Virus record (IMG/VR): IMGVR_UViG_3300032225_000947
Span: 1 to 38,599 of that record
Reading direction: 5' to 3' (one strand)
Length of the DNA: 38,599 bases
Source of the DNA: a virus
Lineage: Duplodnaviria; Caudoviricetes
Shown: in pieces, positions 1-38,599 of the stretch
Layout: each line of letters opens with the position of its first letter
Numbering within the stretch: the stretch's first letter is position 1
Notes under the pieces: generated by a model
Databases searched by the model: none
The model's input: the letters and a program-made list of their open reading frames with translations, nothing else
What the model was told of the DNA's origin: nothing
Translations under genes and position numbers: made by a program

Positions 1-123
1 ACAATCACTGGCATCAGTGGTGCTGGCTCCAGCGCAACCGGCGGCACGATCACTACCTATACGGGTAATGGTACGAACGGAGTGCTCAATCGGAATTATT
101 CGGTGAGCAGTTTTACTGCTTCG
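1..123. repeat. Exact 123-bp direct repeat of 38477-38599 (circular assembly overlap)
   Basis: acaatcactggc...ttttactgcttcg is identical at both ends, and a reading frame runs through the junction. Confidence 0.95.
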
Positions 124-837
124 GGGACGTTCACGGTGACGGGTGCCGGGTATTTCGACATTTGTCTTACGGGTGGAGGCGGTGGTGGTGGCGGCGGAAC
201 GGCACCGTCTGGCGGTGGCGGTGGTGGCGCTGGACAAGTATGGACGGTCCAGTCGTACTACTTGAACGCTGGAAGTTATGCCTGTGTGATTGGTGGTGGT
301 GGCGCGGCGGGATCAGGAACTCGCGGAAGCAACGGCAGCCCCTCTACTTTCTTGGGTGTTGTGTGTTTTGGTGGTGGCGGCGGAGGCGGCTCGTACACCA
401 ACTCAAACGCTAGCGGTTCTTCGGGTGCCTCTGGTGGCGGCGCGGGTACTGGTCCAGCAACGCAAGCGGGCGGCACAGCCACCTACTCCCCGTATACCGG
501 CTATGACGGTGGTTCGGTCAACAACTCTGGCGGCTCAGATGGAGGCGCTGGTGGTGGCGGTGCTGGAGGCGCTGGAGGCAACACAACCTCAGCGCAAAAT
601 GGTGGCACGGGCGGCGCTGGAATCGTGTTTGCTAATACGAGCGTGGCTGGTGGCGGCGGTGGTTCTGCTGGTTCTGGTACTGCTGGGTCGGCATCCAATG
701 GTGGTGGCGCTGGTCAAGGCGCTACGGGGAACGCTACTGCTGGCTCTAATGGTGGTGGCGGTGGCGGTTCTAAGAGCACGGGTACGGCTGGTGCTGGTGG
801 CGGCGGGGTTCTGTTGATCCGCTGGGCTACCTCCTAA
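1..837 (+). CDS. 3' half of a Gly-rich tail fibre/receptor-binding-like protein (gene starts at 37613, about 566 aa over the circular join)
   Basis: Frame 1 is continuous with ATG 37613 (38477-37613 = 864, a multiple of 3); FTASGTF..DI.L.GGGGGGG...GGGGVLLIRW domain. Confidence 0.8.
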   Translation, partial: TITGISGAGSSATGGTITTYTGNGTNGVLNRNYSVSSFTASGTFTVTGAGYFDICLTGGGGGGGGGTAPSGGGGGGAGQVWTVQSYYLNAGSYACVIGGGGAAGSGTRGSNGSPSTFLGVVCFGGGGGGGSYTNSNASGSSGASGGGAGTGPATQAGGTATYSPYTGYDGGSVNNSGGSDGGAGGGGAGGAGGNTTSAQNGGTGGAGIVFANTSVAGGGGGSAGSGTAGSASNGGGAGQGATGNATAGSNGGGGGGSKSTGTAGAGGGGVLLIRWATS

Positions 838-873
838 ACAATCAACCTAATCTACCTAAGAAAGGAAACAGTT

Positions 874-1143
874 ATGCCATTTCACAACGCGCACGCAGCC
901 AAGGTCAACGAGGACGGCATCGTGGAACAGGTCATCGTCATTCCCTTTATGAATGACAATGATGCTGAGGTCACGGCCTACGTCAACTCAATCGGTCTGC
1001 CGGGTAAGTGGCTGGACACCTCGTACATGGGCAGCCGCCGGGGGAAGTACGCGGGTGTGGGCGACCGGTATGACGCGGAGTTGGACGAGTTCGTCAGCCC
1101 CGTTGTTGAAGCCCCTGCTGATGCTCCTAAGGCTAAGAAGTAA
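874..1143 (+). CDS. Small conserved protein typically found after Gly-rich fibre genes (possible fibre chaperone)
   Basis: AAGGA RBS; pattern AKVNEDGIVEQVIV...WLDTSY...RGKYAGVGDRYD...F. Confidence 0.7.
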   Translation: MPFHNAHAAKVNEDGIVEQVIVIPFMNDNDAEVTAYVNSIGLPGKWLDTSYMGSRRGKYAGVGDRYDAELDEFVSPVVEAPADAPKAKK

Positions 1144-1146
1144 CTT

Positions 1147-1401
1147 ATGTCTCTGGCGGCGAGATCGGCACATCCACCGCGCAAAAATGTGAAAGAGCAA
1201 TGCACCGTCTGCCTTCTCACCGAATCCTTACCTGACGACGAGCGCGAGGCCTTAGAGGCAATGTTCGCGTCACACCTGTGGAGTGGTGCGGCAATCGCTC
1301 GTGCGCTGGGTGAGGAAGGTTTGGGCAGGTTTTCGGATAACACAATCCGTCGTCATAGGCGGAAGGAGTGTTTCCGTGAGTCTTATACAGAAGCTGGCTG
1401 A
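1147..1401 (+). CDS. Small Cys/His HTH-like DNA-binding protein
   Basis: CTVC...AIARAL...TIRRHRRKEC; precedes a phosphoesterase, as in many actinophages. Confidence 0.6.
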   Translation: MSLAARSAHPPRKNVKEQCTVCLLTESLPDDEREALEAMFASHLWSGAAIARALGEEGLGRFSDNTIRRHRRKECFRESYTEAG

Positions 1402-2548
1402 CGCGGGTTCGACTGTTCCGCAGGCTTCTTCGGCCAGGTTGGTGTGGGAGTCGGGGGTGAAATATAACCCTGACGGCACGCAGACGGTGACGTTGCCTGA
1501 GTGCCCTGAGATCGCCCCTGAAGGCTATTTAGAGGCTCTTGAAGGGTTTCTTGGTGTTATTCCTGCTGGTTACAGTTTCCGGCTCACTGAGGCCCGTCAC
1601 GATCCTGCCGCATGGCATAGGGATGGTGAGGGTGAGGATGCTGTCACAAGACCTATTTGGCGTTACAAGTTCCAGATTTTCCCTGACCACAACAAGATAC
1701 CTGTTGATGATCTGTTAGGGAATCTTCGTAAGCCGCGTGATATCAAACCGGTATCAGATACGGCTGGTGCGCTTTTAGTATGTGCCGGCGATTTACAGAT
1801 TGGGAAAAGCGATGGGGCGGGAACACCGGGAACAGTTGATAGGTTCATGGAAGCGCACCGCGCTAGCCTTAAACGCTATAGCGAGCTGCGTCGTCGTGGT
1901 GTTGTGGATGACGTGGTACTTGTGTGGGCCGGAGATTGCATTGAAGGGTCAGAAACGCAAGGCTCCAAACTTTTGGCGCGCTTGGATTGCACGATCACGG
2001 AAATGGTTCGCATCTACCGGCGGCTAATGCTTGAGCAGGTACAGGACTTCGCGCGCATTGCGTCTAAGGTTCTTGTGGCCGTGGTGCCCGGTAACCATGA
2101 TGAAGCGAAGCGTGTGGGTGACCAGTTGGCTACGAGGTATGACGATTCTTGGGCGATTGAGGGTGCGAGTGCTGTCGCTGATGCTCTTCATGTGGGTGGT
2201 TATACAAACGTGGACTGGTTGTTCCCCGACACGGACGGCCTCGATGTTACGTTTGATGTGAAAGACACCCGTATTGGGGTGTTACATGGGCATCAGACGC
2301 GGGGCAAAATGGAAGCATGGCTGGGGGCTAAAGCGGTGCAACGCCTTGCAATTGGAACAGCAGATGTTGTTATTTCAGGGCATTACCATCATTTGAAGAT
2401 CACTCAGCTGGGGCCGACGACGCATGTGCAGATTCCTGCGATGGATTCGGGTTCAGTGTGGTGGGGGCATAAGGGTGGTTTGAATGCCCCACCAGGAATG
2501 GTGACGATGATTGTTAATGATGGTTGGCGGGGACTGGAGATTTTATGA
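1376..2548 (+). CDS. Calcineurin-like metallophosphoesterase (Mre11/SbcD-type fold)
   Basis: Motifs GDLQ, GDCIEG, GNHDE, HGH, GHYHH; GTG 1376 follows GGAAGGAG. Confidence 0.85.
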   Translation: MSLIQKLADAGSTVPQASSARLVWESGVKYNPDGTQTVTLPECPEIAPEGYLEALEGFLGVIPAGYSFRLTEARHDPAAWHRDGEGEDAVTRPIWRYKFQIFPDHNKIPVDDLLGNLRKPRDIKPVSDTAGALLVCAGDLQIGKSDGAGTPGTVDRFMEAHRASLKRYSELRRRGVVDDVVLVWAGDCIEGSETQGSKLLARLDCTITEMVRIYRRLMLEQVQDFARIASKVLVAVVPGNHDEAKRVGDQLATRYDDSWAIEGASAVADALHVGGYTNVDWLFPDTDGLDVTFDVKDTRIGVLHGHQTRGKMEAWLGAKAVQRLAIGTADVVISGHYHHLKITQLGPTTHVQIPAMDSGSVWWGHKGGLNAPPGMVTMIVNDGWRGLEIL

Positions 2549-2802
2549 GCCTGGAATCTGAGGCCGTGAAACTTATTAAGGGCGACCGGGGATTAACGTA
2601 TGGGACCCCTCAGGAAGGGTTAGGTCGGATTGCTCGGCTGTGGAGTGCCTACCTTGAACGCGAGTTAACGGTTGGTGATGTCGCTAGACTTATGGTGTTG
2701 CTGAAACTGGCAAGGGCGCAGGGCGGTTATTCTCACGATAGTTATGTTGACCTTGTTGCTTATGCTGTGATCGCGGAGGAATCTGATGGCCGTCCCCACT
2801 AA
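2545..2802 (+). CDS. DUF6378-like protein (nucleotide pyrophosphohydrolase-related)
   Basis: DRGLTYG.P...RIARLWSAYL...MVLLKLAR...DSYVDLVAYA; ATGA overlap with upstream stop. Confidence 0.75.
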   Translation: MSLESEAVKLIKGDRGLTYGTPQEGLGRIARLWSAYLERELTVGDVARLMVLLKLARAQGGYSHDSYVDLVAYAVIAEESDGRPH

Positions 2803-2992
2803 AGATGCAGTGATCCGTATCGGTTTTGGGATGCTGTATGTGCAGATTATGGCTGAGGGTCATGCCGGTAACCCTGATGTTTTGGATGATATGACTCGTC
2901 GGGCGATTACAGCTTTTAAGGAAGCTGCGACTGCCGTTGTGGAGTCGGGGTTGAATGAGGCAATCCTTGATGATGAAGAAGAAGTTGAATGA
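2786..2992 (+). CDS. Hypothetical protein with acidic C-terminus
   Basis: GGAGG RBS; fills the gap and is coupled to the next gene. Confidence 0.6.
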   Translation: MAVPTKDAVIRIGFGMLYVQIMAEGHAGNPDVLDDMTRRAITAFKEAATAVVESGLNEAILDDEEEVE

Positions 2993-4089
2993 CGGAGTAC
3001 CGTTATCTTTTTGCTGATTTGTTGACGAATCAGATTAAAGCCGAACTTCCTCTTTCCCAAGTGAGTTTCGGTCAGGAGTTGAATACTTCTGGATCATTTT
3101 CGGGGAAACTGCTGCTATCTGATTTGCGTGAGGCTGTTTACAGTATTGATACGGCTACGACTCCGGCGAGAACAGCCGTTTATGTGGATCGTGATGGAAC
3201 GATTGTGTGGGGAGGGGTGCTATGGAATCGTTCCTATGATTCGGCGTCTCAGTCTATGACGTTCACGGGCCGCGAGTTTGAGTCTTATTTTGAGCGCCGG
3301 CGTATCAATTTCACTTATAACTCGGCCCAAGCTTCGCAGGATCAGCTTCTTGTCGTGCAGAACTTGTTTAACACTGTTCAGGGTAGTGCTGGCAGTAGTA
3401 CCAATATTGGTGTTCAGGTGGGTACTGAGACTTCGGGAGTGAGTGTTACGAAGTATTACAACTATTACGATTTGAAGCCTTTGACTGAGGCTGTGTATGA
3501 GTTGTCGCGTTCAACTACGGGGTTTGACTGGAATATTGATGTTGCATACGACTCGTCGTACAACATTATTAAGACTTTGCATTTGGAGTATCCGCGTCGT
3601 GGCATCGTGTACGGGGTTAACGATACTTATGATCCGGTGCTTGAGTTCCCTGGCAACATCATTGCCTACACTTATCCTGAAGAAGGCTTCCAAGTAGCAA
3701 ACACCCTGTATGGCATTGGTGCGGGTCAGACCATTGGCAAACTGATTTCTGTTCAACAGGACGCTACCCAGATAACTAATGGTTGGCCGACACTTGAAGG
3801 ATCAGTTTCCTACACGGATTACGACTACCAGCCGTTGCTCGATAACCTGACATTGGCACAGTTGAACGCTACGAAGAATCCTGTTGTGGTGATGCAGGTT
3901 GTTACTACTTCTTACAATGAGCCGATTCTTGGTTCTTATAAAACTGGTGATGATTTCCGTATCAGGATTACTGATGACAGATTTCCAACAACATTGGATG
4001 TGATTCGCCGTTTGGCGAAGTACGAAGTTCAGGTTGGGGATAATGGTCCTGAGCGTGTCACGTTCTCTTTTGTTGTTACGACTAACTAG
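2989..4089 (+). CDS. Minor tail/baseplate hub protein (siphovirus Gp37-like)
   Basis: YRYLFADLLT...AELPLSQVSF...LN.SGSFSG, VDRDGTIVWGG and GDDFRIRITD, typical of actinophage minor tail proteins. Confidence 0.75.
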   Translation: MTEYRYLFADLLTNQIKAELPLSQVSFGQELNTSGSFSGKLLLSDLREAVYSIDTATTPARTAVYVDRDGTIVWGGVLWNRSYDSASQSMTFTGREFESYFERRRINFTYNSAQASQDQLLVVQNLFNTVQGSAGSSTNIGVQVGTETSGVSVTKYYNYYDLKPLTEAVYELSRSTTGFDWNIDVAYDSSYNIIKTLHLEYPRRGIVYGVNDTYDPVLEFPGNIIAYTYPEEGFQVANTLYGIGAGQTIGKLISVQQDATQITNGWPTLEGSVSYTDYDYQPLLDNLTLAQLNATKNPVVVMQVVTTSYNEPILGSYKTGDDFRIRITDDRFPTTLDVIRRLAKYEVQVGDNGPERVTFSFVVTTN

Positions 4090-4097
4090 GGGTTAAC

Positions 4098-4310
4098 GTG
4101 AGTGTTATTAATCTTCCGCCGATCCTGCGGGTCATGTGGATGGAGCTGGAATCTCGTGTTCGTAAGCTGGAACAATCGCAGATTTTCCAAGCCCCGGTGG
4201 TTACTTCTGATCCGCCTATTTTGAAGAACGGCATGATCTGGTACAGGAGTGATCTGAATACGTTTCGGGTATACCAGGGTGGCGTAGTGAAAACTATTAC
4301 GACATCGTAG
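4098..4310 (+). CDS. Small minor tail-associated protein
   Basis: LESRVRKLE coiled coil plus NGMIWYRSD motif; follows the hub gene. Confidence 0.55.
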   Translation: MSVINLPPILRVMWMELESRVRKLEQSQIFQAPVVTSDPPILKNGMIWYRSDLNTFRVYQGGVVKTITTS

Positions 4311-4349
4311 AATGTTTTTGTTTGGACGGGCCGTTAAAGCGAAAGAGGC

Positions 4350-4628
4350 TTGTCCGTGGAATGGGTCACCAATATCACTAACGTTTTGTATTTGGTTAGC
4401 GCGTGCGCCGCAATCATTGGCGGTGGCTACATGGTGGCTCGGAAGATTGAAAAGAAATTAGATGTTCTTCAATCTGAGACTCAGCCTAACTCTGGTAGTA
4501 GCCTGCGTGATGCGATTGATAGAATCGACGTGAGCGTTACGAAAATATCTAATCGGCAAGATGTAATCGAAAAAGAACTGTCAAACCTTTTTGGTAGGTT
4601 TGATGAGCATGTGAGGAGAAACTCGTGA
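4350..4628 (+). CDS. Membrane protein of the lysis cassette (one TM plus coiled coil)
   Basis: N-terminal hydrophobic helix; PNSGSSLRDAIDRI motif common in actinophage lysis regions. Confidence 0.65.
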   Translation: MSVEWVTNITNVLYLVSACAAIIGGGYMVARKIEKKLDVLQSETQPNSGSSLRDAIDRIDVSVTKISNRQDVIEKELSNLFGRFDEHVRRNS

Positions 4629-4993
4629 AGGCGAAACTGGCGAAGGTTGACAAGTGGGTTGTTACTACCCCGCTGGGTCGCGTGGTTAAGGGTTTCTTTT
4701 TCACTTTGGTGATGCTTGCGGTTGCTGATTGGACGCAATCTGGGCAGATCAGTTTTAATCATTGGACGACGTGGCTTCTTGTTGCTGCTGGCCCGATTTT
4801 GTCAATGGGTTATGACTACGCTTCTAAGAACTTCCCGTTGTTTGGGCCTGCCTTGGATGCTGTTGTGGCGCAGCCGAATGTTCCTGTGATTGTGAAGCAG
4901 GCTGCTGCTGAGGCGAAGGCTCCTCGAGCTAAGAAAGCTGTTGCTCCAGTTAAGAAGGTTGTTGCTAAGAAAGCCACTAAATCTATTAATTGA
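4625..4993 (+). CDS. Putative holin
   Basis: Two hydrophobic segments and a Lys/Ala-rich tail, directly upstream of the endolysin. Confidence 0.55.
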   Translation: MKAKLAKVDKWVVTTPLGRVVKGFFFTLVMLAVADWTQSGQISFNHWTTWLLVAAGPILSMGYDYASKNFPLFGPALDAVVAQPNVPVIVKQAAAEAKAPRAKKAVAPVKKVVAKKATKSIN

Positions 4994-5001
4994 GGACGGG
5001 A

Positions 5002-5538
5002 ATGGGTACTTCACTTAATGGTTGGCCTGCGATCACTCCGGCTCTTGCCCCCGTGCGGTTGCGGACTATCACGATTCCGGGCACGAACAGGACGATCCGG
5101 TTGGCTAAAGGATCTGCTGCACTATTCGCTGCATTTCTTTCCGATTGGAACGAGGAGATGCCTGCCCGATTAAAACTGGATAAGGGTCCGGTGGATGGGT
5201 GGAATTACCGTCAGGCTCGCGCTGCTGACGGTTTTTCGAACCATGCTTCAGGTACGGCGTGCGATGTTAGATATGACGTGTTGAAGGCTGATGACAAGCA
5301 ACATATGACGAAGGCTGAGACCGATACGCTAAAGCGTATCCTCGCTCGTTACGTCACGGCAGACGGTCACCACGTCATCGCTAACGGATACGCGTGGGGA
5401 AAGTGCGATGAGATGCATTCGGAACTCAGTCAGGCTTGGGATCACAAGAACGGCGCGTTGCGCAACACGCAACAGAAAGACGTGGACGAAGTGATCGCCC
5501 GTTTGCATATTGACAAGAACGGTGTTCGCCCGAAGTGA
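5002..5538 (+). CDS. Endolysin, peptidase M15 family (catalytic domain only)
   Basis: S.NGWPA start; GWNYR...SNHASGTACD...DEMHSE Zn-peptidase motifs. Confidence 0.85.
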   Translation: MGTSLNGWPAITPALAPVRLRTITIPGTNRTIRLAKGSAALFAAFLSDWNEEMPARLKLDKGPVDGWNYRQARAADGFSNHASGTACDVRYDVLKADDKQHMTKAETDTLKRILARYVTADGHHVIANGYAWGKCDEMHSELSQAWDHKNGALRNTQQKDVDEVIARLHIDKNGVRPK

Positions 5539-6584
5539 GCGTAGGGTTCGCTACCTACGACCTGAACACGTCTGTTAGTCCGCCGATACCTGGTGGGTGT
5601 GCTTTTTACCGGCTGTTCCTTCCGATGTCTACTATTTTTGACACTCAAACTTTAATGGGTGTGCCGGCTTGGGAATCTGAATCGGGTTTCGGTATTAGAA
5701 CGGGTCAGGGTAGGGCTGCTTTCGGGTTTGACACGATGGTCATTAAAGGACTTATGGCCCGTAATACTTTGATTCAAGTGCGTGCCGCTCAAGCTTTGGG
5801 TCAGCGGATTGTGGTTGATGTTGACGATTTTTATGATGGTTTGACTGAAGCGAATGTGGCGCACAAGTTCACTGATCCTGAGTTCAACAAGATTATGAAC
5901 CGGGATTTTCTTAGGGATGTTATCCAGGCAGCTGATGTGGTGACTGTTTCTACGCAGTTTTTGAAAGATTATTACGATGAGATTCATCCTGATGTGAGGC
6001 TTATTCGTAATGCTATTGATTTAAAGTTTTTTCAGAAGAGAAAAGTTTTGAATGTAAAGAAACCTGTACTTGGATGGGTTGGGGCTGTTCCTTGGCGCTC
6101 GAATGATTTAGAAACTTTGAGGTCTTGGTTGCCTGATTTTCTTGATAAGCATGACTTGATGTTTCACCATTCTGGTCATCGGGATGATTCCACGTCGTTT
6201 GCTGAGTTGGCTGGGATTGATCCGTCTCGTGTTACTACTTCTCCTCAGATGCCAATCTTCCAGTATTTTCAGGAAGCGTTTTGTTTTGATATTGGGATTG
6301 TGCCGTTGAATGACATTCCGTTTAATCACGCTAAGAGTTGTATTAAGGGTTTGGAGTATGCAGCTTCTGGTATCCCGTTTGTGGCACAAGGTCTCCCTGA
6401 GTACCAACAGTTGATGGACGATGGGATTGGTAGATGCGCGTGGGAACCGGAAGATTGGGTTTCACACCTTGAGGACTTGTTGGACTACAAGACTCGGAAG
6501 CGTGAGGCAGCCCGGAATCACGCACTACTATCGCGGCACGTTATTAGTGAGCGTGACTGGTCGTTCCTGAGCAAGGAAACCTGA
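5535..6584 (+). CDS. Glycosyltransferase, GT-B fold (GT4-like)
   Basis: GGCAFYR, VVDVDD, ADVVTVST, GIVPL...FNHAKSCIKGLEYAASGIPFVA. Confidence 0.85.
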   Translation: MSVGFATYDLNTSVSPPIPGGCAFYRLFLPMSTIFDTQTLMGVPAWESESGFGIRTGQGRAAFGFDTMVIKGLMARNTLIQVRAAQALGQRIVVDVDDFYDGLTEANVAHKFTDPEFNKIMNRDFLRDVIQAADVVTVSTQFLKDYYDEIHPDVRLIRNAIDLKFFQKRKVLNVKKPVLGWVGAVPWRSNDLETLRSWLPDFLDKHDLMFHHSGHRDDSTSFAELAGIDPSRVTTSPQMPIFQYFQEAFCFDIGIVPLNDIPFNHAKSCIKGLEYAASGIPFVAQGLPEYQQLMDDGIGRCAWEPEDWVSHLEDLLDYKTRKREAARNHALLSRHVISERDWSFLSKET

Positions 6585-6960
6585 CAAGCCATTCCTTGAA
6601 CTTGTTATAAGTTGATCGGCTGGTATACCTATTCAGATATTTCCCGGTGCCGGATATGTCCCACGGGTAGAACGTTTTCCCACCTTGTGTGAGGTCGAAA
6701 GCAACGGCGGCGTTGTAGCCAGGGGTGAGAAGTTTTTTCGCGTTCCACCACGGTGCGTTTTTGTATGCGGCCCTGTTCAGCTGGAACATGCCGTAATCGT
6801 GTGTGGGGCTGATTGACTTGGGATTGCCGCCGGACTCTCTCATGACGATGGCCCAAGCGATGGGGAGTGATCTCCCGGTGAACCCTGCTTCATGTAGTTG
6901 GTTTGCTAGTGGATTCTTGCAAAAGGTTAATGCTGCTGCCAGAACTATGGGTTCAATCAT
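6544..6960 (-). CDS. Lytic transglycosylase (SLT/lysozyme-like) with possible signal peptide
   Basis: AIVMRESGGNP...DYGMFQLN...PW motifs; MIEPIVLAAALTFC N-terminus. Confidence 0.8.
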   Translation of the reverse strand: MIEPIVLAAALTFCKNPLANQLHEAGFTGRSLPIAWAIVMRESGGNPKSISPTHDYGMFQLNRAAYKNAPWWNAKKLLTPGYNAAVAFDLTQGGKTFYPWDISGTGKYLNRYTSRSTYNKFKEWLVRFPCSGTTSHAH

Positions 6961-6985
6961 TGTTGTCCGATCTCTAGGGGATAGG

Positions 6986-7040
6986 GACACGCCGATCAGG
7001 AATCGCACCTGAAAGGGATTTGTAATTCTACACTCACTGT
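6986..7040 (+). promoter_or_regulatory. Putative whiB promoter: GACACGCCG box plus -10 TACACT, leaderless start
   Basis: GACACGCCG at 6986-6994; TACACT at 7029-7034, 6 nt before ATG 7041; no RBS. Confidence 0.5.
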
Positions 7041-7262
7041 ATGTGGTGGGAGAGGGCGTCTTGTGCTGGTGTGGATGTAAATGTGTTTTTTCCCACAGAC
7101 GGCGACACGGCACAAGCAAAACGGATTTGTTCTACTTGTGCCGTGCGACCGGAATGTCTGAATTTTGCTAGACAGACGGGGACTCGTCATGGTGTGTGGG
7201 GAGGGGCTTCTTTAGACGCGCTTCCCTGTGGTGCCGCAAGCCTTCCACTTCAGCACGACTAA
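7041..7262 (+). CDS. whiB: WhiB-family Fe-S transcription factor
   Basis: W.ERASC...FFP...AKRICSTCAVRPECL...GVWGG. Confidence 0.92.
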   Translation: MWWERASCAGVDVNVFFPTDGDTAQAKRICSTCAVRPECLNFARQTGTRHGVWGGASLDALPCGAASLPLQHD

Positions 7263-7395
7263 ACATTGACCGGCGCTTCTGGTAGCGCAAGATTGTTAGT
7301 TGCTTCTTGTGAACAAGCTGGCGCAGGTTGTTGATTGTTACGCCAAGCATTTGTGCAGCGTCGTAGCAATCAATTTCGTTATCCCAAGGTTCCAT
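7168..7395 (-). CDS. Excisionase/MerR-like HTH protein
   Basis: DAAQMLGVTINNLRQLV...FSRAEVE. Confidence 0.7.
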   Translation of the reverse strand: MEPWDNEIDCYDAAQMLGVTINNLRQLVHKKQLTILRYQKRRSMFSRAEVEGLRHHREARLKKPLPTHHDESPSV

Positions 7396-7766
7396 TAGAA
7401 CGGGGTTTCCTCTCGGCTTGTGCGCTTGATATCAAGTGGCTTGACGACAGGCGCGACGACTTCAGCGTTGATCTCAGGGACCTGAATCTTCACGCCGTCC
7501 TTCTCGTACTCGCTGATGGAGAACTTTCCAACGACAACCACTTTGTCGCCCTTTCTGAGGGCTTCTGTGGTGGCTTCGGCTTCTTTACCGAACTGGGTTA
7601 CTCGATACCAGGTTGTTCCTGCATCGACCCATTGGTCGCCGTCTTTCTTGCGTGCGGTGACGGCTACGGACATGTTGCAAATCCCGGTGCCGTTAGAGGT
7701 AACTTTGAATTCGGGGTCTTTTCCTAGTCGCCCGTTGGTGATGATGATGGTTGGTTCGCCGGCCAT
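7395..7766 (-). CDS. ssb: Single-stranded DNA-binding protein
   Basis: GRLGKDPE, TTWYRVT.FGK.AE, LRKGDKVVVVG, C-terminal PF. Confidence 0.93.
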   Translation of the reverse strand: MAGEPTIIITNGRLGKDPEFKVTSNGTGICNMSVAVTARKKDGDQWVDAGTTWYRVTQFGKEAEATTEALRKGDKVVVVGKFSISEYEKDGVKIQVPEINAEVVAPVVKPLDIKRTSREETPF

Positions 7767-8083
7767 TCCGTCTCCTTATACCGTCCGTCGTCTGTTAGAT
7801 AGACGAGAGTTCCATCGTCAAACTCAACTGTTATGTTACTGGGTTCTCCCCATGATGGGACGATTAATCCTCGGCGTGTCGCCTCTTTAGGATTCAGGTG
7901 TACTGAGTCTGTCCCAAGGTTATGGCAATAATGGTGTAACGCTATAAGGTTGGTGAGTTCGTCTTTCCCACCTTGGGATCTGAGCTTGCGGTGATGCAAC
8001 GCCCACTGCTCGTGTTGTAACGGTATTTGGCAGCGTTCGCAGTAGCCGCCGCAGCGTTCCCATACTTGTGTCCTGAGTTTCAT
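7724..8083 (-). CDS. HNH endonuclease
   Basis: CERC...HHRKLRSQGG...NLIALHHYCHN...VH. Confidence 0.85.
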   Translation of the reverse strand: MKLRTQVWERCGGYCERCQIPLQHEQWALHHRKLRSQGGKDELTNLIALHHYCHNLGTDSVHLNPKEATRRGLIVPSWGEPSNITVEFDDGTLVYLTDDGRYKETEWPANQPSSSPTGD

Positions 8084-8087
8084 CACG

Positions 8088-8447
8088 TCAACCAGTATGA
8101 CGGTCAAGAATGGAAATCGTGACTCCTTCACGCTCGCTGTAGACCTTCTCAGCCACCAAGCGAGACACTTGTGAATCATCTTCATAGACGTGTCCTGTCA
8201 GAGCATCCATGACGGCCCGTACAAGTTTATCCAGGTCGGGTCGGGGGGAGGGTAGTTTCCCTGTCCGGGGTTTAACAAACTCAAATGTGAGCCTTAGCGA
8301 GATGGGTCCTATTTCGGGTTTGACGGGGAAGTAGTCCCTGATGGTGTTGCGCCAAGGAATGAGTTTTTTGTTGGAGTGCAACATCCTTCCTTGGATCACT
8401 TTCATTGATCCTTGGGGTATAGGGGTGCCGGGGACGAAGACTCTCAT
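8088..8447 (-). CDS. rusA: RusA-like Holliday junction resolvase
   Basis: VPGTPIPQGS...PDLDKLVRAVMDALT...EDDSQV. Confidence 0.9.
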   Translation of the reverse strand: MRVFVPGTPIPQGSMKVIQGRMLHSNKKLIPWRNTIRDYFPVKPEIGPISLRLTFEFVKPRTGKLPSPRPDLDKLVRAVMDALTGHVYEDDSQVSRLVAEKVYSEREGVTISILDRHTG

Positions 8448-8587
8448 TTCGGCATGGGGGGCCATTGCGCTGGGCGCTGATCTTTTTCTTTCGCACATCC
8501 ACCGCAGTCTGTTGACCACCAGACTCCGTGTGAGCAGTAGGTTCCTACTCGGGCAAGGTTCTTTCGGTATTCCCATACATCATTCAT
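8444..8587 (-). CDS. 47-aa Cys/His protein (MNDVWEYRKNLARVGTYCSHGVWWSTDCGGCAKE...), not in the ORF track
   Basis: Read by hand; overlaps both neighbours by coupled start/stop codons; CxH...CxxC. Confidence 0.6.
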   Translation of the reverse strand: MNDVWEYRKNLARVGTYCSHGVWWSTDCGGCAKEKDQRPAQWPPMPK

Positions 8588-9110
8588 GTGTTAGTCCCCA
8601 GAAGTAGAGATCGTGCGCGACCTCATTAACAGTGAATTCGTGTTCGCGGAACATTTCTTTTAATGGCATAACTGAAGTGAAGTCTTCAACAGTCAGGTTT
8701 TTGTAGTAGTCCCATCGCCCTACAGTGAAGGGGGAACACCACGGGTCTTGGCGGCTTGTTCCATGCTCGGGTCGACCCTCGCCGGCACAAGTAAAGACCA
8801 CTAAACCTTTAGACATTCGATGCATGTTTATGAATGTTTGTACCCAGTAGGGGTTGTGTTCAAAGCATTCAGCGCTGATGGTGATGTCAAAGCTGCGGTC
8901 GGGGTAGTCAAGGTCTTGGCCGGGAGATATGACATCTACACCGGGGCCTGGTTCTAGATCTACTCCGGTGTAGTCGCAGTTGGTGAAGTAGTCGCGGAGT
9001 GTGCCATTGATGTTGAGGCTTCCGATTTCTAGGACTTTCACGTCTTGGAAGTATTGGGGGAAGCGTTCTTTAATGCTGGTGATGTATTCCTGTTGTTCGC
9101 GGTGGCTCAT
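8580..9110 (-). CDS. Class I SAM-dependent methyltransferase (small-molecule/glycan type)
   Basis: VLEIGS.NINGT...YTGVD...GPGVDV...FDITISAECFEHNPYW. Confidence 0.85.
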   Translation of the reverse strand: MSHREQQEYITSIKERFPQYFQDVKVLEIGSLNINGTLRDYFTNCDYTGVDLEPGPGVDVISPGQDLDYPDRSFDITISAECFEHNPYWVQTFINMHRMSKGLVVFTCAGEGRPEHGTSRQDPWCSPFTVGRWDYYKNLTVEDFTSVMPLKEMFREHEFTVNEVAHDLYFWGLTHE

Positions 9111-9502
9111 GGTTTCTCTCCGTCCATAATCATCATCCCGATGTAGTGAGCAACGTTCACTGTCACCGCATTACCCATCTGCTTGTAACGGTTAGAGTCG
9201 GCTTGTCCAGCAGTCCAATTGTCTGGGAAGCCTTGTAGCCTTTCGCACTCTAATGGAGTGAGCCTACGAACTCCTTGACTATTCATTGCGGCCATCCCCC
9301 CCCCTCCAGTGCGTAGTGTTGGTGTGACAGATTCTGATGCTTGTATATCTAATCCTTGAGTGTGACTGAAAGTAATAATTACTGTCGCGCGTGTCTCCGT
9401 AGCGTTATCAAAGGCGTTCAATGTTGGACTCACCCCCCCCCGCACCCATGTCTCATGGTCTTCATCACTCATGGCTCTTCGTGATTTCGTCCACACGTCC
9501 AT
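9107..9502 (-). CDS. C5 DNA methyltransferase C-terminal subunit (TRD-like cassettes plus motifs IX-X)
   Basis: RRLTPLECERLQGFP (IX) and YKQMGNAV (X); SPTL/TPTL cassettes; own GGGGAG RBS. Confidence 0.85.
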   Translation of the reverse strand: MDVWTKSRRAMSDEDHETWVRGGVSPTLNAFDNATETRATVIITFSHTQGLDIQASESVTPTLRTGGGGMAAMNSQGVRRLTPLECERLQGFPDNWTAGQADSNRYKQMGNAVTVNVAHYIGMMIMDGEKP

Positions 9503-10376
9503 TTGTCTCCCCGATGATTAGCATGTCGTTGTAGGCGTCCTGCCCGTTGTATGAGCCGGGGTGTGCGCCAGCTGTGAACGTTCCGACTGTTGCCTGGTAA
9601 GTACGAGAGATTCCGTGTCGGGGTCGTAACGTATCCCGGTTCCGGTTGTCACGGTGCTGGCTACTTCTTGCATGCTGCTGCTGCTCGCCAGTCTCTCTCT
9701 CTCTCTCTGCTATTACTAAGTGATTGGCTTGTCCGGCATTGTCGTCAGGACCACCGCTTCCAAAGCCCTTTGTAAGGCTTCCGGCAATGTCCGACCGCGC
9801 CGGTTGGCGCGCCTCAAGATGCCTTGGCACGCCCTCGCGCTCAAGAAATAACGCTCGTCCACTGTCTCCTCCAGAACGTCCGATAATGAACAAGCGACGG
9901 CGGCGTTGGGGGACTCCGAAGAACTGCGAATCCAGAACCCTCCACTCGAGGTGGCTATACCCTGCGTCGGCCAACGCAGTGAGGATGACTCCGAAATCGC
10001 GCCCTCCGTTGCTTGATAGAAGTCCTGGCACATTCTCCAAGACGATGAGTCGCGCTTGGACATGGGACGCGAAAGAGAGTGCGTCCCAGAACAAGCCAGT
10101 TCGTTCCCCAGCAAGACCTGCACGTCTTCCTGCGACGGATACGTCTTGGCAGGGGAATCCTCCGCAAACAAGGTCGGTTCTTCCCACGAGGCCCAGCTCA
10201 TCGGCCCACTCCTTCGCTGTTGTTACGTCATCGTGTTTAGGTACTTTTGGCCAGTGCTTTTCTAGGATTGCGCGAGCGTTTTTATCTATTTCTACTTGGC
10301 CGAGGCAGGTCATTCCTGCTTGCTCAAAGCCGAGGTCAAAGCCTCCAACTCCTGCGAATAGGCTGACGAATCTCAT
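9465..10376 (-). CDS. C5 DNA methyltransferase N-terminal catalytic subunit (motifs I-VIII)
   Basis: FAGVGG (I), GGFPCQD (IV), ENVPG (VI), PQRRRRLF (VIII); lacks IX-X. Confidence 0.9.
   Translation of the reverse strand: MRFVSLFAGVGGFDLGFEQAGMTCLGQVEIDKNARAILEKHWPKVPKHDDVTTAKEWADELGLVGRTDLVCGGFPCQDVSVAGRRAGLAGERTGLFWDALSFASHVQARLIVLENVPGLLSSNGGRDFGVILTALADAGYSHLEWRVLDSQFFGVPQRRRRLFIIGRSGGDSGRALFLEREGVPRHLEARQPARSDIAGSLTKGFGSGGPDDNAGQANHLVIAERERETGEQQQHARSSQHRDNRNRDTLRPRHGISRTYQATVGTFTAGAHPGSYNGQDAYNDMLIIGETNGRVDEITKSHE
9518..9673 (-). CDS. Out-of-frame 51-codon TRD-like cassette (MQEVASTVTTGTGIRYDPDTESLVL...)
   Basis: Read by hand in the +1 frame just downstream of the (AG)8 tract; resembles the in-frame cassettes. 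Confidence 0.4.
   Translation of the reverse strand: MQEVASTVTTGTGIRYDPDTESLVLTRQQSERSQLAHTPAHTTGRTPTTTC
9692..9708. repeat. (AG)8A microsatellite in the MTase variable region
   Basis: tctctctctctctctct on + strand, encoding ERERE. Confidence 0.9.
9716..10201 (-). CDS. Nested alternative-frame protein inside the MTase gene, resembling the M.EcoHK31I beta polypeptide
   Basis: 161 stop-free codons in the +1 frame; SLRWPTQG...CSLSDVLE...YFLSARACQGILRRA.RRG..LP..L pattern (resemblance recalled, not searched). Confidence 0.65.
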   Translation of the reverse strand: MSWASWEEPTLFAEDSPAKTYPSQEDVQVLLGNELACSGTHSLSRPMSKRDSSSWRMCQDFYQATEGAISESSSLRWPTQGIATSSGGFWIRSSSESPNAAVACSLSDVLEETVDERYFLSARACQGILRRANRRGRTLPEALQRALEAVVLTTMPDKPIT

Positions 10377-10489
10377 TTTTTTCCTTTGTTGCGCCAGCGG
10401 CGTTCATCAATCTCGGCACAAATCCACCATGTCACAGACCAGACAATGAAAGCCGTTACGCATATCGCGGGGAATATGACCAGAATCAT
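10373..10489 (-). CDS. 38-aa single-TM protein (MILVIFPAICVTAFIVWSVTWWICAEIDERRWRNKGKK)
   Basis: Read by hand; ATGA overlaps at both ends. Confidence 0.6.
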   Translation of the reverse strand: MILVIFPAICVTAFIVWSVTWWICAEIDERRWRNKGKK

Positions 10490-10869
10490 TCGGTCACCGC
10501 TGGCCGGCAGATCGCGCACTTCTCAACGGTTAGATACTTGACCTCAATATTCGGGTCGGGATCAATCCAGCCTTTGTAACACAAGCGGTGAGTGCATTTG
10601 CATCCAGTCCTACCGCAATGAGAATCAAGATCAACATGGTTAATGATCTTCAGACGTGAGTGATCACCCCAAGCCTTATTCAATGCTGATGGGATCAGCA
10701 TGTCTCCGGTCTTACCGTAATGGTTCTTGACGTATTCGCTTGCCCATGTGGTTTCCATACGGTTATCAAGGACATTGCTCCATGCCATGACGGTTGCTTC
10801 ATCGGGCTGTATACGTCCGTCAAGCGATCCGACGAAAGTTAGCATCACTGCAACTTCAGTTATGTTCAT
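10486..10869 (-). CDS. Putative helicase loader/inhibitor-like protein downstream of the initiator
   Basis: Position equivalent to lambda P; D.R...TVMAW..VL N-terminus and Cys-rich C-terminus. Confidence 0.5.
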   Translation of the reverse strand: MNITEVAVMLTFVGSLDGRIQPDEATVMAWSNVLDNRMETTWASEYVKNHYGKTGDMLIPSALNKAWGDHSRLKIINHVDLDSHCGRTGCKCTHRLCYKGWIDPDPNIEVKYLTVEKCAICRPAVTE

Positions 10870-11612
10870 TCGATCTCCCCTTGTCGCTGGTCTTGCTGCA
10901 TTGCCCATTCAATAAGGTTGACGCGCTGCTGCTGCTTCACTTCAGCCTTTGTCACTGGCTGCCTTGATGGTAACGGTTCGTCATCCCATCGGCCTTGATT
11001 GAGCCATGTTGCAGGGTGTGGCGTGTATTGATCTTCACGGTTGGGGTCGTGACGGAATGTGCCGGCGGCGATGATGATCTGCTCTGGGTTGGCTTTTGTG
11101 ATGGCGGTTTTCCAGGCACGTTGGGCTGCTTGCTTTCCAGCTTTGCGTGGGTAGGTATCCCAGAATTCAGCAAATTTCGTGTCCTTTTTATTTAAAGAAC
11201 CTTCACCTACACCTTCACCTTCACCTACACCTATACCAGAGATGTCGCGTGAGTCACGCCGTGAATCACGCCGTGAATCCACCCGTGAATCCTGCTTATC
11301 TAACTGGCGGCGCTTACGGCGACGATCAGACTCACGCTTCTTCTCAATATCCTCCTTGGAATACTGGTACTGGCACCAGTCATGGAACTGGAAACCGCCA
11401 TCAACCTCATCCCACAGGCCAGCCTCAACCAGTTCGCTAGAGATGGTGTCATTGCCTTTGATGATGGCTAATGCGTCATGGGGGATGAATCCGTCGGTCA
11501 GATACCTGCCAGACCAACTGCCGGCGAACACCCACGCCCTAACGGCTTCAGCAGATAGGCGCATCATTTTCGGGTGGAAAGCCACACCGTCATCAACTTT
11601 AAAATATGTCAT
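10866..11612 (-). CDS. Phage replication initiator (lambda O/RepA-like)
   Basis: FKVDD...HPK...LTDGFIP HTH; FAEFWDTYPRK..K..A..AW and HPATWLNQGRWDDE; internal iterons. Confidence 0.8.
   Translation of the reverse strand: MTYFKVDDGVAFHPKMMRLSAEAVRAWVFAGSWSGRYLTDGFIPHDALAIIKGNDTISSELVEAGLWDEVDGGFQFHDWCQYQYSKEDIEKKRESDRRRKRRQLDKQDSRVDSRRDSRRDSRDISGIGVGEGEGVGEGSLNKKDTKFAEFWDTYPRKAGKQAAQRAWKTAITKANPEQIIIAAGTFRHDPNREDQYTPHPATWLNQGRWDDEPLPSRQPVTKAEVKQQQRVNLIEWAMQQDQRQGEIE
11183..11292. repeat. Probable replication origin: four 12-bp-period iterons, 6-bp repeats and a short AT-rich tract
   Basis: cgtgagtcacgc/cgtgaatcacgc/cgtgaatccacc/cgtgaatcc at 11248-11292; (ccttca/cctaca)n at about 11200-11235; ctttttatttaaag. 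Confidence 0.65.
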
Positions 11613-11666
11613 TAACACTCCCCTTGTCTGGTATGTTTATATCACCGTTCACTCCCCGTGTCGGCA

Positions 11667-11709
11667 GAGTAGCCCCCGTGAGCTTGCCAAGAGACTCCGG
11701 GGGCTACTC
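11667..11709. other. 12-bp perfect stem-loop upstream of the initiator gene
   Basis: gagtagcccccg ... cgggggctactc, intergenic. Confidence 0.6.
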
Positions 11710-11712
11710 CTT

Positions 11713-12054
11713 TTAGGTAGCCACAAGGACGGTTTGTGATCTTCCTGATCTCCCTGGTCGGCGTTCCCCTGAATCACGAATGAGACCCTTACGTTTCAGT
11801 GAGGCTGGCCGTGCCGTAATGGATGAGTAGGACAGGTGTGAGAACTTTTCTAAGAGTTCGTCGGCGGTCATGCCTTGTTCCCCAGATTCTCGTATTGCCT
11901 GTAATACGAGCGCTTCAAGGTCGTTCGGCTTGATGCTCGCTGCTGCCTGATGGGAAGTTATTGGATCTGTCGTACGGGATAGTGGCGGGTTGCAGATGAC
12001 GCAAAGACTATTGCCACGGCATCCGCAGGGTACTTGTATGTTGAAAAGGCTCAT
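11713..12054 (-). CDS. Winged-helix DNA-binding protein
   Basis: RTTDPITSHQAA...GMTADEL...SITARPASLKRKGLIRDSGERR. Confidence 0.7.
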   Translation of the reverse strand: MSLFNIQVPCGCRGNSLCVICNPPLSRTTDPITSHQAAASIKPNDLEALVLQAIRESGEQGMTADELLEKFSHLSYSSITARPASLKRKGLIRDSGERRPGRSGRSQTVLVAT

Positions 12055-12689
12055 TTCCCCGGACATCCCAGAATCCCTGTCTGATCGTAGAAATTGCAGT
12101 AATCCCGACAGAACCGGACAGGCTTCTCCGGATCAGGAGGAAATAACTGATCCTTCACTTCCCTCAGCCACGAGATTCCCTCAAGTGCCATATCTTCGTC
12201 GTAATCCTCCACATGGGTAACGATGTCTAGTTCGTTTCCATCCCGTGGGATGCCGACAAGCTGCACGCTCGTGGTCTCAAATCCTGACCCGTTGAGCATC
12301 CACGCATACAGCTGGACCTGCATCCGCTGTTGGTCGCTGGGGAAACTGGAGAGGTTCTTCTTCGTGGTGGTCTTCCAGTCCACTACCTGCTTCTCAGCAA
12401 TGTCGTAGCAGTCAACGTGCCCCATGAGGCCATCCCGGTGAACCTCAACCTCAAGAAGGTACTTATCTTCGAAGGGGTCGGTCTTGATGATCTCGGCTTC
12501 AATGGCTTTGTGTATGGAGGTTCCCATCCATGCAGCCATGCGTAACGTGTCGTGGTTGATGGTGGGTGTTTGCTGGAGTCGGTGCCAGACTTTCCTGCGG
12601 CATCCGCCGATCTCGCTCGGCCCAACCTCAACCTGGTTATCGCGTGCTGACTTTCCGCGCACGATGTCAACGATCTTGTTACGGTTCAT
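12051..12689 (-). CDS. Cas4/RecB-like PD-(D/E)xK exonuclease
   Basis: GPSEIGGCRR, GTSIH, GHVD, VVDWKT, QVQLYA, C-terminal CxxxC...C. Confidence 0.88.
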   Translation of the reverse strand: MNRNKIVDIVRGKSARDNQVEVGPSEIGGCRRKVWHRLQQTPTINHDTLRMAAWMGTSIHKAIEAEIIKTDPFEDKYLLEVEVHRDGLMGHVDCYDIAEKQVVDWKTTTKKNLSSFPSDQQRMQVQLYAWMLNGSGFETTSVQLVGIPRDGNELDIVTHVEDYDEDMALEGISWLREVKDQLFPPDPEKPVRFCRDYCNFYDQTGILGCPGK

Positions 12690-12874
12690 GCTTTCTTCTT
12701 TCTGCCGCGTTGGGAACTGTCAAAGAACTTGATCTCGATGCCGCGCTTCTTGGCCCTGTAGAGGGTCCTAGCAAGGCTTCGAGGTTTCATGTCTAGCCGG
12801 TGGGCTGCGACGAGGACATCACCGTTATGTTCGGGGTAGGTCCACATGAAGTCTTCGACCATGTTGTATCTCAT
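12686..12874 (-). CDS. Small HTH-like protein
   Basis: AAHRLDMKPRSLARTLYRA; ATGA-coupled. Confidence 0.55.
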   Translation of the reverse strand: MRYNMVEDFMWTYPEHNGDVLVAAHRLDMKPRSLARTLYRAKKRGIEIKFFDSSQRGRKKKA

Positions 12875-13239
12875 GCTGACTCAATTGCTGTGCGTACAGA
12901 TGTGCCGATGGATCGGGCGATGTCTACTTGTGTGCGTACACGCTGGAGGTTGGCCCGTGAAGCCTTGACGACGGCTTCGGCAGTGGACAGTGCCGTGAGT
13001 TCTACCCGCGTGTCAAGGGTGGCTTGATCCTCAATCTCGCCGACCGTTGGTTTGCTTCCAGCTTCAATCCCGGCCTGCCTCAGACGCATTCGTGCCTTGG
13101 CAACGGCGATCTCGTAGTCGGTTTTTGCGACGTGGTATTGGCGTTCTCCTTGTGCGAGTTCCAAGGTGGCGTTGTCTAGGTCGGTGTTGAGTTGTAGTAG
13201 TCGGCGTTCTACTTGGGCGGGGGTGATGATGTCGGTCAT
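12871..13239 (-). CDS. Coiled-coil hypothetical protein
   Basis: TPAQVERRL...IARSIGTSVR helical pattern; ATGA-coupled. Confidence 0.7.
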   Translation of the reverse strand: MTDIITPAQVERRLLQLNTDLDNATLELAQGERQYHVAKTDYEIAVAKARMRLRQAGIEAGSKPTVGEIEDQATLDTRVELTALSTAEAVVKASRANLQRVRTQVDIARSIGTSVRTAIESA

Positions 13240-13382
13240 TTGTTCCCTTTCGGTGGGCGGAGTTTCCAAGTGGATGGTTTCTGTGAGGGGGTTTGTCTGG
13301 GGTTGGTGTTGATTTGTTCTGTGGATTTACGGAGTTCTCTGGCGGCGCGTTTGATTTCTGCTCGCCAAGGGTCACGGCTCAT
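13236..13382 (-). CDS. 48-aa basic hypothetical protein (MSRDPWRAEIKRAARELRK...)
   Basis: Read by hand; ATGA overlaps at both ends. Confidence 0.55.
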   Translation of the reverse strand: MSRDPWRAEIKRAARELRKSTEQINTNPRQTPSQKPSTWKLRPPKGNK

Positions 13383-13594
13383 GGTTTCGCCAGTAGTTGA
13401 TGTAACGCGGCGAGGGCATCGAGACGACGCATCTGAGGATTGAACGACGCTATGACTGTTATTGCTTGACAGATTGCCGCTTCACGCTCATAAGACAAGT
13501 AGTCCTCAAAGTTTGATAAGTCCTCTGGCTGTATGTGGGGACCGATGCACTTGGAGACACTTAGGCAAAAAGGACAGCAATAGTTATCGCTCAA
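13379..13594 (-). CDS. Cys-containing small protein, paralogous to 13591-13881
   Basis: CPFC; DALAAL...KP C-terminus. Confidence 0.55.
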   Translation of the reverse strand: MSDNYCCPFCLSVSKCIGPHIQPEDLSNFEDYLSYEREAAICQAITVIASFNPQMRRLDALAALHQLLAKP

Positions 13595-13881
13595 GGCTTC
13601 TCCTGATTTAAGTTGATATGTTCAATTACTTTCGCCCCGGGTGTATCAACTTGCTGTAGGGCACGCAGGGCGGCGAGGGCATCGTCGCGCTCAATGCGGT
13701 ACTTCCATGGCCCCTCGTAGCGTCGGTGCCATGACGTTGACTCGCAGGCCGCTACTGCTGCAATGCACTTGACGAGCACGTCCTCACGCACCTTGATGAT
13801 TACTGAGCAGGCGACGCATCTTTCCGCTGGGATAGGAATGACTTGCGTATACAACTTAACGCATAGCGGGTCGTGGGTCAT
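13591..13881 (-). CDS. Cys-containing small protein (MTHDPLC...)
   Basis: AGGAG RBS; HDPLC...CxxC...VRED...DALAAL...QEKP. Confidence 0.65.
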   Translation of the reverse strand: MTHDPLCVKLYTQVIPIPAERCVACSVIIKVREDVLVKCIAAVAACESTSWHRRYEGPWKYRIERDDALAALRALQQVDTPGAKVIEHINLNQEKP

Positions 13882-14047
13882 GGCTTCTCCTGATCGGGGT
13901 TTATTGATCTTGACGTATAGGGATTAACGCATTACTCGTATAGGGAAAGGACCGGGGAGCAGGTACACCTAGCCAGAGGCCCAGCATCATGGGTGTCCTT
14001 ACCGGAAGGGGGTCCTGAAGAAACGGCTTGACTCCCCGGCCCTAGGT

Positions 14048-14698
14048 CTAGGACTTCAGTTCAGCGACACGAGACATGATGACCTCACGCACCGTCGTCC
14101 CGTTGATCTCAAGGTCGAGGATGGCCTCGTTCTCACGGTAGATGTCCCTAAGCACCGTGTCCGTCTCAGCCTTAGCAACTGCCTTAGAGAGCGCCTGGAA
14201 CTGCTCAGCTGTGATCGTGGGCGGTGCCGGCGGCTCATAGTCCTCGGGTGGGCAGAGCGTGTAGCCGACAACGTCCTGCCTACTGCCATCGTTGTACAGG
14301 GAGAGGCCGAAGGCTGTTCCGATGTTCATTGCGGCTCTCTTGAGCGCATCAGAGGATGCGGACTTCAAGCTGGTGTCGTGAGCATCCCCTCGCTGCGGAA
14401 GGCTCGCAGAACCTACCGCTGCTTCCGTATAGGTCGCCGCAGAGTAAGAGTCAAAGATGCTCAACTTGAGTGTCACCTTGTAGCCGACGTTCCACTGGCC
14501 CTTTTCGTTCTTCTCCTCGAAGACAAGTTCGCTGGATAGCACGTCAGCGGACCAGCCTAGGAATCCGAAGATCCGGTTAAGTGTCGCCCGAACGTCCCAT
14601 GCCTCAAGGTAGGAGAGGCTCCGACCCGCCTGCGACCGCTTCGCTACTCGGCTCGCTGACAAGTCCGCGAGCAAGGCTTGATATTGTTCTTTCGTCAT
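14048..14698 (-). CDS. Rad52/Rad22-family (Sak) single-strand annealing protein
   Basis: LSYLEAWDV...LNRIFGF.GWS...KSASSDALKRAA.N.G..FGLSLY. Confidence 0.9.
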   Translation of the reverse strand: MTKEQYQALLADLSASRVAKRSQAGRSLSYLEAWDVRATLNRIFGFLGWSADVLSSELVFEEKNEKGQWNVGYKVTLKLSIFDSYSAATYTEAAVGSASLPQRGDAHDTSLKSASSDALKRAAMNIGTAFGLSLYNDGSRQDVVGYTLCPPEDYEPPAPPTITAEQFQALSKAVAKAETDTVLRDIYRENEAILDLEINGTTVREVIMSRVAELKS

Positions 14699-14858
14699 TT
14701 GCCGTCCTCCACTTTCTGATGGTTGTTTCTTTCCAGACTGGTGTGCGACCGAACATGTGATCAGCCTCGGGCATGAGTCCGTCACGCCGGTAACACTTGA
14801 TGGTTTGCAGAGAAAGCCCCGTCAGCTCGGCGACCTTCTCCCTCGTCAAATACTTCAC
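14604..14858 (-). CDS. AlpA/MerR-like HTH regulator
   Basis: LTREKVAELTGLSLQTIKCYRRDGLMPEAD...GRTPVW. Confidence 0.8.
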   Translation of the reverse strand: MKYLTREKVAELTGLSLQTIKCYRRDGLMPEADHMFGRTPVWKETTIRKWRTANDERTISSLARGLVSEPSSEAVAGGSEPLLP

Positions 14859-15097
14859 GGTTCCAACTTCCAGTAGATCTCGCTAATGATTTCGGCGACC
14901 GTCGGCCAATGACCGAACTGCATGTCAATCTCCTCCTCCCACCACAACCGCATGATGGGGTCCTGGTACTCAAGTGAGGCCAGAACAATCACTTGTGTAC
15001 CGGAGTAGGTGAAGTGCAGTTCTCCCCTGTAGATGTCGAACTCAACGCCGCAGTCAATGTAGCGGGGGTTATCGTCCGTGACGTAATCAACGCTCAC
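14855..15097 (-). CDS. Hypothetical acidic protein
   Basis: GTGA-coupled member of the leftward operon. Confidence 0.6.
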   Translation of the reverse strand: MSVDYVTDDNPRYIDCGVEFDIYRGELHFTYSGTQVIVLASLEYQDPIMRLWWEEEIDMQFGHWPTVAEIISEIYWKLEP

Positions 15098-15363
15098 GAC
15101 TGCACCGCCGTATCAATCAGCAGCGCCCACTGCTCGGCAGCCTCGTCGGACACCTGCATGAAACCGATGCCTTGATTGGTAAGCCACATCTTCGCCAGCA
15201 GCACGGCAGCGAAAGACTCGTACCAGTGGATCTCGACGTACAAGCGCATCTCGTCCAGTGTCGGCTCGGGTACGAAACGCTCAGCTTGGTCGTGCCAACC
15301 GTCCCCGAACTTCATGGACTGGTCAGAGAGATTGAGGAAGTCTCCTTTTTCGATTGCGTACAT
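15094..15363 (-). CDS. Hypothetical protein
   Basis: AAGGAG RBS; coupled to the next gene. Confidence 0.65.
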   Translation of the reverse strand: MYAIEKGDFLNLSDQSMKFGDGWHDQAERFVPEPTLDEMRLYVEIHWYESFAAVLLAKMWLTNQGIGFMQVSDEAAEQWALLIDTAVQS

Positions 15364-15372
15364 GGTTGCTCC

Positions 15373-15456
15373 TTAGTGAATGAGTCCACCGAGAACGGTG
15401 GAGAGGACGAGGATGGACAGGAGGATGAAAGCGAGACGCTTCTCGGGCTTAGTCAT
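15373..15456 (-). CDS. 27-aa membrane peptide (MTKPEKRLAFILLSILVLSTVLGGLIH)
   Basis: Read by hand; fills the gap between two operon genes. Confidence 0.45.
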   Translation of the reverse strand: MTKPEKRLAFILLSILVLSTVLGGLIH

Positions 15457-15460
15457 CTTT

Positions 15461-15856
15461 CTAGAGGTCGACATCGTGGGCCACCATTGCGTGATCGTTC
15501 ATCCCGTAATGGGATTCCTGCACGCACTCGCCGTCCTGCCAGAGCGAAATCCATAGAGAAACGTTGTCAGTCCAAAGGATGTAGGTGGAATCTTTGGAGT
15601 TAACCTCAACTTCGTAATGGTAGAGAAGCGAGCCGGAGCCACTCAAGCTGCACAGTGGTCCTGATGTTGGAGTGCGCCAGCGTTCATGGATTGCACGAAT
15701 TGTTGGCGCCAGGATTGCCCAAGCGGCTAGTTCGGTGGGGTTAACCGGCTGGTCGTAATGGTCTGCTTTGCATGATGGGCAGAAGCAGTTTTCTGTGCAT
15801 TTGTCGATGGCCTCGCAGTCGGGGCAAGGCTCCGGGAAAAGCAGGTTTAGTGTCAT
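15461..15856 (-). CDS. Hypothetical protein with N-terminal Cys cluster
   Basis: GGGGAG RBS; CPDC...C..C.CPSC. Confidence 0.65.
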   Translation of the reverse strand: MTLNLLFPEPCPDCEAIDKCTENCFCPSCKADHYDQPVNPTELAAWAILAPTIRAIHERWRTPTSGPLCSLSGSGSLLYHYEVEVNSKDSTYILWTDNVSLWISLWQDGECVQESHYGMNDHAMVAHDVDL

Positions 15857-15873
15857 TCGTTACTCCCCTAGTG

Positions 15874-16155
15874 TTAGTTGATGCAGGATGGTGTGTGTTC
15901 GCCTGCGAGTTTGCAGTTCGGACACAGATCGGCGACGATCCACCATTCGGTGACGTACTCGTCGGCTGTGTGCTTGAGCCAGCGGTAGGTGATGCCGCCG
16001 AGTTCCCTCCAGATGAACGCGTCGGCGTCGTCATGGTCCCGGAAAATATGACCATGGTCATCAATTTTTTTAGCATTGTTGGCGCAGAAGGTCACGTCCA
16101 GTGAACTATCAACCTGCCTCACGAGCGCGAGGACAACGAAGTCGGTGGTGATCAC
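15874..16155 (-). CDS. Hypothetical protein
   Basis: GTGA overlap with the upstream gene; C-terminal CPNC..H..C. Confidence 0.55.
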   Translation of the reverse strand: MITTDFVVLALVRQVDSSLDVTFCANNAKKIDDHGHIFRDHDDADAFIWRELGGITYRWLKHTADEYVTEWWIVADLCPNCKLAGEHTPSCIN

Positions 16156-16514
16156 TTCGGCTCGCAAGGAATCGCGGCCAAGTCGTGGATGCTGCCGGAA
16201 TGCTCGCAGTCAACGCAGAAGCGATCATTGACGCTGATGTAGTTGATCCGATGCTCGTGAATGACTTCTTCGGCCACGATCGCGAAGTCTGGGCCGTTCG
16301 TGATCAGCTGGAGGATCGGCTCGCCGCTCTCATCCAGCTTCAGGGCGGTGTGCGTCCACGAGCGAGCGGATGCCTTGACGTACTCAAACGCTTGCTCGAC
16401 CGTGTGGCCGGCTGAATGGTAGGGCGTAAAGTCTGAGACGTTGCCGAAGACGTCACACCAGGCGACGTCTGCGATGCCGTCTTCGGCTGTGCCTCTTGCG
16501 ATGGTGATGTTCAT
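16152..16514 (-). CDS. Hypothetical protein, first gene of the leftward operon
   Basis: GGGGAG RBS; H...CVDC...C. Confidence 0.6.
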   Translation of the reverse strand: MNITIARGTAEDGIADVAWCDVFGNVSDFTPYHSAGHTVEQAFEYVKASARSWTHTALKLDESGEPILQLITNGPDFAIVAEEVIHEHRINYISVNDRFCVDCEHSGSIHDLAAIPCEPK

Positions 16515-16560
16515 GTCTCCCCATTTCTGCACCCCGGATGGGTGCTTCTGGATGTAGTTA

Positions 16561-16609
16561 ACAGTACCCCGTGAGGGGTGTCAAGTCGAGCGAGAATTTC
16601 GGCGTGTCG
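16561..16609 (-). promoter_or_regulatory. Leftward promoter: CGACACGCCG box, TTGACA, dyad ACCCCtcacGGGGT, TACTGT
   Basis: Read on the minus strand upstream of ATG 16514. Confidence 0.5.
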
Positions 16610-16649
16610 TGATAAAATTTCCTCACGAAATCAACGTTTTTTGATAACT

Positions 16650-17215
16650 AAATAGGGTTTATCGCTTGCTTCGTATTGGGTTTATTGAGAGTTCCGTATT
16701 GCTTTGCGCCGGCACTAGATTGGGCGAGCCGGCGCGACCTGGAGCCGACCAGCTTTACCCCAGCTTTGGTACACCTTGGCGCTCGGGTGGGTTTATCGCT
16801 CAAGCCGTATTGAGGGTTTATCGGGTCTGCCGTATAGGGTTTATTGGGTTTATCGTATAAGCCGTATAAGGCCCAGCTGTCGGACATGTCGGGAATGTCG
16901 GACATGACACCATATGTCCGATTTGCCCTAGAATGTGGGGCTAGTGTCCCCCTAGTGGGGGGAGACAATCCGGACATGGCCCTAGAACGGCCTAGAACGG
17001 GCCTAGAATCGGTTAGATATCGCCCTAAGGTGATTACCCCGGAAGGGTATTCTTGAGCCTCTTAGGTGCCTTTACGGCCCGTAAAAGGTGAGCTTAAAAT
17101 CCTGGCGCGCTATGGTCGAATAGGTCCGGCAATAAAAAAGTCCGGACCCCGTCCCGCTGAAGGAACGAAAGTCCGGACCGATGTCTCAGACGTTAGGTGC
17201 CTAGGCACCTAAGGA
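16650..17215. repeat. Non-coding block of nested short repeats and palindromes
   Basis: GGGTTTAT[CT]G x6, CGTAT[AT] x6, CGGACAT x4 (one inverted), CCTAGAA x4, AAAGTCCGGACC x2, 20-bp palindrome at 17193-17212. Confidence 0.8.
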
Positions 17216-17251
17216 AAGGTCCCGACAGTGCCGAGACCTAACCCTAGACAA

Positions 17252-18112
17252 CTAGGCGAATACGGGGACGCGCACGAAGCCGGACGCGTCAGCCTTGCCT
17301 CGGGAACCCTTAGCGCGTAGGCCGACCACTACGCCACGCGGGTCAAGCGTCCTATCGTCCGTTAGGTCCCCATCGATCACGGGGAACCCTAGGAAAGTTT
17401 CCGGTAGTGGGTCGCCCTTGCGCACTGCGAACGGGATGGCGACGTTAACCCCGGACGCTAGGTCGGCAATGATGTCCGCGTCGGTCGTGGTTTCTTTCGC
17501 GCTTCGCGTCAAATGGTAGCCGGCCATCGGCGCACGATCGGTCATTCTGTAGGCGGTGTAGTCATATGGCCGCACGCCCATGGCGATAGCCAAGCGCAAG
17601 CCGGTGGGGGCGATGGCTTCCCATCGTATGTCGGTGATGACGTTTAGCCGTAGGCCTATCTCCCCGTACTTTCGAAGCGCGCGCCTAATCTCGGCACCTA
17701 TGAGTAGGCCGGCGCTCACGGGATGCGCCAACAAGAAGGCGTGGCGGACCTGGCGCGCCAGCTGTGTGGACGTGAATTGACCATGACCCGCGAATGCCAG
17801 ACAGGCTTGCCGGCATCCAGCGGACGCCATAGGGCAAGCATTGATAGGCCGGAGTAGCCCGAAGCGCGCATGGTCTAGTGATGCGGCTGGCGTCAACATA
17901 AGCCCGAAGGTCGGCATCTCAGACTTGCCTAGTTTCGGTTGCGTCTCTGGACTTGTGAGCATATCGGCGGACCCGGTGAAGCCGTAGCGCTCACGGAATG
18001 CCGAATAGGTGGCCCTAGCGCGTCCGGCTGACATACCTTGCAAGCCTGCCACTAGGCCATCATCAAAGCCGCCGCGCATAAGTACCGATTCGGCGTAAGT
18101 CAATCCCGTCAT
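17252..18112 (-). CDS. GP88-like Cys-cluster protein (possible Fe-S enzyme)
   Basis: AAGGGGAG RBS; CPMASAGCRQACL, RLNVITDI, YDYT, VIDGD.TDDR.LDP..VVVGLRAKG. Confidence 0.7.
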   Translation of the reverse strand: MTGLTYAESVLMRGGFDDGLVAGLQGMSAGRARATYSAFRERYGFTGSADMLTSPETQPKLGKSEMPTFGLMLTPAASLDHARFGLLRPINACPMASAGCRQACLAFAGHGQFTSTQLARQVRHAFLLAHPVSAGLLIGAEIRRALRKYGEIGLRLNVITDIRWEAIAPTGLRLAIAMGVRPYDYTAYRMTDRAPMAGYHLTRSAKETTTDADIIADLASGVNVAIPFAVRKGDPLPETFLGFPVIDGDLTDDRTLDPRGVVVGLRAKGSRGKADASGFVRVPVFA

Positions 18113-18194
18113 GTTCTCCCCTTATCAATGCCACTAGGTAGGTCCTAGGCGCATCCCCCCACCTACCGACACGCCGATAGGTGAGGGGACGCCA

Positions 18195-18419
18195 CTAGCC
18201 CGAAATGATCCGCCCATCTCGCGCGCACTCCCCCGGCCACAACCGGACAACGTTAACCCCGTCAACGTCAAACCATGAATTCAACCCCACGCCCATAACT
18301 TTCGAATGATCTAGCGCACCTTGCATCAGCGCATCCGTGGCACCAGCAGCAGTCCAACCGACTGCCATGAAATCAAACGACCGGGAATCGTAGGTAGCGA
18401 CAAACACCGCCGCCCTCAC
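18195..18419 (-). CDS. Hypothetical protein
   Basis: GGAGG-like context; GTGA overlap. Confidence 0.55.
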   Translation of the reverse strand: MRAAVFVATYDSRSFDFMAVGWTAAGATDALMQGALDHSKVMGVGLNSWFDVDGVNVVRLWPGECARDGRIISG

Positions 18420-18775
18420 GACACGCCACCAATCTCAACAAACACCAATGCGCCCGACTCACACACGGGACACACGCCCGTCAGATCGTTCACAACCTCA
18501 ATTGTGAACCCATGTGAGGACTCCCAACCACACGATGAGCACTTAACACTCACGCCGACACCCTCGTCGTTAGCCGTGTAGCACGCATGCCAACACTCAT
18601 CACACACAAACGAACCCGCGTGAACATCGCACTCCGACGTTTCCGTCACCTGATCCCCACACACGTCACAGCATGCGTTAACGCTTCCTGCCATATCTGA
18701 GACATCCCCCAACAGCCGTGCGGCTTCGTCTTCGTTGACTATCTGGCCGATGCCAAGCCATTTTGCGTCGCTCAT
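18416..18775 (-). CDS. Multi-CxxC Zn-finger protein
   Basis: CDVC, CDEC, CSSC, CPVC. Confidence 0.6.
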   Translation of the reverse strand: MSDAKWLGIGQIVNEDEAARLLGDVSDMAGSVNACCDVCGDQVTETSECDVHAGSFVCDECWHACYTANDEGVGVSVKCSSCGWESSHGFTIEVVNDLTGVCPVCESGALVFVEIGGVS

Positions 18776-19127
18776 CGGGCCACGCTCCAGACGTATCCGT
18801 AGCGTGCTGCCAAGCGTGCGCGCTTCGCAGTGTGTGCGCGTAGGTCAATCTTCATTGCCTCTCCCCACATTGTCGGTTGCCACGTGTGTGGCATGGGGAA
18901 AGTGTAGCCCCCGTCAAGGGTAGGGGGATACCATGTCAAGGACCAAACACATTGCAACTTGATAACGGAATATCCACAAGCTGTCCCCCTAGCACGTCCC
19001 CCCAACCTGGCCCGAAAGAACTACCGGGAATTCCCACAATCCCGATAGGAAAAGCCGGCGCGCATTAGGGGGGGGTATATTTCCTATTCGTGTGGGAATC
19101 GGTCCCTAACGGTTTGGGGTGTGTGTG

Positions 19128-19595
19128 ATGGTGTTGTCTCGGTCTCAGGAGGTTGTGGTTCGTGAGCGTGAGGTGGCGGCGATTGATTTGCGTCGTGAGG
19201 GTTTGACGTATGGGGAGATTGCGGAGCGTTTGGGGTATGCGGATGGGACGGGTGCGCGGAATGCTGTGGTGCGGGGGTTGGATCGGGCGTTGCGTGAGCC
19301 GTCGGATGAGTTGCGTGAGTTGGAGGCGGCGCGTTTGGATCGGGCGCAGGTGGCGATTTGGCCTGGTGTGTTGTCGGGGGATGTAAAGAATGTTTTGGCG
19401 TTGATCAAGATTATGGAGCGTAGGGCGCGCTTGTTGGGGTTGGATGCGCCGTTGAAGGTGTCGGGGGATGTTACGGTGTTTGAGGGTGGTGACGTGGATA
19501 GGGAGGTGCAGCGTCTTGCCGAACTCCTCGCTGGTGTTGGGGAAGCACATCGTGGCGGCTTCGAGGATGGTGTGGGAGGGTCAGCTGGCTCGTAG
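19128..19595 (+). CDS. terS: Terminase small subunit (HTH)
   Basis: AIDLRREGLTYGEIAERLGY...ERRARLLGLDAP, directly upstream of TerL. Confidence 0.8.
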   Translation: MVLSRSQEVVVREREVAAIDLRREGLTYGEIAERLGYADGTGARNAVVRGLDRALREPSDELRELEAARLDRAQVAIWPGVLSGDVKNVLALIKIMERRARLLGLDAPLKVSGDVTVFEGGDVDREVQRLAELLAGVGEAHRGGFEDGVGGSAGS

Positions 19596-20859
19596 TGAGC
19601 AGTTGCCTCCTGAGGGTGTGTGGTCTTCGTGGTTGTTTGTTGCTGGGCGTGGTGCGGGTAAGACTCGTACTGCTGCTGAGTGGGTTGCGGCACAGGCTAC
19701 GTCGTCTAAGTGTCGTGTGGCGGTGGTGGGGCCGACGTTTGCTGATGCTCGGGATGTGTGTGTTGAGGGTGATTCTGGTTTGTTGGGGGTGTTGCAGCGG
19801 TATCGGGTGGTTGATTCGTGGAATAGGTCCCAGGGGCAACTCCGGTTGACTAATGGTTCGCTGGTGCGGTGTTTTTCGGGGGAGGAGCCGGAGCGTCTGC
19901 GTGGTCCTCAGCATCATTTTGCGTGGATTGATGAGCTTGCTGCGATGCCTCGGCAGCGGGAGATTTGGGATCAGCTCAGGTTTGGGTTGCGTCTTGGTTT
20001 GAAGCCTCAGGTGGTGGTGACGACGACTCCTCGCCCGACGGCGTTGATGCGTGAGTTGTTGGCTCGTGATGATGGTTCTGTTGCGGTGTCTCGGGGTTCA
20101 ACGTTTGATAACCGGGCGAATCTTGCCCCTGATGCGTTGAAAGAACTTATGGCTAGGTATGAGGGCACTCGTCTTGGGCAGCAGGAGTTGTTTGGTGTCC
20201 TTTTGGAGGACGCTGAGGGGGCTTTGTGGAAGATCGGTGTGCTGGATAGGAACCGTGTTCATAAGGCTCCTGATGATGTTGTGAGGCGTGTCATTTCAGT
20301 TGATCCGGCTATCACTCAAGGTGGTGATGAGACGGGCATCATTGTCTGTTCCAGGGACCGTAATGGTCATGGGTTTGTTGAGGCGGATCATTCAATGCGT
20401 GGTGCGCCGATGGATTGGGCGCGGAAAGTTGTGTCAGCTTTTGACCATTACGAGGCTGATGCGATTGTTGTTGAAGTGAATCAGGGCGGTGAGATGGTCA
20501 CTCAAACATTAAGAACTGTTCGAGATAACCTGCCGATTAAAGAAATCCGCGCATATAAGGGTAAGAAGTTGCGTGCAGAACCAGTAAGCGCCTTGTATGA
20601 ACAGGATCGTGTCCACCATGTTGGTGTGTTGGAGGCTCTTGAGACGCAGATGACGACGTGGACGCCGGACGATAGAACTTCACCTGACCGTCTTGATGCT
20701 TTGGTGCATGGTTTGACGGAGTTGATGATGTCTGGTGGGACGGAAGCATATTTGCGTAGTTTGTCGGTACTATGCTCTTGCGGAATGCCCAACACGACTG
20801 GCTCCGTTGTTTGCTCGTATTGTGGCGCGGTCTTAGGAGACGATGGTGGGTTGGCGTGA
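19516..20859 (+). CDS. terL: Terminase large subunit with C-terminal Zn ribbon
   Basis: Walker A GRGAGKT, LRGPQ..AWIDE, VVTTTP, SVDPA, DRLDALV; TTG 19516 follows GGGAGG. Confidence 0.95.
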   Translation: MPNSSLVLGKHIVAASRMVWEGQLARSEQLPPEGVWSSWLFVAGRGAGKTRTAAEWVAAQATSSKCRVAVVGPTFADARDVCVEGDSGLLGVLQRYRVVDSWNRSQGQLRLTNGSLVRCFSGEEPERLRGPQHHFAWIDELAAMPRQREIWDQLRFGLRLGLKPQVVVTTTPRPTALMRELLARDDGSVAVSRGSTFDNRANLAPDALKELMARYEGTRLGQQELFGVLLEDAEGALWKIGVLDRNRVHKAPDDVVRRVISVDPAITQGGDETGIIVCSRDRNGHGFVEADHSMRGAPMDWARKVVSAFDHYEADAIVVEVNQGGEMVTQTLRTVRDNLPIKEIRAYKGKKLRAEPVSALYEQDRVHHVGVLEALETQMTTWTPDDRTSPDRLDALVHGLTELMMSGGTEAYLRSLSVLCSCGMPNTTGSVVCSYCGAVLGDDGGLA

Positions 20860-23623
20860 AGGCGTAGCGAAAGCTCTCAACCTTCCTGTTGGGGCTGTGA
20901 CGCAGACTGAGCAGCAGATTGCGGCACAAGTTCCGACATCTGGAACTACAGCCACACCTTTGGAGCGTCGACCTGAGGACTATGTTGTCCCGTTTGCTCC
21001 AGGCCGGCCCCTTATCCCGTCACTGATTAACGTCCCGCGTGAAGATGGCCGTTCCGCTCCTCGCCGTTCAGAGTTCCCTGTCGCGTGGAACCTTCAAATC
21101 ACTGAACAGCGTGTTGTACCGTTCCGTCTTCTCAGAGATGTTGCTGACGGCTCGGATATTGTCCGTAAATGCATTGAGGTAGTTAAGTCTGCTGTTATCG
21201 GTATGCAGTGGGACATTGTGATGTCCCCGGATGCGACTTCCCGCATTATGACGGAGCCAACAACGACAGGTCATACTGCTGCCAGCCGTGAAGCCCATGA
21301 TCGACTGTTGCCGGATGTTCTGCGTTGCCGCGACTTCTGGAGTATGCCCGACCGGATCAACGGCCTGTCGTTCCCTGAATGGGTCGGCATGGCTCTTGAG
21401 GAAATGCTTGTCATTGATGCTCTCAGCATTTACCCGAATAAGACCCTTGATCAAGAAAACTTGCATTCGCTTGAAATTCTTGACGGCACAACGATTAAAC
21501 CTCTCTTGGATGATCGTGGTGGCCGTCCGGTTCCCCCACATCCTGCTTTTCAGCAGATTCTTTGGGGTTTCCCCCGTGGAGAATTCGTTTATACAGCTGA
21601 CGCTGATGGCGAATTCACTGCCGACGACCTGATTTACGCCCCCCGCACCCGTAGGCCGTTCTCCCCCTACGGTTTGAGTGCAGTTGAGCGTGCCCTACCG
21701 ATGATTGACCTGTATATGAAGCGCCTCCAGTGGCTGCGTACGGAGTTCACTGATGGTGTGACTCCTGACGTGTTCATGGAGACGGATGCTTCGTATGGCG
21801 GCAATCCTGAACTTCTTCGCGCCTATGAGCGTATTTTCAACGACGATCTGGCCGGCAAGACGGAGCAGCGGCGTCGCGCACGGATGCTTCCTGAGGGTAT
21901 GCACCCGATTTTCCCGCCAGGTTTGGATGTTAAATACTCCCCAGACTTTGACGAGTACCTTGTTAAGCAGATTTGCGGTCATTTCGGTGTAATGCCGACA
22001 CAGATCGGTTTTTCACCTAAGGGTGGTCTTGGTGGTAAGGGTATTCAGCAAGGTGAGGCTGCTTCTCAGGAAGTTTTGAACATTAAACCGATGGTGATGT
22101 GGCTCACCGACCTGTGTAACCAGTTGTCGTACAAGTTCCTCAACATGCCGCGTGATCTAACGTTCAAGTTCACTTACGAGAACGAGATCGCTGACGATAG
22201 AGCGGCGAAACGTCGTGAGGAAATGCTCACTTCGGGACAGATCACGATTAATGAGGCTCGAGCTGAGCTTGGTTACCCGCTTTTCACGTTCCCTGAGGCT
22301 GACATGCCTTTCGTGAGCGTTAATCTGATTCCGGCGGGTAACGTGCAGGAGATCCTCGCCGGCGATGGCGTGCAAGTGGAGCATCCTGAAGATATTGGGC
22401 ACGAACATCCCGAGGAGAAGCCTGAGCAGCCTGAGCGTCAGGAAATGCACTCGGTGGAAACTCCCGTTAATCGGCCTAAGTCTGTTGAGGCTAACCCGAT
22501 CAGCATCGAGTTGAACGCTTTTGCTAAATGGACTAAAGGGTCGCGCAAGCGACCATTTATGTTTGAGTTCCTCGACACGGACAAGAGCAAGGCCCTTAAC
22601 GCTTTAGCGCAGCACGACCCCAACGCTGCTAGGGAACTGGCTTTCGTTTTCAAAGGCAAAATGAAGACAGAGAACGGCAAGCAGTATCCGGCGGCAGCTT
22701 TTGCTTATGTTCCTGACGCCGACAAGCCGTCAACCTGGAAACTGCGCCTGTGGGAGGACGACAAGCCGACCGCCGCTCAGGTGGGTAGGGCTGTTGCTGC
22801 TTTGGGTGAAGGTTTCCGTGGGAACAAGGTTGAGATTCCTGCGAAGGATTTGTCTGAGGTGAAGGCGAAGGTTCGTGCCGCGTGGCAGGAAGTTCACGAC
22901 AAGGACGAGGAACTCCCTGACCTGTTGAAAGGCGCGAGCGTGTCGGTGGGTTCTTTCGTGTCGTGGGATTCGTCAGGTGGTACGGCTCGCGGCAAAGTTG
23001 AGCGCGTAGTTAATGACGGAAAACTTAATGTGCCCGATTCGTCTTTCGCTATTACGGGGACTGAGGATGATCCGGCTGTGTTGATCCGCGTTTATCACGA
23101 GGGCGAGGATGGTTGGGAGCCTACGGATACGCGGGTGGGGCATCGGGCTTCTACGTTGACGCGGATTGAGGCGTTGAAGGCTGCTGATGGTTTTACTCCT
23201 CCGAAGGGTGTGCGTGAGGCGGCGAAGCGTGCCCTTGAATGGATTAAGGAAGGCCATGCCGGTGACGGTTTCACAGACACGGGCCGTAAGCGTGCAGCTG
23301 ACCTCGCGGCTGGGAGAAGCCTGTCTGCTGAGACGGTTAACCGGATGCGTTCGTTCTTTGCCCGTCATGGGGTTGACTCTAAGGCTGAGGGTTTTAATTC
23401 TGGTGAGGATGGTTTCCCGTCACCGGGACGTGTGGCTTGGGATGCGTGGGGCGGCGATGCCGGTAAGTCGTGGGTTGATTCGCTGAATACTGATAAGTCC
23501 GTGAAGGCGAGTGATGCCGGGGGGCGAGACGTTACCCCCAGGCACATTGGGGGCGACACACCAGCACGAGGTAGTGTCAACGGCGAGGACGCTTCTGGAG
23601 CATTCTCTTGGAATCGACGCTGA
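20843..23623 (+). CDS. Portal protein with three appended C-terminal domains (926 aa)
   Basis: SPYGLSAVE, ICGHFGVMPTQIGF and ITINEARAELG portal motifs in the first about 500 aa. Confidence 0.88.
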   Translation: MVGWREGVAKALNLPVGAVTQTEQQIAAQVPTSGTTATPLERRPEDYVVPFAPGRPLIPSLINVPREDGRSAPRRSEFPVAWNLQITEQRVVPFRLLRDVADGSDIVRKCIEVVKSAVIGMQWDIVMSPDATSRIMTEPTTTGHTAASREAHDRLLPDVLRCRDFWSMPDRINGLSFPEWVGMALEEMLVIDALSIYPNKTLDQENLHSLEILDGTTIKPLLDDRGGRPVPPHPAFQQILWGFPRGEFVYTADADGEFTADDLIYAPRTRRPFSPYGLSAVERALPMIDLYMKRLQWLRTEFTDGVTPDVFMETDASYGGNPELLRAYERIFNDDLAGKTEQRRRARMLPEGMHPIFPPGLDVKYSPDFDEYLVKQICGHFGVMPTQIGFSPKGGLGGKGIQQGEAASQEVLNIKPMVMWLTDLCNQLSYKFLNMPRDLTFKFTYENEIADDRAAKRREEMLTSGQITINEARAELGYPLFTFPEADMPFVSVNLIPAGNVQEILAGDGVQVEHPEDIGHEHPEEKPEQPERQEMHSVETPVNRPKSVEANPISIELNAFAKWTKGSRKRPFMFEFLDTDKSKALNALAQHDPNAARELAFVFKGKMKTENGKQYPAAAFAYVPDADKPSTWKLRLWEDDKPTAAQVGRAVAALGEGFRGNKVEIPAKDLSEVKAKVRAAWQEVHDKDEELPDLLKGASVSVGSFVSWDSSGGTARGKVERVVNDGKLNVPDSSFAITGTEDDPAVLIRVYHEGEDGWEPTDTRVGHRASTLTRIEALKAADGFTPPKGVREAAKRALEWIKEGHAGDGFTDTGRKRAADLAAGRSLSAETVNRMRSFFARHGVDSKAEGFNSGEDGFPSPGRVAWDAWGGDAGKSWVDSLNTDKSVKASDAGGRDVTPRHIGGDTPARGSVNGEDASGAFSWNRR

Positions 23624-24599
23624 ACAACTTGCTTCTGACTATTTGAGTAATCCTGTCGCGGATAATGCCGCATGGATTCTTGCTCAGGGCTATCAGGCTG
23701 TTGACCCAACTAAAGCTAGTGACGTGTTGAAGGATTTGATTCTTGCGTCGTTCTTTATCGGTACGGCAACAGGTCTGGCTAACGTTAAGGGTGGTCGGGT
23801 TGATTGGGCTGGTTGGGTTGTCGGGCAAATCCCTCCGGTAGGTGATTCTCTTTCGTTGCGTGAGATCACCGATCAGATTGCTACAACTGTCGCCGGCATT
23901 AACGATACGCGTTTGAAGCGTATAGCCGCGATCCTCACAAGCAATTTCACTCAGGAAGAACTTGCTCAGGTCATTAATGCTCATCTTGATGAGGTGCGTA
24001 GTGAGTGGGCGGAGGAGGTGGCGGTAACAGAGTCACGCAAGGCTGTTATTGGCGGTTTAGTAGATGAGTATCAACGTCAGAACGTTCCACTGGTGCGCTG
24101 GGTTGTCGGTAGCGGTAATCCTTGCCCGTTCTGTGTGGAGCAGTCTCGGCGGGGGCCACAACCTCTGGCAGGTTTCATCATGCCTCCGGCTCACCCGTGG
24201 TGCCAATGCGATCTTCTTCCTGTTACAGGGTTAAAGGCGGCTCGGCAGGTTGTAACTGATGCTCTTGAGGCTCTGGATGAGATTCCGATGGTTGATGAGG
24301 ACCATATTGAGGTTCCGTGGCCTATTACGCATCGCCCTAAGCTTGATCCTGAAGTGTGGGAAGAATCTGCTCTAGCAACGGTGCGTATTGAGGATTTGTA
24401 TGCGTCGCAGAAGTTGTTGACGAAGGATCGTGTCGCATTTTTTATTAAGAGTCAGGGCAGTATTGAGCCAGGGCGGCGTGCGCTTCCAAACGTGTATGCT
24501 TTCAATGGCCGTAATGTGATTGTGGATGGGCATCATAGGCTTGCTGCCTTCTGGCTTATGGGCGCAGAATTATCAAACGCTTGGTTTCTGGAGGAATAA
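23511..24599 (+). CDS. MuF-like minor head protein fused to a ParB/Srx-like domain
   Basis: AVTESR, CPFC...PPAHPWCQC (MuF); LYASQ...IVDGHHRLAA (ParB-like). Confidence 0.75.
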   Translation: MMPGGETLPPGTLGATHQHEVVSTARTLLEHSLGIDAEQLASDYLSNPVADNAAWILAQGYQAVDPTKASDVLKDLILASFFIGTATGLANVKGGRVDWAGWVVGQIPPVGDSLSLREITDQIATTVAGINDTRLKRIAAILTSNFTQEELAQVINAHLDEVRSEWAEEVAVTESRKAVIGGLVDEYQRQNVPLVRWVVGSGNPCPFCVEQSRRGPQPLAGFIMPPAHPWCQCDLLPVTGLKAARQVVTDALEALDEIPMVDEDHIEVPWPITHRPKLDPEVWEESALATVRIEDLYASQKLLTKDRVAFFIKSQGSIEPGRRALPNVYAFNGRNVIVDGHHRLAAFWLMGAELSNAWFLEE

Positions 24600-24890
24600 G
24601 TGGCTGTTGTTTCTAAGCAGATAAGCATCCCAACGAACGCCGCGACTTTGCTGTTCACACAGCAGTGCAAAGACGCGAATATGTGGCAGGTGTCAATCTA
24701 CAATTATGACGGCACCATTAAGGTTGGGTTGGGTGATTCTGCTATGACGCGCACGACGGCGGGGCATCAAATAGCCGCGACTAGTGAGCATACGATGATT
24801 ATTCCTTACGGCGAGTCCCTGTACGGAATCACCATGTCAGGTTCTACCGCTGTTGCCGTTGGTGTTCTTGCTCTTGGGCAGCCCTCATGA
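24600..24890 (+). CDS. Small beta-rich head-associated protein
   Basis: GGAGG RBS; sits between the MuF and protease genes. Confidence 0.6.
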   Translation: MAVVSKQISIPTNAATLLFTQQCKDANMWQVSIYNYDGTIKVGLGDSAMTRTTAGHQIAATSEHTMIIPYGESLYGITMSGSTAVAVGVLALGQPS

Positions 24891-26101
24891 ATCTAGCCAG
24901 CGTTTACGCCCCGATCCTGAAGAAGGAACGCCAGTCTGACGGCACCCTTCTTGTTACTGGTATTGCTACCGATGACACGTTGGACATTGATGACCAGATT
25001 TGTGACCCGTCATGGCTTGAGCGCGCAATGCCAGCCTGGTTCAAGTTCGGGAACATCCGCGAGCAGCACTCAAACATCGCTGCCGGTATTGCCACGAAGT
25101 ACGAGATGGATGGATCGAGGCATCTCGTAACGGCTCGGGTGGTTGACCCTAACTCTGTTATGAAGGTTGAGGCTGGAGTCCTTAAAGGTTTCAGTATTGG
25201 TATCCGTAATCCTCGTGTTTCTAAGGATAAGGATGCTATGGGTGGCCGGATTGTGGATGGGGAGATCGTGGAAGTTTCGCTGGTTGATCGACCGGCGAAT
25301 CCGTCTTGCCTGATTGAGTTGGCTAAGTCAGTGGGCGGGGTTGTTCAGCAGACAGAAACTCTTATTGAGAAGGAGAGCGCCGTGGAGCGTTGCAAAGAAT
25401 GCGGTAAGGCGTTTCCGTCTGCCGATATGAAAGCCGGAATGTGCGACAAGTGCTACGGCATGAAAGCCGACATGGGCACTTGCAAGATGTGCGGTGTTGA
25501 TTGCGCCGCCGACGACATGAAGGACGGCATGTGCGGGAAATGTCATCACATGAAGGTAGCTGAGGAGTCTGAGATGAAAGCTGCTGAGGAGTCTTCTCAG
25601 AAGCCTGGTGAGGAGTCCTCGCAGAAGATGAACGAGGAGTCGTCCCGTCAAGGTGGCGTTGCTGGTGTTGCTGGTCGTGCAGCTGATGCTCCGATGGAGT
25701 CAACTGAGGCTTCTGAGGAGAAGGAATCTTCAGCTGAGATGACTGGTAGCGAAGTGACTGAGGAATCTACGGAGGATTCTGAACTGGTTGAGGATCACTC
25801 GCTTGCGTCCATTGCTCAGACTCTTGCCCGTCTTGAATCAATGCTGTCTAATATGACTAGTTCTGCGAAGGAAACCGCTAAGAGCGTCAATGCTATTGAC
25901 GAGCGCGTTTCAAAGGTAGAGAAGTCTGCTAGTTCACGGGGACCGGTGCGTACCGCTGTTAAGGCGGCTGCTGCCCCGGATCAGACGGATATTAAGGCAG
26001 CAAAGGCTGCTGACTACCGCGCTAAGGCTGCCGCCGTTAGCGATCCTGCTCTGGCACAGGGATACCTGCTGTTGGCGCACGAAGCAGAACACTCCAACTA
26101 A
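24887..26101 (+). CDS. Prohead protease fused to Zn-ribbon repeats and an acidic scaffold
   Basis: GNIREQH, GVLKGFSIG, EVSLVDRPANP; two CxxC..CxxC repeats; EESS repeats. Confidence 0.88.
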   Translation: MNLASVYAPILKKERQSDGTLLVTGIATDDTLDIDDQICDPSWLERAMPAWFKFGNIREQHSNIAAGIATKYEMDGSRHLVTARVVDPNSVMKVEAGVLKGFSIGIRNPRVSKDKDAMGGRIVDGEIVEVSLVDRPANPSCLIELAKSVGGVVQQTETLIEKESAVERCKECGKAFPSADMKAGMCDKCYGMKADMGTCKMCGVDCAADDMKDGMCGKCHHMKVAEESEMKAAEESSQKPGEESSQKMNEESSRQGGVAGVAGRAADAPMESTEASEEKESSAEMTGSEVTEESTEDSELVEDHSLASIAQTLARLESMLSNMTSSAKETAKSVNAIDERVSKVEKSASSRGPVRTAVKAAAAPDQTDIKAAKAADYRAKAAAVSDPALAQGYLLLAHEAEHSN

Positions 26102-26119
26102 CCCTAAGGAATAATTGTT

Positions 26120-27814
26120 ATGTCTTCTCTCCCTCCCGCGAGTGAGATGTTTGGCACGACTGACCCGCGTGATCTTGCGGCTAAGACCGAAGGCTTCAAC
26201 GAGTCTCTGGTTAAGTCCCTGAACGCTGGCGCTCGTGGCGACTTCGCCCCCGCTATCAACCTTCCTGGCATGGTTCAGGGTCCGGCTGCCGCAATGGCTG
26301 AACTGGAAAAGGCCGCTTCTAACCCGTCTCTGGCTAAGGCAATCGGTGCTGACACCCTTGCTTCTCTTCAGGCTCAGGTTCAGGCTTCCCGCGATCTCGT
26401 AAAGGACATCACCATCGGTGACGGCCTGACCACTGGTTCGCCCATCGGAACTGGCCTTGTGCCGTTCGACCTTGAGGCACCGGCTAAGTACCTCGCACCC
26501 CGCCCCACCCCGCTGCGCAACAAGCTCCCCCGCGAAAAGGGACAAGGCACGAGCCGTCGCTTCAAGCGCATCACCGGTATCAGCGGTTCCGGCACTGGCG
26601 GCGTGGGCGTGTTCCACCCCGGCATCTCGGAGACCACTCAGAACAACTTCGCCCCCTCGGGTGCGTCGAATGCTCTGTACCTGAACCGTGGCGCAAAGAT
26701 CAGCTACGCCGGTGACGACAAGGTTGTCCCCTATTTCGAGTTCGGTGTGTCGGACAGCGTTTCGTTCGCTGCCCAGTACGCCGGCCAAGGATTCCAGGAC
26801 ATCCGCGCTCTGTCGGCTCAGTCGCTGCTGTACAGCTCCATGCTTCTTGAGGAGCGTATGCTTCTCGTGGGCCGTGGAAGCGACACGACCTACTTCAGCG
26901 GTGCGCTGTCTGCTCCGACAATCACGATCACGCTGCGCGCTCCGGCTACTGGCGAGACCGCGATCACGGGTGCTAGCACCAACATTTACGTCAAGGCGAC
27001 CTCGGATGCTGGCGACTTCGGCCAGTCCGTTCTGTCGTCTGTCGCCTCGGTTGCTGCCTCGGCGGGAACTGTTGCTGACGTGAAGATCACGTCCGCTGTC
27101 ACGGGTGCTCTCGGTTACCGGGTTTACTCGGCTACTGCCGCGTCTGCTCCGGCTGACTCCGCGTTGTTCTACGACGGTCGTACCGGTTCCCTGACGTTCA
27201 CGGTTCAGGGTGCGTTCCCGACGACCATCGCGGCAAGCACCGTTACTGCTTCTTCTGCTTACGCGAATGGTTACGACGGCATCATGCCGATCGTTACCGG
27301 CGCGAACAGCGGTTACACGAAGAACCTGAACAGCACATTCAACGCTGTCAGCCCCGGTGGAGAGTTCCAGACGGCGTTCGCGTCGCTCTACGACTCCGTT
27401 AAGGCTGACCCGGATGAGATCCTGTTCAATGGTTCTGACCGTAAGGCTCTGTCTGAGCTGCTGAAGAACTCGTCCTCAACCAATTACCGCCTCACCCTCC
27501 AGCAGGATGAGATCGGCAACGCGGTTATCGGTTCGGTTATCACGGCCATCCAGAACGAAGTCACCGGCAAGGTTGTGCCGATGACCGTTCACCCATGGAT
27601 GCCGCAGGGCAACACGGCGATCCTGTCGTACAGCCTTCCGATCCCCGATTCACAGGTCAGCAACGTCTGGTCTGTGGTCAACGTGCAGGACTACATGGGC
27701 ATCAACTGGCCGGTCATCGACTTCCAGTACCAGATGTCGTCCTACTGGCAGGGCACCTTCGTGTGCTACGCCCCGGCGTGGAACGGCTCCATCACCGGAA
27801 TCGTCGCCGCTTAG
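26120..27814 (+). CDS. Major capsid protein with an inserted Ser/Thr/Ala-rich beta domain
   Basis: AAGGA RBS; strong codon bias; FDLEAPAK.L.P.PTPLRNKLPR; position after protease. Confidence 0.85.
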   Translation: MSSLPPASEMFGTTDPRDLAAKTEGFNESLVKSLNAGARGDFAPAINLPGMVQGPAAAMAELEKAASNPSLAKAIGADTLASLQAQVQASRDLVKDITIGDGLTTGSPIGTGLVPFDLEAPAKYLAPRPTPLRNKLPREKGQGTSRRFKRITGISGSGTGGVGVFHPGISETTQNNFAPSGASNALYLNRGAKISYAGDDKVVPYFEFGVSDSVSFAAQYAGQGFQDIRALSAQSLLYSSMLLEERMLLVGRGSDTTYFSGALSAPTITITLRAPATGETAITGASTNIYVKATSDAGDFGQSVLSSVASVAASAGTVADVKITSAVTGALGYRVYSATAASAPADSALFYDGRTGSLTFTVQGAFPTTIAASTVTASSAYANGYDGIMPIVTGANSGYTKNLNSTFNAVSPGGEFQTAFASLYDSVKADPDEILFNGSDRKALSELLKNSSSTNYRLTLQQDEIGNAVIGSVITAIQNEVTGKVVPMTVHPWMPQGNTAILSYSLPIPDSQVSNVWSVVNVQDYMGINWPVIDFQYQMSSYWQGTFVCYAPAWNGSITGIVAA

Positions 27815-27820
27815 TAAGCC

Positions 27821-27865
27821 GCCTGTGGGGGGCAGTCAGCCCGTCCCTGACTGCTCCCCGCAGGC
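27821..27865 (+). terminator. 19-bp GC-rich hairpin after the capsid gene (terminator or stabiliser, no U-tail)
   Basis: gcctgtggggggcagtcag / ctgactgctccccgcaggc with two G-U pairs. Confidence 0.65.
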
Positions 27866-27886
27866 ACCTAACTGAAGGACGGTTAC

Positions 27887-28156
27887 ATGAAACGCATGAT
27901 TGCGCCTAACGACACGATGCGTGAGGTCACGATCAATGGTGCTCGGTTTGGTGGTAGTAAGACGTATGGATGGTCGAAGGATGGAACGGTTCATGTGGAG
28001 TCTGCGGCTCATGTGAAGGCGTTGAAGGATGCTGGTTTCACTGAAGCTGGCGTGAATTTGTCGTCTAGCGGCCAAGGTTTTAAGTGTTTGGCTTGTGGTT
28101 TCCACGGCTGGTTTAAGAAGTGCAGTAGGTGCGGAGAAGAGGGAGAGCGTGGCTAA
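27887..28156 (+). CDS. Small Zn-ribbon protein
   Basis: CLACGF...CSRCG; AAGGA RBS. Confidence 0.65.
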   Translation: MKRMIAPNDTMREVTINGARFGGSKTYGWSKDGTVHVESAAHVKALKDAGFTEAGVNLSSSGQGFKCLACGFHGWFKKCSRCGEEGERG

Positions 28157-29036
28157 CGCAATTAGTACTACTTCTCCGTTATTTACGACGCCTTATTTGA
28201 CGATTGCGGAGTTTAAGCAGGCTCCTACTGCGATTGATGTTGATGATCTTGTCGGTGGCGGTACGAGTGGTATTAACGATCAAGAACTTGCTAACGTTAT
28301 TGGTCGTGCTTCGTCGTGGATTGATTCGTACTGTGGTCAGGTGTTGTCGTCTACAACGGACACAGAGACCTCCAGGGGCCGCATAAATCGTCAAGGGTTC
28401 CTGACTATCCACCCTAGGTTTTCGCCCGTCACAGAGGTCGTGAGCCTTTCTTATGGGCCTTTGCCTAGCCTGTTGACTAGCGTTGACGTGTCAACGTTGT
28501 GGATTGAGTCTCAGTCAGTGGTTTTCCCGATTCAAGGGTTTTCTACAGCGTTTTCAGGCCCGATTCAGTTCAGCGGTAACTACTCCATTTCGCAGGAGCA
28601 GTTCATCAGCATGACCTACGTCAACGGCTATGCTAACACTTTGTTGAGTGCGTCTGTGGCTGCTTCTGTTTCCAGCCTTCCCGTTACCGATCTTGCTGGG
28701 TTTACTCCAAATCATCAGTTTGTGATTTATGACGGGGCAAGCACAGAGATTTTGACTGTCGCATCATCATTCGTTCCTGCTTCCGGGGCGGGAAACTTAA
28801 CTCTTTCTTCGGCAATTGCCTATACGCACGCTAAGGGGATCAGTGTTTCTGCCCTTCCCCCAGCTGTGAAGCAAGCCGCGATCTTTGTGACTTCAGCGAT
28901 CTTGAAGGCCAGAGGTAATGCGGCCCTTGTAATGCAGACTCTTACCCCAGCAACAATCCAGTCATCTAATCCTTCTGCGGCGGGGGATTTGATGGAGGCG
29001 TGGGACATTCTTAAGCCGTATCGCAGGATTCGATAA
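28149..29036 (+). CDS. Head-to-tail adaptor with an inserted domain
   Basis: YLTIAEFK...ASSWIDSYCG...LPPAVKQAA...ILKPYRR. Confidence 0.75.
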   Translation: MANAISTTSPLFTTPYLTIAEFKQAPTAIDVDDLVGGGTSGINDQELANVIGRASSWIDSYCGQVLSSTTDTETSRGRINRQGFLTIHPRFSPVTEVVSLSYGPLPSLLTSVDVSTLWIESQSVVFPIQGFSTAFSGPIQFSGNYSISQEQFISMTYVNGYANTLLSASVAASVSSLPVTDLAGFTPNHQFVIYDGASTEILTVASSFVPASGAGNLTLSSAIAYTHAKGISVSALPPAVKQAAIFVTSAILKARGNAALVMQTLTPATIQSSNPSAAGDLMEAWDILKPYRRIR

Positions 29037-29524
29037 TGTCTAGAACTACGGTTCGAGCTGATGTTGCGGCGTTTTTCCAACCGCCGACTGTTACGGGCTT
29101 GAACAAGGTTTATACGTCGTTTCCGAAACGTATCCCTGGAGGCGACTTCCGTTACGGGCAGTCTTCTGGCACGAAGTCGGGGGCAGTTGGGGTTGTCTAC
29201 ATTGCTGGCGAGCGTGAGGAACGTATCGCTATTGGCGGTGCAACTTCGGGTAAGAAGTGGGTGCATTACACGGTTGAGTTGCATGTGTTTTGCCACAGTA
29301 TTGAGTTACATGCGGAAGACGCAATGGCCTTCTTTGATACTACAATTGATAATGTGAAGGCGCGGCTGCGTTCGGATCGTACTCTTGGTGATTATCCGGT
29401 GATTTTTGAGGCCGGCGAACGAGATTTGTCTGCCATATACGGGGAGCCGAAGGTGCTGAATGATGGCGCTAGCGAGGTTTGGGGCCGTGTTCGGTTTGAG
29501 GTCAGCGAAGTTCTCACAACATAG
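29036..29524 (+). CDS. Tail terminator/neck protein
   Basis: Position before the major tail gene; RLRSDRTLG motif. Confidence 0.6.
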   Translation: MSRTTVRADVAAFFQPPTVTGLNKVYTSFPKRIPGGDFRYGQSSGTKSGAVGVVYIAGEREERIAIGGATSGKKWVHYTVELHVFCHSIELHAEDAMAFFDTTIDNVKARLRSDRTLGDYPVIFEAGERDLSAIYGEPKVLNDGASEVWGRVRFEVSEVLTT

Positions 29525-29533
29525 AAGGTTGAC

Positions 29534-29716
29534 ATGAAGTTTCAAAGTGTTGAGGCGCGTGAGTATCCGACGCTGGCGATGACGCTTGACGCCGGTGTCG
29601 TGGTAGATTTACCTGACAACACGAGCGTGGCGGGGCTTGTGCCGGTTTCCGATAAGAAGGCTGCCCCTGCGGCCCCAGTTGTGGAAGTGAGTGACAATGG
29701 CTCTGCCCCGCTCTAG
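29534..29716 (+). CDS. Small hypothetical protein
   Basis: Fills the gap; GAAGG RBS. Confidence 0.55.
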   Translation: MKFQSVEAREYPTLAMTLDAGVVVDLPDNTSVAGLVPVSDKKAAPAAPVVEVSDNGSAPL

Positions 29717-30692
29717 GTCATATCTAGGCATTGCTAAGGAAACCCGCCCTGCGGCAGGTTCGTCCCCTTCGGCAGTAGCCGCCACTGACTACATCCCATT
29801 TACTAGCATCACGCCGTTCGACAACGTTAAGTACCTTGATGACAAGGGTATGCGTGGGTCGATGGTTGACGAGTACGGTGTCATTCAGGGCAACATTTAC
29901 AGCGAATTTGATTTCGGTGGAGATGTTTTTGCGGACACTGTTGGCTACATTTATGGTGGCGTTCTTGGTGATGTTGCTACGACTGGCACGGGTGCCCCGT
30001 ACACGCACACCATTTCTACTTTGAACTCGCAGGCCAGCAACGGCCAGCCGACCACGTTCACCCTGTCGGACTACTACAGCCTTGGGTCGTCTTCAACGCG
30101 CCAGTTCGCGGGTGTTCAGTTCGCCAGCATTGACACGAAGTTCTCTGCTGATGCTCTGGTGACGTACACGGCTAAGGGCATGGGTTTCCAGTCTGCGACT
30201 GCCGCTAATCCCACCCCGTCGTTTTCTGCGGTTACCCCGCAGGCAGCATGGACGGGCACCGTTACTCTCGCGGGTTCGGTTACGGCGACGCTTGCTGAGG
30301 GCAACGTGAACATCACGCGCCCTGTTACTCCGATCTTCACGGTTGACGGAACTCAGTCCCCGTACCAGTTGTTTGCCGGTCCGGTTACTGCTGAGGGTTC
30401 GCTGCTGCTCGTGTTTGAATCGGATACGCAGTTGAACTACTACTTGCAGAACACTCAGCCGTCGTTGGCAGTTGACTTCCAGTCGGGTACGGGTGCTTCT
30501 CTGGTTGAGGTCAAGTTCAATATGACTAAGTGTGCGTTCACGGTTGCGAAGATTGACCGCAGCAAGGACTACATTGAGTTGAGCGTGAACTACAAGGCGA
30601 TTGCTAACACGACCGATGCTGGAGCGTCGGCTGGTTACTCACCGCTGAAGGTCACGTTGAAGAACGCTAAGGCTTCAGGTACTTACGCATAA
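29697..30692 (+). CDS. Major tail tube protein
   Basis: YLGIAKET start; size, codon bias and position before TAC/TMP. Confidence 0.85.
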   Translation: MALPRSRSYLGIAKETRPAAGSSPSAVAATDYIPFTSITPFDNVKYLDDKGMRGSMVDEYGVIQGNIYSEFDFGGDVFADTVGYIYGGVLGDVATTGTGAPYTHTISTLNSQASNGQPTTFTLSDYYSLGSSSTRQFAGVQFASIDTKFSADALVTYTAKGMGFQSATAANPTPSFSAVTPQAAWTGTVTLAGSVTATLAEGNVNITRPVTPIFTVDGTQSPYQLFAGPVTAEGSLLLVFESDTQLNYYLQNTQPSLAVDFQSGTGASLVEVKFNMTKCAFTVAKIDRSKDYIELSVNYKAIANTTDAGASAGYSPLKVTLKNAKASGTYA

Positions 30693-30716
30693 CACTCTAG
30701 GTAAAGGACGGTTGCT

Positions 30717-31085
30717 GTGGATCGTGTTGAGGTTCCTTTTGGCTGGGTTGTGTTCAGTGACCCTAAGTCGGTGACAGAAGGTCAGCGTCGCCCTGTAGTC
30801 AAAGCGTCAATGCTTTTGTCTGCGAAGTTTCGGGCTACAGCTGATGGGGCCGATCCGTCTGAGGATGACATTGACAAGATGTCTGCTTTCAATGATGCGG
30901 TGATTATCGCGTTGGTGAAGGAATGGTCTTTTGACGCCCCGGTTTCTCATGAAGGTCTTTTGGAGATTCCTGGTGCTGCTTACGATGTCTTGCAGAGGAA
31001 AGTTTCTCCGATGGTGTCTGATTTGATGCCGTCGTTTGAGGCGGACCCGAGTGAGGTGTCCCCTACCGTGCCCTCCGCAGAGTAA
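30717..31085 (+). CDS. Tail assembly chaperone (G)
   Basis: IALVKEWSFD motif; between the tail tube and TMP genes. Confidence 0.75.
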   Translation: MDRVEVPFGWVVFSDPKSVTEGQRRPVVKASMLLSAKFRATADGADPSEDDIDKMSAFNDAVIIALVKEWSFDAPVSHEGLLEIPGAAYDVLQRKVSPMVSDLMPSFEADPSEVSPTVPSAE

Positions 31086-31267
31086 CTTGGCTGCTGGAGG
31101 GTAATGCTCCTGATGAGCGTTTCCCGGTCCCTGAAGAGTTGAGGGATTGGAAGTTAGCGAAGACGTTTGGTTGGACTAAGAGTGAGATAGATGAGCAGCC
31201 TGCGGTTTGGCTAGACTGGTTGCTTAGAATAGACGGGGCGGCGTCTGAGGTTCAGGCTAGGAGATGA
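31061..31267 (+). CDS. -1 frameshift extension of the tail assembly chaperone (T)
   Basis: Stop-free -1 frame PYRALRRVTWLL...LAKTFGWTKSEIDEQPAVWLDWLL...; no clear start of its own. Confidence 0.7.
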   Translation, partial: PYRALRRVTWLLEGNAPDERFPVPEELRDWKLAKTFGWTKSEIDEQPAVWLDWLLRIDGAASEVQARR

Positions 31268-31270
31268 CTC

Positions 31271-31666
31271 ATGCCCGTCACTGTCAACAGTCAGGCGACT
31301 GTCGGGGCTTTGACGGCTTTAACATGGAAGGCGTCTTCTGCTCTGGGTTCTGGGGTGAAGCAGGCGGCAGATTTGCTATCTACGGATATTGTGAATCTTT
31401 TGGGGTCTAAGCCTTATCCGCCGGCATCTACTTATGAGACTTCGCCGGCCATTCGAACGGGTAATTTGCAGTCCAGTACTGGGTTTGATGGCGTGTACTC
31501 TCAGGGAGTTGGCGGGTATGCGGCAAAGGTTTCCACTAAGGCTGGGTATGCGGCTGCCCTTGAACCGCCGAGTAAACTTAATAGACCGTTCTTTCAAGTA
31601 ACTCTTGCTGCGGATATGAATCGCATCCGTGAAGCTGTTGTGTCAGCTTTGAACGGGGTGTTGTGA
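31271..31666 (+). CDS. HK97 gp10-like tail completion protein
   Basis: PAIRTGNLQSS...YAAALE...RPFF. Confidence 0.65.
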   Translation: MPVTVNSQATVGALTALTWKASSALGSGVKQAADLLSTDIVNLLGSKPYPPASTYETSPAIRTGNLQSSTGFDGVYSQGVGGYAAKVSTKAGYAAALEPPSKLNRPFFQVTLAADMNRIREAVVSALNGVL

Positions 31667-34600
31667 TGGCCGATCTACCCCCAGTAACAGTTGAGATTAC
31701 GGCGAATATTACGCAGTTCACTGCTGCGGTTGCCCAGGTTCAGAGGTCGCTTGCTGAACTTGGTGTTCAGTCTCAGAAGACTTCTCAGCAGCAGGTTGCT
31801 GCCTCTAATGCTGCTGCTAGTGCTGGTGTGGCGTCGGCTTCAAGTCTTGAGAAAGCACAGAAAGCCCTTCTTGCGGAGGTTGATGCGGTCAGCCAGCAAG
31901 CCGAAAGGGCAAGTACCTCTGCCCTCAATTCTTCCGTTAGGGCACAAGGTCTTATTGCAAAGATTGCTAAATCTTCTCAAGATTCTGGGAAAACAATTGT
32001 TGAGGCAAATGATAAAGCTTCTTCATCTTTCAAGAATCTTGGTAATGCCGCTAATGCGGCGTTTGTGACGTTGGGTGCAGCACGGTCGGGTAACTATTTT
32101 TATGCGTTTGCTGCTGGGTCCCAATTTTTGACTAAATTCACATCTGATCTTGGTGGCGCTTCTGTTGGCATGAAAGCGCTTGGTGGTGCGGGTATTGTGG
32201 CAGCCATTGGTATTACAGCGGTGGCTACCGCAGGTGCCGCACTTTTTGAGGCCGCTAAAGCACCAATTGAGATGGCTGCTAATTTTCAGGTTCTCAAAAT
32301 TCAGCTCGAAGGTTTGTTGGGTTCCGCCCAACGGGCTAATGCAGAGTTCAAGTTTTTGACAGACCTTGGTCAGAAGTCAATTGTTCCTACTCAGTCACTT
32401 ATTGAGGCTGACCGTCAGTTGCTTGCGTTTGGTGTGCATTCGGATAGCACTCGTCAGAGCTTGGTGAAGTTCTTCAGCGATTTTGGTACGGCGACAAGCG
32501 CTAGTACGCAGCAGATTTATTTCATGTCGCTTGCCTTGGGCCAAGTATCTGCGGCTGGTAAAGCAAACATGGTTGATCTTCGCCAGCTGGCTAATGCTGG
32601 TATCAATCTTGGTGACTTGTATCAGATTGTTGGACAGCATATTGGTAAGTCTTCTCAGTATGTTTCTGAAAGTGTTAAAGACGGTATTTTTACGGCCCCG
32701 GTTTTGTTTGCTGCTTTACAAGAATATGGGAAGAAATATGAAGACACCGCCGATAAAGCACGTAAATCAACTATGGGTATTCTTGCCAATATCAAAGACA
32801 TTGTTGAAGTTGGGTTTGGCAGTGCTTTTGCTGGCTTGAATGAGCAAGTTGCGGGTGTTTTGTTTACCGTTCAAGGTCTTATTCAAAAAATTGATTTTAG
32901 GGGGCTTGCTGCTGGTTTTCAGACAGCTTTTAACCAAATTAGTAGATCGCTTCAGGGCATTGACTGGAATGGTTTGCTGCGATTTTTTAACGATTATTTG
33001 CCTAAAGCAATTGCTATAACCGGAGCAGTTATAGGTACTTTTATTTCAACAGTTAGAGCATCGGTTAGTGTGGTAAATGTTATTGGGCAATCCGTTTACA
33101 TGATTGTTCAAGCGATTATTCGCGCTTTTGCCGATGCTGCAATTGCTGTAACAAATTTTAATGATTTTGTTGGCAATATTTCTGATGAGCAGGCAGATAT
33201 TGATCGCCGTAAATGGGCGGCAATGGGTGATAACGCGACTAAGGCTATGGAGGGCGCGAAGATCACTATGGGCAAGACGATGGATGATTTACGTGCTATT
33301 GGTAGTACTCCAATTGATATTACTGTCAGGATAGTTAAAGAAGATTCTTATGACCGGGCTTTAGCAAATCGTTTTCAAGCTGCTAGGGATGCTGGGCAGA
33401 ATGCTATTGACTCAAAACCTTTTGATTGGTCTAAGGCTTTCAATCTTCAGGGTCTTGGTGGTGCTGCTAGTAAAACGAAGCAGACGTTTACGGACATTAA
33501 AGCAACGATTGAAGACTTTGGAAGTAATGTTACTGAGACGATGAGCAAGATTCCTCACGTCACTTCTGAGGTTGCTTCGCAGATTCGTGACGGATACCAG
33601 AATCTTGTTAATAGCCAGAAGGCGATTCTCAATAATTTCTTAAGTTACGCAAACAGTTACTACAACAAGATGGTTGGGTATCTTGATTTGGGTAAGGCGT
33701 TTGGTGACGCTAATGATGCGAAGAAGCGTGCTGCTGACGCTCAGAAGGCGTTGGATAAGTCTCTTGCGGATCAGCAGAAGGCTGTCGCTAAGGCCCAAGA
33801 TCAATATGCGGATACTGTTGCTAAGACTCAGGCGTCTATTGGTAAGTCTACTCGTGACGCGCAGCAGAAACTTGAGGCGGCTCAAACTAATCTAGCGGAT
33901 AAGCAGCGCCAAGCGGATGTTAAGACTGCTCAGATTCAGGCTGATTTGGCTTTGAAAGTTGCTGCTTTGCGTGATGGTTTGGAGTCTCGTCATCATGCTT
34001 CTCGATTGTTGTATGACATGGATGCGGCTCGTACACAGGATCAGATTAACCAGGCTCAGATTGATGCTACTGCTCGTTTGAGTGCGTTGCAGGATTCTTT
34101 GCAGACGGGTGCTGCTGCTGATGCGGTGGCTAAGGCGCAGCAGGATTTGATTGATTTGGCGGCTGACTCGGCGCAGAAACTTGCTGATGCTAAGTCGCAG
34201 GCTGATGAGACTTTGGCGGGTGTTGTTGAGTCGCAGAGGGATACGGTTTCTCAGGCTCAGTCTGCTTACGATGAGGCGGCTTCTGCTGCGGCTGTTTCGT
34301 ATGTTGACCGGTTTAAGCAGCAGATTAGTGATGTAAAGAATTGGATGGATGTTTCTTCTAAGTTGTTGCAGTCTGGGGTGAAGCAGGCTCTTGTGGATCA
34401 GATTGGTTCTCAGGGTCCGGCGGCTGGTACTGAGTTAGGTAATCAGCTGCTTTCTGATAGTGGCCTTTTGGGTACGTTGAAGAGTGATTGGCATACGATT
34501 ACTGAGGGTGTTGCGTCTACTGCTAATGCTTTATATGAGCAGTTTGGTCAGGAGACTGGTGGTTTTCTTGGTACGACTACGGGGCAGGCGGCTGTTGCGG

Positions 34601-34986
34601 CTTTAACTGAGAAAATGCAGGACGCGGCTAATGCGTGGAAAGCTATGGTTCGAAGCCTGTATCACACGACAGTAACTATTGACGTTCACTATAATTACAT
34701 TAATCCTCCGGCTTCTACAAATATTCAGATTCCTCATGGCGCGTTGCCGGCGTACGCTGATGGTGGTTATGTCCCATCAACTTCTCCTGCGATTATTCAT
34801 GCTGGCGAGTTTGTGTTGAGTAATGCGATGCTTGCCGGGAGACAGTCAGTTCCTCGTGAGATTCAGTCAGCTGTTTCTAACGTCAATAACTCTAGGAATG
34901 CGAATATCACCGTGAATGCGATGACTAATGCTGATCCGCACATGATCGGTAAGGAAATTGCGTGGGCTATTAGGACGAGTGTCTGA
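31666..34986 (+). CDS. Tape measure protein
   Basis: About 1106 aa, Ala/Gln-rich helical; ALGQVSAAGK...LRQLANAGI; YADGG...IIHAGEFVL C-terminus. Confidence 0.92.
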   Translation: MADLPPVTVEITANITQFTAAVAQVQRSLAELGVQSQKTSQQQVAASNAAASAGVASASSLEKAQKALLAEVDAVSQQAERASTSALNSSVRAQGLIAKIAKSSQDSGKTIVEANDKASSSFKNLGNAANAAFVTLGAARSGNYFYAFAAGSQFLTKFTSDLGGASVGMKALGGAGIVAAIGITAVATAGAALFEAAKAPIEMAANFQVLKIQLEGLLGSAQRANAEFKFLTDLGQKSIVPTQSLIEADRQLLAFGVHSDSTRQSLVKFFSDFGTATSASTQQIYFMSLALGQVSAAGKANMVDLRQLANAGINLGDLYQIVGQHIGKSSQYVSESVKDGIFTAPVLFAALQEYGKKYEDTADKARKSTMGILANIKDIVEVGFGSAFAGLNEQVAGVLFTVQGLIQKIDFRGLAAGFQTAFNQISRSLQGIDWNGLLRFFNDYLPKAIAITGAVIGTFISTVRASVSVVNVIGQSVYMIVQAIIRAFADAAIAVTNFNDFVGNISDEQADIDRRKWAAMGDNATKAMEGAKITMGKTMDDLRAIGSTPIDITVRIVKEDSYDRALANRFQAARDAGQNAIDSKPFDWSKAFNLQGLGGAASKTKQTFTDIKATIEDFGSNVTETMSKIPHVTSEVASQIRDGYQNLVNSQKAILNNFLSYANSYYNKMVGYLDLGKAFGDANDAKKRAADAQKALDKSLADQQKAVAKAQDQYADTVAKTQASIGKSTRDAQQKLEAAQTNLADKQRQADVKTAQIQADLALKVAALRDGLESRHHASRLLYDMDAARTQDQINQAQIDATARLSALQDSLQTGAAADAVAKAQQDLIDLAADSAQKLADAKSQADETLAGVVESQRDTVSQAQSAYDEAASAAAVSYVDRFKQQISDVKNWMDVSSKLLQSGVKQALVDQIGSQGPAAGTELGNQLLSDSGLLGTLKSDWHTITEGVASTANALYEQFGQETGGFLGTTTGQAAVAALTEKMQDAANAWKAMVRSLYHTTVTIDVHYNYINPPASTNIQIPHGALPAYADGGYVPSTSPAIIHAGEFVLSNAMLAGRQSVPREIQSAVSNVNNSRNANITVNAMTNADPHMIGKEIAWAIRTSV

Positions 34987-35846
34987 TGGCGACCCCGGCA
35001 AGCAATTACGTTATGGCGTTTAATGGTTTTTTGTTTGGTGGTCCAGGTCAGGGTGTGCAGGTTCTTGAGATTGATGGTTTGGAGTCTTTGCCTGATTTGC
35101 GTACTCAGGATGATATTCGCGGCTATCAGGATGGCATGTTTACTGGCCGGGATTTCTTATCGGGCCGTTATGTGACGTTTCGTTTGCAGATTATGAACGA
35201 TTCCGCTAACACTATGCAGACGTATTTGGCTCAGTTGAAATCTAATCTTGTTCCTCAGCAGCAGGGTACGGGGGTGTTGCAGTTTCAGTTGCCTGGGCGG
35301 AGCCTTCAGAGGCTGAATGCTCGTGTTCGTAAGAGGAATATTAAGCTTGATCCTGAGTATGTGTATGGCCGGTCTGAGGCGATGGTGGAGTTTTTCTGCG
35401 CTGATCCTCGTATTTATGACGATGCGCTTATTACTGCTGCGTTGAATCCGACTTCTCAGGTGGGTCGTGTCTATAACCGCGTCTATCCTTTGCTATATAA
35501 CACTATTGGTTCGGGTGGAGTGGGTTCAACGACTGTTACGAATAGTGGGAACGTTACGGTTTTCCCGACGTTCACTCTTAATGGTGCAATGACTAACCCC
35601 ATTATTGTTAACAGTTCGACGGGTCAGTATCTGTCTTTGAATATTACGACGAGTGCGACGGACACGATTGTTATTGACCCTGATCTTCGCTCAATTACCT
35701 ATAACGGTCTTCCGGCGAGGAATCTTCTTATTAATGGTAGTTCGTGGTTTGGTTTACCCGCTGGGTCTACGACTATTGGTATCATCTCCTCAACCGCGTC
35801 TACCGCTTCATCGTTGGTCATCACTTATCGGAATGGATACATCTAG
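34986..35846 (+). CDS. Distal tail protein (Dit)
   Basis: Follows TMP; GLESLPDLRT.D, FFCADPRIY, NSGNV..FP. Confidence 0.85.
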   Translation: MATPASNYVMAFNGFLFGGPGQGVQVLEIDGLESLPDLRTQDDIRGYQDGMFTGRDFLSGRYVTFRLQIMNDSANTMQTYLAQLKSNLVPQQQGTGVLQFQLPGRSLQRLNARVRKRNIKLDPEYVYGRSEAMVEFFCADPRIYDDALITAALNPTSQVGRVYNRVYPLLYNTIGSGGVGSTTVTNSGNVTVFPTFTLNGAMTNPIIVNSSTGQYLSLNITTSATDTIVIDPDLRSITYNGLPARNLLINGSSWFGLPAGSTTIGIISSTASTASSLVITYRNGYI

Positions 35847-36401
35847 ATGACGTTACGCACTCCGCCACTGTATTTGCAGGCCGGTTCTCATTCAGCTGAG
35901 AATGACCGGCTTGGTTTGTATGGCCTGGTGGGTACGCAGGGTGTTGGGCCGTTGACGCAGTTGAAGGTGTCGCAGTCTGGTACACCAGCGATGACGGTTT
36001 CTGTTGCGGCTGGTTGGGCGTGGATTCTTGGTACGACGACTGCTACGCAGGGCATGTATTCGCTTTACAACGACGCAGCAGTAACGCTTACGATTGCTAC
36101 TGCTCCATCATCGAATACGCGTATTGATCTTGTGTGTTTGACGGTGCGTGATGCGGCGTATGCGGGTGCGTCGAATGACTGTATTTTGCAGGTTGTTACG
36201 GGTACGGCTGCGGCTTCTCCGTCGGTGCCGACGCTTCCGGCTTCCAGCTTGTCTTTGGCGACGGTTCTTGTGGGTACGAATGTTACGTCTATTGTGAATG
36301 CGAATATTACTGATACTCGTGCGTATGCGGCGTTGTCTATGGCGGCGTCTAGTTCTGGCGGCGCAAGTTACGCAGACATTCTAATGCTGGGAGGCATGTA
36401 A
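35847..36401 (+). CDS. Minor tail protein
   Basis: MTVSVAAG.AW...RIDLV...GT.AASP..P.LP...LA.V.V...ITDTR. Confidence 0.75.
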   Translation: MTLRTPPLYLQAGSHSAENDRLGLYGLVGTQGVGPLTQLKVSQSGTPAMTVSVAAGWAWILGTTTATQGMYSLYNDAAVTLTIATAPSSNTRIDLVCLTVRDAAYAGASNDCILQVVTGTAAASPSVPTLPASSLSLATVLVGTNVTSIVNANITDTRAYAALSMAASSSGGASYADILMLGGM

Positions 36402-36404
36402 CAA

Positions 36405-36743
36405 ATGGCTACGACGACTATTAAACGGCTTGGGGCTATTGCTTCTTCGGGTGTGATTGGTACGGCGGATACGTTGTATACGACGCCTGCGGCTACGGGT
36501 ACGGTTGTTTCTACGATCACGGTGTGTAATACGTCATCGTCTAGTGCGACGTTCACTATCTCGGTGTCTACTACAACGTCGTTTGTTGCTGCGGGTTACA
36601 TCGTGTATCAGGCGACGGTGGCGGGTAACGATACGGTGGCGTTGACGATGGGTGTGACGTTGGATGCGACGAATAAGTATCTTCTTTGTTCGGCGTCTGC
36701 GTCTACGGTGTCGTTTAGTGCGTTCGGGACTGAGACGGCGTAA
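36405..36743 (+). CDS. Small beta-rich fibre-associated protein
   Basis: GGAGG RBS; LYTTPAAT.TVVSTITVCN...SFSAFG.E. Confidence 0.7.
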   Translation: MATTTIKRLGAIASSGVIGTADTLYTTPAATGTVVSTITVCNTSSSSATFTISVSTTTSFVAAGYIVYQATVAGNDTVALTMGVTLDATNKYLLCSASASTVSFSAFGTETA

Positions 36744-37612
36744 TGACTCTCTCTCGGGTGAGTGGAAGTAATCTTGTTACGCAGCCTTCTCCTGCGATTG
36801 TTTCGTCGCCTTCTTCTACGGGAACGTATTCATCGTCGGGCGTGAACTATTCATACTTCACTTTTAGCGCGTCGGGATCACTGGTGCTGTCGCGTGGCGG
36901 GTTTTTGGACCTGCTTGTAGTGGCCGGTGGGGGATCAGGAGCAGGTGGAACTGGTGGCGGTGGCGGCTATGGTGGTGGTGGCGGTGGAGGTGCTGGAGGT
37001 CTTATCTACACCACTTCTTTTTATCTTGCGGCTGGAACCTATACTGTCACCGTGGGGGCGGGGGGAGCCGGAAGCACGAATCCAAATGGAGCATCTGGTT
37101 CAGCCTCATATATTGGGGTGCTTACCGCCGCTGGGGGTGGTGCCGGAAACTACACTTTTGGAAACCTTCAGGGGGGTTCGGGCGGTGGAGCCTCAGGCGG
37201 TGCCTCTAGCGGGACTGGATCGACCGGTATTGGAAATCAGGGTAGTGCCGGTGGAAACTCGGTTCTTCGGGATGCGGGCGGCGGGGGCGGTGCTTCGGCG
37301 GCTGGGTCAAATGCATCTTCGGGCGTTGGCGGTGCCGGAGGAAATGGTACGGCCATTTCAATTGCAGGATCAACTCCAACTTCCACTTATACGGCGGGTT
37401 CTTACACGTTTGCGGGTGGCGGTGGGGGTGCTTCTTACAATGGAACGCAGGGAGCCGCTGGTACTGGAGGGGCGAGCGCGGGTGTGGTTTCTGGAACATC
37501 AACCGCTGGAACAGCAAATAGCGGTGGAGGGTCCGGTGGGGCTTCGTCTCAAGCGACTGGCACAGGTAATGGCGGCTCAGGAATCGTAATAGTGAGGGTC
37601 AGGACTAATTAG
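36743..37612 (+). CDS. Gly-rich tail fibre/receptor-binding-like protein (one domain)
   Basis: FSASGSL...DLLVVAGGGSG...GGSGIVIVR. Confidence 0.8.
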   Translation: MTLSRVSGSNLVTQPSPAIVSSPSSTGTYSSSGVNYSYFTFSASGSLVLSRGGFLDLLVVAGGGSGAGGTGGGGGYGGGGGGGAGGLIYTTSFYLAAGTYTVTVGAGGAGSTNPNGASGSASYIGVLTAAGGGAGNYTFGNLQGGSGGGASGGASSGTGSTGIGNQGSAGGNSVLRDAGGGGGASAAGSNASSGVGGAGGNGTAISIAGSTPTSTYTAGSYTFAGGGGGASYNGTQGAAGTGGASAGVVSGTSTAGTANSGGGSGGASSQATGTGNGGSGIVIVRVRTN

Positions 37613-38599
37613 ATGGCTATCAACCGTGTCTCAAGTTTGACGGCGAATCCTAATGCTCCGGCTGCTGGGAAGTATGCGGCGATTTCTGGCGGCACTTCGA
37701 CGACGTATACGTCGGGTGGTGTGACGTTCAACGTTCAGTCTTTTACTGCTAGTGGCACGTTGACTGTCGCTAATAGTGGTGTGGTGGATGTGCTGGTGGT
37801 CGGCGGGGGTGGGGCGGGTGGTGGAGATGGAAACACGACTGGAGGTGGCGGTGGTGGCGCGGGCGGCGTTCTATCAGCGACTTCGGTGTTTCTGACCAGC
37901 GGTTCGTATTCCGTTGTCGTGGGCGCGGGAGGCGCTGCTGGCACAAGTCGCTTATCGGCTTTCAATGGAGCGGCAAGTTATGTCGGACCTTGTGTTGCTC
38001 CCGGTGGTGGGGGAGCAGCACCAGACCAAAAGAGTACGACTGGCGCACAGCAAGGTGGTTCTGGTGGCGGTGGGAACTATTCCGCTCCTGCCGGTAATGG
38101 AACTCCCGGTCTTGGTAACGCTGGTGGCGCTGGAGCAATTGGCACGAATAATCCCGGCGGTGGTGGCGGCGGTGCTGGCGCTGTTGGTGTTGCGGCAACT
38201 GCCACCGTTGCGGGTAATGGTGGTGCAGGCGCTTCTAACTCATTGCAGACTGGATCGGCGCAGACTTACGGTGGCGGTGGTGGTGGTGGAACATACGGCG
38301 GCGGTACGACTGGAACGGGTGGTACTGGTGGAGGCGGCAACGGCGGCGCATCGAGCGGAAACAATGTTGGTTCTAATGGGACCGCTAATACTGGCGGTGG
38401 CGGTGGAGGGGCATCAAGCGTAAGTTCCGGCGCTGTCAATGGTTCTAACGGCGGCTCTGGCATCGTCATCGTTCGCACAATCACTGGCATCAGTGGTGCT
38501 GGCTCCAGCGCAACCGGCGGCACGATCACTACCTATACGGGTAATGGTACGAACGGAGTGCTCAATCGGAATTATTCGGTGAGCAGTTTTACTGCTTCG
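37613..38599 (+). CDS. 5' half of a two-domain Gly-rich protein, continuing into 1-837 (absent from the ORF track)
   Basis: ATG directly after the TAG at 37612: MAINRVSSLTANPN...FTASGTL..DVLVVGGGG...GGSGIVIVR; open to the window end. Confidence 0.8.
   Translation, partial: MAINRVSSLTANPNAPAAGKYAAISGGTSTTYTSGGVTFNVQSFTASGTLTVANSGVVDVLVVGGGGAGGGDGNTTGGGGGGAGGVLSATSVFLTSGSYSVVVGAGGAAGTSRLSAFNGAASYVGPCVAPGGGGAAPDQKSTTGAQQGGSGGGGNYSAPAGNGTPGLGNAGGAGAIGTNNPGGGGGGAGAVGVAATATVAGNGGAGASNSLQTGSAQTYGGGGGGGTYGGGTTGTGGTGGGGNGGASSGNNVGSNGTANTGGGGGGASSVSSGAVNGSNGGSGIVIVRTITGISGAGSSATGGTITTYTGNGTNGVLNRNYSVSSFTAS

Follow-up and report, generated by a model that had tools for sequence, protein, structure and literature searches.

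A phage C5 DNA methyltransferase whose parts are spread over three overlapping genes and probably form one enzyme

Can three overlapping ORFs, none of which carries a complete set of C5 DNA methyltransferase motifs, together specify one methyltransferase? This question is raised by a complete phage genome of 38,599 bases with direct terminal repeats, referred to below in its entirety as the window. The locus belongs to a minus-strand replication and recombination block which also holds a replication initiator, an exonuclease, RusA, an HNH protein and SSB, and at its two ends the locus overlaps the adjoining genes by four bases. It comprises three minus-strand ORFs, designated alpha, beta and gamma (Table 1), the start codon of each being preceded by a purine-rich word. 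A Pfam search yields two PF00145 matches in the window, both of them inside this locus, profile positions 1-249 falling on alpha and positions 259-322 on gamma. Motifs I-X, including the catalytic PC, the ENV and the Gly-Asn of motif X, are complete and spread over two chains rather than one. The original prediction, made from the DNA letters, had assigned motifs I-VIII to alpha, motifs IX-X to gamma with a ribosome binding site of its own, and a nested 161-codon ORF to the +1 frame of alpha; coordinates, ORF map and Pfam search agree with it on all these points. The scanned neighbours also include a SAM-dependent methyltransferase (phrog_32762, 8580-9110), which overlaps the gamma stop and in whose place one relative (L003) harbours a different methyltransferase-like gene. 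A scan for promoters and terminators gave nothing exceeding shuffles. Outside the block, at 20843-23623, we observed a 926-aa portal protein whose C-terminal extension includes a match to the Hva1 Tudor domain.

Table 1. Coordinates of the features of the methyltransferase locus within the window.
Feature	Position	Strand	Description
Alpha chain	9465..10376	-	303 aa; motifs I-VIII, PC 75-76, ENV 114-116
Alpha tail	within 9465..10376	-	poorly conserved linker over the beta core, then modules A and C; without motifs IX-X
Beta chain	9716..10201	-	161 aa, +1 frame within alpha; without motif IX
Beta SD-like word AAGGAG	10209..10214	-	7 nt before the beta ATG
Conserved beta core L106-L147	9761..9886	-	begins within motif VIII's final part; predicted to pack against gamma motif IX
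Module A, TRD-like	9714..9797	-	alpha frame
(AG)8 repeat	9692..9708	-	from the repeat scan of 38.6 kb
Module B, 51-codon ORF	9518..9673	-	+1 frame; alpha does not read it at the current repeat length
Module C, TRD-like	9513..9590	-	terminal module of alpha at the current repeat length
Gamma SD-like word GGGGAG	9507..9512	-	precedes the gamma ATG (9502, 4 nt) and an in-frame GTG (9496)
Gamma chain	9107..9502	-	131 aa; modules D and E, motifs IX and X
G9 tract in module D	9433..9441	-	in frame in the window
G9 tract closing module E, ahead of motif IX	9296..9304	-	in frame in the window
Motifs IX and X	9128..9271	-	in gamma

Beta finds no match in Pfam or NCBIfam. It matches phrog_16143 (E 3.8e-12), the family to which the beta subunit of phage MM1 belongs. 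In M.EcoHK31I both chains are required and beta holds motif IX (PMC2836561, in excerpt). We located a copy of this enzyme (L090), an E. coli gene beside a restriction endonuclease, by means of a primer printed in the supplement of PMC2836561, and the start of its nested 176-codon ORF agrees with the beta primer given there. The window's beta is 33% identical to M.EcoHK31I beta over 96 aa (E 4e-16) and 41% identical to MM1 beta over 95 aa, while alpha shares 44% identity over 204 aa with M.EcoHK31I alpha. In the window, EcoHK31I, MM1 and three cluster J phages the beta core lies seven codons past the motif VIII Gln, and because of this identical register the alpha/beta overlap is to be regarded as homologous. 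The likeness to M.EcoHK31I beta which the original prediction had noted is thereby borne out, as is its statement that the nested ORF lacks motif IX, which sits on the third chain.

As in the window, beta of M.EcoHK31I is described as wholly contained in alpha, in the +1 frame and in the same register (PMC2836561 and PMC3404938, both in excerpt). In M.EcoHK31I, however, motif IX is on beta and the TRD and motif X are on alpha, whereas in the window motifs IX and X are on the third ORF. In addition, a restriction endonuclease gene adjoins the M.EcoHK31I copy, whereas no cognate one is present among the scanned neighbours of the window's locus, the ORF just upstream having no assigned function. 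The window's enzyme would be solitary and would likely protect the phage DNA from host restriction. Since the GenBank record of MM1 names alpha and beta subunits and the overlap has been described in S. thermophilus phages, MM1 and a streptococcal transposon (PMC5601072, in excerpt), the nested beta gene as such was already known. The loci of MM1, Tn5252 and the S. thermophilus 5093-group resemble that of the window in being phage genes with a nested beta devoid of motif IX. They differ in that their alpha continues through IX-X on one chain, whereas alpha of the window stops at 9465 before IX, and in that they hold an A7 run only, without the G tract and the dinucleotide repeat which the window both has. 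Only the third chain is thus new, because a phage beta lacking motif IX was known from MM1. Compared by description, M.AquI shares with the window a break in the variable region and the placement of IX-X on the smaller chain, but the excerpt of PMC3404938 describes it as two chains and mentions no nested gene, in contrast to the three ORFs seen here. The pair of genes Omega 127/128 and its relatives in cluster J phages show the same three-ORF layout with a G tract after beta, although the cluster J records examined annotate two genes and miss the nested one. Excerpts of PMC11855218, PMC2884959, PMC3706429, PMC3711429 and PMC4210602 hold nothing on a three-ORF layout, and neither a three-chain C5 methyltransferase nor a choice between modules by repeat length was found in the mainly open-access literature searched. 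As judged by sequence comparison, the three-ORF locus is conserved and belongs to the EcoHK31I/MM1 family of methyltransferases, to which it adds an AquI-like split.

The beta core is found in 4,156 clusters at E values up to 1e-10 and in 322 of 50,697 GenBank phage records. Matches to beta also occur in 572 plasmid records, many of them lying beneath genes of 80-130 kb E. coli and Salmonella plasmids whose annotation is Dam-family methyltransferase, and five beta-like proteins (P0167, P0182, P0209, P0213, P0224) carry an HNH domain on the same chain. In a sister group (L069, L077, L079, L084, L086-L089) the +1 ORF keeps the N-terminal hairpin, lacks the beta core and contains short Pro-Thr-Pro repeats; in most members it also holds a motif IX-like segment, and motif X is on alpha. 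In L066 (positions 2300-3000) an insertion in motif VIII breaks both frames and holds a third-frame ORF that by eye appears HNH-like, the beta core continuing in the +1 frame behind it; out-of-frame HNH insertions have been described in phage methylases (PMC11855218, in excerpt). Five short fusions of an alpha start to a beta end (P0054, P0075, P0112, P0189, P0238), all of them devoid of motif VIII, were excluded as likely products of gene calling or deletion.

Beta is a real gene kept by selection. A match to the beta profile is present in the +1 frame of all of the best 80 of at least 598 viral loci, chosen by alpha alone (80/80; nine of them match only over the N-terminal half). Removal of copies more than 95% identical from these best 80 of at least 598 left 69 non-redundant loci, which are related to one another. 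From motif IV to just past motif VIII the +1 frame is stop-free in 67 of the 69, against 3.2 expected from synonymous shuffles, while the +2 frame of the same stretch is open in 3 (4.0 expected). The stops in the nested frame of homologues which the original prediction had named as speaking against it are accordingly absent from nearly all of them. Not one of 300 synonymous shuffles left the window's own +1 frame open between motifs IV and VIII (printed fraction 0.0). Over motifs I-III, which served as the upstream control, the +1 frame is open in 20 of 54 loci (11.2 expected), and because it exceeds expectation there too, the shuffle null has to be considered somewhat lenient. The suppression of synonymous variation proposed at the outset as a further check is likewise seen. 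In 15 of 17 close sequences, two being left out for different spacing, alpha shows a four-fold synonymous difference of 0.66 in motifs I-III but of 0.25 and 0.19 across motifs VI-VIII. Past motif VIII these 15 sequences show an identity of 0.20 in alpha versus 0.57 in the +1 frame, which varies most at its third positions, and one of them has stops in the alpha frame. Selection, in other words, passes from the alpha frame to the beta frame after motif VIII. In a second set of 80 metagenome loci chosen by gamma, 14 are without one end, and all 66 which hold motif VIII as well as IX-X contain the beta core in the +1 frame (66/66). A start codon with an SD-like word at most 30 codons before motif IV is present in 56 of 70 non-redundant loci (raw count, window included).

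In one-chain enzymes a similar segment following motif VIII would pack on motif IX. From the models and homologues described below we infer that beta supplies in trans what would otherwise be the beginning of the variable region. Of the 69 loci from the best 80 of at least 598, 36 carry motifs IX-X on alpha, 12 have them on a third ORF and one has both on beta, while nine have IX on beta and X on alpha and 11 are unclassed. As motif IX is thus found on alpha, on beta or on a third chain, the post-VIII clamp rather than motif IX suggests itself as the essential part of beta. Among the 120 listed of 229 longer beta homologues found, beta is fused to IX-X in 51 and to IX alone in 47; by our own motif patterns none of these 120 has motifs I-VIII and the beta core on one chain. 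In two fusions the dcm profile runs over the beta core from positions 180 and 169, and its match on alpha ends at 163, just before the part covering the beta core in these fusions; such a run is seen in only 1 of 28 fusions of one set, plus P0105, and not in the other 27.

Co-folding of alpha 1-230, gamma and beta 40-155, as suggested in the original prediction, gave a score of 0.71, compared with 0.35 for the best of three controls. This mark is reached by 116 of 157 solved complexes and by 2 of 215 mismatched pairs, counts which hold only roughly for the present job with its three chains and our own alignments. The runs agree in at least 49% of contacts, with a partner pLDDT of at least 62, and the best-defined predicted contacts are those of beta 109-120 with gamma 78-89 (motif IX) and of beta 81-83 with alpha 143-145. 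The result may reflect likeness to solved one-chain methyltransferases. Folded alone, beta reaches a pTM of 0.33, only residues ~105-155 being confident and the first 90 of low confidence, and a fold search with this model returned nothing above Z 4.7. A natural beta-IX-X fusion folded poorly (pTM 0.30) and matches solved methyltransferases weakly, over short stretches of 32-56 columns, for which reasons the position of the beta core is not confirmed through the fusion model. Searches of solved sequences with the beta and core profiles found no methyltransferase, and direct searches of solved structures did not show the packing of such a segment on motif IX.

Residues 40-124 of gamma align with residues 228-317 of M.HhaI. 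A quick tree places the window in a clade of 24 rows (SH-aLRT 98), 17 of which are split, 4 fused and 3 unclassed. The split is also seen in 27 of the 66 gamma-chosen metagenome loci holding both ends, and motif IX lies outside the alpha ORF in 9/9 cultured cluster J mycobacteriophages examined. Recurring in 17 of 24 clade rows and in nine cluster J phages, the alpha/gamma split is therefore no assembly error, and an assembly frameshift at 9465-9502, considered from the beginning as a possible objection, is countered by the conservation of the split across clade, metagenomes and cluster J. Since fused and split relatives are mixed within the clade, the tree suggests that the split arose repeatedly. 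A contig of depth 53.5 is identical to the window over 8900-10600 and may be its own source; a low-depth contig, which comes from a second sample in that contig's study, spans the alpha/gamma junction and has no indel at this point.

How the parts relate to each other is, in our opinion, best described by three chains. The locus encodes the parts of a C5 methyltransferase on three overlapping genes whose products, as sequence and models taken together indicate, probably form one enzyme. Each chain would have its own start on one operon; beta would supply in trans the stretch which follows motif VIII in one-chain enzymes, running along the motif VII strand of alpha and clamping motif IX of gamma according to the prediction, while alpha would read the DNA of the beta core as an unselected linker. 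The three-chain enzyme joining both split architectures, as originally proposed, thus finds support in homology, in the conserved split and in the co-fold. We consider it unlikely that there are two chains only, alpha and gamma being joined by a ribosomal +1 frameshift or by slippage to give an MM1-type enzyme. It is true that many loci place gamma in the +1 frame relative to the module before it and that a Val-Val over Trp-Phe overlap recurs among them, that 13 of 24 split loci lack an SD-like word before gamma, that 4 of the 24 clade rows are fused, and that in L014 one base fewer in a G tract joins alpha to IX-X. Yet in the survey of starts (25 split loci examined, the first gamma module being located in 24) a start codon lies 0-3 codons before this module in 23 of 24, many of these starts being TTG and 11 of 24 being preceded by an SD-like word. 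Furthermore, the relative frame of gamma is +1, +2 and 0 in 9, 9 and 6 loci, altering one repeat would suffice to join the chains in only 1 of 21 loci and not in the window, and two low-depth contigs match the window up to the gamma ATG and diverge just beyond. Start placement and the three relative frames would fit separate initiation of gamma better than one programmed frameshift. In L002 (3150-3290) a small Cys-rich ORF between module C and gamma overlaps the gamma start.

Slightly less probable still appears a beta which, though real, acts as a regulator or accessory dispensable for the fold, leaving alpha and gamma as an AquI-like pair. It would be in keeping with the lack of motif IX, the sole named motif of EcoHK31I beta, and with the low confidence of the first 90 beta residues folded alone. 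This is opposed by the fusion of beta to IX or IX-X in 98 of the 120 listed longer homologues, by the absence of selection on alpha's own sequence past motif VIII, and by the fact that the best-defined contacts of the model are those of beta with motif IX. As highly improbable we regard a decaying or mis-assembled one-gene methyltransferase: frame changes do adjoin simple repeats, where errors arise, and the comparison rests on assembled contigs, but dozens of independent contigs and nine finished genomes share the split, the catalytic motifs are all intact, and the changes seen in IX-X and module B fall on third positions.

In the stretch from beta to motif IX the three-ORF locus contains five recurring modules, A to E, in mixed frames, on which, as on the simple repeats of this variable region, the original prediction was silent. 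Module E aligns with the recognition region of M.HhaI and is the only one to align with a solved TRD; A to D are labelled putative TRDs by place and pattern. Module A recurs in 11 other loci or proteins, where it sits on alpha, is part of beta-chain proteins or occupies a different frame. Module B differs from its counterparts in L001 and L002, where it is in frame with alpha, at its own third positions in 11 of 14 and 14 of 19 cases, and from that of a contig from another study in all 8 listed cases; each of the modules B and C is under selection in its own frame, and changes in motifs IX-X likewise fall on third positions. A four-unit trinucleotide repeat (9673-9684) directly precedes the ATG of module B. 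Multispecific C5 methyltransferases of temperate Bacillus phages possess arrayed TRDs (PMC12707154, in excerpt). According to the same excerpt they resemble the window in having several recognition modules in a row in a solitary phage enzyme, but their modules are proven and lie on one polypeptide, whereas those of the window are predicted and distributed over chains and frames.

The only two nine-base runs of the genome, both G9, lie in this locus, and (AG)8 is the only dinucleotide repeat of at least 5 units in its 38.6 kb. One extra AG unit would end alpha with module B instead of C, the state found in L001 and L002 with a CT repeat; AG, CT and CA are three kinds of repeat unit at the equivalent junction. 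The 17 close loci contain 11 repeats in 11.2 kb of variable region versus 2 in 61.9 kb elsewhere, carried by only 6 of the 17, and none of 52 distant loci has a repeat there. Among the rows bearing the module D tract, 3 of 19 are out of frame, versus 0 of 15 rows without it (a few rows being duplicates). In six cluster J phages, devoid of any substitution over ~1,010 bases, tract length alone differs, with G8 in one, G9 in three and G10 in two; G8 and G9 each put a different conserved module on alpha, and G10 gives a short tail. The G8/G9 contrast returns between Omega and Lucky2013 and Porcelain, and repeat length also varies in L019/L020. A coding simple repeat variable among otherwise identical genomes thus exists in cluster J and L019/L020; homopolymer lengths in assemblies can possibly be errors. 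For the window itself one low-depth contig alone differs, and a relative from another study (depth 3.4) shows no gap across the (AG) repeat, with only 4 bases beyond it covered. The only other homopolymer of at least 8 in the window, a G8 run at 19068-19075, immediately precedes the terminase region, in which several ORFs of the two strands overlap.

Evenly balanced, to our mind, is the view that the five TRD-like modules correspond to several target sites, with (AG)8 slippage swapping C for B and the G9 tracts switching gamma off and on. Slippage might moreover select which frame-overlapping module joins the catalytic chain, in an enzyme of three or four chains, so that siblings methylate different sites; this further step we propose rather tentatively. 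A quite conceivable alternative, falling not far short of an even case, concerns this switching step only: the enzyme would consist of three chains and the repeats would be tolerated noise, with dispensable alpha tails and gamma setting the specificity, or with module B as a fourth small chain. It would account for alpha ending almost at motif VIII in L022-L025, for the short tail as the only one in the G10 cluster J phages and for the possession by module B of an ATG of its own. It is less easily reconciled with both alternative tails being conserved modules of other phages, B and C selected in their own frames, and with three different repeat units at the equivalent junction. A study of contingency loci in phages, which also cites a Bordetella phage methylase with a poly-G tract, describes, as here, simple repeats within genes whose length varies among near-identical genomes (bioRxiv 2025.10.21.683753, in excerpt). 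The frameshifts of that excerpt are reversible ones, whereas two of the three states seen here lead to conserved modules that differ from each other. If true, the choice of module by slippage would amount to specificity switching by frame selection, unlike on/off phase variation or DNA inversion, and the cultured cluster J phages with their different alleles, G8 in Dove, G9 in Dallas and Beem and G10 in JuicyJay, make the idea directly testable.

The natural three-way split marks tolerated break points for the engineering of split methylases. The beta core is widespread and yet escapes Pfam and NCBIfam, as well as the annotation of the cluster J records examined. Many phage methylases filed as truncated may be complete multi-chain enzymes.

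What the first reader, a model, noticed from the sequence alone, without database searches (positions are those of the whole stretch)
9518..9780. (AG)8 tract could toggle between alternative TRD cassettes
Seen: the variable region holds short TRD-like units. In frame are IAGSLTKGFGSGGPDDNAGQANHLV and VGTFTAGAHPGSYNGQDAYNDMLI. In the +1 frame between them is VASTVTTGTGIRYDPDTESLV. The (AG)8A tract at 9692-9708 lies just before the out-of-frame unit. Gaining one AG (or losing two) would fuse the catalytic chain to that unit and stop at 9518, dropping the other. Motifs IX-X are on a separate chain, so the enzyme core would survive. Known: Bacillus phage multispecific C5 MTases stack TRDs, and simple repeats drive bacterial phasevarions. 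Inference: slippage switches target specificity rather than on/off, hedging against varied host restriction systems.
Basis: partly seen in the sequence, partly recalled or inferred. Interest (0 to 1): 0.85.

Follow-up and report, generated by a model that had tools for sequence, protein, structure and literature searches.

The report
Repeat tract swaps phage methylase cassettes
A slippery AG repeat in this phage's DNA cytosine methylase gene sets which of two DNA-reading-like cassettes, written in different reading frames, is joined to the enzyme; near-identical related phages carry all three settings, so the repeat likely switches which sequences the phage methylates to dodge host restriction enzymes.

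Summary
Observation confirmed; interpretation largely supported. The (AG)8A tract (9692-9708) is the only long dinucleotide repeat in a complete 38.6-kb phage. It sits in the catalytic chain of a split C5 methyltransferase, before cassette A (+1 frame) and cassette B (in frame). A is conserved in its own frame (27/31 residues against L001) and occurs in frame in single-chain methylases. A close relative (162/178 core identity) has A fused. Relatives show three states: A, B or neither. One 12-member cluster splits 5/3/4 over six tract lengths; L162 and L170 differ by one repeat unit only. Cultured cluster J mycobacteriophages have the same three-state layout on a G8/G9/G10 run, so it is testable. 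Not shown: variation of this phage's own tract (only contigs available) and any change of methylated motif. This scan noted repeat-switched modules in other phage methylases before; nine literature searches found no description of the either/or layout.

The parts
9465..10376 (-). Catalytic (alpha) chain of a C5 DNA methyltransferase, motifs I-VIII, then unit 1, the AG tract, a frameshifted linker and unit B (303 aa)
   Evidence: PF00145 E 4.7e-50; phrog_116; translation
9716..10201 (-). Overlapping +1-frame gene (161 aa), likely a third subunit supplying the L-x-[DE]-[IV]-LE..[YF]-LS segment that single-chain enzymes carry after motif VIII
   Evidence: Motif found in 54 of 79 loci, always +1 frame and open for at least 111 codons upstream; homologue of phage MM1 orf14, annotated beta subunit, E 1e-15; weak match to SPbeta MtbP 234-273; complex score 0.77 vs best control 0.21; SD -7.6 kcal/mol
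9711..9788 (-). Unit 1, TRD-like cassette kept in all three states
   Evidence: In frame in single-chain homologues P0037-P0060
9692..9708 (-). (AG)8A slippage tract, the switch
   Evidence: AG, CT, CA or G tracts at the equivalent place in relatives
9599..9691 (-). Unit A, TRD-like cassette in the +1 frame; read here only as a frameshifted linker
   Evidence: 15 of 19 differences to L001 at third positions of its own frame; 27/31 vs 15/30 residues; in frame in P0176, P0181, P0178, P0182
9661..9663 (-). Stop (TAG) of the third frame: state with neither A nor B
   Evidence: same state seen in L162, P0065, P0080-82, P0087, P0028
9513..9587 (-). Unit B, TRD-like cassette fused in the present state; no ATG/GTG/TTG of its own between tract and unit
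   Evidence: in frame in many single-chain methylases
9518..9520 (-). Stop (TAA) of the unit-A frame
   Evidence: P0182 ends with the same tail
9107..9502 (-). Separate closing (gamma) chain: two further TRD-like units, then motifs IX and X (131 aa)
   Evidence: PF00145 259-322; SD -7.6 kcal/mol
9433..9441 (-). G9 run inside the first unit of the gamma chain; second candidate switch
   Evidence: Equivalent run off frame in 6 of 26 distinct loci; 2 bases shorter in one contig of depth 2.6 (may be an error)
9296..9304 (-). G9 run just before motif IX, followed by in-frame ATGs at 9295 and 9286 with a strong SD-like match
   Evidence: variation of this run not observed

Best explanation
The AG tract is a three-position frameshift switch in a split phage C5 DNA methyltransferase: its length sets whether cassette A, cassette B or neither is joined to the catalytic chain, all three settings occur in near-identical relatives, and this likely changes the sequences that are methylated. 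Shown from sequence: at 8 units the ribosome reads A's DNA as a stop-free linker and reaches B; at 9 or 6 units it would read A and stop before making B; at 7 it would stop after unit 1. Motifs IX-X and the post-motif-VIII segment lie on separate ORFs, so no setting removes a catalytic motif. Inferred: replication slippage changes the tract reversibly; the three chains assemble into one enzyme (predicted by the model); each cassette is a TL-type recognition loop that adds one target; mixed progeny hedge against different host restriction enzymes, and perhaps against methyl-dependent ones.
For: Tract not chance. A is under purifying selection in its own frame although out of frame here and is in frame in single-chain enzymes. 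P0182 (162/178 core identity) has the same A and tail fused through an AG tract. Mixed states in 7 of 10 multi-member protein clusters; cluster 4 has A 5, B 3, neither 4 of 12, cores 193-195/195 identical, six tract lengths. L162 and L170 match over 1383 columns with 0 mismatches and one CT unit of difference, giving neither vs B. Different repeat units (AG, CT, CA, G) occupy the same position. The frame to the second unit is open across the first in 10 of 10 hand-picked cases; the third frame has a stop in 9 of 10. Repeats lie between motifs VIII and IX in 36 of 70 split vs 1 of 33 single-chain loci; 1.38 per kb vs 0.07 in flanks. In 14 cultured cluster J mycobacteriophages: first unit 3, second unit 8, neither 2, gene broken upstream 1. 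A unit of this array type aligns with the M.HhaI TLSAYGGG loop.
Against: No allele variation of this phage's own tract was seen: the source run gives one contig at depth 53.5, no other run covers the tract, and contigs drop rare variants. No methylation motif is known for any unit. Units A and B are about 25-30 residues, shorter than the roughly 40-residue Bacillus phage TRDs (recalled). Unit A had no hit among 69 single-chain variable regions, and only 5 of 21 split loci had two frames hitting that library. 3 of 10 clusters showed one state only. A Met precedes unit A in 50 of 52 proteins, which fits a separate start. Most cluster states are read from proteins, not DNA. The split-vs-single count is partly circular (an off-frame tract makes a locus split) and the loci are related.
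Confidence: 0.68

Rival explanations
1. The cassettes are small separately translated subunits that work in trans. The tract changes only which one is covalently attached, so it tunes amounts rather than choosing either A or B.
For: Met before unit A in 50 of 52 proteins; the third-frame stop lies about 10 bases after that ATG, a geometry that allows re-initiation; larger arrays (L088, L091) hold many units in separate short ORFs; earlier scan notes describe TRD mini-genes (unchecked).
Against: The SD match before A's ATG is weak (-2.7 kcal/mol vs -7.6 for the beta and gamma starts). Unit B has no start codon of its own in this window, so it can be made only as a fusion. The frame to the second unit is kept open, which a free peptide would not need.
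Confidence: 0.15
2. The switch is real, but the cassettes change activity or stability (strong, weak or off) rather than the target sequence; specificity comes from unit 1 and the gamma chain.
For: Units are short; no motif is assigned; in cluster J the G10 state leaves the catalytic chain with no complete unit; the gamma-chain G run is off frame in 6 of 26 loci, which looks like on/off.
Against: Two different conserved cassettes in two frames are not needed for on/off; both occur as ordinary in-frame units in single-chain enzymes; sequence recognition in C5 methylases resides in this region (PMC3404938, passage).
Confidence: 0.12
3. Length differences are sequencing or assembly stutter, or neutral decay of a collapsing gene; the locus has one true frame.
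For: Repeats are error-prone in short-read data (established knowledge); many contigs are short and shallow; the window's own tract shows no variant.
Against: Stutter does not explain selection on A in its own frame, balanced states over six lengths, the same three states in cultured phage genomes, or four repeat types at one position.
Confidence: 0.05

Closest known systems
Multispecific C5 methyltransferases of Bacillus phages (SPbeta MtbP fetched here; SPR, phi3T, H2 as cited in PMC8936443, passages)
   Same: Orphan phage C5 methylase with several short units in tandem between motifs VIII and IX; SPbeta units SPTLTTMGGG and FTVNTIDRHGV resemble units of this family (E about 1e-3 to P0127 and P0154).
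   Different: MtbP is one chain with all units in one frame. Here the enzyme is in three ORFs and two units are alternatives in different frames behind a repeat.
Repeat-switched specificity in bacterial R-M systems: NgoAV and other hsdS genes (PMC7383803, passages); H. pylori Type IIG JHP1272 and HP1353-54 (PMC3936762, passages)
   Same: Repeat length shifts the frame and yields an active enzyme of different specificity.
   Different: Those add or drop a C-terminal domain in one frame (short vs long product) in adenine methylases of bacteria. Here one stretch of DNA is a cassette in one frame and a linker to another cassette in a second frame, giving mutually exclusive modules, in a phage cytosine methylase.
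M.AquI and M.EcoHK31I, two-chain C5 methyltransferases (PMC3404938, PMC2836561, passages)
   Same: Split like M.AquI (I-VIII plus part of the variable region; rest plus IX-X); a second gene inside the first in another frame like M.EcoHK31I.
   Different: Both features together, giving three predicted chains. The nested gene lacks motif IX, which the EcoHK31I beta chain carries. Direct comparison with the EcoHK31I beta sequence was not run.
Phage contingency loci: T2 agt A-runs; poly-G in Fletchervirus receptor-binding genes and in a methylase gene of Bordetella phage BPP-1 (PMC12633550, part 1 of 6 and passages)
   Same: Reversible frameshifting repeats in phage genes, including DNA-modification genes, as a hedge against host defence.
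   Different: The agt case is on/off; the word 'specificity' does not occur in that text. Here the repeat chooses between alternative modules.

Membership tests
C5 DNA methyltransferase (PF00145) | Motifs I-X with catalytic PC and ENV | tested here: met
   I-VIII on 10376-9465 (GGFPCQD, ENVPG, PQRRRR), IX-X on 9502-9107
C5 DNA methyltransferase (PF00145) | Methyl transfer to cytosine C5 | not testable with these tools
   No activity data
Multispecific phage C5 methyltransferases (Bacillus type) | Several TRD-like units in tandem between motifs VIII and IX | tested here: inconclusive
   Five units by position; a unit of a relative aligns with the M.HhaI TL loop; weak similarity of SPbeta units to family members. 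The anchor-motif count (33 vs 2.5 shuffled) used a pattern written from the units seen, so it is partly circular.
Multispecific phage C5 methyltransferases (Bacillus type) | One polypeptide with all TRDs in frame | tested here: not met
   Three ORFs; unit A out of frame
Multispecific phage C5 methyltransferases (Bacillus type) | Each TRD confers its own target | not testable with these tools
   Needs methylome data
Simple-repeat contingency locus | Repeat inside a coding region whose length sets the frame | tested here: met
Simple-repeat contingency locus | Length varies among otherwise near-identical genomes | tested here: met
   Met in relatives; not seen for the window's own tract
Simple-repeat contingency locus | High, reversible switching rate within a clone | not testable with these tools
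   No raw reads listed
M.AquI-type split methyltransferase | I-VIII and IX-X on separate chains that share the variable region | tested here: met
   Layout; definition from PMC3404938; alpha-gamma binding itself not scored
M.EcoHK31I-type heterodimer | Second subunit encoded in another frame inside the first gene | tested here: met
M.EcoHK31I-type heterodimer | The nested subunit carries motif IX, and motif X stays on alpha | tested here: not met
   The nested ORF stops at 9716 without motif IX; IX and X are both on the third ORF

The most novel reading that the evidence does not exclude
A widespread family of phage cytosine methylases encodes its target choice as a decision tree of slippage repeats: each repeat routes translation into one of several recognition cassettes written in different frames of the same DNA, while the catalytic parts sit on separate chains. 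One phage clone would thus release progeny with several distinct methylomes, and cluster J mycobacteriophages already in freezers are fixed in different states.
Probability: 0.6. Interest if true: 0.85.

Novelty: new variant of a known kind. Interest (0 to 1): 0.77.

Why it matters
It would give phages a heritable, reversible way to change their methylation pattern and so their host range against restriction systems, using dual-frame coding instead of inversion or recombination. It also means database annotations of these genes as broken or truncated record switch states. Cultured phages on a harmless laboratory host (Dove/Omega G8, Beem/Porcelain G9, NihilNomen/JuicyJay G10) allow a direct test by methylome sequencing, and would assign targets to very short recognition cassettes.

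Tried and rejected
Read-level allele counting: 6 runs listed, all contigs, no RNA holder listed; the source run shows one allele and no other run covers the AG tract. Pattern scan for unit A in viral contigs: 4 stretches, 2 real and already held as L002 and L001, 2 not methylase matches. Metagenome scan: 36 stretches, 3 methylase loci (L162, L170, L173); the rest unrelated (several look like aminotransferases, label recalled) or not read as the peptide. Unit A against 69 single-chain variable regions: no hit; found later by profile search, of whose 21 hits 9 were read. The window's own protein cluster has one member, and the gamma protein as I delimited it is not in the collection. Idea that split loci keep a rescue Met before motif IX: 21 of 59 split vs 7 of 32 single-chain, no clear difference. 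Start/stop overlaps before unit B in relatives were set aside, because almost any TGA stop creates one in the -1 frame. A fold of P0181 had not finished and was not used. Programmed ribosomal frameshifting was not tested; DNA-level length differences make it unnecessary but do not exclude it.

Full report
Setting. The window is a complete 38,599-base virus record with direct terminal repeats and tailed-phage genes (terminase, portal, head, tail). The finding lies in a leftward block with an HNH and a RusA gene. The host was not determined.

Observation. The (AG)8A tract is at 9708-9692 on the - strand. It is the only dinucleotide run of five or more units in the genome, and 0 of 200 order-2 Markov simulations produced one of eight units. 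The only two 9-base homopolymers also lie in this locus. The catalytic ORF (10376-9465) carries motifs I-VIII, unit 1, the tract, a linker and unit B. Unit A lies in the +1 frame, which ends at TAA 9520-9518. Motifs IX-X are on ORF 9502-9107. By frame arithmetic 9 or 6 units give A, 8 gives B, and 7 gives a stop at 9663-9661 with neither.

Is unit A a real cassette? Against L001, 15 of 19 base differences fall on third positions of A's frame; 27 of 31 residues match in that frame and 15 of 30 in the frame now read. Unit A is fused in frame to the catalytic chain in L001 and L002, where B is out of frame, and in many database proteins. P0182, 162/178 identical in the core, has the window's A and the same tail fused through an AG tract. 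A had no hit in a small library of 69 single-chain variable regions. A profile search gave 21 hits, of which I read 9: A is the first unit after the motif VIII linker in the single-chain enzymes P0176 and P0181 and an internal unit of the IX-X-bearing P0178.

Does the tract vary? For this phage it could not be shown: all six listed runs are contigs, the source run has one allele at depth 53.5, and no other run covers the tract. In relatives it does. L162 and L170 align over 1383 columns with no mismatch and one CT unit of difference; one gives neither cassette, the other B, and P0018 with an identical core gives A. Of 19 clusters found in two look-ups, 9 were singletons and 10 had several members; 7 of the 10 hold mixed states and 3 hold A only. 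Cluster 4 has 12 members with cores 193-195/195 identical: A 5, B 3, neither 4, over six tract lengths. For cluster 3 only 15 of 37 members were listed. These cluster states are read from proteins. In clusters 3, 6 and 9 an earlier switch point inside unit 1, at a glycine run that is probably a G tract (inferred from proteins), diverts to a further cassette C, so switches can be nested. The repeat at the A/B position is AG, CT, CA or G in different lineages.

Family pattern. Of 163 loci examined, 29 lacked the motif anchors and 31 were duplicates. Among the 103 kept, a repeat lies between motifs VIII and IX in 36 of 70 split and 1 of 33 single-chain genes (Fisher p 4e-7), at 1.38 per kb against 0.07 in flanks. 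The loci are related and an off-frame tract itself makes a gene split, so this is indicative only. In 10 hand-picked two-cassette loci the frame that leads to the second cassette is open across the first in all 10 (chance per case 0.01-0.63 under synonymous recoding); the third frame has a stop in 9. Five of these share unit A and two are cluster J. In an automatic test, 5 of 21 split loci with a repeat in the catalytic tail had two frames matching single-chain enzymes, against 1 of 300 out-of-frame control peptides.

Cultured phages. The nested-gene search led to Mycobacterium phage Omega, whose gp127/gp128 has the same layout with a G run inside the first unit. One search listed 19 Mycobacterium records (17 phages); I fetched 14 phages. 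First unit in frame (G8): Omega, Dove, Bombitas. Second unit in frame: Porcelain, Lucky2013, Beem, Dallas, Schatzie, HokkenD, KashFlow (G9) and Hannaconda (G8 plus one base upstream). Neither (G10): NihilNomen, JuicyJay. Thibault has G6 and a gene broken further upstream. The cassettes differ from A and B; the second is a homologue of the window's unit 1. Passages of PMC3706429 and PMC11855218 did not mention this switch.

Why the core survives. The split matches M.AquI as described in PMC3404938 (passage). A +1-frame gene (10201-9716) lies inside the catalytic ORF. Its motif was found in 54 of 79 loci, always in the +1 frame and open for at least 111 codons. It is homologous to phage MM1 orf14, annotated as beta subunit, has matches in 268 phage and 540 plasmid records, and weakly matches a segment that SPbeta MtbP carries in chain. 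A three-chain model scored 0.77 against a best control of 0.21; that mark was reached by 116 of 157 solved complexes and 2 of 215 mismatched pairs, counts that hold only roughly here. The runs agree in at least 52% of contacts, partner pLDDT is at least 70, and the peptide touches alpha residues 117-179 and motif IX of the closing chain. This supports binding but does not show it, and may reflect likeness to solved single-chain methylases.

Are the units recognition domains? This is inferred. They lie between motifs VIII and IX, where C5 methylases recognise sequence. The last unit of single-chain relative P0037 aligns with the M.HhaI TLSAYGGG stretch (that this is a recognition loop is recalled). 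SPbeta units match family members weakly. No target is known for any unit.

Second switches. The G run at 9441-9433 in the closing chain is off frame in 6 of 26 distinct loci. In this window an ATG with a strong SD-like match follows the second G9 just before motif IX, so a shift might drop units rather than inactivate the enzyme; a rescue Met is not enriched across split loci.

Rivals. The strongest is that cassettes act as free peptides: a Met precedes A in 50 of 52 proteins and larger arrays hold units in separate short ORFs. Against it, A's start has a weak SD and B has no start in this window. An activity-only effect and assembly stutter are less likely.

Known systems. Repeat-driven changes of specificity are known in bacterial hsdS and H. 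pylori Type IIG genes, by adding or dropping a domain (PMC7383803, PMC3936762; passages). Tandem TRDs are known in Bacillus phage enzymes (PMC8936443, passages). Nested subunits are known from M.EcoHK31I (PMC2836561, passages). Phage contingency loci were described in PMC12633550 (part 1 of 6 and passages), which also cites poly-G in a BPP-1 methylase gene. Nine searches showed no paper on mutually exclusive out-of-frame cassettes in phage cytosine methylases; most were judged from listings, subscription journals are not covered, and no supplements were read. Earlier notes of this scan report repeat-switched modules and the nested gene in other phage methylases; they are unchecked and not counted as support. 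A look-up for the cluster J case found none.

Verdict. The switch architecture and its variation in relatives are well supported (about 0.9). That it changes target specificity in an either/or manner is likely (about 0.68). New variant of a known kind; interest 0.77.

Noticed in passing
L197 (Omega NC_004688.1) 1775-3079; L199-L211: Cluster J mycobacteriophage methylases carry a G8/G9/G10 run that selects the first unit, the second unit or neither; several also carry an HNH insertion in the same gene.
   Followed up: yes
window 9716-10201 (-): Conserved gene nested in the +1 frame of the methylase, predicted third subunit; fused to the cassettes in some database proteins (P0012, P0017, P0021).
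   Followed up: yes
window 9433-9441 and 9296-9304: Two G9 runs in the motif IX-X chain; the first is off frame in 6 of 26 related loci.
   Followed up: partly
proteins P0066-P0079, P0095-96, P0101, P0106, P0183: An upstream switch point inside unit 1 diverts to a third cassette (TLNSGGN..GFRTEPGEHLV), making nested switches.
   Followed up: partly
L088, L091, L089, L110, L116, L132, L133, L137: Longer methylase loci with three to five G or AG tracts and many units in alternating frames.
   Followed up: partly
L002 and L006, between the catalytic and IX-X ORFs: A short Cys-rich ORF (CEETC..CG.DIGPHHLC.DCLE) is inserted between the two chains; unexplained.
   Followed up: no
window 7041-7262 (+): Small four-Cys ORF that looks like a WhiB-family regulator (label recalled, not tested), which would hint at an actinobacterial host.
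   Followed up: no
window 8580-9110 (-): A second, class I SAM-dependent methyltransferase gene (Methyltransf_11) directly follows the DNA methylase; a glycosyltransferase lies at 5535-6584.
   Followed up: no
window 19068-19075: G8 run upstream of the terminase gene, the only other homopolymer of 8 or more bases.
   Followed up: no
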